In this document: piece after piece, positions 1 through 64,000 of the stretch
How the letters are laid out: every line of letters begins with the position of its first letter
Numbering within the stretch: the first letter of the stretch is position 1
From: Octopus vulgaris
Lineage: Eukaryota
Assembly (NCBI GenBank): GCA_951406725.2
Contig: OX597819.1
Location: forward strand, 95,542,001 to 95,606,000
Direction of reading: 5' to 3'
Length of the DNA stretch: 64,000 nt
Program-made: the position numbers and the translations under genes
The notes under the pieces: generated by a model
What the model saw: only the letters and a program-made list of their open reading frames with translations
Database searches by the model: none
What the model was told of the DNA's origin: nothing

Positions 1-80
1 CTCTAAGGCCCTTCGATTCTAGACCCTGCTTCCACACATGAAACTTCTCTAGTTCTAGTAGTGATTCAGATATAAGAACA
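1..80 (-). mobile_element. RTE-clade LINE fragment (RT region)
   Basis: Close match to 36110-36190 of the RTE copy in this window. Confidence 0.7.
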
Positions 81-249
81 ATACTTTTTTCTGGGTTGTT
101 TAAATTTGTATTAAAATATTGACACATTGACTAAGGTAAGTAATTGATTATATTTTGACAGATAATATTTTTACAGCATCCAAAATTCTGAGTAAAACAT
201 GGCTAAATTCTTCTTTTTACTAATTGTTTCCCTCAACCATTTTTAATAG

Positions 250-343
250 GCATTTGGTCTCCCAGCCATAGTTGCTCATGTCAACAATGAGGAGAAGATG
301 ATTTTTGGTTGTGACAGATTTCCTATACTTGCACTAATTCTTA
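250..343 (+). CDS. GSTK1: Glutathione S-transferase kappa 1, penultimate coding exon
   Basis: Acceptor ttttaatag|, donor A|gtaagt. Translates AFGLPAIVAHVNNEEKMIFGCDRFPILALIL, matching the GST-kappa GAFGLP...FGSDR region. 94 nt, ends in phase 1. Upstream exons lie outside the window. Confidence 0.93.
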
Positions 344-579
344 GTAAGTATTTTCTAGTTTGATATTTTTATTATAGTTTTAGGCTGTTCTGATGTCATC
401 TTACTAGTGAAAATAATCTTCAGTTGATACTTACTGAATTTGCTCCTTTCTTTTTTACATCTACCAGACTCCTCATTCTTTAGTATGTGTAATCACTTTC
501 TACATGTAAAAGAATGTCAGCTCAAAAATTGCTGTACCCTGGAGCCATCTGAAAAGACTGTTTTATATTTCTTTTGTCA

Positions 580-790
580 TTTACTTATTTCTGTTATCAG
601 ACTGCAACCAGGCTGGAGCACTGCCTTAAAGGGTTCAGTTAAGCAGTAATTTTTTTTTTCAAGTTTGATATTTATTCCATTAGTCATTTTTTGCCAGACC
701 ACTAAGTTATGGGGATGTAAATGAAGCATCACCGATTGTCAAGCAGTGTGTGTGTGTATGTGGGGTGGGGTGGAGGACAAACACAAATAC
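580..790 (-). mobile_element. Degenerate 3' half of tRNA-derived SINE
   Basis: Reverse-complement similarity to the SINE at 61037-61460. Confidence 0.6.
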
Positions 791-819
791 ACACACACAC
801 ACACACACACACACATATT

Positions 820-1700
820 GTCAGTAAATCATAAATCCGAAAGAGAAGCACACTCTAAGCTGTAGAGCAGTAGAGTAATTAGATAAAGGTAATTATGGCT
901 GACCAGTTCACTTACCACCTCTGAGACATTAGATTCATGTCATTTCCGCTCTACTGGTCATTCATTACAACACCTGTCTATGTTCGGATTGTCTTTGCAT
1001 AGGGGCCATCCAGGAATTAATGAACAGGAATTAATCTTCTCTCTTTGCTCCTTTGTGCTATATGGGCTCAACTCTCCTCCTCTCCCCTCTTCATCTCACA
1101 CCTACTTCCCCTCTTTACTCCTACCCACCTTCTCCCTTCATCGATATCCTCTCCATCCACACCCCACCCCTACACATCCCACTCCCACATACCCTACCCT
1201 TACCCCCCACATCCTCACCCTCACATCCCCACACCCCAACACCACACCACACACCACCACATCACACCACCCCGCACACACTAGCACTGACCACTTCCCA
1301 GCACCCATACCATCATCCACACACCCACACATTACAGACGCACCCACTTACATACACACACATCCACATATCAAAGTCACCATCCCCTATCCACACACAT
1401 GCACACACACTCACAAACACATGCACTCACACCTTCATTTTGGGATCACCAATACTTTATTATCCCCCCTTCTTCTTAGCTCTCCTGTGTAACTACCTTT
1501 GTCCAGCCTGCCGCCATGATTGATCGCTGGCTCCAAAAGTTTTTTTATTCTTCCTCTGTTAATTTCCTCATATTCCTTTTTGTTGAAGAGTTTAGGCTTG
1601 AAACATAAAAGACTTTCTCACCTTCCTGAGCATTAAACTAATACACCTGTTTGTTGTTTATACACCTGTCTTCGTCTTTTGTTTTACTGTAAATTTCAAC
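820..1700 (+). mobile_element. Penelope-like element remnant
   Basis: GIY-YIG-like C-terminus (EQELIFSLCSFVLYGLN), C/A-rich low-complexity tract, degenerate GAAGAG..GCTTGAAAC tail near 1583-1605. The start resembles 10965-11100. Confidence 0.55.
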
Positions 1701-1718
1701 TATCTGTCTATCTATCTA

Positions 1719-1755
<37 letters not shown>

Positions 1756-2374
1756 GGAGAAAATTATAATTAGGTATGTAACAGTTACTAAAAGAAAGTA
1801 ATTATTAAAGGCTTGACTGTCTGGAATTCTTTTATAAATTCATGTTCCAAGAAATTTCCTGTCATTTCAATTTCTGAAGTTTTTCAGAGATTTACATATG
1901 CGTTGCATTTACTGCAGAGTAGATTTAATAAACAGTATTAATTCATTGCAGGCAAAATTTTCCATTTTTACATGCAACACTCTCTCACTCTCTTTTGCAT
2001 CTATTTGCATGAATGATAATTTAATATATATTCATTTCAAGTTTTAATTTACTATTTGCAAAACCCAGTTTATTCTATATACATAATGTAAAAAAATTAT
2101 TTATTGAATGAATATCCTTAGACAAAACACCTGTATAACTTTGAAGCTTCCAGGATATAGTATACTGGTATGATTTTATTTTTAAAAATTAAGAAGTGAT
2201 TTTGTTGGTATGGCTGTTTGGAATGCTATAAGCTTTACAATAATAACTATGTGATCACTGTTATTTCTAGTATGCTAAATGTGCTAGGGTTACCTTGAAG
2301 TTTCTTTAAATTACAGATATATTACAATTATGGTAAATTACTGAAAGAAATATTTGCTAAGCAAGTGACATTTT

Positions 2375-2985
2375 GGGCTTTACCTTTTGACCTACAGATT
2401 TAAAAAAATAATTTTTTGTAACTAAACACTTTCAAACTTTGGACACTTAGTAGAATGTGTCATATAAAACATCTTTTACTCCTAGCATTTTTGAGAAAAA
2501 CTTATATTTACGAAGTTATTTCACGTTAAAGTTCTCGTATTTCAGTAATTTCAACCAATCAATTACGTGTATGCAACTGAATAAAATTACTGCTGTTGCT
2601 TGTCAACAAGAACTTCTGGCGGTGTATTTTTCGTTTGTCACTGTTATTTATGACAACCCTAACCCTAACCCTAAAACCTTAAAACCAGTACAAACGCACG
2701 AACAATGTCATAAATAACAGTGACAAACGAAAAATTCACTGCCGATAGTTGTTGTTGACAAACAACAGCAGTAATTTTATTCAGCTGAATACACGTCATT
2801 GATTGATTGAAATTACCGAAATACGAGAACTTGAACGTGAAGTAACTTCATAAATATAAGTTTTTCTCAAAAATGCTAAGAGTAAAAGATGTTTTATATG
2901 ACACATTCTACCAGTATCTGAAGTTTGAAAGTATTTAGTTACAAAAAATTATCTTTTAAATCTGTAGGTCAAAAGGTAAAGATCC
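2375..2985. mobile_element. Long-TIR fold-back MITE with central (CCCTAA)n
   Basis: ~280-bp inverted arms (ctttaccttttgacctacag...ctgtaggtcaaaaggtaaag), GG...CC termini, imperfect 8-bp flanks gacatttt/aagatttt. Confidence 0.85.
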
Positions 2986-4229
2986 AAGATTTTTTATAAA
3001 TTGAAGTTTTCAGGAAACTTTACTTTCTGAACTTCTTTTCATTATTGAATCTTTCAAGTTCACAAATTGAAATATTTGGTACAAGATAGTTTGGCATTCT
3101 TTCGCTTGAACATGCACACTTTGTTTATTTCCATAAATTTTTTTTTATTTATTTACTTTTTGCACACCATATTCAGCTCCATGTATTTGTAGTCAGTAAT
3201 ACATGCACCACATGTGTTTTTGTATGTACGTTTCTATACATTTAAGTATGTGTGTGTATGTGTGTGTGTGAAAGAGAGAGAGAGAGAGAGTGAGTAAAGG
3301 GATCTGTTGTCATGTATATGTACATAAATAAATACATATGCATACATAATTTTTATATGTACATGTGCACATGTGTGTGAGTACGTGAGACAGAGAGTGA
3401 TGTCTAAGTGGCACTCTCTCTCTCTCACACACACAAACCTCCATTTCATATAAATGTTCATATATCTTTCACTTTCTCCTCTCTTTCACTTTAAAACAAA
3501 AGTAAATAAATAAACAAATTTTTATGGAAATTAACAAAGAAACCCAGCTGTTCGTCTTGGCATTTCTAAAGGCTCTTGAGCTTTTATTTATACGATATTT
3601 TTCACTTCATGTTTATTTCATTCATTGTTTGCAATGTTCTCTCTCCCCCTCATACACACATACACATACAGAGTCTCTCTAATATAAGCAGACAACCAGC
3701 AGAAAACCACCTGGAGGGCAGTCTTCCTGCTAGTATAAATAATATACATACATAATGTATAACTATGTTATGCCCAAGGCACCATGCATTGGAATTGAAC
3801 CCACAACCATATAGTTGGAAGGCAAACTTCTTATCACACAACCACATCTACACCTATATGTGTGTGTGTGTGTGGATATATATATATATATATATATATA
3901 TTTATTTATTTATTTATTTATTTATATATTTATTTATTTATTTATTTATTTATATATTGATAGACAGATATCTTTTGTTCAATTGTTCAAAACCATAAGG
4001 TGAGGCTAATGAAGTTTTTGCATTAATACAAATCTTCAGACTATTTTAATGGTAGTACAAATAATAATTGGTTTCTTATTGTACTATCATACAACCATCT
4101 GCAGCAGTTTGCTAATTCAGAACCTGAATTAGACACAGCTAATGCTTTTGGTCATGGAAACTTATTATGGTCTACTGACTGTACTGGATACTCCCAGTCA
4201 TTACCACTAGTGTCTTATGTGTATGTGTG

Positions 4230-4277
<48 letters not shown>

Positions 4278-4307
4278 CATACATACATACATACATATGT
4301 GTGTATG

Positions 4308-4612
4308 TGGAGGCGCAATGGCCTAGTGGTTAGGGCAGCAGACTCGCAGTCATAGGATCGCGGTTTCAATTCCCAGACCAGGCATTGTGAGTGTTTATTG
4401 AGCGAAAATACCTAAAGCTCCACGAGGCTCCAGCAGGGGGGGGGGGCAATCCCTGCTGTTCTCTTTCGTCACAACCTTCTCTCACTCTTTCTTCTGTTGG
4501 ACTGCTCGCTTAGCCAGCGGGGTGGCGTCATTTGAAGGCTAAAACAATGCGAAGCGCATTGTGACCAGCGATGTGTAGCAACATCTGATAGCCTGGTCGG
4601 TCAAGTGATCAT

Positions 4613-4615
<3 letters not shown>
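4308..4615 (+). mobile_element. tRNA-derived SINE (second family)
   Basis: A box TGGCCTAGTGG and B-box-like GGTTTCAATTCC followed by a non-tRNA body. Confidence 0.75.
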
Positions 4616-4656
<41 letters not shown>

Positions 4657-4657
<1 letters not shown>

Positions 4658-5510
4658 GAACAGCCATGCTACATGGCAGTGAAACATGGGCCGTGACTGC
4701 TGAGGATATGCGTAAGCTCGCAAGAAATGAAGCCAGTATGCTCCGATGGATGTGTAATGTCAGTGTTCATACTCGACAGAGTGTAAGTACCTTGAGAGAG
4801 AAGTTGGACCTAAGATGCATCAGTTGCGGTGTGCAAGAGAGACATTTGCACTGGTATGGCCATGTGGCAAGAATGGATGAAGGTAGTTGTGTGAAAAAGT
4901 GCCACACCTTAGCTTTTGAGGGAACCTGTGGAAGAGGCAGACCCAGGAAAACCTGGGATGAGGTGGTGAAGCACGACCTTCGAACTTTAGGTCTCACCGA
5001 GGAAATGACTAGAGACCGAGACCTTTGGAAGTATGCTGTGCGTGAGAAGACCCAGCAGGACAAGTGAGACCATATCCCATGGCCTCAGTCCACTTATGCA
5101 TACCTTTCCTTCTTGGGACACAAAACCCTACTTGTGAAGACCTGTTGAGGCAAGTGAAAATCAAAAAATCAAAATTCAAAATCGATCAACATGAATGGAA
5201 ATTGTAGCTGTGATACCAGTGCCGGTGGCACATAAGATAACCATCTGAACGTAGCCGTTGCCAGCGCTGTCCCGACTGGCACGTAAAAAGCACCATCCGA
5301 CCGTGGCCGTTTGCCAGCCTCGTCTGGCACGTAAAAAGCACCCACTACACTCATGGAGTGGTTGGCGTTAGGAAGGGCATCCAGCTGTAGAAACATTGCC
5401 AGATCAGACTGGGCCTGGTGCAGCCTTCTGGCTTCCCAGACCCCAGTTGCACCGTCCAACCCATGCCAGCATGGAAAGCGGACGCTAAACGATGATGATG
5501 ATGATGATGA
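4657..5510 (+). mobile_element. 5'-truncated RTE LINE (ORF C-terminus and 3' UTR)
   Basis: ORF 4666-5067 (LHGSETW...WYGHV...GRGRPRKTW) and (ATG)n tail. Confidence 0.9.
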
Positions 5511-5553
5511 TATATATATATACTCAAAATAAGTAACAAGGATATCCAGAGGT

Positions 5554-5644
5554 AATGCAGTACGATAGTTTCATGCGACTCCATTTAATTGAACAATGTA
5601 AACATCACATCAATTTAAAATGTAGAGCAATCTTCAGCTGCACT
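5554..5644 (-). ncRNA. Minimal type I hammerhead ribozyme motif (probably Penelope-associated)
   Basis: Minus strand AGTGCAG-CTGAAGA-[long stem II]-GAAA-C TATC G-TA-CTGCATT: 7-bp stem I, both core boxes, GUA cleavage triplet. Confidence 0.65.
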
Positions 5645-6090
5645 AAAAAACATAGAATTTAATCAAATTTGAAGGACATATTAGTATAATTTTATCCAAA
5701 ATCTCCAAGAGGATAAGGAGATAGACAAAGAACATGTTTTACCAACAACATCATAGTTGTAACTGAAATTTTCTCAAAAAAAGACACTGCTTTTCGCTGA
5801 TTATTTCTATTATTCCGATTTAATGGGGGTGGGGGTCGGTTTTAATTTTATAGACTAGTTTATCAAATCTGAGTGAAGACAGAGGGTAGTATCAGTTTGG
5901 GGTGGGGTAAAGAAGATAGACAATTTAAGTGGCATAGTCATAAATCAAAATTTATTAGAAGCAAAACCATTTGGTTCAGTAAGAAGATACTTCAAACAAG
6001 AGGTTGTTTGCTATTAAGCAGACCAATGCTAATGGGACAGGGGAAGCCTTATCATGTAGTATTACATCTACCTACAATAAAACAATGCTG

Positions 6091-6127
<37 letters not shown>

Positions 6128-6129
6128 GA

Positions 6130-7230
6130 TAAAGCTGCCTGCATTGTATTGCCAACTTAATAATATGTACCTGGAAAGATGTTTCATTACTCATGTCAAT
6201 GTCCAAGTCATCCACTGATTTTGATTCAAGGATTGCAATCTCTCCTAGGCCAGTGTATCCTGTCTGCATTTTATTCAGCTTTGTGTGCTGGTAGTGCAAG
6301 GCTTAGAATTTTCCATAGTTAAACTGTATATCATTATCCTCAGCCAACTTGTATATTGCATCCAACTACTGTTGCAGGTGTGCAATATCTCCAGGGTTCT
6401 GTATCTTCTGAGAGACTTTTGAACTGTCTGCATAGCTAACAAGGATGACTATCTGAGCAACTAAGGGCATGTCTGATATGGCCACTATGAATAGCAGTGG
6501 CCCTAAGACAGTGTCCTGTGGAACACTATGTTTCTTTAAAGGTAGTTCCATTGGCCATCACTGCCTGACTTCTGTCTTTTAAAAAAAGACATGTAGTGAC
6601 TCTTCAAGTTTTCCAACATTATCAAAGGGTGTTGCAAAGTCAAGGTATAACATGACTATATTTGAGTTGTTGAACAGCTACTTTAACACCCAGTCATAGT
6701 AAAAGCTTTGTCAGGTGTATGAGATCAGTGACATTGGCCTATAAATTTTTAGCATCTGCTCTGCTTCCTCCTTTATGGATAGGATATATTAGTCCCTTTT
6801 TCAATTTGCCTGGGAGCTTACCACTTGCAAGGAAGCTCCGAAAAAGAAGCTGCAGTGATTTCACAAGGGCTCCTTTGCATGATTTGAGAAGGAATGCCGG
6901 GAATCCATCAAGCCCAGCAGCTAAGTTTTCATCTACCTCATTTATGGCCAGTATTACATCTACTTTGATGCCAATGTAATCAATTATTACTGGTAACAGG
7001 CATAGTGGCAAAGAACTCCCCTTTTTTGTTCACTTACCTGTGTCCTAAAGGGATAAGGAAAACACTTTTGAACTGTTTGTTCAGTATTTCACTTATCATC
7101 ATTGTGTTTACAGTGTGGGAGCCATCTTTTTGGAGGAGGGTCCCTATCTTGTAGCATAGTGAGGCCATTTTTTTGGCAAAGCTTCAGGATTCGACTTAAT
7201 ATTTTTTGTAACCTAAGCCTCTTTAACTGC
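6130..7230 (-). mobile_element. Degenerate CR1/L2-group LINE reverse transcriptase
   Basis: Fragments AAGLDGFPA..PIHKGG, VPQDTVLGPLLF, YADS with stops and frameshifts. Confidence 0.8.
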
Positions 7231-7321
7231 TCTCTCTTGATTTATATGTACATATGTGTGTGAATATATATGCATATGTGTGTGTGTGTGCAAATATATA
7301 TGTGTGTATATACATCTAATA

Positions 7322-8300
7322 TCATCATCATTGTTTAACGTCCGTTTTCCATGCTAGCATGGGTTGGACGGTTCGACCGGGGTCTGGAAAGCCAGGAGGC
7401 TGCAGCTCCAGTCTGATCTGGCAGTGTTTCTACAGCTGGATGCCCTTCCTAACGCCAACCACTCCGTTAGTGTAGTGGGTGCTTTTTACATGCCACTGGC
7501 ACAGGTGCCAGGCGAGGCTGGCAACAGCCATGATTGGTTGGTATTTTTTACATGCCACCGGCATGGAAACCAATCAAGGCAACGCTGGCAACGGCCACGT
7601 TCGGATGGTGCTTTTTACGCGCCACCGGCACTGGTATCACAACTACAATTTCCATTGATTTTTTGATCGATTTCAATTTCAATGCCTGAACAGGTCTTAT
7701 ATATCATCATCATCATCATCATCATCGTTTAACGTCCGCTTTCCATGCTAGCATGGGTTGGACGGTTCAACTGGGGTCTGGCAAGCTCGAAGGCTGCACC
7801 AGGCCAGTCAGATCTGGCAGTGTTTCTACAGCTGGATGCCCTTCCTAATGCCAACCACTCCGAGAGTGTAGTGGGTGATTTTATGTGCCACCGACACAGG
7901 TGCCAGACGAGGCTGGCAGACGGCCACACTCGGATGGTGTTTTCTTATGTGCCACCGACACAGGTGCCAGACGAGGCTGGCGAACGGCCACGTTCGGATG
8001 TTGTTTGTTACGTGCCCACAGCACGGAGGCCAGTCGATGCGGTACTGGCTACGGTCACGTTCGGATGGTTTTCTTATGTGCCACCCACAAGGATACAAAT
8101 TCCATTGATGTTCATCTATTTTTATTTGGTTTGATTTGATTTGATTTTGATTTTGATTTTGCTTTTCACTTGCCTCAACAGGTCTTCACAAGTGTCACAA
8201 GGAGGAAGGTATGCACAGGTGGACTGACTACGTCCCAGGTAGGGGCCACGGGTTATGGCTTCACTAGTCTTGTCGGGTCTTCTCACGCACAGCATACTTC
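7322..8300 (-). mobile_element. Two adjacent RTE 3'-end fragments (7322-7700, 7705-8300)
   Basis: (CAT)n tail plus conserved gtttaacgtccgctttccatgctagcatggg end and ~60-bp internal repeats. Confidence 0.85.
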
Positions 8301-8358
8301 CATATATATATATATATATATATATTAGATAGAATATATGTGTGTCTATCTATCTATC

Positions 8359-8410
<52 letters not shown>

Positions 8411-8500
8411 AATTGCAGCATGGAAAGTGTTTATAACCCACAAAATATTTTTGTTACTTTGAGACCGTGACCTGTTCACCATTATCTGCGAACATAGTGA

Positions 8501-8504
<4 letters not shown>

Positions 8505-8533
<29 letters not shown>

Positions 8534-8660
8534 TGTATGTATGTATGTGTGTATGTATGTATGTATGTATGTATGTGTGTATGTATGTATGTATGTATGT
8601 ATGTATGTATGTGTGTATGTATGTATGTATGCATGTATGTATGTGTGTATGTATGTATGT
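8505..8660. repeat. (ATGT)n microsatellite
   Basis: Direct inspection. Confidence 0.95.
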
Positions 8661-8664
8661 ATTC

Positions 8665-9065
8665 TTTTTATTCTTTTACTCTTTTGATTGTTTCAGTCAT
8701 TTGACTGCAGCTATGCTGGAGCACTACCTTTAGTTGAGCAAATCGACCCCAGAACTTATTCTTTGTAAGCCCAGTACTTATTCTATCGGTCTCTTTTGCT
8801 GAACTGCTAAGTTATGGGGACATAAACATACCAGCATCGGTTGTCAAGTGATACTGGGGAGGACAAACACAGGCACACAAACGTATACACAAACATACAG
8901 ATGTGTATATATACATATATACGACAGGCTTCTTTCAGTTTCCATCTACCAAATCCACTCACAAGGCTTTCATTGGCCCGAGGCTATAGTAGAAAACACT
9001 TGCCCAAAGTGTCACGCAGTGGGACTGAATCCAGAACCATGTGGTTGGTAAGCAAGCTACTTATC
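8665..9065 (-). mobile_element. tRNA-derived SINE
   Basis: Reverse complement of the family at 61037-61460. Confidence 0.85.
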
Positions 9066-9295
9066 AAATATCTATATATTTATTATATCTTATATAATAT
9101 CTCTTCTATTCTAATATTGCTGGTTGCTACATTTGATTTGTTTTTTTTATATGTATAGTTACATCTACATATTACATAAAGCTATAATGAATGGGCTGTG
9201 GAGATATAATTTATCATGTATGCATGAGTGCACACATGCATAAGTATGTAATTGTGTGAAAATATATGTGGGTGTGTATATGTAACTATATATAT

Positions 9296-10170
9296 AAGTG
9301 GTCTGATCAATAAGTATCTGGATTGTTGCCATAGTAACAAAGCTAAAGCACACTGAGTGAAAGCCGCTTGGCACAGATTGACCTTCAACTCTGCTGTGCA
9401 TGCACACTAAGTTTTAATGTTCCAGCTCACTTCTGCTATTGACAGCAGTGCTTGGAAGGAAGGTGTGTAGCATGTGATCATCGCATTGACCATGACAGAG
9501 AAAGTTGAGCAGAGAATCTGCATCAAATTTTGTCAAAAGCTTGGCAATACCTGCTCAGAGGACTATGCAAAGTTTTCAAAAAGTTTTCAGTGTTCTTGAC
9601 ACAATCAAAGCGATCTTATGTAACTGAAACTCAAGTGTCATTTTGGTCAGCTGAAAGCAGTTTTAGCACAAACTTGGCAGACATGCATCTGATACCGAAA
9701 TCTGTGAAAACAGTCTGGACTGAACCTTAACTAATCTGCACCTCCTCTGATAACTTATGGATGGTGATTTGACACTTTTCCCTCTCAGCTGCACGCACAT
9801 CTACAATGTTTTTCTCAGTTCTGCTGGCTACGGTTCTCCCGGAGCATTCATCAATATCAACAATTTTTGGCCATGTTGGAAATGTCTAAACCACTTGTAT
9901 AGCTCATACCCTCCTCTCCTTACACTTTCTACAACTTTGCATTGGCCTCTGAGCAGGTATCGCCATAACAACTTCCACTGTCATGGTCAGTGTGACAATC
10001 ACATGCTACACACCTTCCTTCCAATCCCTGCTGTAAACGGCGGAATTTACCTACAGCATTAAACCTAGTGTGCATGCACAGCAGAGTTCAAGGTCAATTT
10101 TTGCTGAGCAGTTTCACTCTGCGGAGTTTATTATGACAACAACTGTTCAGATACTTATTCATCAGACCAT
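9296..10170. mobile_element. Non-autonomous mariner/Tc1-type element with long TIRs
   Basis: Inverted ends ggtctgatcaataagtatc...gatacttattcatcagacc in TA context, transposase N-terminal remnant (EQRICIKFCQKLG). A related copy is at 36365-37190. Confidence 0.8.
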
Positions 10171-10201
<31 letters not shown>

Positions 10202-10576
10202 GTGTGTGTATGTGTACATATGGATATACATACACACCCACATATATTTTCACACAAACATATACTTCTGTATGCATACATTCATGCGTACATATTAAAT
10301 ATCTTTAGTTCAATTGCTCAAAACTATAAGGAGGGACTAATGAGGTTTTTGCATCAATACAAATCTTCAAACGATGTTGACAGTAGTATAAATGATAATT
10401 GGTTTCTTATTGTACTATCATACAACCATCTGCAGCAGTTTGTTAACTTAGAACCTGAATTAGACACAGCTAATGCTTTTGGTCATGGAAACTTATTATG
10501 GTCTACTGATTGTACTGGATACACCCAGTCATTACCACTAATATGTGCATGTGTATGTGTGTATAAATATATGCTC

Positions 10577-10615
<39 letters not shown>

Positions 10616-10669
10616 TATTAGAGACAAAATAATTTTTTCCCTGTAAATTTGGATTTATTCCCTAATATT

Positions 10670-10718
<49 letters not shown>

Positions 10719-11159
10719 TATTTCTGTATGTGTGTGTGTATACATCATCATTCTAAGTTATACATCTTATTCTAATATTGCTGGTTGCTACATTTAATTT
10801 GATCTTTTTATATGTATAGTTATCTCTACATATTACATAAAGCTATAGTGAGTGGGCTGTAGAGATATAATTTACCATGTTTGCATGAGTGCACACATGC
10901 ATAAATATGTGTGTGTGTGTGTGTGTGTGTGTATGGTCTGGATACTTATTAATCAGACCTCATATTGTCGGTAGAACATAAATCTGAAAAAGAAGCACAC
11001 TCTTATTTATAGAGCAGTATATAATATAAAAGTTAGAATAGGCTGGTTTATGACATTACCTCACGTCCATAAAGCACTTAGCTTCATGTCATATCATCTG
11101 ATCCCAAAATCTGTTGGCTTAAGACCACTCTAGCAAGTGGCCTCTCTAGAATATGGAGG

Positions 11160-12290
11160 AGGAAATGACCTTGCTACTCAATGTCAACGACAGGAGATTG
11201 TTTTGTGTGTGTGTGTGTGTGTGTGACCCTGTGTGTCCTGTGTGTGTGTCCAATAGGCCAGTAAGAATTTCTTGAAATGCAAGCATGATCCAAAAACCCC
11301 TGTTCTGGAGTTAAGGATGTTTTGCAGGTTGAGGGAGTCCTTTAGAATCCTTACCCATTCCACAATGCATAGTTTACAACACTTGGTCTTGTTTATGCAG
11401 GGGCCTGGATTTTCAAGGGTTCTCCATGATATTGTATATGGAATCCCATCGTCTTTCAGCTGCCATACATAGCTGGCTGATGACATAATGCATCTCCTTT
11501 CTGATATCCTGAAGGAGGATCTGTGGTTGGAGAGAAGTTGTTTGAACGTGTTCCTGGAGCAGCCAATGTACCTCTGTGGCTAGGTGTTGGCATTGCTGCT
11601 ACTTCTGTTGTTGGTACTGGCATCGTTGGAGGTGGCCAAGGTGTTAGTGCCATTACCATTGATGTTGGTAATGCTGGTGTTTTTGTTACTGTCATCGTTG
11701 TTAATGGAGGTGCTGTCACTGCTGTTATAGATATCACTGGCGCTGACCTTGCAACTATTTCCATTAGGGATACTGCCATTGCTGACGTTTATGTTGTTAT
11801 TGTTGTTATCAGTGGCTCTGTTTGTATCTCTGCTGCTGCTATTAATGGTACTACCATCCCTGTTACTGTAGTAGCCATTGCAGGAGCTGCTAATGATGCT
11901 GCTGCTATTAGAGTCGGCCTGTACCTCAGCTTCATAGATGACTCCCTTGGTTTTGCAGTGGCCCCTCACTGTGCATCTGTTGTGGTCCCTGCATGAGCAT
12001 TCTGCCTCTGCTCAAGGTCTAGGGATGCTAACTAGAATGCTCTTAATATTGGGGGTGCAGTTAAAGAGATCCTAAGGTTGTGCCTGATGAAGGAGTCTAG
12101 TTGTTCATGGGAGAGCGAGGTTGCACAATACAGTCATCAATATAATGACTGTATAGTCCAGGAGTGGGGCCAGTGAATTTTGAAAATGTTTGTGCCTCAA
12201 CGTAGCCAACAAACAGGTTTGCATAATTGGGGCCCGTTCTCGTTCCCATGGCCCCTCTCAAGAACTGTTGGTAAAACTCCCCCAAGACCG
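11160..12290 (-). mobile_element. Penelope-like element remnant (RT and GIY-YIG endonuclease)
   Basis: RT motifs GAMGTRTGPNYANLFVG and YIDD; endonuclease CKTKGVIYEA...YIG...CKLC...LNSRT. Confidence 0.85.
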
Positions 12291-12294
12291 AGAA

Positions 12295-12555
12295 TGTAAT
12301 CAGGCAAAGAGTGAAGAGTTATATTCTTATGAAACTTTATTCGCTTACATATGTTTCAAAAGGCTTAAATAATGTTATAGAGCCAAAGACCAACTTTTGA
12401 GCTCTGATGAGAAAAGTTTGGTTAATTGATTAATTTGTCAATTATGTTTACAAACCATTGTATAATGTGGATACTGTATCCAAGCCTTTTGAAAGCCTTA
12501 TGTAAGCAAATAAAGTTACATATGAATATAACTCTTGATTCTTTGTTTGGTTATT
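12295..12555. repeat. Inverted repeat / MITE-like hairpin
   Basis: ~80-bp arms aagagttatattc..tttcaaaaggctt and aagccttttgaaa..gaatataactctt. Confidence 0.65.
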
Positions 12556-13090
12556 GTTATACTCTGTGAATACTATACAAACCCATCAGTTGCTAAGTAA
12601 CTTATAGTTTATACAAGTTACAAGATTTCTAACCCATATAGATTACTACACCATTCAACAGTCATTTTGTTACTCAGGTTCATAGATTGCTGAGTTATTT
12701 ACCTGCATTTCTTCAGGACCTCTTTTCTTTCACTGTGTGCACACAACTTTCTTGTAACAGCTTCCAACTTCCGTTTTTTCTCACAGATCTCATTCTCCTT
12801 TCCTCTCTTTTCCCCATCCTTTTCTCTATCCACTTATCTTTTACACTCTCACATGCATAGCTTACACACACCTACACATAGACATACAACATACATAGCT
12901 GCTGCACACACACATACACATACATGCGTGGAAGTGCTTACATATAATCATGGCATAGACATAAGAGCTCTCTTACAACAATCCCTAATGCACAAACATG
13001 TTATACATAAACTAACATATACATTCTGTACATGTTTATATAAGAAGATATATAATTATATACACTCTACATACACAAGTACCACACACG

Positions 13091-13129
<39 letters not shown>

Positions 13130-13439
13130 GCCTATTATGCACGCCTTTGTCTTCAAAAACCACATTTTCTATTTCCAACTTCTGGTCAGTTTTTTTTTAG
13201 GCACATCATGACACATGCTTTTCCTGATGATACCAGTTCTTTCCTCCATTTCTTCATCCCTAAGCTTTCTTCCTCTATCTGACAAAGAGTCATGCTCAAA
13301 ACATCATATTTTCATTCCCAATTCTTCCATCAAAAGCTTTTACTGAGTGTCTGCCTAATATGTTCACTGGGTGCAACCAATTAACCTTTGCTGTTTATCC
13401 TGTTTTTCTGTTTGTTCTTGAATATATATATATATAAAT

Positions 13440-13972
13440 GAAGACCTGTTGAGGCAAGTGAGAATCAAATCGAACCAAATCAAAATAGATGAACATCAAT
13501 GGAATTTGTATCCTTGTGGTACCAGTGCCGGTGGCACATAAGAAAACCATCCGAACGTGACCGTAGCCAGTACCGCAATGACTGGCCTCCGTGCTGAGGG
13601 CACGTAACAAACACCATCCGAGCGTGGCCGTCCGCCAGCCTCGTCTGGCACCTGTGTCGGTGACACATAAGAAAACAACATCCGAGCGTGGCCATCTGCC
13701 AGCCTCGTCTGGCACCTGTGTCGGTGGCACATAAAAAACACCATCCGAGCGTGGCCGTCTGCCAGCCTCGTCTGGCACCTGTGTCGGTGGCACATAAAAT
13801 CACCCACTACACTCTCGGAGTGGTTGGCGTTAGGAAGGGCATCCAGCTGTAGAAACACTGCCACATCTGACTGGCCTGGTGCAGCCTTCGGGCTTCCCAG
13901 ACCCCAGTTGAACCGTCCAACCCATGCTAGCATGGAAAGCGGACGTTAAACGATGATGATGATGATGATGAT
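13440..13972 (+). mobile_element. RTE 3'-end fragment
   Basis: Same 3' UTR and (ATG)n tail as the other RTE copies. Confidence 0.85.
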
Positions 13973-14107
13973 GTATGTATGTATGTATATATTTATAAGC
14001 AATTAATCTATGTCCAGTCATAAAGTGACTAATGGTTTCACATTCATAAAGGGCCTAGCCCATGGATAGTTTGTCAGACTCTAAAGCTGAAGACTATACA
14101 ATACATT

Positions 14108-14141
<34 letters not shown>

Positions 14142-14730
14142 CATTAAAAAAAAAAACGAGAAAAAGACAAGAAAAAACAACAACACAGCATTAATAAGAT
14201 GCTCAGAGAAGGAAAGAATATTTGTTTTACGTGTCAAGCATAGCTCTTCTTCGGAAACAGAAGACATAGGAAAAGTCCAAAAGAAAAGGATGGAGGAAAA
14301 AATTGCCAACAGTTCACATGTAGTTACATTTTTGAAATGACCGCACATAGATGGACAAAGAGAAAGTGCTTTTTGAGACAGGAGAGTGTGAAGAATGGCT
14401 GGTACCATATATATATATGATGGACTCTCCCATTGTTAGATGATGTATGAGGGTTCAACAATTTCTCACCGAACAACTACACAGATAATTTGTTTATAGT
14501 GATCAAATGTTTGCGTAGACATAAGCTCACTCCCTCCATCAGATCGACATACCTATACAGGTGCCATGTGCCTTCACACACACACAGATAGATAGACAGA
14601 CAGAAGACATATATATATATACACACATATATATATATATATATATCTATATATATATATATATATATCGTTAGAAGAAGATGATGATATATATATATAT
14701 ACACACACACATACATACATATGATATATA

Positions 14731-14856
14731 TCCAATGTTCACTGCTGATTGCAGTTCTAGTCGTTCCTTTGCGACAGGCCCTTTAAGTTCAGTCTGAACT
14801 TAAAAGGGCCTATTGCAAAGGAACAATTGGTGCCGTAATCAATGGTGAATATTAGA
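14731..14856. repeat. Old ~62-bp-arm palindrome
   Basis: Centre aagttcag-t-ctgaactt; arms differ almost only by transitions. Confidence 0.8.
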
Positions 14857-15324
14857 TTTGTGTTATATGTGTTGGCAAAAGCAGGATACGTGAATCATAT
14901 GAAGTCACATGAAAATCGTAATGCCCAGACATCATCTGTCCCTTTGCCATATGTCAAAAAACTTGTAAGACAATATCTGAACTTAAAAGACATATGCTAG
15001 TTCACAAAAACATTCCTTCAGAATCAGATTCCAAAGGGCAAAGATATAGAAGAAGCTTGAATAACATCTGTCACTTGTGTTTTAAACCCTGTCAGTCAGA
15101 ATCTGGCCTTAAATGTCATCTAAGGGCACATGAACAGAGTGAATGTGCTGTGTGATGGGTGTGGTGTGTGTGTTGATGGGACAGCTATCATCTGCCAAGA
15201 TGAAGCAATCGTCAATCAATATATATATATATATGTATATACATATATATATTATATATGTATGTATGTGTGTGTATATATATATATATATATACACATA
15301 TATATCATATCGGGCGATATGATA

Positions 15325-15890
15325 TGCTTGAGAAGACCTGTTGAATCAAGTAAAACCTAAATCATAGCTGTGGCCAGTGTCTCTTGACTGGCTCCCATGC
15401 TGGTGGCATGTAAAAAGCACCATCCGAACGTGGCCAATGCCTCCTGTGCCAGTGGCACATAAAAAGCACTACCCAAATGTGATTGATGCCTGGGCCCCCT
15501 GACTGGCTCCCATTCTAGTGGCACGTAAAATGCATCATCCGAACGTGGCCTGACTGGCTCCCATGCTGGTGGTATGTAAAAAGCATCATCAAAGTGTGGC
15601 TGATGCCAGTACCCGCTGACTGGCTCCCAAGCCAATGGCACGTAAAAAGCATTATCTGAATGTGATCGATGCCAAGCCTGCCTGACTGGCTCTTGTGCCA
15701 GTGGCATGTAAAAAGAACCCACTACAGTCTCGAAGGGATTGGCATTAGGAAGAGCATCCAGCTGTAGAAACATTGGCAGATCAGATTGGAGCCTGGTGCA
15801 GCCGCTGGCTCTCCAGACCTTAGTCAGACCATCCAACCCATGCTAGCATGGAGAACAGACGTTAAACAATGACGATAATGATGATGATGA
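15325..15890 (+). mobile_element. RTE 3'-end fragment (older subfamily)
   Basis: Tandem ~65-bp UTR units and conserved terminus. Confidence 0.8.
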
Positions 15891-16224
15891 TATATATATA
15901 TATACATATATTTATACCAGTTGAAGTATATTTCATTAAAAAAAACATCCATTTTTCTGAAAGTTATGATGAAATAGTTGATGACAGGGCATGTGTAAGT
16001 ATGCTGTAACTTGAATAAGCTGAAATTCATGTTCAAATGATTAAGAAATGAGCTTATGGAATTTTTTTCATGACTAAATTAACATAATTCCAAATATTTA
16101 ATATTATTACAAGTAGTAGTCCTTAGTTTAGATCTCTGATGTATTCTATTTAGCAGATTGGTGCTTCCCATCTTGGCTTTGCTTCCTCATAACTTATTGC
16201 AAAATATATATTTTTTTCAATGAA

Positions 16225-17515
16225 ACTTTGTAGAGATACATATTAAAAGGTTTAGATTACAATTATAGCCCAGAAGACCACCAGCAAGGAGAAGAAGGGT
16301 CTGGAGACTTAAAGATCCTGGAAATGGACAAAGATTTAGAGATATATTACTTGAAGCCTTTGATGAAATAGAAGGGGATAAAGCTTCACATGTTGTAGAA
16401 GACAACTGGAGGTTCCTACAGGACAACCTGCTAAGGGCCACCAACCAGATCTGTGGATGGTGCAAAGTACCCTCTCGACCCAAAATGACGTGGTGGTGGA
16501 ACAATGTTGTTGACAGGGCTATTAGACAAAAGAAACAGGCTTGGAAGGTCTGGAAGAACGGTGGTAGCAGGGAAGTGTATCAGACCACCAGAAGGGAAGC
16601 TAGGAGGCAGGTTTATTTAGCCAGAGGGGAAGCAGATAACTGTGCTGGTATGGTCATGTGGTGAGAATGATGAGGATAGCTGTGTGAAAAAGTGCCACAC
16701 CCCAGCAGTTGAGGGAACCTGAGGAAGACCTGGGATGAAGTGGTGAAGCACAGTCTTTGAACATTAGGCCTCACCAAGGAAATGACTAGTGACTGAGACT
16801 TTTGGAAATATGCTGTGCTTGAGAAGACCCGGCAAGCCAAATGAGACCATAACCTGTAGCCTATGCCAGGAGTGTAACCAGCCCGCTTATGCATACCTTT
16901 TCCTTCTTTGGTCACTAAACTATGCTTGCGAAGACCTGTTGAGGCAAGTGAAATCAAAATCAAAATCAATTCGATGACTGGCATCCACGCTAGCGGGGTG
17001 CAAAGAGCACCACACGAGTGTGATCGTTGACAGAGCGGCTAACCGGCTTCTGTGCCAGTGGCACATAAAGGGCACCATTCGCGTGGGATCATTACCAGCA
17101 TCGTCTTACGGGCACTTGTGCCTGTGATAGTAGGGTGCTGGAGAGCGCCATCCGAACGTCATCATTGCCAGAGCGGCTAACTAGCTTCCATGCCAGTGAC
17201 ACGTAAAAGGCACCATTCGAGTGTGATCGTTACCAGCATCACCTTACTGGCTCCTGTGCCGGTGGCATGTGTAAAAAGATTTGAGTGAGGTCGTTGCCAG
17301 TACCGGCTGACTGGCCCCCATGCCAGTAGCACATAAAAAGCATCCACTACACTCTTGGAGTGGTTGGCGTTAGGAAGGGCATCCAGCTGTAGAAACTCTG
17401 CCAGATCAAGATTGGTGCCTGGTGCAGCCATCTGGTTCGCTAGCCCTCAGTCAAAATCGTCTAACCCATGCTAGCATGGAAAGCGGATGTTAAACAATGA
17501 TGATGATGATGATGA
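16225..17515 (+). mobile_element. Internally deleted RTE LINE
   Basis: TWWWN region joined to WYGHV and 3' UTR, (ATG)n tail. Confidence 0.8.
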
Positions 17516-17517
17516 TG

Positions 17518-17519
17518 CA

Positions 17520-17617
<98 letters not shown>

Positions 17618-17635
17618 TATGCATGTGTGTGTGTG

Positions 17636-17666
<31 letters not shown>

Positions 17667-17827
17667 CATGCATGTGTGTATATATATATATATATACACA
17701 CAACAGGCTTCTTTCAGTTTCTGTCTACCAAATTCACTCACAAGGCTTTGATCAGCCCAAGGCTATAGTAGAAGACACTTGCCGGAACTGTGTGGCTGGT
17801 AAGCAAGCTACTTACCACAAGGCCACT

Positions 17828-17875
<48 letters not shown>
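17518..17875. repeat. Compound (GT)n/(AT)n microsatellite with a SINE head fragment (17700-17830, -)
   Basis: Direct inspection. Confidence 0.85.
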
Positions 17876-17877
<2 letters not shown>

Positions 17878-18418
17878 AATTCACTTTGAATTTAACTAAT
17901 TTTGGATCCCCTTGCAAAAGTTGTGGTAACATGTATTTTCAGAAATTCCAATGATATTTTCAATATCTTTGCCTAGGCAATCCCTGGCAAAGGGTAACAG
18001 AAGTTATTACATCCGTCTTTGAAAAGAAAGTGAGTCAGACTTGAGTAAGAGGATACTGGAAGTATATATATTATAGTGTGAAGGAGTGATAAAGTGGAAA
18101 ATGTATGTGAGTGGATAGAGACTAGTCTGTGTAGTGAGGGTATGTTTGACATAAGGATTGAGGGGGTATGTGTATAAACACACACACAAAAACATACACA
18201 TGATGACATATATATATATATATAAGTAAAGGGATGAGAAAAGAATAACTAATTGTTTTATGAACCAATTAACGCTTTACCAAATACACACACATACAAT
18301 AACACATTTATATACGTGCTCATGTACCAGTAAATACACATATGCAGAGGTATGTGTCCATACATATACACACAGGCATGAATACATGCATGCATACATA
18401 CATATATACATACATACA

Positions 18419-18449
<31 letters not shown>

Positions 18450-18959
18450 CTGGATGAACATATACAGATGCACGGATACAAACATGTATGTGTGCATACA
18501 TATATCCATACACACATACACACACACACACACACACATACACTGTCTCTCTCTCTCTCTCACACACACACACACGTAGTCATATATATATATAGAAGGA
18601 TAGGGAAAATTAAGTGAGTAAGGCAGGAAAGTTTAGTGATAAGGAATGAGGAATATCATATGTATAAATGCCAATTAGCCTCGTATTTTTGACCATGGGT
18701 GTGGACTAGGATTGTTAGATAGCCAGAAGAGGAGGAGTTGCTAAAGGGTGATAAGGAGGGTTTTAAAAGATAATGAAGTTCTCAGATGATAGCTCTTGCA
18801 ATAGTGCATGTTATAAGGTAAGTAGTGGTGGGAGATTGAAGGTTCATGAAGTTGTAATGGTGTTAGCTTTTGAAGCAAATAATAAAAAATAATATTAAAT
18901 CTTGAAATATTAGTGAAAAGTGTAATGTTTATTGGGAATAAATAAACCAAAACTAAAAT

Positions 18960-19890
18960 TATCACTAGGTTCTTGGGCGTATCATATTTTCTGTAGGTAT
19001 TCTGTTGTTATTTCTAACAGTGACAAAGAGTTCAGTCTTTTGTTTGACATAGAATTCCAGATTGTTTTCCTCATTTACAACACAGGGCTTGTATCCTATG
19101 AGGTCTCTTTCTTCCTTGTATCTAGGCACATACAATCTGTCGATGTCATTTTTAGAGTGCAGTTCCTTGTTCGTTGTCATCACTTTCCTGGTTTTTCTAT
19201 CCATTTCCTCAAGCTCGTTCATTGTTCACCTAACAGCACCTGCACCATATTGTATTAAAGAAACATCCCATGTATTCATTGCCCTGGTCTTGTTCTTTCC
19301 ATTGAGTCTACTCTTCATAATTAATTTGGTTCTCCTAAAACTTTCTTTCATCTTGCTCTGCTTGATTTTGTCATACTCCAAAATACCCAATACTTATATC
19401 CATCAATCTCAATATCCTTGACTCTCTTGCTGTTGGGCACTTCTACACCATCAGATGACACTACTTTGCCTTTTTTTTTTATGATAAGTGTACCATACTT
19501 TTTAATCCCAAACTCCATCTTGATATCCTTACTGAATATCTGTAGTGTTGAAACCAGACCATTTATTTCATGCTCACTCTTACTGAAGATCTTTAAGTCA
19601 TCTATATATAACAGGTGATTTAAACTTTTCTCCATTTTTCAAGATGTATTCCAATGTCACTTTCTATAATATCTGCATGACGGGTATCATACAAATCACA
19701 AACAGCAATGGCAACAGACTACCTCCCTGAAATATGCCTCCGCTGATGATAACCCTCACTAAAAATTTTCCACATGATGTTAACTCTATAGTCCAATTCT
19801 CCATTGATCTCTTGATAAAATTTAAAATGTTATCAGGTACCTGTAACAACTCAAAACTGTCTAAAATCTAGGAACAATCCACACCATATC
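18960..19890 (-). mobile_element. Degenerate non-LTR reverse transcriptase, R4/Dong-like
   Basis: GIFQGGSLLPLLFVI, NHLLYIDDLKIF, MEFGIKK, DIDRLYVPR motifs. Confidence 0.75.
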
Positions 19891-20089
19891 CAGATTAGTA
19901 TGTCTTTTCTTGCAGTTGCTCAACAACATTCTGTCTATCTGAGGTTAATCCTTTGTCTCTCAGCTTTTCCTCCTACATTCCTTCCGTTCCATTGGCAGTT
20001 GTTATTATTCCTGTCATTTATTTCCACAGGGCTAGTTGAGGGTATGAGCAACAATGGCCTAGGATTGATTCTGAGTATCGATGAGAACA

Positions 20090-20600
20090 GTCTGAGTGGT
20101 CTCTTCAGGAGGACTTCATGTCAAAGATTATGGACAATTTTCAAAAATCTTTGGCATGGCAGTGCTACAGTCATTGCCTATTCAAGACAAGCTTTTCAGG
20201 CATGGAAGTGCCAAAAGCTGAACCTGCCTGAGATGTTTGCAGTGGGATGAAACCATCCTGCATGCAATCATTCATTAGTTTACTGTCTCATGTAAGACAA
20301 CTCCAGCTGTCCGCCAAGTGTATAGAGAAGATTAACATGCCACCTTCTTTTAGCAACCACTAGGTTTTGACAAAAGAGGCTGTGTGATGGATTCATTTGA
20401 AAGGTTTGAAGACAAACACTTTCCTATCTGGCCAAGCTGTCATCAGTTTCTTCAAATATCATTTGAAGAGGAAGGTGAAGGTAGAAAGGGTGGTACTGTC
20501 ATCTAGTGTGTTTATCAAAAGGTGGATGAGAGTAACAAGACTAGTGAGATTGAATAGATCTGCTCTGACTATGCTTTTCTAAGTTGGAGGAAAGAAACTG
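20090..20600 (+). mobile_element. Tx1/L1-like LINE 3' fragment
   Basis: ISFFKYHLKRKVKVER...FIKRW C-terminal motif, degenerate Cys-rich segment. Confidence 0.5.
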
Positions 20601-22442
20601 GAAGATGACACTTCCCATGCCTTGGGAATGGTAGAGTAATCTAGGTCTTTTGCATGGAGTTTATCCCGAATTACTCTAAGTACACTGCCGTGGCATTGAG
20701 TATTCCATTTATTTATACAGACTAATCTCTGCCCACTCTCTTACATTTCCCTGTCTCTCCCACACACTATGATATATTCTTCCAAGGCCTTCCAACTCAA
20801 ATCTGATTCGCTTTTTATTAAAAGCTGGAACTAGTAATTTCCATTATCCTTTGCCAGGGATTCTCCTTGAAACTTTACCTATGGAACTGCTAACTGACAG
20901 TATCTTTTACCTTGGCTTTGTCAACTCATCTATCATTGAAATACACATATATCTTTCACCTTGAATATTTTTATTATATTTTCTTATTTCTCAGTTGCTA
21001 GTCTTCAGTTGGCTCAAGGCTATTGTAGTAAGAGACAGATCAATTGAAATGGGAGGATCAGAGAGAGCCAAATAAAGTGAAAGGACATAGGAGCAAAAGG
21101 AGATTAAACAGACTTATACGCAAAGCCAAAGAAGCAGGAGAGAAAGAGGGTGTAAGGAAAGTAAGCAAGGGACTATGAGGAATGCTAGGAATATTTAAAA
21201 AAAAAAGAAAATTTTAGAGAAGAGAAAGAAAAGCAGACTAATGTAGTGGGTCAAGATAAAATATAAAGAGAGGTTGAAAATATGGAAATAGGACAGTAAA
21301 TATGTGTGTTAACTGGAAGAATTACTTATACTGCAGTATAGTATATAGAATATATATAGTGAATACATTTACTGTATACACAACAATGACAGAGCAGTAG
21401 ATATACATGGACTTATGCAAAAATATATAATACTTTACTAACAAAAACAAATCCAAAATAATCAAAATATGACAGTAAATTAGTAGAACTGCCTGTATGC
21501 TAATTGTGAACTGTATTATGCAGAATGTATGTGAAAACAACACATGATATTATAATCATACTGTAAACACATAGCTGATGCTAGATGTTAGTAATAATGC
21601 CCAAGCTTTGAGCCTTTAGCTCAACACTGGTAGCCATTCCTCTGACCACCTCCTTGTGGTGTTCTCTAACATTTTGATCCTAATGGGATATACATACATA
21701 CAAAAAGACAACTAATCTTCAACCTAGACACATCTGTCCACATGGCCTTAATATACATCTCAATTTCCCTGATTCTGCCTTCCATCCTCATATCCTTCAT
21801 TGTTTTAACATTTTCTGTTGACATTTGGCCTTTTCAACATCAGCTTGGAGCATATTATCATGTCAATGTGTGTGTGTGTGTGTGTGCATGCGCACGTGTG
21901 TGGGTTATTTGTAACATTTTTTTACCATGCCAGCATTCTCTTTGGAGTTTAATCATGTCCTGTGTCAGTTTTACTTGAGAAGTAGTATAGTGTGGGCATG
22001 CATAATTAAATACTTTTCAAGCAACACAGATATGCAGATGATTGTTAAGTAAATTTGACGTCAATCTCTATTATGTCTGTATTATATTATGGTCATGCAC
22101 TTCAAAAGATTATCATCTGAAATATTTTAAACACCAGGACGATTACCACTTTGACCTCATTATGCAACTGAGCAAAAGCTACTTGACTAAGTATTTTGAT
22201 AGGGGTGAACACTTTTCAGACAGAGTGGTGGAGATCCAATGTGAATAGTCCTAGTGTAGGTAGAAATTCCATTTGATATACCCAGTGCAAGCTATGAACA
22301 CATAAGAGGTGCAGTGGAATCATAGGGAGGTTAATAGAGAAAGTAGTCTCTGTGTGTGTAGAAGATGTGCAGGTATAATAAATACTAAGAATGTGCAGGA
22401 AATAGATTTCCTCAAATGTCCAAGAAGATCCTTAGATGTAGC

Positions 22443-23260
22443 ATGAGGGTGGGCTAAAAAGTTCATAGGCTGAATATGAAGGATGCTAGAACTGTGAAAT
22501 TCTGCATGCATTAATTTCAACTCTTCTTATTAATAACTGTATTGTTTCTTTCCAGGTAAACTGACATATGACTGTTCAAAGAAGACTTCAAAAATAATTA
22601 GTAATGACTTCTCTTGAAAATTGCCAAAATTTGGCATCATGGTGTTATCAAGTACCTGCAGAAAATGGATTTAGCCCCCAAGGACATTCATATTGACATG
22701 GATGCTACATTAGGGGATGATGCTCTAGCTTTATCAACAGTGCAAAAGTGGGTAGCTGAATTTGAGAAGGGAAGGATGAGCCTTGATGACGCCTAGGTCT
22801 GGACGTCCTGCAACAGCCATCAGCAGAGAAAACATTGATTATGTTCACCACATGGTGATGAATGATAGGTGATTGACTATAAATCAAATAGCCAATGCTA
22901 TTAGCATGTCCCATGAGAGAGTTGAGAATATTGTACACAATGACCATGACCTGATGAAGGTTTCTGCTCAGTGGGTGCCACATCTGATAACTGATCAAAA
23001 GTACACAAGGCTGATCACATCACAGGGAAACTGGCATTGTCTGAGGCAGATCCAGCTGGTTTCCTTGCAAGATGAGTGTTGGGTTCATCACTTTGAGCCA
23101 GAGACAAAGAGACAATCCATGTAACATAAACACCTTCCTCACCTGCTCCAAAGAAGGCTAAGGTTGTTTCATTTGCAGGAAAGGTGATGGTCTCAGTTTT
23201 TTGAGATGCAAAAGGCATTGTGTTTATTGGCTATATTTGAAAGAGCCACACTATCAGTGT
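22443..23260 (+). mobile_element. Mariner transposase remnant
   Basis: TIR-like gagggtgggctaaaaagtt; STVQKWVAEF, KVSAQWVPHL, DECWVHHFEPETKRQS. Confidence 0.85.
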
Positions 23261-24456
23261 CAGTGTACATGTACAACAAAGTGTAAATGTTTTGAAAGAA
23301 AAATTGAGCAGAAGAGGCATCAGTTGGCAGACTGGTAGAAACTTTTGATAAGGAACCGAAAGATTAGCCACAGTTTGGAAGGCAAGATAATTAGCAGGCT
23401 GTGAAACACAGAGTTATCTTTGACATTTCACATCTGGTCTTGCAGGAGTTGCAATACTGAGTAAAAACCACCCTGTGTTATAGATTTTCCTTAAGTACTG
23501 TAGGCTATAATCTTTATCTAAACTACTATAGGGAAGTTATAACTGAACCACTTGGAGGACTTAAAGCTATGAGTTTTGATTGTATGGGATGTGGAAAGAC
23601 ATGCTTAAGAGGATTATTTCACTTACCTACTTAGCTGTTTTTGATAGGTTAGGGATGAAGCACATGTGCTGCCAGGGATAGCATGGAACTGGCAAAGTTA
23701 CATTCTGCTGGCTTGAAGTAGCATAAGGTCTAGGAAGTAGATATCATGTAGTACATAGATATTTGGTGAATATACATGAGCCAATTGTTGGACAATGTGA
23801 TAGATGCAGAGTGATTTGCTTGATAAAAACTAGATTTGGAGATGTGAAAGTAGATGTTTGGTGTGTGTGTTAGTCAGAGATACATGTAGGAATGAGACTA
23901 GTTGATACAGATGGTTTAGGGTTGAAATATTCAAATTCTCTTCTGGCATCATGTCAGTGTAGTTATAGGAGAGCTAAGAATAGTAGGATGATGATTTCAG
24001 AGAGGGGTGAAGTGAGATATTTAGTTTTGCTGCAGGAAGAGGATGTGATTGAAGAGTTGTTGAAGTTCAAGGAGCCATATAGAAAGTCGAAATGGGAGAT
24101 TTTGTTGCTGATACCCAGGTGAGAAGTGAATGACAGAAAAATGGAATGTATATATTTTAATTTAAAAGGTAGAGTCTGCACATAACTACATAAATTTTAA
24201 CTGTGAACTGAGAAGGCAAAGTTTAAGGAGATTGGAGTAAAAATGTTTGTGCAATAGGGAATATACGATAAAATAAAGTGACAAGAAGAGGAAAATTATG
24301 TTGAGGTGAGTTTAGATAGGAGCTAGTAGCTTTAGTGTAGCAGAGTATTATAGAAGTAGACATAAAATACATAAAATAAAAGTAAGCCTAGTAGTCAAAA
24401 AATTCCTATATGTAATTGTTTCTTTTTTTAATGATTTGTGTTTTTTTTTATTACAG

Positions 24457-24506
24457 ATGAACACTGGAATGGTCCTTATCCAGCTGTAAATCAAAGTAAA
24501 CTGTGA
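24457..24506 (+). CDS. GSTK1: Glutathione S-transferase kappa 1, terminal coding exon (PTS1 SKL)
   Basis: Strong acceptor ttttttttattacag|. The phase-1 join gives NEHWNGPYPAVNQSKL*, aligning to the mammalian GSTK1 C-terminus (GEKWMGPIPPAVNARL). Confidence 0.92.
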
Positions 24507-24786
24507 AATTTAAGAATCTTCTTTATGTCAATATTCTTTTAAAAGAAAAAAAATAAGAGCAATCAATTGATATGTAATTTCAGACAGACACCTACTTCAC
24601 CTACCAAATCTGAATATTTGTGTAGGTCATATCTTATGACATTTTGTTAAACAGATGGCAAAAAAAATTAGATTTTTATAAAACTTTACTTTTTATTATG
24701 TTTATGTATTTGTCTTGGGTCACAGGATCTGTGACAAAAGAACTTTGACAAAAGAACTTTGACAAAGAAACTATAATAATAATAAT

Positions 24787-24792
24787 AATAAA
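24787..24792 (+). terminator. Candidate polyadenylation signal of GSTK1
   Basis: AATAAA about 280 nt after the stop; actual usage unknown. Confidence 0.4.
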
Positions 24793-25739
24793 GCTGAAAT
24801 GAAGACCAAATATATAGTGCATGTGTTTAATTGGCAAAATATGACCACCCCCAAATATAACATTCTTTTTTATCTTTTCCCTAAAAAGGAAAACAAAGTG
24901 ACTGGCCTAGTTTAGAGACGTTGGATTACCATCTGGAGCAATAGTTCATATCACTTCATCATCACTATATTCTACGGCTGGTCAAGATGCTTAACTCTCA
25001 AATGGTCAATTCCACTCACCTGTAAATGACCATGCCAAAACAAGACACTACTCACTACTATAAAACTAAGCAGAGAGAGAAACAGAGAAAGCGCTGTGTA
25101 TTAAGTATTTTATCTTGAGTGTGTCATCATCATCACTTAACATCTATTTTCCATGTTGGCGTGGGTTAAACTGTTTGACAAGTGCTGACAAACCAGAGGG
25201 CTTGACTAGGCTCCAGTTGTCTCTTTTGGCATAGTTTCCTAATGTCAACCACTGACACTAGCATTCGCATAGTGGTCAAGTAGCTTGCAAGACAAGGACC
25301 AATCAGCTGAGAGAGAGAGAGGGAGAGGAACCAAGAGAAGTGGCCATGTGCTAGGCAAGAGGCTGGAGTATGATAGAGGGATACTTTGGTTACCCCAGCT
25401 GGACAAGGAAGGAGAGAGTTAGAGAGAAAGATAGAGAAAAGTCAGAGTAGGAGAGAGGGCCTTCTCACAGGGAACAGTGGAGGGGGATATAAGTAGTATA
25501 GAGGAAATAGAGGAGATATTCCATAAGAGTGTGAAGGGAGATAGAGATAGCAAGTGATGATGAGAGGAATTGGAGTGGCTGGGAGGTGGATATATGTGGA
25601 TATGTAGAGGTGTGTGAGGGAGAGTGGGGATCTAGTGGGTGGTGAAGGTGTTTTGCCAGAGGACCAAATTATGTGTGTGTGCCAGGGGAGGTAGGAGTAT
25701 GGCCAAAAAGGACATGTCTGTATGTATGAATGGCCATGA

Positions 25740-27250
25740 TTTTACTTAGCTTGACATGTCTTCTCAAGCACAACAAATTGTTTGCTTCAGACCCTCGTCA
25801 TCTCCTCTGTGAGGTTCAACATCTGAAGATCATTTTTCACCACTTTGTCCCATGTCTTCCTGGGGTCTACCCCATTCAACAGATTACCTCCACAATTAGA
25901 AATCAGCACTTCTTTATGCAGTTATCCTTATCTCTAAACTCTCTTGCACAATACAACTGATGCTTCTTATAACCAGTTTTCTCTTAAATCATTTACACTC
26001 AGTGGTATATGCACACTAGCATGCTGAATTCATTTCTTTCAAGCTTTCACAAGTCCTCTGTAGTCACAGCCTATGTTTCACTGCCATGTAGCATAACTGT
26101 TCATACACAGGCATCATACAATCTGCCTTTCACTTTGAGTGAGAGGCCCTTTGCTACCTACAAAGGTAGTAGCTCTCTGAACTTTGACCAGACTACTCTT
26201 ATTCTAGCAACTATGCTTTCAGAACTTCCTCCTCCACCACTAACTTGGTTACCTACATAACAGAAACTATCAACTACAGCTAAGGACACCCCTTGACATT
26301 TGAGAGAGTCTATTCTCTGTACATTCTTAGTGTTTATTGTACCTGCACATCTGCCACAAAAAAAAAAAAACTACTTTCTCTGTTAACCTTCCTGTGATAC
26401 CACTGCAGATCTAATGTGTTCATAGCTTGCTCTGGATACATCATATGGAGTTTCTACCAATACTTTTTTCTATATACCAAGCAGGGCCATCTCCCTGAAG
26501 AGATGAGTGATTTGTCTATTTTTCTACTTACTACAACTTTGTTCTTTGCTAAATTAACTTTAAGGCTCTGGTTCCAGATCTTGATTCCACACCTGAAATT
26601 TCTTCTCTAGTTCTGGTAGTGATTCAGTCATAAGAACAAGGTCTTCAGCATAGAGAAGCTCTCAAGAGCAACCAGTCTAACATTCCTGTTACAGCCTGGA
26701 GGACTATGATGAACAAGAACATCCTTGTACAGCTCTCAACAGGTACTCATCTATCCCTAGTCTCACATTGACCACCAGATAAGGAGAAGGATACTCTGTC
26801 AAAGGCTTCCTCCATGTCAACAAAGGCCATGCACAGAGGTTTATTTTTGGCTATAAACTTCTCTTGCAGTTGCCTCACCAAAAAGATGACATCAGTAGTG
26901 CTTCTTCCTGACACAAAGCCAAAACGCATCTCATCTGGAATAACTCTATTCCTAAATAGTTGAGCTATGATACTATCTGACTTTCATGATTAGGTTCAGC
27001 CTCTGTAATTATTTCTATGGCATTATGCCTTTGTAGCAGTTGATTATTATGTTGTTATACTACTCATTGGGTATGACTTCTTTGTGGACAACCTGATTAA
27101 CTATATGGGTGACTAGACCATACCCCATTCAGCTGGGTATTTTAAGCATCTCAGTAATGGAGAAGACTTTCCCTGCATTCATATATTTAATTGCTTTATG
27201 TATCAGGCCAGTGTTGATTCAGATAGATGGCCCCACTGTTGGGGTCCACA
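25740..27250 (-). mobile_element. Degenerate RTE LINE
   Basis: FGFVSGRSTTD..AFVDMEEAFDRV; similarity to 35300-36290. Confidence 0.8.
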
Positions 27251-27269
27251 TTAGGCAAACTTTCTTATA

Positions 27270-27643
27270 TATATATATATATTCTCCTATGAACTCTCTA
27301 CATTTAGTAGCCTTCCATAGTGACACTTCCAGGCCTCTTTCTTTGCAGAATCACTAACTGCAAATGAACCACCATCCATGAGCAGAACAATGGTGAACTT
27401 CCTTTCTGCTTCTGTGTGTATATATATGTACATATATTATTGGAAGAGTGGTGGTAACAGAAACTATATCAGGTAGCTACGTGACAGATAAATTTAGCTA
27501 GGGGAGAAGCAGAAAGGAAGTTCACCATTGTTCTGCTCATGGATGATGGTTCATTTGCAGTTAGTGATTCTGTAAAGAAAGAGGCCAGGAAGTGCCACTA
27601 TGGAAGGCTACTAAATGTAGAGAGTTCATAGGAGAATATATAT
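27270..27643. repeat. Local inverted duplication (~140-bp arms, ~90-bp spacer)
   Basis: 27270-27413 is the near-exact reverse complement of 27505-27643. Confidence 0.9.
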
Positions 27644-28570
27644 AAAACTTAGATAAAACTTAGATATGTTTCGACCAGAGATTGGTCCAGGCCATGTCTA
27701 ACTTAATAGCACCACCTGATAGGATTATTGGAATCCTGTTTAAGTCAAGTTTTGTTCAAGTAGTGAGTTCTTGTTGGGTGAGTTGTATCCAGTTTTGTTC
27801 AAGTAGTGAGTTCTTGTTGGGTGAGTTGTATCCAATTATGGGTGGCTTATCTGGTATTCTTTGAAGGAATCTATCCAGACTCTGTTTGAAGTTGATGGGA
27901 TCCTTTTCCTCTTTGATCTCCCTCGGGACAATGTTAAATAGGGCAGGGCCTGTTGAGGAAAAGAAATTATGTTGCAGTGTACATGTATGTTGTGATCTTG
28001 AATTTGGCAGGGGACGTATAGCCCGTGGTCCAAGTCTCGGATGAACCTTGAAGCTAATGTTTAGGTCGTTTGGGCAAAGTTGGCGGTATATTTTCCACAT
28101 CGTACAAATGATGTACCGCTCACGGCGACGCTGGAGGGAGTAAAGTTTCAAGGCTTTAAGGCGATCCCAATAATCGAGAGCAGCCATGCCTTCAATTTGT
28201 TTAGTGAGAGCCCTCTGGGGTGACTCAATTCTGGAGATGTTTTGTCTTGTGTGAGGAGACCACAGTGGGCAGCAGTATTTAAGGTGTGGCCGTACAAAGG
28301 ATGAAAAAAGTGGTATGCTGACTCCTTGTTCTCTGGACCGGAAAGTTCTTAAGATCCAGGAACTCATCCTACGAGCTGTATCGACCTTCTTGTTGATGTG
28401 TGCACTCCAACTGAGATCGTCATCAACAATTACACCCAGGTCTCTGATATTGTTAGAGGCTGTGAGCGGTTCCCCTGAAGGAAGAGAGTATGGTTGTTTT
28501 AGTGAGGAATTTCTTCCAAAATGCATCAGCTCAAATTTTCCCTCATTCAGTTGCATTTTGTTTCTGTCTG
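27644..28570 (-). mobile_element. 5'-truncated CR1/L2-group LINE, nearly intact ORF2 C-terminus
   Basis: ORF 27756-28556 (RDLGV, VRPHLKYC, LYSLQRRRER); short-repeat tail; ~43-bp tandem duplication at 27750-27835. Confidence 0.9.
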
Positions 28571-28589
28571 CCCATATATATATATATAT

Positions 28590-29225
28590 ACAAGGTGGTA
28601 CCCAAAAGTGGCCAGAAACGTTTTCTGTGGAACAAGCCCGTTGTAGTTCAGACTTCTGCCACTAGAAGCCACTTGATGTGACCCTCAGGCATCAATCTGC
28701 CAACCAGCAACATCAAGTGAAGTTGTACTGCCATGTAATTGTCTCTTTATTTTACTGTGCTTCTCTGCTGTTCATCAACTTTTGCAATGGCTGAAATGAA
28801 GTAATAGTGTGATTCCATAAAATTCTGTTTTCTGCTGGGAAAAATGACAGCTGAAACAGTTGTCATGCTTTGAACAACTTACAAGGACACTACCATCAGC
28901 AAAACACTAGTTTATGAGTGGTTTTCACACTTTATGAATGGCCACTTGTCATTTGAAGACCAACCTCATACAGGGCACCCATTGACCTACTAAATGAAAA
29001 TATGAAAATTCATTGATGAACATGTTGATATGAATGGTGTGCCCTGGAAGCTCCAACCAATGAATTTTTGGGTGAGGAAACGCGAATGAAAAGAGTTGCA
29101 GCAAAATTTGTTCTTCACGGAAGATCAAAAGCAGGCACGACTGAATGCAGGTGGTGAACTGAAAGAACAGTTGGAAGTTGATCCGGACCTTCTTTCGAAG
29201 GTTGTTAACGATGACAAAAGTTGGG
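28590..29225 (+). mobile_element. Mariner transposase remnant (second family)
   Basis: TA-flanked start; IKFCFLLGK, VYEWF, KRVAAKFV fragments. Confidence 0.75.
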
Positions 29226-29589
29226 AATAAAACTTAGGGAATAATAAGTATTCCAGGTTATCAGGACATTTACTATTTTACGCTTTACTAATCCTATGTA
29301 AATAGTATCATTTATAATATTATAAACCCAAATTTGTAACAATATATACTTATATTTATCTATCCATATATATATTAAGGTGGTGCCCCATTAAGGTGGT
29401 GCCCCAGCATGATCACAGTCTAATGACTGAAACAAGTAAAAAATAAAAAAAAATAAAATATACATAAATATATACATACATATATGTATATAAACATATA
29501 GATATATACATATATATATATATACATATGTATATATATATGTGTGTGTATATATGTATATGTACATATATATATATATATATGTATAT

Positions 29590-31035
29590 CATCATCATCA
29601 TCATTTAACATCCGCTTTCCATGCTAGCATGGGTTGGACGATTTGACGGAGGGCTGGCGAACCAGATGGCTGCACCAGGCTCCAATCTTGATCTGGCCGA
29701 GTTTCTACAGCTGGATGCCCTTCCTAACGCCAACCACTCTGAGAGTGTAGTGGGTGCTTTTACATGTCCCTGGCACGGGTACCAGTCAGGCAGTACTGGC
29801 AACAGCCACACTCAAATGTTGTTTTTCACATGCCACCGGTACAAGTGCCAGAACGGCAATGCTGGAAATGATTATGCTTTTTATGTACCACTGGCACTGA
29901 AGCCAGTTAGCTGCTCTGGCAACGATCAGGCTCAGATGGTGCTCTTAGGGCTCCACTAGCACGGATGCCAGTCATCAAATTTGATTTCGATTTCACTTGC
30001 CTCAACAGGTCTTCGCAAGCAGAGTTTGGTGTCCAATGAAGGAAAGGTACACATAAATGGGCTGGTTACACTCCTGGCATAGGCCACGAGGTTATGATCT
30101 CACCTGGCTTGCCAGGTCTTCTCAAGCACAGCATATTTCCAAAGGTTTCAGTCACTAGTCATTGCCTCAGTGAGGCCTAATGTTCAAAGGCCATGCTTCA
30201 CCACCTCATCCCAGTTCTTCCACAGGTTCCCTCAACCACTAGGGTGTGGCACTTTTTCACACAGCTATCCTCATCCATTCTTGCCACATAACCATACCAG
30301 TGCAGTCGTCTCTCTTGCACACCACATCTGATGCTTCTTAGGTCCATCTTTTCTCTCAAGATACTTAGACTTTGTCGAGTATGCACACTGACATTACACA
30401 TCCATCAGAGCATACTAGCTTCATTCCTTGCTAGCTTATGCATGTCTTCAGCAGTCATGGCCCATGTTTCACTGCCATGTAGCATGGCTGTTCATACACA
30501 AGCGTCATACAGTCTACCTTTTACTCTGAGCGAGAGGCCCTTTGTCACCAGCAGAGGTAAGAGCTCTCTGAACTTTGCCCAGGTTATTTCATTGCACCTT
30601 CCCCGCTACTGACTTGGTCACCTAGGTAACGGAAGCTATCAACTACTTCTAGTTTTTCTCCTTGGAATGTGGTGTAAGTTGTTCTCTGCACATTTTTCAG
30701 AGTTTATTGCTACTGAGCATCTACCACATAGAAAAACTATCTTCTCAGTTAGCCTTCTTTTGATATTGCTGCACCTCTTATGTATCCATAGCTTACACTG
30801 GGTACATCTTATAGTTTCTACCTACACCTTTTCTACAGATCGAGCAGGGCCATCTACCTGAAGGGATTTGTGGTTTGCCTGCCTTCCTACTTATTAGAAC
30901 TTTGGTTTTAGCTAGGTTGATTCTAATCCTTGTTTCCACACCTGAAACTTCTCTTCTAGATCTGATAGTGACTCAGCAATTAGAACAAGGTCGTCAGCAT
31001 AGGGGAGCTCCCAGGGGCATCCTGTCTTGAATTCA
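29590..31035 (-). mobile_element. 5'-truncated RTE LINE
   Basis: PYADDLVLIAE through 3' UTR and (ATG)n tail. Confidence 0.88.
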
Positions 31036-32200
31036 TTGTTAAATATGAATTTATAATTTTTTTTATTTGTTAATGATAATTTAGATATGTACATTTATTT
31101 AGTTATTATATCTGAACGTAAATTTTAAAATATTAGTTAGTCACTTTGGGATCTAGATCATAAAAATGTTTTAATCTAACTAAAAGTTCCTATTATATTT
31201 CTAGTATTGGTACATTTAATAATAATAGTAATAATAAGTATTTTATAAAGATAAGTTATACATTTTTACTTTGGAATTTTTCAATTGTTATTTTTTATTT
31301 CATAAATATTTTCCAAAGATATGTATAATATTTATGTAAGCAATAATGGACTAATTTATTTATTGTTTATATGTTTATTGATAGAAAAAATATGGATTTT
31401 TAATTACTATATTTGTTGATTAGAACTTAGATACTTATTTTATATTTATTATTTTATAATGACTATATGTGAATTAAATATATTAAGAGTGGTTGTTTTG
31501 TAAAATAGTTTGGTAATTAAATATTAGAGTGTAACTAGGTTAAAGATATTCTAGTTTATTCATCATCATTATCACCATTTAGCGTCCGCTTTCCATGCTA
31601 GCATGGGTTGGACAGTTCACCCATGCTAGCATGGAAAGCGGACGCTAAATGATGATGATGATGATGATGAATAAACTAGAATATCTTTACCCTAGTTATA
31701 CTCTAATATTAATTAATATTTTTTATTAAGCTAAATTATATCTTCACAGATAAATACATTTTTCTATTTATTTAATCTATTTTTTACCATAAATATTTAA
31801 CATAATAAATGTATTGTAGGCAATTGATCCTAATGTTTTAAGTTTCATATTTAGCTAATGGAGTTTCTTCTATAAGAAAAATCATTATTTTATTTTTTTA
31901 ATAAATATTGTTTAACTCTATTTGCTTATTTAACTATTATTGTTAACCTGAAGAGTGACTATAATTTTAAATTGAATTGATTTTCGATTAAATTTAAATC
32001 TAACTGTAATTCGAATTTAAGTATAGCCATGAAACATACGTAGTTTTTTTTACTTATTATATATTGATTTTTCATTTTTATACTTTTTGTGATCTAGTTA
32101 TATGTTTTATAAAAATATATTTTATTTTTCATTTATGATTTGGTTTATGTCTATCATTGAATTGCATAATAGTGGTTTTTTCTCTAATTTATATATTATA
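31036..32200 (+). pseudogene. Possible decayed mitochondrial insertion (nad5 3' end and trnF-like)
   Basis: Extremely AT-rich, T/G-skewed; KYL...AIDP segment resembling nad5 DxGWxExxGP; anticodon-arm-like ttaac-CTGAAGA-gtgac near 31943-31959. Resemblance only. Confidence 0.33.
31515..31714. repeat. Fold-back palindrome spanning an RTE tail and unique flank
   Basis: ~95-bp arms with a 10-nt loop (tggacagttc). Confidence 0.9.
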
Positions 32201-33211
32201 TATTTAAATTGTGAAATTTGATTTATTACTAAAATGAATTTTTCCCTGTAAGTTTGGAGTTACACTCCCTAATATATATATATACAGCAAATGAGAAAGT
32301 GGAGAGGATATTTGCTTATAAATCAAGGGTAAACCACTTTTTACCCCTGCCCATATATAACACTCAATTGTGAGATTGCCACGCAATAACTAGCACTTGC
32401 ATATGAATATTTGGGTACACTGCCAGCAGTATATTGGATAGGTACTATCCCTTATTTGGTCACACTCAACATCTAACTCACATTGAAATACATATACATA
32501 TATATATAAAATACAAAATGCGACATACCTATATATATATATATGAATTTGACCTTGGGAAGTCTGCTTACTTATGAACTTTTGGACGTACTTGTATGAT
32601 GGAAATTAAAGACTTTTTCAAATATTAAAAAAAAATTTTTTTAAAGATTTTAATCATTTGATAAAATCTTTTTAGTCGGACACATATTTTATTTTTATCT
32701 TTCTGTATTTTATATTTGTCCATTAGTAGTTTGAATTTTTAGTCATCATATTTAACTTTTGATAAGCCATTCTGTTTGTATTTTATTGGAATATATATTT
32801 TTACCTTCTGTGATTTTATGTATATGTATTTTTTTGTTTGTAGACCATGGTGTTGTTTTATATATGATTAAATGCTTGAGTAGTGTTGTTGTATGTAAAG
32901 CTGACCCAAATTCAATGTTTGTTCTGTAACCAATGCTTCTTTGTATATACCTATATATATATATATACACACACATATATATACATAGATATATATATAT
33001 ATATACATATACATACAGTGATATACATATGTATATATATAAATATATATACATACATATATATACACACACATATACATAAGCGTGGAAAACGGACGTT
33101 AAACGATGATATACATTCATATATATATACATGCATACATATACACACATATATACACACTTATATACATACATGTATATATACACATTTATACATACAC
33201 GTATATATGCA

Positions 33212-36200
33212 CATCATCATCATCATCATCATCATCATTTAACGTCCGCTTTCCATGCTAGCATGGGTTGGACGGTTCAACTGGGGTCTGGGGAGCCCGA
33301 AGGCTGCACCAGTCCAGTCAGATCTGGCAGTGTTTCTACAGCTGGATGCCCTTCCTAACGCCAACCACTCCGAGAGTGTAGTGGGTGATTTTATGTGCCA
33401 CCGACACAGGTGCCAGACGAGGCTGGCAAACGGCCACGCTCGGATGGTGTTTTTTATGTGCCACCGACACAGGTGCCAGACGAGGCTGGCAGACGGCCAT
33501 GCTCGGATGGTGTTTTTATGTGCCACCGACACAGGTGCCAGATGAGGCTGGCAAACGGCCACGATCGGATGGTGTTTGTTACGTGCCCACAGCACGGAGG
33601 CTAGTCGATGCGGTACTGGCTATGGCCACGTTCGGATGGTTTTCTTGTGTGCCACCGGCACTGGTACTACAAAGATACAAATTCCATTGATGTTCATCTA
33701 TTTTGATTTGTTTTGATTTGATTTTCACTTGCCTCAACAGGTCTTCACAAGTGTCACAAGAAGGAAGGTATGCACAGGTGGACTGACTACGTCCCAGGTA
33801 GGGCCCACGGGTTATGGCCTGACTAGTCTTGCCGGGTCTTCGGATGGTGTTTTTATGTGCCACCGACACAGGTGCCAGATGAGGCTGGCGAACGGCCACG
33901 ATCGGATGGTGTTTGTTACGTGCCCACAGCACGGAGGCCAGTCGATGCGGTACTGGCTACGGCCACGTTCGGATGGTTTTCTTGTGTGCCACCGGCACTG
34001 GTACCACAAAGATACAAATTCCATTAACGTTCATCTATTTTGATTTGTTTTGATTTGATTTGATTTGATTTTCACTTGCCTCAACAGGCCTTCACAAGTG
34101 TCACAAGAAGGAAGGTATGCACAGGTGGACTGACTACGTCCCAGGTAAGGGCCACAGGTTATGGCCTGACTAGTCTTGCCGGGTCTTCGGATGGTGTTTT
34201 TATGTGCCACCGACACAGGTGTCAGATGAGGCTGGCGAACGGCCACGATCGGATGGTGTTTGTTACGTGCCCACAGCACGGAGGCCAGTCGGTGCGGTAC
34301 TGGCTACGGCCACGTTCGGATGGTTTTCTTGTGTGCCACCAGCACTGGTACCACAAAGATACAAATTCCATTGATGTTCATCTATTTTGATTTGTTTTGA
34401 TTTGATTTTGATTTTCACTTGCCTCAACAGGCCTTCACAAGTATCACAAGGAGGAAGGTATGCACAGGTGGACTGACTACGTTCCAGGTAGGGGCCACGG
34501 GTTATGGCCTGACTAGTCTTGCCGGGTCTTCGGATGGTGTTTTTATGTGCCACCGACACAGGTGCTAGATGAGGCTGGCGAACGGCCACGATCGGATGGT
34601 GTTTGTTACGTGCCCACAGCACGGAGGCCAGTCGGTGCGTTACTGGCTACGGCCACGTTCGGATGGTTTTCTTGTGAGCCACCGGCACTGGTACCACAAA
34701 GATACAAATTCCATTGATGTTCATCTATTTTGATTTGTTTTGATTTTCACTTGCCTCAACAGGTCTTCACAAGTGTCACAAGAAGGAAGGTATGCACAGG
34801 TGGACTGACTACGTCCCAGGTAGGGCCCACGGGTTATGACCTGACTAGTCTTGCCGGGTCTTCGGATGGTGTTTTTATGTGCCACCGACACAGGTGCCAA
34901 ATGAGGCTGGAGAACGGCCACGATCGGATGGTGTTTGTCATGTGCCCACTGCATGGAGGCCAGTCGATGCGGAGGTGCCATATGAGGCTGGCGAACGGCC
35001 ACGATCGGATGGTGTTTGTCATGTGCCCACAGCACGGAGGCCAGTCGATGCTGCACTGGCTACGGCCACGTTCGGATGGTTTTCTTGTGTGCCACCGGCA
35101 CTGGTACCACAAAGATACAAATTCCATTGATGTTCATCTATTTTGATTTGTTTTGATTGATTTTCACTTGCCTCAGCAGGTCTTCACAAGTGTCACAAGA
35201 AGGAAGGTATGCACAGGTGGACCGACTACGTCCCAGGTAGGGGCCATGGGTTATGGCCAGACGGGTCCTCTCATGCACAGCACACTTCCATAGGACTCGG
35301 TCTCTAGTCATTTCCTTGGTGAGACCTAAAATTCGAAGGTCGTGCTTCACCACCTCATCCCAGGTTTTCCTGGGTCTACCTCTTCCACAGGTTCCCTCAA
35401 CTGCTAGGGTGTAGCACTTTTGCACACACCTATCTTCATCCATTCTCGTCACATGACCATACCAGCGCAGCCGTCTCTCTTGCACACCACAACTGACGCT
35501 TCTTAGGTTCAACTTTTCTCTCAAAGTACTTACACTCTGACGATTATGAACACTGACATTACACATCCATCGGAGCATACTGGCTTCATTTCTTGCGAGC
35601 TTACGCATATCCTCAGCAGTCACGGCCCATGTTTCACTACCATGTAGCATGGCTGTACGTACACATGCATCATACAGTCTGCCTTTTACTCTTAGCGAGA
35701 GGCCTTTTGTCACCAGCAGGGGTAAGAGCTCTCTAAACTTTGCCCAAGCTATTCTTACTCTAGCAGTTACACTTTCAGCACACCCACCCCCGCTACTGAC
35801 TTGGTCTCCTAGGTAACGGAAGCTATCAACTACTTCTAGTTTGTCTCCCTGGAACGTGGTAGAAGTTGGTCTCTGCACATTTCCAGTGTTTATTGCCCCT
35901 GAGCATCTGCCACAGACAAAAACTATTTTCTTAGTTAGCCTTCCTTTGACATTGCTGCACCTCTTATGTGTCCATAGCTTACACTTGGTGCACCTTATAG
36001 AGTTTCTACCTACACCTTTTTTACAGATCGAGCAGGGCCATCTACCTGAAGTCGTTTGTGATTGGTCCACCTTCCTACTTATTAGGACTTTGGTTTTGGC
36101 TAGGTTGATTCTAAGGCCCTTCGATTCTAATCCTTGTTTCCACACCTGAAACTTCTCCTCCAGTTCTGATAGTGACTCAGCAATTAGAGCAAGGTCATCA

Positions 36201-36296
36201 GCATAGAGGAGCTCACAGGGGCATCCTGTCTTGAATTCCTCCGTTATTGCCTGGAGGACTATGATAAATAGGAGGGGACTGAGGACTGAACCTTGA
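33212..36296 (-). mobile_element. Young 5'-truncated RTE LINE with tandemly amplified 3' region
   Basis: Uninterrupted RT C-terminal ORF (QGSVLSP, YADD, C4HC3 cluster, FRYLG, GRPRKTW) within 35138-36337; (ATG)n tail at 33212. Confidence 0.95.
33504..35257. repeat. Five-unit tandem array (~332-347 bp) of RTE 3' UTR
   Basis: Units start at 33504, 33841, 34188, 34531, 34863 with junction gccgggtctt|cggatggtg. Confidence 0.9.
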
Positions 36297-36299
36297 CAT

Positions 36300-36340
<41 letters not shown>

Positions 36341-36364
36341 TATATGTATTTATATACTGTATAT

Positions 36365-37190
36365 ACATGGGATGATGGATAATCTTCCAGACTGCTGCCA
36401 TAGTGACGAAGCTAAAGCATGCAGAATGAAGCCACTTGGCACAGATTGACCATTAACTCTACTGTGCATACACAGTAAGTTTCAACATTCTAGCTCACTT
36501 CCACTGTTTGCAGTTATGCTTGAAATGAAAATATGTAGCATGTGATCGTCACATTGACCATGACTGACAATCTGCGTCAAACTTTGCCAAAATGTTGGTG
36601 ATACCTGCTCTGAAGCCTACAGAGTTTACATCATTCTCAACACAATCCAGATCTTATGCAACTGAAACCCGATTGTGTTTTTGGTCAGCTAAAAGCAGTT
36701 TTGGCATAAACTTGCCAGGCATGTGTCTCATACCCAAATCTCCAGTGATAATGTACAGAACTGAACCGTAACTAATCTACACATACTCTGATAATTCATA
36801 CACGGTGATTTGAAAATTTCTCTTTACAGCTGCTTGCATATCTGAAATGTTTTTCTCAGTTCTGCTGGTTACAGATATCCCAGAATAGTTGTCAATATCG
36901 ACATTTTTCGGGCTCATACACTTTCTGCAACTTTGCATAGGCCTCTGAGTTAGTATCTCTAAGCTTTTGGCAAAATTTGATGCAGCTTCCCTGTTCAACT
37001 TTCTGTCATGGTTAATGCAGCAACCACATGCTATACACATTCCTGTAAACAGTGAAGTGAGTTAGAATGTTAAAACTTAGTGTGCATGCATGGCAGAGTT
37101 CAAGATGAATTTTTTCCAAGCAGCTTCACTCTGCATGCTTCTTCTGCATTACTATGGTAACAGTCTGGATACTTACTGATCAGACATTGT
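36365..37190. mobile_element. Non-autonomous mariner-type element (same family as 9296-10170)
   Basis: Shared TIR gatacttactgatcagac and internal sequence. Confidence 0.75.
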
Positions 37191-37618
37191 ATGTGTGTGT
37201 ATGTATCACCTTGCCTTCACATCATGCAGTAGTTGTAAATGAGTCAGTCATACAAATAGCGTCATTTCCAATCTTCTGTAGAAACAGATGAGAGCTATGG
37301 CTGGAAGACCTGGCCTGAGAAAAATCTGCCACGAGGAATTCTGTTAGACCCATGCAAGCAAAATATAGTGAATGTTAAAATGAATGCATGATGACAGAAA
37401 TTATCTTTGAAAATAGATTTCAGTTAAATCTCTTGGATTCCAAATACTTAAAACAAAACAAAATTTTTTTTTCTTATCACTTTATTTTTAAAGTAAAGAC
37501 AAAATTGGGATGAAAATAAATACATAACAATTTGGGATAAAATTCTGTATCAAAATATATGATTTTCTGTATATCTCTTTCTTTATAATTTATTCTGAAT
37601 AAAATCAGATCAAATAAT

Positions 37619-37656
37619 GAGCTCTGTTCAACTTCCCTGGCTGAGGACAGAAACCC
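37619..37656 (-). promoter_or_regulatory. IRE-like RNA hairpin, copy at 37.6 kb
   Basis: GGGTTTCTGT-CC-TCAGC-CAGGGAA-GTTGA-ACAGAGCTC. Confidence 0.55.
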
Positions 37657-38934
37657 GTTTATAATGGCGTTTATTTATCCCAATGACCAACAGTAACTTA
37701 AATATTCTTAAAATTTTTTCAATAACCATACTGGAGATTGCAGAAACTTTCAAACCACATTAAATGAGTTGATTTAATTAAATTGTCTTATGCATACCAT
37801 TCCCCCACTATTTATTTTTCATTTTGCATTTCCTAATAGAATATAAAACCTGTATGAGGTAAATAGGTTTGTATTTATAATCAATAATATACTAAATAGA
37901 TGCTTATTTTCTCTATCAGGTTCGTTGTGTTATTCTTGCTATTTAGCACTTTATAAGCTGCTGATATTTAATCTATGTATAGAATACTTAAAGAACTCTA
38001 AACTAAGATAAAAATCTCAAGTGGAAAAATGTCCTAATAACAGATAGAATTTTTTTTAAAGGAATATTTATACAGAGATGAACTGGGTTAAATCAAATGG
38101 AGTGCCTGACAAGCAGCTATGGCTTGTAGCCCTTCATAAAAGTTTGAAGTTGTTTCTGGTGTTTGCCAAAATAGACTTAGCTCTTGTCATATATTAATCT
38201 TTGTAAGACTTCCAAAACAGAGCATAGATTTCACAGCTTACTTATTGTCACATATATGTAACAATATTCCAGTTGTATTATTCCACAAAACCACCACTGC
38301 ATAAATATTTCCAATTAGGATTTTAATGCATGATACATTATACATATCTAACACTAAATTAACTATTGTTTTTCATGTGGATGGCATCTCTAAGAAATTA
38401 ACTTCAATGATTTTTTTTAATATGATAAATCTCTCACTCACTCGTACGGTATTGTACAACTCTATAGCAATTCATCACTACTTTGGCTTGTATAGTGATG
38501 CCTAATAAAACCTAATTATCCTTGGAGTTGTCTAGTATTTGCCAAATAGACTAACATAAGCTTCTATTGAGTTGCCATCCTGATCTGTCTAGAGTTGGTT
38601 ATTCGGTGACTAAGCCACCAAGTGATGTCTTTACAATCCAGTTAGTTTATGGGTCTCTTTTTCATATAAAATGCTTTGAAAAAATAAGATTTACTTAAAA
38701 GTAAAAACTCTATAGCATCTAAATAAAAGGGCGGCATCTAAGAACATTTAAGTTTATAACAAAATAAATAAAGGTTTCAAAAATAAATATATGAAAATAA
38801 AATACATTTTCCTCACAATGTTTATATCAATCATTAAAAAACATTTCAAGGAGAAATTAAGTTGTTAATGAATGAAAACTAAATAGTGTTGGTCACTGGA
38901 TAATATGATGTTACCAAGATAACAGAAAAATTGT

Positions 38935-38965
38935 CATCTGCTCAACTCACTGGTTGACGCACATG
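38935..38965 (-). promoter_or_regulatory. IRE-like RNA hairpin, copy at 38.9 kb
   Basis: CATGTGC-G-TCAAC-CAGTGA-GTTGA-GCAGATG; extra basal stem CCAGGATAA/TTATCTTGG (38914-38992). Confidence 0.6.
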
Positions 38966-39616
38966 CCATAATAAAACAGGAATTTATCCTGGAAAATAAT
39001 TTTAAAAGTGAAATTTTAAAAAAATTAACATGTAAAAATTTTAGCAATTAGAAATGAAATTCAAACACATTGCATCAAATTTGCTAAAATTGTTTTGCAT
39101 CTAAAAGACACGAAAAAAACCAAAACACAAAGAATCTATATAAAATTACACAACGAAAGAATGTGTACATTCCTAAGTTATCTCAACGGAAAAGAAAAAT
39201 TTCAAAATCAAAATGAAAACGGTGTAATTAGTCAAACTTCAAAAGTCAATGAACATTTTATAAACACTTTTACCAAGAGGTAAGCAGGAAAAATAAGTTC
39301 AACACAAAAAATTCACATAAAATTAATGAAAAATCTTTAAACAGTAATTTTAACTACAAGCATCAGATTTACATAAGCTTAATAACAAATGTCAGAGTAG
39401 ATTTCTATATTGTAAGTATATAATATCTCAAGGTTTTTGTTTTATAAGAAATTTTTAAATTACCATTCCCTATTAGGACTAGATGTTTTTAAAATGTGAT
39501 AACTAATTATTATTTCACATATCTTGAATTACACTAGAATTCAACTAATTTACTTTTCTGGCATTTTTATTGAAGATCAGTATTTTACAGCTTTATATAT
39601 ATATATTCAAATATGA

Positions 39617-40790
39617 ATTACAAGTAGCTTGAAGTATATAAACAAAGTCAAACACACATATAAGAGGTGTGTGCGTTGTTAGTTTGTTGGGCAGCTGCAT
39701 TTTTTTTTTTAGGCATAAGAGAATATAATCTCAATGCCCTTGGTGTAAAAACATCTGAAAGCAGGTCATAGCCAAGTGAGACAACTGTCACCGGATCCCT
39801 TTTTCCGCAGCAACAGACATTGATGTTTTGTCATTGTTCTGTATTGAGCAAGACGTCTGCTGTGAGCTGTCTAACTGGCATGTCCCAACATGTCATGTCA
39901 GAAAAAAAAATTAAAATATAAACTAGAAGCAGCTGAATGTATATAAACAGTCAAACAGATATACACAAGGTGTGGGTGTTGTTAGTTTGTCGGGCAGCTG
40001 TGTTCTTTTTAGTGTAAGGAATATAATCTCAACACCCTTGGCATAAAAGCACCTGAAAGCAGGCCATAGCCAAGTGAAACATCTCACATCAGATCCTTTT
40101 TTTCTTTTTCGCAGTGACAGACAGCAAAGTTTCATCATTGTTGTGACTTGTTAAAGCTGTGTACCCATCAAGGTCTGCTGTGAGCTGTCTAACCAGCTAT
40201 GACAACATTTAGCATATAATCATAGCCAGTTAGCTCACAGCAGACCTCTTGCTCAGTACATGGCATTGACAAATCACAATGGCAAAACATCGATGCCTTT
40301 CACCGTGAAAAAAACCCAGATTTGATGAGAGTTGTCTTACTTAGCTTTCAGGTGTTTTTACAAGAAGGGCATTGAGATTACAAATATTCTTACACTTAAA
40401 AAAAAAAAAGCCGCCCAACAAACTAACATACACACCTTGTGTGTGTTCAATTTTATGTACCTCAAGCTACTTCTAATTCCTGTTCTATGTTTGTCCATGG
40501 CATGACATGTTGGGATATGCCAGCAGATGGTTCTTAAACCATTTAGCATATAGTCATAGCCAGTTAGACAGCTCACTGCAGATCTCTTGCTTGGTACATG
40601 GCATTAACAAGTCACAATAATGATGAAACATCAATGTTTGTCGCTGTGAAAAAAGTTGATGCAAGTTGTCTCACTTGGCTATGACCTGCTATCAGGTGTT
40701 TTAACACCAAGGGCATTGAGATTATATGCAGCCACCTGGCAAACCAACAACACACACTCTGTGTATGTGTGTTTGACATATATATATGAG
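39617..40790. mobile_element. Nested fold-back elements (A> B> <C <D)
   Basis: Four diverged ~270-290-bp copies: 39617-39900 and 39922-40205 forward; 40208-40477 and 40490-40790 inverted. Confidence 0.85.
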
Positions 40791-41716
40791 AGATAATACA
40801 CATACCTATATACATAGATATCCCTATCTATGAATAACTATACTTGTATCTATTTATAAATAAACATGTTTCACATTCTCGAAGGTTCTAAATTCTTTTG
40901 ATGTCAACAACAAACAATTCTCATTGCTAAGTTTCTAAAATGGATCAAGAAACTGTCAATGGTTGAATTCCAGTCATGTTTACAGATGTGGGATCAAGTC
41001 CCACAGAGAGCCTTTGACATTTTGTTTTCATCCAATTCTGTTTTTTTAACCCAATATTTACACACTATTATTTATAGCTTTATTTGCTTCGAGATTCATC
41101 ATTTCCAAAAATTATACATGCATTTATTTATGAATAAATATATAGATCAGTGGATGAATATAAAAAAAAAAAAGATTTCTAATTGAGGTATAAACCAGCA
41201 ATTTTGAGAGCAGGAATAGTGAATACCATCAACGGCAGAATATGACTGGTACTATATTTTATTAACTCTGAAAGAGTTAAGTTGACATCAGTGGAATTTG
41301 AACTCAGAATGTATAGCATATACTGCAAAGCACTTTTCTGACATTAAGCATTCTCCCAATCCGCCACTAATAATAATGAAAGTAGACTAAACAAAACATA
41401 AGAAAATGGAGTAAGGTTTGAAGCAAAAACTATGCTATCAAATGAACAATGATAAACCTACAAGCAGACAGGTCAAACACACAGATTTTACGAAATATTA
41501 GCTCATGAGCCACTTCTATATATTTTGGTAAATATTATTTTAGCAGATGTTAAAAAAATTTTTTTTTAATACATTTCTGTATCATATTAGTAAACATTTC
41601 AATATTGCAGGTTATTGAAAATAACACTGATAATAATATCACATTAGATTTAGAAATATATACGAAAAAATAAAATTCCTTGGGGAAAGCCAGCATATAA
41701 AAAATAGACAGCTAGT

Positions 41717-41753
41717 GAGTTCTGCTCAACATCACTGGCTGAGGACAGAACCC
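41717..41753 (-). promoter_or_regulatory. IRE-like RNA hairpin, copy at 41.7 kb
   Basis: GGGTTCTGT-CC-TCAGC-CAGTGAT-GTTGA-GCAGAACTC. Confidence 0.6.
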
Positions 41754-43137
41754 CCTTCCCTAGATGGCAACTGGTCACTTCTATCAATAGAGATCTTATG
41801 AAGAAATAACATCAATAATGAATAATAGCAGCAGCAGTAGTGCATAAGTAACAATACAAGATTTTATGTTGCAAGGATATTTAGAAAACTGAAAAGAGCC
41901 ACACAGTGGATAAACAGATAGTGACAAACTATTATCTGAAGATATTTAGAAGTTCAATGTGTTACAAGCCAAGTGAAAACCCACTTCCCCCAAACCATCT
42001 CGTTACATTTACCAAAAGGTAGATCAGATCTGAAAAACAGGAGATGACCTTTTAAATTAGAGTAGAAACATTCATGTAGATAAGTGAATCTATGATGCTG
42101 TAATTACAATAAATTTGGGACATAATCCTAAAGGTGAGTTGAAAATGAGAATTGAAGAGAGAACTGAGCACCCATAAGAGTGGATCAAGTAGTTGAAACC
42201 ACCATTATAAAAGAACCAATAATAAGTAGCTTTTATATACAATATTCATTATTTAGGGAATCTAACTAGGTGAATTTGAATCTCAGTGAAAGAAATACAA
42301 ATGACAATGTTTTACAAACAGATTAGTTACCTACATTCTCTTGCAAAGTTTATTATTCTTCACTTTAAAATAAGCCACATACAGCTTTAATTTAATTTTT
42401 TTTATCAAGCAAGAATTATCTTTCAGGCCTTCATAGGTTTTTTTCTTTTTTATTCTTAGTTATAATGTATAATTAAGTTACATAGTTATAATTAAATGAC
42501 AAGCAGAGTCACATGATTCTTTTAGTCTCAATAAAAAGTTTAAAGCTACTATTATGTCTCTAAATGAATACCCATAAATTTGACATTACTTACAGTAATA
42601 TTGTGATGGATGAATATTGTGTGTGTATATTACATATATATATATAATAATAGTGTGTGTGTGCACGCGCACAACATTCATAACTGAAATAACCAGCATT
42701 TTTAATGAGAGGAGACTAAATTAGACAAATTATTAAGAAAAAGCTATCTTATTTTTCAGAACTGATCAAATCTGTAGACATCGTCTAAAGAAAAATGCTG
42801 AAGTCTTGCTAGTTCAGTAAATCTAACTGTAACACAATATTGAAAACAGTTGAGGAACTGAATAATTAGCAATATTTTTTTCCCTTCTTCTTTTATTCAT
42901 CACATCATTAAAGATTAGGTCTTTGAATTTGATTGTGCTTTATTGCTAATAATATCTGTTAATTCTTTCCTTTCATTATAGTTATCTAGGATTCATTAAC
43001 ATATTAATGATCTGCTTGATTTACAGTGGGAATTTGAGATAAATTTCACTTCACTCTTAAACTAAATTTATAACTGTAAATGGAATTAATCAGTGTCCAC
43101 TGAGATATTCATTTGGTGATGGTAGTCTGTACTCAAT

Positions 43138-43945
43138 AGGTGCAGGAGTGGCTGTGTGGTAAGTAGCTTACTAACCAACCACATGGTTCCGGGTTCAGTC
43201 CCACTGCGTGGCATCTTGGGCAAGTGTCTTCTGCTATAGCCCCGGGCCGACCAATACCTTGTGAATGGATTTGGTAGACGGAAACTGAAAGAAGCTTGTC
43301 GTATATATGTATGTATGTATATCATCATCATCATCGTTTAGCGTCCGCTTTCCATGCTAGCATGGGTTGGACGATTCAACTGGGGTCTGGGAAGCCAGAA
43401 GGCTGCACCAGGCCCAGTTTGATCTGGCAATGTTTCTACGGCTGGATGCCCTTCCTAACGCCAACCACTCCATGAGTGTAGTGGGTGCTTTTTACGTGCC
43501 ACCGGCACAGGTGCCAGACAAGTCTGGCAAATGGCCACGATCGGATGGTGCTTTTTATGTGCCACCGGCACGGGAGCCAGGCGAGGCTGGCAACGGCCAC
43601 GAACGGATGGTGCTTTTTACGTGCCACCGGCACGAGGCCAGTCAAAGTGGCGCTGGCAACGGCCACATTCGGATGATGCTCTTACATGCCACCGGCACTG
43701 GTAACTCAGCTGCAATTTCCATTCATATATATATATGTATGTGTGTGTGTGTGTTTGTCCTAGCATTGCTTGACAACTGATGCTGGTGCGTTTACGTTCC
43801 CGTCACTTAGCGGTTCGGCAAAGGAGACCGATAGAATAAGTACTGGGCTTACAAAGAATAAGCCCCAGGGTCGATTTGCTCGACTAAAGGCGGTGCTCCA
43901 GCATGGCCGCAGTCAAATGACTGAACCAAGTAAAAGAGAGTACTC
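43138..43945 (+). mobile_element. tRNA-derived SINE interrupted by an RTE 3' fragment (43322-43720, -)
   Basis: A box TGGCTGTGTGG, B box GGTTCAGTCC; the SINE 3' half resumes at ~43750. Confidence 0.88.
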
Positions 43946-44934
43946 AATAAACATTACATAGGATGGACTGTTATGCATCCAACCATCACCTAATAAATAT
44001 CAACATGTAGTATAGCTGCAACTAAAACCAAGAGAAAAAAATTTGGATTTTTGAATTCAAGTAACTAATTTTTTTTGAATATTCTATTTATAATATAACC
44101 AAACACTAAGTTGCCGACTATATTTATGTACTTTTCTTTTCTTCTAATAGAATACGATATGTAATAATTTGAATGAGGCAAATAAAATATTTGTGGCTTA
44201 CAAATAAAAACATAGCTAATTGTGTTCACAAGAGACCAAATCCTCTCTAATCTCCATTATTTATATTGTCCAAAACTTGCTGTCAGCCGACCACACTAAA
44301 GATATTTCCATTGCTTGTATAAATTTAAAGAAGGGCAGGGATATCTACAATCTCAGTTGAACAAAATCTTCCAACCCCTTATATTACATACATAGGTCCT
44401 TTTGTATTAGTATTTATTATGTTAAACATTCTCCTGTAACACTTTTCCCTTAGCAAAAACAAATGGTCTACTTTAAAAACTTTTAAAATTAGTTGCTGAT
44501 TGTTAGTTAAAGAAAAAAATGTATTGAAGACTTACTAAAGCTGCTGCTATTATAGGTATTATTATTTTAATGTTATTTTAGGCTTATTTTTCTTATATTT
44601 CAAATTGTGATTAATATAGTTAAATTACTTCCAGCAATCCTGGAAGTAATAAAACAAATTTTTTGCTTCAGAAAACATCAGATTTATATTTTTTGTAAGT
44701 TTTTTTTTTGTGTAATAGGAATTAATTGAGATTCTACAATTTTTTTAATGAGATTCTACTGATCTAAAGTATAAATTTTTCAGTAAAAAAAAAAAAAAAA
44801 TCCGTAATAACAAATAAACAAAAACAAGTTAATCTTCTCAGTTATTGTTCTCAAAATTATCCTCTAAACCTATCTGAAAATATTATTTATAGCAGAGAAA
44901 ATAAGAGTATTAATGCAATAGAATTCTTGATGTT

Positions 44935-44967
44935 TCCTGTTCAACAAAACACTGGTTGACACAAGGA
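44935..44967 (-). promoter_or_regulatory. IRE-like RNA hairpin, copy at 44.9 kb
   Basis: TCCTTGT-G-TCAAC-CAGTGTTTT-GTTGA-ACAGGA (enlarged loop). Confidence 0.5.
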
Positions 44968-45246
44968 TAGCCATTAGTATATAAGGGGGCATCTAATCCC
45001 TCTTTAATCAAAAGGGGGAAAAAATGATAAAATAAAAATAATATATAAAAAATAATACATTGTTATCAAAAAAAAAAAAACAATAAATATATGAAAATGT
45101 AATGAAATATGAATGTGTGATGTTAATGTTTTTGTGCCTGTTTGAATCCAAAAAAGAAAAAATCCAACATAACATGCACAGAAATTTTTTTCATAATGTG
45201 TCTGTATAAAAAAGATTATTACAATGATATATTATAAAGTATCACA

Positions 45247-45283
45247 GATGCTGCTCAGCTCACTGGCTGTGGTCAGCTGTATC
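45247..45283 (-). promoter_or_regulatory. IRE-like RNA hairpin, copy at 45.3 kb
   Basis: GATACAGCTGAC-C-ACAGC-CAGTGA-GCTGA-GCAGCATC with one A.A mismatch; basal stem AGTATC/GATACT. Confidence 0.55.
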
Positions 45284-48200
45284 AAGAGATACTGACTAAA
45301 CATCTGAACAGAAAAGGAGAAATCTTTAAACAACCCAGTAACGTGAAAATTGAGCTAGCTAATGCTTTATTCAGCATAGTAGCAAGACCATGTTTTTATT
45401 GCAAGTTTCTGACAACACATGTAGAGACAGTGTTCATTAGGAATCCACAGCTGTACCAACACAAAACTAATTTAGATTTGTGCTATCAATTTATATTCAC
45501 TGAACATATTTTATTACTCCTAGAGAAGGTTAAAAAAAAAAAAAAAGGAACCACGTACCAACGTCCAATACTACCATTTCACTTTCATCATTGACAATAA
45601 TAATTATTATTTCTTTGACACAAACTACAAATTTAGCCACATAACCCCTTTCTCAAAAACAAGTCTTCAGATTTTGTTTTGAATACCAGGTTTTTATTAT
45701 TATTTTTTATTTTTAAAGAAAGATAAAAGTTCATTAATAAAAACTAATCTCAATCCAATGCTTTTAATTACATGGATATAGATTAAAATTTTGTAACACA
45801 GCTGTATTCGATTCCAAAATAATTCAAGTAATGTGTATTCAAAAATGAAAGAAATTAGTTTATTTATTTTTTTTTTTTTGTAGATTATAAATCTGATATT
45901 CAGAACACTAAAATGCTGAAGTGATTTGTTTTTTATTTATTAAAGGATTACTGAAAAAGTTGAAAAGCTGAGGATCCATACTTCAATAAGTGGCCAAATT
46001 TATAGGGAGGTAGTATGGTTATTCAATTGCTGGTGTGATTTTACTGACAAGGCTCACTAAAATTTAACAGTATTTTAATCAACATGAGATCTAAATACAA
46101 GGTATTTTGCCCAACTTGTTACTGCCAAAATATCAAAGATTTCTCCAATCCTGCACAGATGAACACATTCAGTGATAAATTTTTACACACCAACATTTAT
46201 TTTATTATTTCTTAATTGTATAAAAGAAGCATGAATAACAATCATCCAATGTATTTAACTCACTTGTATGCGAGTTATGTGTATGTATAAATTAAACTGT
46301 CATAACTGCATATAATAGACATAAATTAATACACAAACCTGTGTATGCATGATATATACATGCTAATACACTCTGTATGTGATCTTATTTTATATACAAT
46401 CCCGAATTAGATGACAGACAGACAAATGAATATGTAACATAATTAGTCATGAAAATATTTTAGAAAAGTAGAACACTGACGTAAAGAAAAAAACTATAAT
46501 TTTAAAATAAATTTAATAATAGGATATCTAAGTCAAATAAAGCAAACTTTATATTTTTAATATTTACCATAAGTAAGTATAAACATTGCTGTATGTTTTC
46601 TTTTGGAACTAGAATGCTATTAATTAGGAAAGGTAATTAAATATTAGCACTTTAGAGCTTCAAAGAAAAGTCTCTAAATGTAACTGAAATAATCAGAAGC
46701 TCTTACTGTAAAGTAAGCAAAGATTATAGGCTTATATATAGAAATAATAAAAATGGGGTCATGCAACCATCAGGAAATTATCTAAGTTCAATATGCAGAA
46801 AACAAGTAGATAGAAATTCGTTAATGCATCTAGTGTAAGCTATGGACATACAAAAGGTATAGTGAGATCACAGATAGGCTAACAGAAAGTTCATTTCATT
46901 TGTGCAAGATATACAGGCACAGTAAGCACTAAGAGCACAAGTAAAATTTATTATACCTGAACATTTCCCTAGAAGCAGTTGAAAGCTTTTGTTACTAAGG
47001 TGACATAATTTGCAGTGGCTTTTAGAGTATGCACTCTAAAAGCATAGTAACCATAGTAAGAACAGGTAGCAATGCTAGTCCACATGAAAGATAGAATACA
47101 AATAGTAATAGTTGACAAATAAACAAAAGCAACATAGGGTTGAGAAGGTCCTTAATCTGACCAAGGATATGAACTTCTTTAACGTTTATTTTACAATAGA
47201 ATGCACCCAGTACACACTGAAGTTGGTGCTAAGGGCACCCAGTCAAAGAAACCATGCCAAAAGTGGAATGTACAAATAAGAATTTGGTCTTCCAACCTGT
47301 CAAAGAGGACAATAATTGAATAAGTACCGACTCGGTAACTCAGACTATAACAACTTGTCAAAATTATGGTAATATGGAAAACAGATGTAAAAGAATGATT
47401 TTGACAACAACGATGCATCTAAAATTTTTCACTAAATTTAGTGATCTTACCTCTTGATGCTGTTTGACAACTGATATTTTGTGAATATTTATGTCATAGG
47501 CACAAGATCTCGAATTGAAAAGATACAAAGAAAATGAGACTGACATATATGCTTTTTTCTAGAGCAGTACAAATGACACAAAAATGATTACAATTTAAAA
47601 TCAAAACTCAATTTGAGAAGTCAGCTTAGTGGTTAGGGACTAACTGCTACTGTATATGGCACTCTGAAAATTAGAAGCAATGTGATAAATAACTGAACAA
47701 AGAATCAAATGTTAGAATTCTATTATCCTGAATATATTGTTTTACAACCACTAGACCTACACACTTATTCCAGTTTTATTAGCTAAATTCATACATATTA
47801 CATCTGTTCATCTGCACTTTAACATCTTACTATTTTTAATTTAATTACTTTTTTTTTCATCATCAAAAGATTAAATTATCTGAATAAAACTAGTTAAAAT
47901 AAAGCATGAAGTAAAATATATATATATATATATATATATAAATCCAAATATTTTAGGTTTCAAGATAGAGAAACTGAATAAGATTTGCCTGTCTGTCTAT
48001 CTGTCTGAGGAAATGTATAATTTTTTTCTTACACCGGGGATGAATTTTTTCAAGTTTATCACAAATTGAATAATTAAATGCTTCAGTTGCATATAATGGA
48101 CATAAACAAAGAAATAATAAAAATAACATGCAGGCAATGCTACCAATAAATAGTTTTTAAATAAATAAAATCAAACTAATTTGGGTAAATAAATTTTGAG

Positions 48201-48589
48201 AACTTTTTGAGGGTGTTCTTAAAGTTTAAAAAAATGATAAATATCAAACTAGAAATGAAAGATCAAGTGAAGCTCTTTCACTTCCTAGGTATATTAGTCT
48301 AAAACAAGTCAAAATGAAGTAGGGTTTATCAAAAGATACAGTTGGGCTAAACTGTCCACAATCTTTTGCTAAAAGTATTCCTTTCTCATGAAAAGTATAC
48401 TTTTAGTTAGAAAAGAGTAGTTATATTTATTTCTGGTCAAGATTCTTTACTGAAGCTGTAACTTGAAAAGTTTTAAGTGCTGCCAAATTATAAACAATAG
48501 AAACTGTTATAGATTTCATAGTGCAAAAACTTTTTAGATGTGTTTCAGAAGTTGTCATTAAATAATATATTTAAAAAAAATATTTTAAC

Positions 48590-50110
48590 TGTTACGACTG
48601 AAAGAAGATAAAAGTGTCCATGATTTTAGCAGTCCTTCTGACAGCAGCGAGACCGATGCCATTAATGTCATCCTGGAACCATTGCACTTTTGAGAAGGAC
48701 ATGAGCAAAGATAGGAAGGAAGGAGTAGGCAGACTTAATGTATGTAACTTGGGCAGTTGGACACAACATGAGTGATGAAAGGAGAGACTAGTGCCTTAGA
48801 GTAGGTGGCATAAGGTCAATCAGATCTGAGGAACAGAGACCATAATAGTAGCTAAAAAGAAGAGAAGCAACAACATGCCTATGGGCCAGAGGCTAGAATG
48901 TGTCTATGAGAGGTGGTTTTTCTCTGGGTGTAGTGTAAGATGTCTGTGTGTATAGGAGTAGCACCATCCTAGATGTGGGAGGAATACTCCATTGTGGCTC
49001 CCTTGAGCTTTGAAGACTATCACCAGGAATTACAACCGTGTTTCGTGGTCTGCTACCACAACCGCTTCATAGGATCCAGTTAGCTCAAGACATCATCAGG
49101 AGGAACCACGTCCGGTTTCGGCCCCTATTCCTCTACCGTTTTGACGTGGCGGCCCCCCCCCCCTTTCGGAGGTGTCTTCAGCTCTGGTGTTGGGTGCATG
49201 TCTTCTTTCTTCTGTTCCCTGGCCTCTTTGATGTATCGTCAGCGAGTGTCAGCCGGTGACTGACTGACTTGTCAAACTTTTCCCTTTAAATACCTGCCGC
49301 TAGGCTCCAGCAGGCAGCCCCAGCAAGTTGTCATGTGACACTGTCTCACCTTAACTGACAAGTGAAGGCGCGTAGTTTTAGCCAGCGCATTCTCTAAATG
49401 ACCGTCACCTGTCAGTCAGCGAAGTTGATTCAGTGTCAGCTTGTCTCACCTAATGATGTTATTTCCTGCTGGCATGTTATGATTTTCAAGCCATTTTCGA
49501 TCTTCCCGCTTCAGCCATATATAGAAGTTGGCTTTTTCGACCGCCTCCTGTATTCTCCTTACTAAAGACTGGCCTTGAAGAGAAGGCCAGTTATTAGTAA
49601 TTGGTTCTAACTATTCATTGTTAGTGAGGCCTAACATTTAAAGTATCAGAACTCTAGTTGACAGCTACTCATGTTTCCTTCCTTTTGGGGGGTGGGGGGT
49701 TATATGATTAGTGCTTGTACCCTTTTTTTGCTGCTGATAACGACAAAATTGACATGGCCCCACTGGGGGATGCTGTCAAGGAATCAGTACAGCTTTGCTG
49801 TGTGGCATCTAAGATTCATGTAGGTAATGCACAGTTGAGAAACATTAGGGAGGAACAAAGGGTAGTACCTAAGAGTGGGAATTATTGGATGTGATAGCAA
49901 ACAATGGTAAGTCATTATTGCTGAAATCTAAGCAAGAGAAGTGAGTGATAGAGATGGGTAGTCTATGATTGCACAAACACTACCTTTTTGGATAGAAATT
50001 TAAACAGAGTATAACCTGGATAGGGGAGATAGATTAAATACAGGTTGAGAAATTGGTATCACTCATTTCTTGTAAGCAACAGGTAAGGCATTGCATCTGG
50101 GTTGGATTTG
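48590..50110 (-). mobile_element. Degenerate Jockey/CR1-group LINE interrupted by a GC-rich unclassified insert (~49030-49700)
   Basis: PLAHRHVVASL..YYYGLCSSDL C-terminal motif at ~48810-48900; the continuation above 49740 is less clear. Confidence 0.6.
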
Positions 50111-50378
50111 AGAAAAGGAAACAATGGAGCAGAGGGCTTAGTTCTATTTTTTCTTTTTTTTGCATCCTAGAGAATTATAAAAGAGTGACAGTGCATGGAT
50201 AGGTCTCAGTAACCTGCTGTCAGAAGTTTGATTGAAACACCTGAAAAAGAAAGGTACATCATATGATGTGCCCACTACTGTCATCAAAAAGACAGATCTT
50301 TTATGCCAAACAGGACAAGTTCAGAAAACACATCCTTGAGAAATGTAAAAAAGAAAGTCATAAGTAATGGCTAAGATT

Positions 50379-51559
50379 CTACTCACATGCTCCTGTGTAG
50401 GTTGGACTTTTAAATTGTTCAAATATCCCATGAGTAATAAAATTATTTAAAATGCTTAGCGGACAGAGATTTGAGAATGAAGCTGCAGTATTCTTACAAG
50501 AGAGCACTTTATTTGTTAAGTCTTCACCATTAAAAAGGATACGGAAAAATTTTGAGCCTTCACTATTAGCATAAACTTCAAAAATGAAATGACTGACTGA
50601 CACAGGCCTTTCAGTAATTGTGAGCCCCAGAGTTCGAAGCAAATACAATAGGAAAGAAAGCTTGGAGGAATATGTATGGAAAAATATTTTACTATTGTGG
50701 ATACTTTCCATAATTCCCTGCAAAGCTGGAAATGTAGACAACTTTGAAATTTCGGTAAACAGGGGGTTTACAATGAGATTTTTGAAGTAGCTGTCAGTCA
50801 TTCTGACAGTTTCTGTTAACCCCTTGGGTGTAATTCTTATGCAAGGTTTATCCTTATGACAAACAGGAGAGATTTTATTGCACAAGTAAGATAAAGTAGA
50901 CTGAAGAATTTCCAATGAAGAAGATTTAATAATATCTGTAGAATTAAAAAGGCTAACTAAACGTTTGGTGGATGGATGAGCTTCTTTAAAGATAAACTGA
51001 CCAGAATTTATAGCATTTTCAACTTGTGAAGAATGCATATTTAATTTAGGACAATTAAGATGTTTATTCATGGACCTAGAAGCAAAATCTGGAAGAGATT
51101 TACCAACATGTATACGACTAAATTGTTTCTGTGTAAGAAAGCCAACTGCAAAAGCAAGAGAATTTTGGTACTGAAGTTTTTCTGGAATGGTCTGTATGGT
51201 AAACAACTTTTCAGGAGATGTATTCTTCAGCCTATGACTATAAACTTCTCTCAAAAATTCACCATGCTCAATTTGTTGAAGGATTCCAAAAGGTGTAAGG
51301 TCTCCTAAAAAGCAAACAGGTTTTCTAGATGTTGGTGGGAATATTTTTAAACTACTGGGTCTTTTTTGAAGCTTCTTGTATAAAGAAATACTCTCTTCAA
51401 ATAACCTTACTTTAGGATTATTTGATAAGGGATTTGTTATCATACAGGTAATCATTGGTGATCTGAGTGCAGGTAATTCTTCTGGTAGAGTTTGTCCAGA
51501 ACTGAAGAAAGTATGAACTTGAACAAGTTTGTAGCCAGAAAAAAGCCTGTTGAAATTAC
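50379..51559 (-). CDS. PXYLP1-like (2-phosphoxylose phosphatase / histidine acid phosphatase fold), coding exon 3; catalytic motifs degenerate
   Basis: Acceptor tcaaatatag| in phase 1; GYKLVQVHTFF, GDLTPFGILQQIEHGEFLREVY, FFRILFNGEDLT, LCPL, terminal YTGAC. Confidence 0.88.
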
Positions 51560-53221
51560 CTATATTTGAATGAAAAATAAATCAAACACTGAAAAGATAA
51601 ATATGAATAGCATAGTTTTGTTCAATTTCACAATAAATTAAAATTTATATAAATTTTGAAAAACAATTTACTGTTTTTATATATATATATATATATATAT
51701 AAAATGAAAAAACATTTTTAATTCCATATTGAAAATTATTCTAGAATAGTAACAACTAATAATTTTTAATGTGAATTTCATATGAAATTAATTGAATTAA
51801 TAATTATAGTTCTAAACAAACACAGACCTAACAACCTACTTAAGGAACAGCTGTATAGGTACAGGCATAGCCAAGTGGTAAGAAGTTGCTTTCTAACCAC
51901 ATGGTTCTGGGTTTAGTTACACTGCATGGGACTTTGGACAAGTGTCTTCCAGTATGAGCCCTGGCTAAAGAATTAGGAGTGGATTTGGGGGGGGGGGGAC
52001 ACATATATAGAAACAAATGAATAATAATATATGAATGTACAGGCACTAATCCCTTACAGCCGTTTCTACCATAAGGCAACAAAAACCTCCAAGTTTTCTT
52101 CACATCAGTGATATACAGGGATGGACAGACATTGGACAGGGCTTGGATAATGGGTGTGCCCCTAAGCTTCTTCAGAGGGTCCAAATGTTAGGGAACTAAC
52201 ATGTGTGAAAGTTAGTTAAAAAAATAAAGTAGAGTAAAATAAAATAAAATAATGTGATAAACATAGTAAGGAAAGGTAAGATAAGGACTTCAATTAAGGT
52301 GTTAATATAATCCATGGTATTCCATCCTGTGGTAAGTACATGAATAAAGTCACATTTAGGAAGAATTTCTACGGTTGCAGTTTACATTGTGTTTCCATTA
52401 TACTGGGGGGAAATAGCTTGTTATGTGGTGGGTTTAATGGTTTGGTCAATGTTACAGGGGTTAGAGGTTGGATGTTAACCGCTATTTAGTAGAAATAGCA
52501 TTATAAAAGGAGTTGGCAGAAATAACTTAGATTAAACCCGTTAGGGGAAGTTTAGGAGTATATTAATGGGTGAAGCCTAAATGTGATGCTAAAATTAGTT
52601 CTTGACCAAACCCTAATCCCCAAACCCCTGTATGTAGTGGGGTGGGATCAGAGTCAATCCTATAATCTAATTGCTCAAGACACACATACAGAGGAACCCT
52701 CACATACAGTGCAGGTATATTGTGAAGTTAAGACCTTTGCTTCCTAACTTTCAGGTTCAGACCTGTTGTGTGGCACCTTGAGCAAGTGTCTTGTGTCATA
52801 GACTTTCTACTGGCCAAGCTTTGAATGAATTTGGTAAATAAAATTCAAAGCCCATCATAATATATGTTTGTGGTTCCCTTCCTTGACAGTGTGTGATTGT
52901 TATAAATGAATATCATTCATTTCCAATATTCTGCAAAGACATGTCTTGCTATGGGGAAATATTACTTCAATGAAAAACAAGTAGGGGCTGGTGACAGGAA
53001 GGGTATCAGCCATAGAAAACCTGCCTCACAAAAATCTATCCAACTCATACAATAATGGAATCAATGATGACGATGATACTTACATATACATAAATACATG
53101 TACATGTTACCCTAGTAATTATATCAAACCATGAAATTCCAACCATTATGCAAATGAATAGTGCCATACATAGTTTGACTTCATTTTAATAAACAGAAAT
53201 TTTAGAGAAAATAAAACTTGC

Positions 53222-53428
53222 CTTTGTATTTTTGTGATGATGCTGCACGAAACCCTTCACATGCTTTAATCACTCTTGGCTGCTGAAGGAGCGTTCTATA
53301 TGGTGTTTGTTTCTCAGATGATGACAAACTTCTCTTTTGACAGTGTTTTACTTGAAAATTTTGGGACTGATCTATAGGCAGTTTTTTACTTGAAGATTTT
53401 AAAAATAATTCATAACTAATAAAAAGTT
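53222..53428 (-). CDS. PXYLP1-like, coding exon 2 (stem region)
   Basis: Acceptor tatttcag|, GC donor AAG|gcaagt, phase 1 at both ends, open frame (ORF 53202-53468). Confidence 0.75.
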
Positions 53429-53979
53429 CTGAAATATAATTAACATAAGGTTCCATATGTGAAAACAATTAAGTGAAAATTTATATTTTGTATGAATAGT
53501 GAAAAACTAACTTTATTGCCTCTTCACTCTCCCATCTGTCACAAACAAAAATGCACAAACATGCGTCTCACTTTGAGAAAGTTATTGATTTCTGTTATGT
53601 AGAAAAACACTTTATAATTGACTTGTTTTGGAACATATAATTACTTATTTTGTATATCATGAACCTAACAAAGATTTTACTTGGAGACTTTTGGTTTAAA
53701 TGGCTTGGTAGCCCAATTCAGATGCTTTCATTGTGTAAATGATACAAAAGCTAAAAAGTTATTTATATCGTGTAATTTTTACAGTGAAAAACCTCAAAAT
53801 CAAGTGCCATGCTATTATTGATATCCACACACAGTTAAACTTACATGGTAACTGTGCTTTCAATGTCAATGTCTAGAAAATACCCATTCATTCAACATGT
53901 AAATAGTTTATAAAATCCCATCCAAACATACAAGTCTCTACAAATAAACAAAGAGAATATAAATGGAAGCTAAGATTAA

Positions 53980-55057
53980 CCCTTTCGTTACTATATTTCT
54001 GACCAAAATACACCCCTTATGTGTTTCAATTAATTTCTAACATAATCATAAATTTAGTCTGGTTTCATTAAACAACTATAACTTTTTTTTTTATCAATAT
54101 ATTAATCTGATTTTTGGAAGATAATTTAATGAAATGTTCTCAACTAATTCTATACTATAATTTTTGTCACAAAGTGACTCTAATTGCAGGTAGATACAGG
54201 TAAATTCAACAAAATATAAAATTATTAATATTTTGTTCAAACATCGCTATAGAAAATGGGTTATTAGCTAATATTCAATTGGGTATACAACAAAATTTTA
54301 CGATAGAATTTGTTATTCTGGGTAACTTTCTGATACCCATAATAATATTTATGGCAAAATAGTCTTAATTTCATTTAAGGTTGTGGGAAACCACTAACTA
54401 TCCTTTCTTTCGCTTTGTTTAAATTTAGCGTAATGGTTCGTTTCCGCCGTAATGATTTCAAATAGGCTCATTCGAAAAAGTAAAAAGAAATAGTCTAAGG
54501 CTTTACTCCCCTGGGAAAGTCTGTGGCTTGGTCCAGTTTCTTCAGAAAAACCACCGAAAGAAACAGTTTTTAAATTTTCACTCCATTCAGGTGCCAATTC
54601 ATTTTCTTTATCGCTGTCGGAGCTCTCGGATTCACTGTTTTCACTTTCGGAAAATGAAACATCAGATTCATTATCAAATACCACGTGCTTTTTTTTTTTC
54701 AGTCATAGAGTTAGATTTATCAAGGTCTTCAGTGGAAAATCCTTCAAATTCTGACTCGCTGCTTGATATAATGAAATTCATATCCATTTTTTGTCAGAAT
54801 TACAAATTTTGAAAACACAATAGGAACAAATTTCGGAAAAAAATTCCCCAAAATTCCCGGAATTAAAATTACACTTTGATTGTTGTACAAAACTGTAGAT
54901 GAACTGTTTACAAAGTATAATACGTATTTTCACGAATGTGCTAAAGAGATTTGCTCTGATATTCTCATTTAAATATGAATAGGTAAATACGGGCGGGTTT
55001 GGGCGGTTTGGTCACATTAACCAAAATTTTTTTCGGGCGGCTTTGGTAACGAAAGGG
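53980..55057 (-). mobile_element. Non-autonomous piggyBac element
   Basis: TTAA TSDs (53976-79, 55058-61), TIR CCCTTTCGTTAC, transposase N-terminal remnant (ITAETNHYA) at 54394-54684. Confidence 0.93.
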
Positions 55058-55213
55058 TTAAAAGTACATCATAAATACTGTTAGGTTAGGGCTGAAACTA
55101 TTCATTTTAATTCCTAAAATCTTTCAGTCCATGTGTTTCCTCACCATTTTCATAAACAAGATATTTTAAATTAGAAAAAATTTACAAAAGAACTACCACA
55201 AAAATATACTTAC

Positions 55214-55265
55214 GCATCAGTAATATACAAACAAGGATGTAAAGTCTATGTACCATAGAAAACAT
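55214..55265 (-). CDS. PXYLP1-like, coding exon 1 (signal anchor)
   Basis: MFSMVHRLYILVCILLM with donor C|gtaagt in phase 1. The three exons sum to 1440 nt (479 aa), about the length of vertebrate PXYLP1. Confidence 0.75.
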
Positions 55266-55438
55266 GCTTAAACATTTCCAAAAGAATGGTATACACAGCA
55301 GAATACATCTATTCTGAAATTTATAGAAAAAAAAAAATGTTCAATTAAATTATTCCTAATAACATTGAAAACTGTCAAAAAATTTTTTTTTAAAGTTAAC
55401 TTTAGAAGTCGAAATGTCACAAACATATTTTAACTAAC

Positions 55439-55508
55439 CTAAAGGCAAATTCACTACCATTTTCTTGGAGAAAAATTCTCTCTTATAGTAAAGACGTAAA
55501 AATATCAT
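55439..55508 (-). other. Candidate upstream exon portion carrying a uORF or alternative start
   Basis: ATG at 55508, donor TTAG|gttagt at 55439/55438, acceptor tttcag| at 55314. Confidence 0.4.
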
Positions 55509-55626
55509 ATCTGTCCAGTGCTGCAGCCTTTCAGATTCCCAGATACTGCGTTTCTAGCTCTTTAGCCGTTATCAATGGGGAAAATTGAAGAAATAACTCT
55601 GGACAGATTTAAAGTTGTAGCTTTGA

Positions 55627-56720
55627 CTAAAATTGATCAATGTCCAATATTTTAAATCTGGGTTTGTCCCCGTTAACAGGGGTGGCCAGATCTACCTCAC
55701 TCTTACAACAACCGCTCTCACACCATCTCGCCATCTCATCTGGTTTTGGGTGTCCTTCCTCCTCAAGCCAATCCTTCCAATCTCCTCCTACATGTTTTCT
55801 TTGATCAACCTCACTTTCATGGTCCATTCACCTTAAACTCAAGCACTCTCCTCAGAACATGATCCTCATCCCTCCTCAATACATGTCCATACCACCGCAC
55901 TCCATTTGCCCTTGCCAGCTGTTCCACCAATTCCCCCAACCCCAGCATTCCTATCAAGTCCTCAGCCCTCCTTTTATCCAATAGTTTCACGCCACACATT
56001 GCTCTCTCAGTCCTTCTCAAAATTGCCATTTCACTTCCCCTCAGACACCAGGTCTCACTCCCATACAGCAGTGCAAATCTCACGCAGCACCAATAAATCC
56101 TTCCTTTCATCTTCAAGGCGAACCTTTTCCCATATAATAATGCTCCACATTCCCTGAACTTAACCCAGCCAAGTCTCACTTTTGCTGTCACAGCTGCTTC
56201 ACATCCACCCTATCTCCCAAATAACAAAACCCTCTCACCAGTTCCACCAGTCCTCCAGCTCCTTTCTCACATCTTAAACTCAAATGAAAACTCTTGCCAG
56301 TCTTAGGATCACCGTCATTTTTCTAAATCTACCATGAATCTATTTCCCACATTTTCCATTACTTTCCTCCCACACACACCACATGGATCTACCTTACTAA
56401 CACTTCTCCTTCTACCCCGCTCACCATCACCTTTGTCTTCCCAAGGTTTACCTTCAAACCCTTTCTTTCAAACACCTCCTTCCATTTCCGAAACTTCTCC
56501 TTCAATCCCTCCATCATCTCACTCATCAGAACAAGGTCATCTGCAAACAGTATCCCCATTATCAATCCCTCTCTAGCACTCTCCATCACCACATCAATCA
56601 CTATTGCCAACAACAACGGTGACAACACAGATCCCTGATGTGCACCAACTTTCACTGCTAACTCCTCCAACAGCTCTGATCCAACTCTAACTCTCTTCTT
56701 TACTCCTTCACACAAACTCA
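55627..56720 (-). mobile_element. RTE LINE, second subfamily, degenerate
   Basis: HQGSVLSPLL, FADDLVL, LLYGSETW, RWYGHV. Confidence 0.88.
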
Positions 56721-57109
56721 TCAGGGAAGTGTAAATGCAAACAAACACACACACATACATACGTATATATATGACAAGCTTCTTTCAGTTTTCATTAAGC
56801 AAACCCATTTACTAGGCTTTTGTTTGCCCAAAGTTATAGCAGGAGACTTGCTTAAAGTGCTGCATAGCAGGACCAAACCCAAAAGCATATGATTGAAAAG
56901 CAAACACAGCTAGACCAATGCATGGTCTTAAGAAGAGCATCTAGCCATAGAAATTATGCCGAAGCAAGTACTGGAACTTGACACAGCCTTCTGACTGACT
57001 GGATCCTGTCAAACCATCTAACCCATGCCAGTATGGAAGCTGGACATTAAATGATGATTATTATATATTGCATCAGATCATGACTTGGCAACCATCAGAG
57101 AGATCAACT

Positions 57110-57355
57110 ACTAGAATGTGGCCCCGACTGGCCTCCGTGCCGGTGGCACGTAAAAAGCAACATCCGATTGTGGCCGTTGCCAGCATCGTCTGGCCCCCGT
57201 GCCAGTGGCACGTAAAAAGCACCATCCAATCATGGCCGTTTGCCAGCCTCGTCTGGCACCTGTGCAGGTGGCACGTAAAAAACACCCACTACATTCACGG
57301 AGTGGTTGGCGTCAGGAAGGGCGTCCAGCTGTAGAAACACCGCCAGATCAGACTG
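57110..57355 (+). mobile_element. RTE 3' UTR fragment
   Basis: Same ~60-bp UTR units. Confidence 0.75.
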
Positions 57356-58764
57356 TTTTTTTTTGGGGGGGGGTGTACGAAAAGAGTAAAAATTGCAAGA
57401 CTCCAGTGTACAAATTCATACAAATTAAAACAAAAGTTGAATTGTTGACTGACAATGCCACATTATTAATGGCATTTATTTCAAACATACCAACAAAATG
57501 AAGAGATACAAAAAAACAAAAACTGAAACACCAACAAATTTGAATGGAAGTAACTAAACTAAATATTATTATTCTTTCAACACTATATATTGCATACATT
57601 TAGGTGAACTCCACTGGCAGAAATGCTTGTCAAAATATGTGCCAATTCACAAGTTCAGGTCAAAAAACTAACTTACTTGTCAATAAGAATGTTATAGGAG
57701 AATTACATGTTAACCTAGACTTTTGTTTAAATTAAATACTTGAAATGAAAGAGAACAGATTATTGTTATTAATAAAAAGAATATATGAAGGAATGCATAT
57801 TTAAAAATATGTATAAATATGAATCTATAAATGTTTAAAAGAAAAAGGCTGCATATGTATTTGACAGACAAATATAACAATTAACAGAAACAATATTTTA
57901 ATTAATTCTATTTTGTTATGCGATATTTTTTTAGATTACTTTACATTTATAATTCAAATTATATGCACTGTGTGTCCTAGTTACTGTGAATTTAATGAAC
58001 TCTCTTTAATGATTATTGCATACAAAAATTGAAAACAAAAAGTTTCAAAATGGTCGAGTTCAAAAGAACAAAAGAAAAAAGAGTGTGTGGGTTATTTGTA
58101 AAGAACTTTAGCAAGCTAAAAATGGAAAACACATTAATATGTTACTTGGTATGTACCAATTTTTTTTTACTTTCTCCTCTTTCAGATTTATCAACATCAA
58201 CATGGCAGATTCCAATCTAACATAGGAAAGGAAAAGGTAAATCAACCACAACAAACTGAAGATTACCAGCTTCTTGAACATAGTCAAGTCTTTTATATTC
58301 AGGGTCAGGAAAGAGCTGGAGATCTCTAGAGGGGAAAGAGTCAAGTCCTTTATGTTCAGGGTCAGGAAAGAGCTGAAGATCTCTAGAGGGACAGTCCAAG
58401 GTCATAAGTTGGTGAGATGGTGGTCCATGGTCATAAGTTGTCAGCACAGCTGAGGACATCATCAATGACAACCCCAGTGGTTAATAAAAGTCATTTCCAA
58501 GCAGCTCAAAGTGGTGAGATGGTGGACTCTTTCATGATGAGGAGAAAGCAGTTCATGTCCACCAAGACCCAAGAGAAATCTGACCTCCAGTATCATGTAA
58601 CTACCTAGTTACCCTGAAGAAAACTGGACAGGGACACACACACAGTTTCCATCTACCAAATTCACTCACAAGGCGTTGGTTGCCCTGCAGTGGAACTGAA
58701 CAAGAAACCATGTGGTTGTAAAGCAAGCTTCACACAGCCATGCCTAGAAGTGATTGTGTGGTAA

Positions 58765-59090
58765 GGTGCAGGAGTGGCTGTGTAGTAAGAAGCTTGCTTA
58801 CCAACCAAATGGTCCCAGGTTCAGTCTTACTGTGTAGCACCTTGGGCACGTGTCTTCTACTATAGCCTCAGGCCAACCAAAGCCTTGTAAGTGGATTTGG
58901 TAGACAGAAACTGAAAGAAGACCATCATGTGTGTGTGTGTGTATGTTTGTCCCTCCACCACTGGTTTGACAACTGGTGTCGGTGTGCTTATGTCCCTGTA
59001 ACTTAGCAGTTCGGCAAAAATGACTAATAGAATAAGAACCAGGCTTACAAAGAATAAGTCCTAGGATCAGTTTATTCAACTAAAAATTCT
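58765..59090 (+). mobile_element. tRNA-derived SINE
   Basis: Family match, A/B boxes. Confidence 0.8.
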
Positions 59091-61036
59091 AAAATCAGCT
59101 AATGGTGAAAATATGAATATCATACTAGGCAGAAAACTAACAAATACATGAGAGTATACTACTTCTGTAAGTTTACCAAGCACAAAGAATCCAGAACTAT
59201 TGCATAGAGCTCCATAATTCTTTGAATTATAGAAGTGTCAACTACAAAATCTAGTAAGCTTGTAAACATCTAATGATATTCACAGTAAATATTTACAAAC
59301 CAGCTTGAATCAAAGTAATTTTTCAATGCTATTTATTTAAAATTCTGAATAGCTTCGTTTAGTCTCAACATGCAGCTGGTCATTCAGTTTTTCTCTCAAC
59401 ACTAAGTAAGTCCTTCCTTTATAAGATAATAAGATGTGAGTGGAAGAAAATTTGGCTGCTATTTCCAGCAGTTCAAAAGGCTACATAGAAACTTAGCTTG
59501 AATTCAAAATATAAACATTAAAGGCACATCAGTCACCAACTTGAGAGTAATATTGATTTCTAACATTTGTGCAAGGTCACTATTTGAAGGGAAGGGGTAG
59601 TTGATACACTTGACTGGTACTTTGTACCGAGCAAGAAAGGTAAAGTTCACTTTGGCATGATTGATTTAAACCCAAAATGTAAAGTAAATATTTCTATGTA
59701 CTTTATCCAACGTTTTAAAAACTCTGCTAATCCGAGGCCCTCCAATACAAAATAAAATAAACTTTTTTCTAAAAATATGGCTAACATACCTTTTATAAGT
59801 TATACTTTCAGTGGTTTCTATCATTGGCATATGCTGGAGTACTCTGCCTTTCAGAGTTTTGGTCAATCATATTGACACCAGTAGTTACTTCAGTTTGGTG
59901 CTTTTTCAATGAGCTTCTTAAGCACCATACTTGTGCTTGCACCTGTGTTTAGAAAATGATAAAAAAAAGAAAAGCATTTTTAATTAACTTCATTTGCCAT
60001 CAATTTCTAAATATTGATTTCAAATTTTGGCATCAACCACAAAAGAATTTGAACTAAGAACATAGAAGACAGATAAAATACAACTGAGACAAACAATTCT
60101 GCCAGCTCACCACCTTTAAAAGTAACTTTTCAGTATCTAGGCTGAAGAAAATTAAGAGGTATTGCAATTATTGCTAAATTACAGGACAAAAACAAAGAGA
60201 ATTATTTTTTAAATCACGTCACATATTAAAGCATATATAGGGACAAGACAAACACCAACAGAAATTGCACATGTCATCATTGTTTAAACATCTATTTTTC
60301 CATGCTTGCATGGGTCAGATGAGAACATGTTGGGACAGGGTTTTCTATAGCCAGACGCCCTTTCTGTTGCTAACCTCTACTTGCTTCCAAAATGAGGTAA
60401 TAATCTCCCAGTCATTTGAACAAACAGCCCAAACATGTTTAGAAGGAGAATTGGAATCAAATAGTACATGAATGACCCTTTTACAAAGATCTTGTCCATG
60501 CTGGCAAGAGTTTGATAGTTTTTATCAGTGCCTTTCCTATTGCCAGCTCTTTTAATCACCTCTTCTGATACACAGAAACACAATGTACTTGACAAGCTCT
60601 CAGAGTTATTGTCTACCAAATTTTACTTGCAAAACATAGTTCAACCTGAGAATAAGGAAGATGCTTGCCCATCATGCAATGCAAATAGGACCAAACCCAA
60701 AACAAAACACAGCTGTGCTTGTAAACTATCTATCAAACAAACATAAAAAAAAAATCTAAACTATTCTGTAATGTAAATACTCCTGTTAGCAGTGTTTTTT
60801 CTTTTTTAAGAATGGACAGTGGAGAGGCAACTAAGAACTGACAGACTGTTAGACAAACAAAATAGCAATGATTTACTGACAACCAATGACATAGTTTTCC
60901 ATTAAACTTATTCTTCACAGTGCACTTAAATATAAATACTGCAGCACATTTTGTATATACATTCAGAAACAATAACCAAAAGAATTTGTAAACATTAACA
61001 CAGCATAAAACAAGAATGTATTTGAAAATGCTGAAG

Positions 61037-61460
61037 TAGGCGCAGGAATGGCTGTGTGGTAAGTAGCTTGCTAACCAACCACATGGTTCCGGGTTCAGTC
61101 ACACTGCGTGGCATCTTGGGCAAGTGTCTTCGGCTATAGCCCCGGGCCGACCAATGCCTTGGGAGTGGATTTGGTAGACGGAAACTGAAAGAAGCCTGTC
61201 GTATATATGTATATATATATAAGTGTGTGTGTATATGTTTGTGTGTCTGTGTCTGTGTTTGTCCCCCTAGCATTGCTTGACAACCAATGCTGGTGTGTTT
61301 ACGTCCCTGTCACTTAGTGGTTCGGCAAAAGAGACCGATAGAATAAGTACTGGGCTTACAAAGAATAAGTCCCGGGGTCGATTTGCTCGACTAAAGGCGG
61401 TGCTCCAGGATGACTGCAGTCAAATGACTGTAACAAGTAAAAGAGTAAAAGAGAGTAAGT
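61037..61460 (+). mobile_element. Full-length tRNA-derived SINE
   Basis: aggcgcagg head, A/B boxes, internal microsatellite, (gtaaaaga)n tail. Confidence 0.9.
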
Positions 61461-61619
61461 ATATTAAGCAAGTTATCAGTTGGAAACATGAGTCATATTT
61501 TTTTGCAACATTATCAATGTTTAAACATATTTGTGCTAAGTAGATCCTCATTTCTCCTTCAATGAAACTATGCCTCTTATTTTTGATGTTACAGGGGAGT
61601 TGAAAATCCCAATTCAAAT

Positions 61620-62220
61620 AAATGCAAAGTAGAAAATCCCAACAAAACTAATAATGCATTTTTTAAAAAATACAATGCGGTATTCCTCTTGATTTTAAGT
61701 ATGCGATCACTGGATATAGATAGATGCTTCTTCCACTTTACGTAATTTAAGATCAATATTAGACGATATATTTATGAAAGGATTTGAAACTCAATCATAC
61801 ACTTCTGTGCTCAGTAACAAACAATAGAAGTCAGTTTTATTCTTCCAAGCTTTGTCAAATGATCAACTACAACAGGAATCATTTCTTTTACGCAGCTTTT
61901 ATACATTAAGGGAAACTTCAAAATTGCCAGTTTTCACTATTCTTCAAAATTACAACTTTCTTTTTTAACAAAATTAACTGGTGAAATAAGAATGATTCCA
62001 TCTCTACGTTATATGCTTGTTGAACAAATATTTCTGTCAGATATCCCAGCTTAGAAACCCAAAATTCATTCATAGACTTGTTCATGCTATCATGTATGTG
62101 ACATAGCACCTGATCTTTTGAAAGCCATCTGACTTGTGTGGTTAAGTAATCACGTATGCTGGAAATCCACTTCAAGACATTTGTTCAAATACTCCTGACT
62201 AACTCAACTTGTTTTTGAAA
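61620..62220 (-). mobile_element. hAT (Charlie/ZBED8-like) transposase remnant
   Basis: TQVRWLSKDQVL, KLGYLTEIF and degenerate C-terminal dimerisation region. Confidence 0.7.
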
Positions 62221-62329
62221 CTAATATCTCTCTATGTAAATACGATAACTGGATTTTGCTTTTCTATGAACAATAAAATAAAAAAAATAGAGCCTCAATA
62301 CACAGTGGCCTGTCAAACATATCATGGAC

Positions 62330-62710
62330 ATGGATTTTACTTTGCTGGGTAAATGTTCGCAAGTACAGCATATCACCAGTTGCCTCAGTCCTTTGTCATC
62401 TCTACAAAACTCAACATCTTGCAGCTGTCCTCACTCATATGCATCACATGACCATACCGACAGGAATTTCATATCACCAGACATCTCCATTGTCATTTTC
62501 TGTGAGACCCAACATCCGGAGACTGGTCCTTACCACTTCACCCCACATCTTCTTGGGTTTCCCTCTTCCGCAAGTACCATCCACTTTCAGTGATCAGCAC
62601 TTCTTTATGCAGCTATCCTCATTCGTACACATCACATATCCAAACCAATGAAGTCTTCTCTCTTGCATGCTACATTTGATTCCTCTTATGCCCAACTTTT
62701 CTCTCAATAC
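62330..62710 (-). mobile_element. RTE LINE fragments
   Basis: Similarity to the RTE C-terminus at 35330-35520. Confidence 0.65.
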
Positions 62711-63139
62711 ATTCGGTATTAGTAAACGATATTCACCCATACAATATCCCCTGATGGCATAAAGAGGCGAAGTAGAAAAAGAGAGTGAATGACATCGTCT
62801 ACTAATACCGGAGGATTGCCTGTATTTTAATGCACAAAAGTTGTCGTGCCTTCCTCAACCAAACAAGTTTTGTGGTGCAGAGGGTCTTATATTTAAAAAA
62901 AATTTTTTAAAGAGAATAACGGCCCGCCAAACATAATGAAAGTAGTTACGAGGCGGCAAAGATCACCACAAAAATTAGTGATAACGCCCATCCCTCAAAA
63001 AAAAACTTATTTTGCATGCCGGAAATGCAGAAATGTCAAGAGAGTTTTTTGAATGCACGATGGGAAAGTGTGGGTACTCATGAATAGTGGACCCATGCTA
63101 GTCGTTAAGAAAATGAAAATAAAATGGGTAATATTTAAG

Positions 63140-63480
63140 AGGCGCAGGAGTGGCTGTGTGGAAGTAGTTTGCTTACCAACCACATAGTTCCGTGTTCAGT
63201 CTCGCTGCGTGGCACCTTGGGCAAGTGACTTCTACTATAGCCTCGGGCCGACCAAAGCCTTGTGAGTGGATGTGGTAGACGGAAACTGAAAGAAGCCCAT
63301 CGTATATATGTATATGTGTTTGTCCCCCAACATCGCTTGATAACCGATGCTGGTGTGTTTACGTCTCCATAACTTAGCAGTTCGGCAAAAGGGACCGATA
63401 GAATAAGTACTAGGTTTACAAAGAATAAGTCCTGGGGTCGATTTGCATTCAAACGACTGAAACAAGTAAAAGAGTAAAGA
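63140..63480 (+). mobile_element. tRNA-derived SINE
   Basis: Family match, A/B boxes. Confidence 0.88.
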
Positions 63481-63674
63481 GAGTGGTCCCGGTGCGCGCA
63501 CTCGCACATCCGCGCTAGCTTGTCGTGACTAGTCGATCCTTACTTCGTGCTTTGTTTTCAAAAAAATTATTTACTTTGTGTAAAAAAATTATTTTGTGTT
63601 TTATTTACTTTGCTGTCACGACTAACTTGCGCGGATGCGATAGTACGCGAGTGCGCGCACCAGGACCACTCTTC
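63478..63674. mobile_element. CpG-rich MITE with TTAA target (Kolobok-like)
   Basis: TIRs agagtggtcccggtgcgcgcactcgc / gcgagtgcgcgcaccaggaccactct; right TTAA at 63675; left TTAA at 63135 displaced by the SINE. Confidence 0.65.
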
Positions 63675-64000
63675 TTAAATAGTACCATAAAATGTTAATC
63701 ATTTCGTTATAATTCGATTTACTGTTATTTGAAATGTTCTATGATATTTTGTCATACATTCAGAGATTTGGTGCTGCATATTCATTTCTAAAAGGAAAGT
63801 GTTGAATTATATAAATACAGATTTAAGAGTAGAATCGTAGTACAAATACAAATATGATTGAATCCCATTTAGATGAGTTTCTGTGGAGAAGAAAATATGG
63901 GAAAACCGGGGATGACTGTTTTCAGAACATTCTAAAACATCTTTTGAAATACATTTTATTTCAATTTTAAATTTTTTTTCTATTTTCACTTTCTGAATGA

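Follow-up and report, generated by a model that had tools for sequence, protein, structure and literature searches.

The window, a stretch of 64,000 nucleotides of the Octopus vulgaris genome (contig OX597819.1, positions 95,542,001 to 95,606,000), contains five short hairpins, H1 to H5, on the minus strand within 7.7 kb. We confirmed that they form a real hairpin family, of which this octopus genome has no other cluster. The observation that is new here is an annotated splice from an upstream PXYLP1-like gene into the exon bearing H1. The reading that fits best, which we hold tentatively and at somewhat less than even confidence, is a relaxed array of iron-responsive elements (IREs) in a long 3' tail.

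All five hairpins were located where a sequence-only reading had placed them. In transcript order, H1 (45247..45283, minus strand) has a CC bulge, an upper stem of 4 bp plus an A-A mismatch, and a CAGUGA loop starting at 45265. H2 (44935..44967, minus) has a G bulge, 5 bp and a 9-nt loop, CAGUGUUUU, starting at 44954. H3 (41717..41753, minus) combines a 9-bp lower stem, a CC bulge and 5 bp with a 7-nt loop, CAGUGAU, starting at 41737, and H4 (38935..38965, minus) combines a G bulge and 5 bp with a CAGUGA loop starting at 38952. H5 (37619..37656, minus) has a CC bulge, 5 bp and a 7-nt loop, CAGGGAA, starting at 37639. The hairpins are 31-38 nt long and lie 0.3-3.2 kb apart; a SINE and a fold-back element intervene. 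The departures from the canonical IRE that had been listed for them (7- and 9-nt loops, G bulges and one CAGGG loop) were all seen. The bulges had been described as C, CC or G; we found CC in H1, H3 and H5 and G in H2 and H4, but a single C appeared only under an alternative pairing register. Likewise, the 5-bp upper stem claimed for every copy is present in H2-H5 but not in H1.

A genome-wide pattern search returned only eight matches, five of which were H1-H5, and none with the reversed pattern; the count of five in eight is post hoc because the pattern was derived from the copies themselves. The hundreds of matches that had been named as the sign of a repeat family were thus not found. Both genome-wide matches to the G-bulge pattern (2/2) lay inside the array. 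When a profile was built from four copies, each left-out copy was recovered, and none of the other positions among 526,740 equalled it in score. Matches L001 and L007 of the pattern search did not form the hairpin fold, and match L008 formed a similar fold but reached 19.8 bits, where the training copies scored 32.7-42.9; these were judged to be chance. A sixth candidate hairpin in the window, at 28794, was rejected for its transposon-like surroundings and 10-nt loop. Paralogous hairpin-bearing segments were sought in the genome and relatives in metagenomes, with none found in either. The hairpin set is not a repeat family, nor does it have the many dispersed copies of a transposon- or SINE-derived hairpin.

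Core identity among the copies was 0.86, compared with 0.26 and 0.34 in the 40-nt flanks on the two sides, which implies constraint on the core. The flanks had been described as unrelated. This holds in general, as 40 flank comparisons gave two weak matches with z about 2, but H3 and H5 are an exception, being 84% identical across 45 nt. The contrast between an 86% core and chance-level flanks, together with upper-stem pairing kept in 24 of 25 cells, argues against the hairpins lacking any function today and being neutral or decaying remnants of ancient local duplications. All copies do depart from the IRE consensus, and single-hairpin stability is ordinary in three of the five, as relics would show; we nevertheless regard this explanation as highly improbable.

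The folding data were mixed. Stability of single hairpins was not unusual (z from +0.30 to -2.51), and within 150-300 nt of context H1 lost its fold, as did H5 at one window size (pair probability about 0.2). G-U pairs had been said to fix the minus-strand orientation. Strand preference was clear for H3 and H5 and modest for H2, but the plus-strand folds of H1 and H4 were as good or better. Across copies, the pair series AU/AU/GU/GU/GC and UA/UA/UG/CG/(AG) was confirmed, so the stems do differ in sequence and still pair as had been claimed, but covariation in the upper stem was not significant, since 296 of 500 shuffles reached the observed level.

We compared the copies with an IRE feature list taken from PMC8466369 and with a re-coding of the published SIREs rules, which carries no quality score. 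No copy showed all five strict IRE features together (0/5). The bulge is placed five positions below the loop, as in an IRE, and the C14-G18 cross-loop pair and A15-G16 are present in 5/5 copies. U17 occurs in 4/5, H5 reading AGG, and an upper helix of five base pairs is found in 4/5. Position 8 is C in three copies, where it lies inside the CC bulge, and G in two, and the single bulged C8 is seen in none. A single N19, for which U or C is the preferred base in IREs, is present in two copies, in both cases A, as also in the octopus ferritin IREs; the other copies have 2, 2 and 4 nt there. Variation sits after G18 and at position 8, which is C or G only. N19 makes no protein contact and variation there is tolerated, and the majority of IRE-like sequences show weak binding or no regulation (PMC8466369).

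The SIREs rules were passed by H1 (motif 1, one mismatch) and H4 (exact motif 18, 0 mismatches), which were the only rule matches on the minus strand at 37.2-50.4 kb, and by both ferritin controls. H2, H3 and H5 failed, their loop lengths lying outside the rules; the H5 loop begins as motif 8. The background was 62 matches per 528,000 strand-bases, two of them perfect motif 1 or 18. Taken singly, each deviation fits a SIREs motif: G8 with CAGUGA is motif 18, CAGGGN is motif 8, and two added loop bases is motif 22. The Rfam models RF00037 and RF02253 gave no match in the array, a null that is uninformative because a canonical octopus ferritin IRE was missed as well; a genome-wide RF00037 search gave one sub-threshold match, elsewhere. 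The earlier identification of the hairpins as IREs thus stands for their geometry, but not for strict identity, with no copy a strict IRE and the SIREs rules passed by only two.

The same features can be read in another way, which the sequence-only reading had itself allowed. Here the five copies would be genuine cis-elements, carried by one transcript, for a different RNA-binding protein (acting in localisation, decay or translation control) or a multivalent scaffold, and the IRE likeness would be a shared, generally stable pseudo-triloop. The 14 positions invariant across the five copies are mostly stem positions, a two-base bulge is present in three of five copies and a 7-9 nt loop in three of five, no iron link was found for the host gene, and pseudo-triloops are found in viral RNAs too (PMC8466369). 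Set against this, the bulge site, a position 8 restricted to C or G, a C14-G18 pair that never changes and the freedom to vary past G18 all agree with the rules of IREs. We consider this alternative possible but doubtful. If the reader is not IRP1, the array would be an undescribed hairpin motif with another partner.

This octopus has an IRE/IRP1 system. Two ferritin genes carry 5' IREs with C8 and a CAGUGA hexaloop, suggesting that selection for IRP binding can preserve the canonical form here. One of them is almost identical to the ark clam ferritin IRE, which was shown to bind IRP1 (PMC8947174). An octopus IRP1 was found, with exons matching IRP1 structures, and it retains the loop-contact residues R269, S371 and K379. 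The TFR_dimer-domain gene of this genome is on a different contig (C18).

The host gene lies on the minus strand, with boundaries read from the sequence for the first coding exon (55214..55313, ATG at 55265) and coding exon 2 (53222..53428, with a GC donor). The last coding exon (50379..51559) completes P0001, of 479 aa, in which the RHG and HD motifs are absent. We take RHGxRxP and HD to be the catalytic motifs of PXYLP1, a histidine phosphatase. The gene, a PXYLP1 paralogue of molluscs, lacks them, having SSGQTLP and YSSKL at the motif sites, and its product is likely, from these residues, an inactive sugar-phosphatase, a pseudo-phosphatase. Its orthologues include XP_052824878 of O. bimaculoides and XP_036359722 of O. 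sinensis, and there are others in bivalves and gastropods. An intact catalytic paralogue at C6:118.2 Mb is 22% identical to the host protein, and no hairpins were found within 20 kb downstream of it. As the sequence-only reading had said, no iron link for the host gene was found in the literature. Neither the hairpin array nor an IRE in PXYLP1/ACPL2 turned up in a search of the openly accessible, non-subscription literature, and the hairpin sequence words were not found in the accessible portion of the PMC9699675 supplements. Inspection by eye of the ORFs and exons listed between the array and hnRNP L revealed no other recognisable minus-strand coding gene. The hairpins were also considered as 5' IREs of a downstream iron gene, and this was rejected, as none was recognised by eye at 1-37 kb and 100 kb beyond among the exons listed, in which short ones can be missed.

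Annotated isoform P0006 (CAI9724620.1, 159 aa) joins the interior of the last coding exon, at donor 51410, to the exon with H1. The alternative 6.1-kb intron (45304..51410, minus) removes the region coding the catalytic fold, and the alternative exon is coding over 45232..45303 (minus). The annotated exon thus contains H1, though within coding sequence of a short isoform and not in a UTR. Among the 966 AG sites that were scored in 37000-55400, the acceptor at 45304 came first. The species annotation drew alternative forms from transcript assemblies (PMC10700109), and P0006 was presumably added by that route. Retrocopies showing exon joins were sought in the genome and none was found.

A further alternative is that the hairpins steer splicing or last-exon choice, either by a loop hiding the 5' splice-site-like GTGAG or by marking alternative terminal exons. 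In its favour, H1 begins 20 nt past the strongest acceptor of the region, and the loops of H1 and H4 have donor scores that rank 24 and 14 among 968. The donor-like word is, however, weak in H2 and H3 and missing in H5, and acceptors were enriched before H3-H5 (p=0.03) in only one of four window sizes. Donors were not enriched after the hairpins, on which ground a cassette-exon model was rejected too. A role in splicing thus appears very improbable.

Hosted small RNAs are typically short paralogous elements with kilobase spacing and unrelated flanks, and the array has this look. Each hairpin could then represent the conserved portion of some small non-coding RNA, resembling a snoRNA or a short-hairpin miRNA, that is excised from a transcript that the coding-skip splice turns into a host RNA; P0006 does lose most of the ORF. 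Rfam, however, gave no relevant match, 31-38 nt is short for Dicer precursors, the flanks have no shared box motifs, indels interrupt the conserved block midway, and H1 is exonic. We judged this origin quite improbable.

The preferred reading, a relaxed IRE array, depends on a long 3' tail. A single TFRC-like 3' UTR here would require 7.8-13 kb, far above the octopus medians of 350-380 nt; the median UTR in the species annotation is 1,255 bp (PMC10700109). Two AATAAA candidates (37481..37594, minus) just past H5 mark a candidate 3' end, a weak one given 25 AATAAA within 36.8-50.4 kb. Repeat-rich DNA starts near 37206. On the minus strand, the skew of T over A is positive from 38 kb up and negative at 25.6-35.2 kb, which fits a unit on that strand with its end near 37 kb. 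Between H2 and H3 is a high-copy SINE-like insertion (43134..43938), and between H3 and H4 a fold-back element with units of about 250 nt (39605..40727), which would form long dsRNA if it were in the same transcript as the hairpins.

In the mechanism we propose, H1-H5 would be an old, locally duplicated family downstream of the PXYLP1-like gene, with H1 inside the annotated exon. H2-H5 would share one mature RNA, either through a single terminal exon running between 45303 and about 37480 or through a long unspliced 3' UTR. Octopus IRP1 would bind the five relaxed IREs at low iron, several weak sites possibly summing where none alone is optimal, and its binding would alter the stability or use of long-tailed transcripts. 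The outcome would be stabilisation as for TFRC, rather than destabilisation or plain sequestration of IRP1. By analogy, the resemblance to the TFRC IREs makes it likely that the iron sensor controls the host RNA; stability control of the transcript is proposed purely by analogy. The TFRC-like array suggested from the sequence is consistent with the IRE-like geometry, the minus-strand RNA, the position of H1 in a PXYLP1-like exon and the presence of an IRE/IRP1 system, but it fits less well with the need for a 7.8-13 kb tail and with five copies of which none is a strict IRE. The fullest version appears unlikely: an invertebrate multi-IRE 3' array independent of TFRC, in which an iron-regulated pseudoenzyme mRNA, whose annotated isoform loses its coding region by splicing, doubles as a five-site IRP1 decoy and IRP1 takes G8 and expanded loops beside canonical ones.

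In the octopus array, as in the TFRC 3' UTR array (IREs A-E), a single coding sequence is followed downstream by several related hairpins of IRE shape, with a C14-G18 loop and a 5-bp upper helix. The TFRC IREs lie close together, are canonical (C8, hexaloop) and belong to an iron-uptake mRNA, whereas the octopus array stretches over 7.7 kb without a fully canonical copy, its host being a PXYLP1 paralogue, not an iron-uptake protein, and probably a pseudo-phosphatase. The MAT2A 3' UTR hairpin array, which is bound by METTL16, is also made of scattered hairpin paralogues along a long 3' tail, with a regulated splice site next to the first of them, but its loop sequence and reader are different. 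DMT1 and CDC14A have IRE+ and IRE- isoforms through alternative splicing. Isoform choice sets the presence of the element in the mRNA in such systems as here, but the octopus splice deletes most of the coding sequence as well. Chiton ferritin isoforms are a comparison case for IRE+/IRE- splicing (PMC7850002). The molluscan ferritin 5' IREs of ark clam (PMC8947174) and octopus share the CAGUGA loop with H1 and H4, and the same IRP1 would read both; they differ in being single, canonical elements of the 5' UTR that act by translational block, with another stem sequence. Among the SELEX and G8 variants (SIREs motifs 8, 18 and 22; arthropod and annelid G8 IREs), H4 equals motif 18, the H5 loop starts as motif 8, and the post-N19 bases are found in motif 22, but the loop lengths of H2, H3 and H5 are not accepted. 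G8 IREs are recorded for brachiopods, annelids and arthropods, a list on which molluscs are absent, and how invertebrate IRP1 accepts G8 is a stated open question (PMC8466369). The five copies are a natural allelic series (C8/G8, N19 of 1-4 nt, AGU/AGG) that could probe it. Invertebrate IREs in the literature that we found were single 5' elements or unvalidated SIREs predictions. If the preferred reading is true, a molluscan pseudo-phosphatase with a relation to the glycosaminoglycan linker pathway would be connected to iron sensing. TFRC is the only gene with several IREs among ten verified IRE-bearing genes (PMC8466369), and the five-copy 3' array of octopus would then be an independent origin of the TFRC design.

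The five minus-strand hairpins claimed by the sequence-only reading, H1 (45247..45283), H2 (44935..44967), H3 (41717..41753), H4 (38935..38965) and H5 (37619..37656), were all present as described. They have one plan in common: UG-N in the lower stem, then a bulge (CC or G), WCARC in the upper stem, the loop CAG(U/G)G with 1-4 further nt, and the returning strands GYUGA (upper stem) and RCAG (lower stem). The exact pattern had eight matches in the 2.8-Gb genome, five of which were H1-H5, and none in a reversed control. Because this pattern was post hoc, drawn from H1-H5 themselves, a leave-one-out test was run: with a profile built from any four copies, the fifth scored at least as high as every non-copy position among the 526,740 positions of the window and its 200-kb flanks. 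Mean identity was 86% in the 22-nt cores versus 26% and 34% in the 40-nt flanks. The flanks had been called unrelated, and this held for most copies but not for H3 and H5, the only pair whose likeness extends outside the core (84% across 45 nt). When two stretches that hold four of the hairpins were used as DNA queries, no paralogous hairpin segment turned up. With this result and only eight pattern matches, an origin from a repeat family was not borne out, and the comparisons indicate that the array is a local, old and constrained family. Against this conservation, the reading of the hairpins as a relic is the least probable of those considered.

Several other likenesses were observed. A lone hairpin on contig C10 (L008:1498-1531, minus strand) scored 19.8 bits with the five-copy model and was taken as chance. 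The 7-mer AGATGCC recurs on the minus strand at 44994, 38739, 38389 and 49810. A stretch 200 nt past H4 looks like the 30 nt that precede H2, perhaps the trace of an old duplication whose hairpin was lost. Directly after H1, at 45240-45247 (minus strand), there is a perfect 8-mer site, which we take to be a K-box/miR-2-family site.

One upper-stem pair reads AU, AU, GU, GU and GC across the copies, and the first lower-stem pair UA, UA, UG and CG, with AG in H1; both series vary as a minus-strand RNA helix would. The compensatory pairing was seen, but covariation in five sequences was not significant, since 296 of 500 shuffles reached the observed values. G-U pairs had been said to fix the orientation; folding in local context favored the minus strand for H3, H5 and modestly H2, but H1 and H4 folded on either strand. 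In longer context the fold was lost by H1, and by H5 at one window size. Stability z-scores for H1-H5 were +0.30, -0.08, -1.95, -2.51 and -1.18, compared with -1.29 for an octopus ferritin IRE. That the hairpins are small RNAs hosted by a longer transcript is improbable.

The minus-strand gene upstream of the array (50379-55265) is PXYLP1-like, and its product P0001 carries the source name Octopus vulgaris 2-phosphoxylose phosphatase 1. Both catalytic motifs, RHG and HD, are absent; at a distance of 22 Mb (G000:C6:118.2 Mb) there is an intact paralogue with 22% identity. RHG is also absent from the top ten non-cephalopod profile-search matches, six of which are named entries, all bivalve or gastropod, and an SPGQ-like motif replaces it in the clade. 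The host is therefore placed, by these protein comparisons, in a mollusc pseudo-phosphatase clade with bivalve and gastropod members. Coding exon 2 ends with a GC-type donor (53220-53221, minus strand).

In the annotated 159-aa isoform P0006, a donor inside the last coding exon (51410) is spliced to an exon that begins at 45303 and includes H1. The acceptor of this splice ranked first among 966 AG sites with a rough matrix. Apart from one in the H1 loop, no donor scoring above 1 was found for 1.3 kb after 45303, which fits a terminal exon. The available text of the O. vulgaris genome paper states that PASA updates based on transcript data supplied the UTRs and alternative forms (PMC10700109), and we infer that P0006 came by this route. 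A good donor at 50386 (minus strand, rank 8 of 968) overlaps the last ORF codons; if it were spliced to the 45304 acceptor, this hypothetical junction would leave the protein nearly full length and place H1 in the 3' UTR. Control of splicing by the hairpins was considered here: acceptors were enriched (p=0.03) in one of four windows, and we regard this explanation as very doubtful, slightly less probable than small RNAs.

In repeat-masked bins, T exceeded A on the minus strand everywhere from 38.4 kb up to the end of the window (z 1.1-4.4); the skew was near zero over 35.2-38.4 kb and turned negative over 25.6-35.2 kb. Repeat-poor DNA stops near 37.2 kb. These boundaries hint at, rather than prove, a transcript 3' end shortly downstream of H5. 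Inspection of ORF and exon lists by eye revealed no further minus-strand coding gene around the array; the next gene upstream of the host is hnRNP L (L023:6030-7937 and L024:3662-9907, minus strand), about 40 kb away on the same strand. A fold-back element at 39605-40727, made of direct and inverted ~250-nt units with arms up to 95% complementary, is likely an ADAR substrate if transcribed. Plus-strand exons convergent with the host (L010:861-977, window ~300-440 and L014:1217-1630) include a TPX2 domain; part of them presumably resemble glutathione S-transferase kappa, a label that searches did not confirm.

Judged by the five IRE features in the available text of PMC8466369, all copies have C14-G18, four have AGU, four a 5-bp upper helix, three a C at position 8 (each in a CC bulge) and two a single N19; none has all five. 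SIREs rules, re-coded from the accessible parts of PMC2896125 with the motif table of PMC12230718, accepted H1 as motif 1 with a single mismatch and H4 as a perfect motif 18, but not the remaining three; these were the only minus-strand matches at 37.2-50.4 kb, against a background of 0.117 hits per kb. Rfam missed all five, but it missed the ferritin control IRE as well. The copies therefore cannot be classed as IREs. Neither the cross-loop pair nor A15-G16 varies, and variation falls on N19 and position 8 (C or G only); as far as PMC8466369 was available, N19 is protein-free and C and G are the position-8 bases known from natural IREs. The hairpins may still work like IREs. Recognition by another RNA-binding protein, or a scaffold role, would accommodate the non-canonical forms and is less likely, though the strongest of the alternatives.

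C8 and CAGUGA occur in the 5' IREs of two octopus ferritin genes; one of these IREs has a mismatch in its stem, and one nearly matches an ark-clam IRE described as binding IRP1 in the available part of PMC8947174. Four cytosolic-type ferritin loci were scanned, and two of them (L039 near 7200, plus strand; L030/L047), one intronless, showed no IRE-like hairpin near the start codon. The product of a cytosolic aconitase gene matches IRP1 structures, with R269, S371 and K379 retained (PDB chain numbering offset by one). These matches indicate that the IRE/IRP1 system is present in the octopus genome.

We tentatively favor, as the most likely single explanation though short of an even chance, that at low iron apo-IRP1 would bind several weak elements in long-tailed host transcripts and alter their stability in one direction or the other, and that isoform choice would decide which RNAs carry hairpins, putatively including H2-H5. 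Against it stand the non-canonical forms, a required tail length unusual beside octopus 3' UTR medians of 350-380 nt (PMC9699675, available text) and the host's lack of an iron link in the literature, as the sequence-only reading had said.

The hairpin observation is confirmed and its IRE interpretation partly supported. Literature searches found no earlier description of this locus; the accessible text of the chiton genome paper (PMC7850002) gives SIREs predictions in molluscs and reports no hairpin array. The nearest known system is the TFRC 3' array, from which the octopus array differs in spacing, non-canonical elements and host. TFRC IREs are said, by Piccinelli and Samuelsson in 2007, to be confined to vertebrates.
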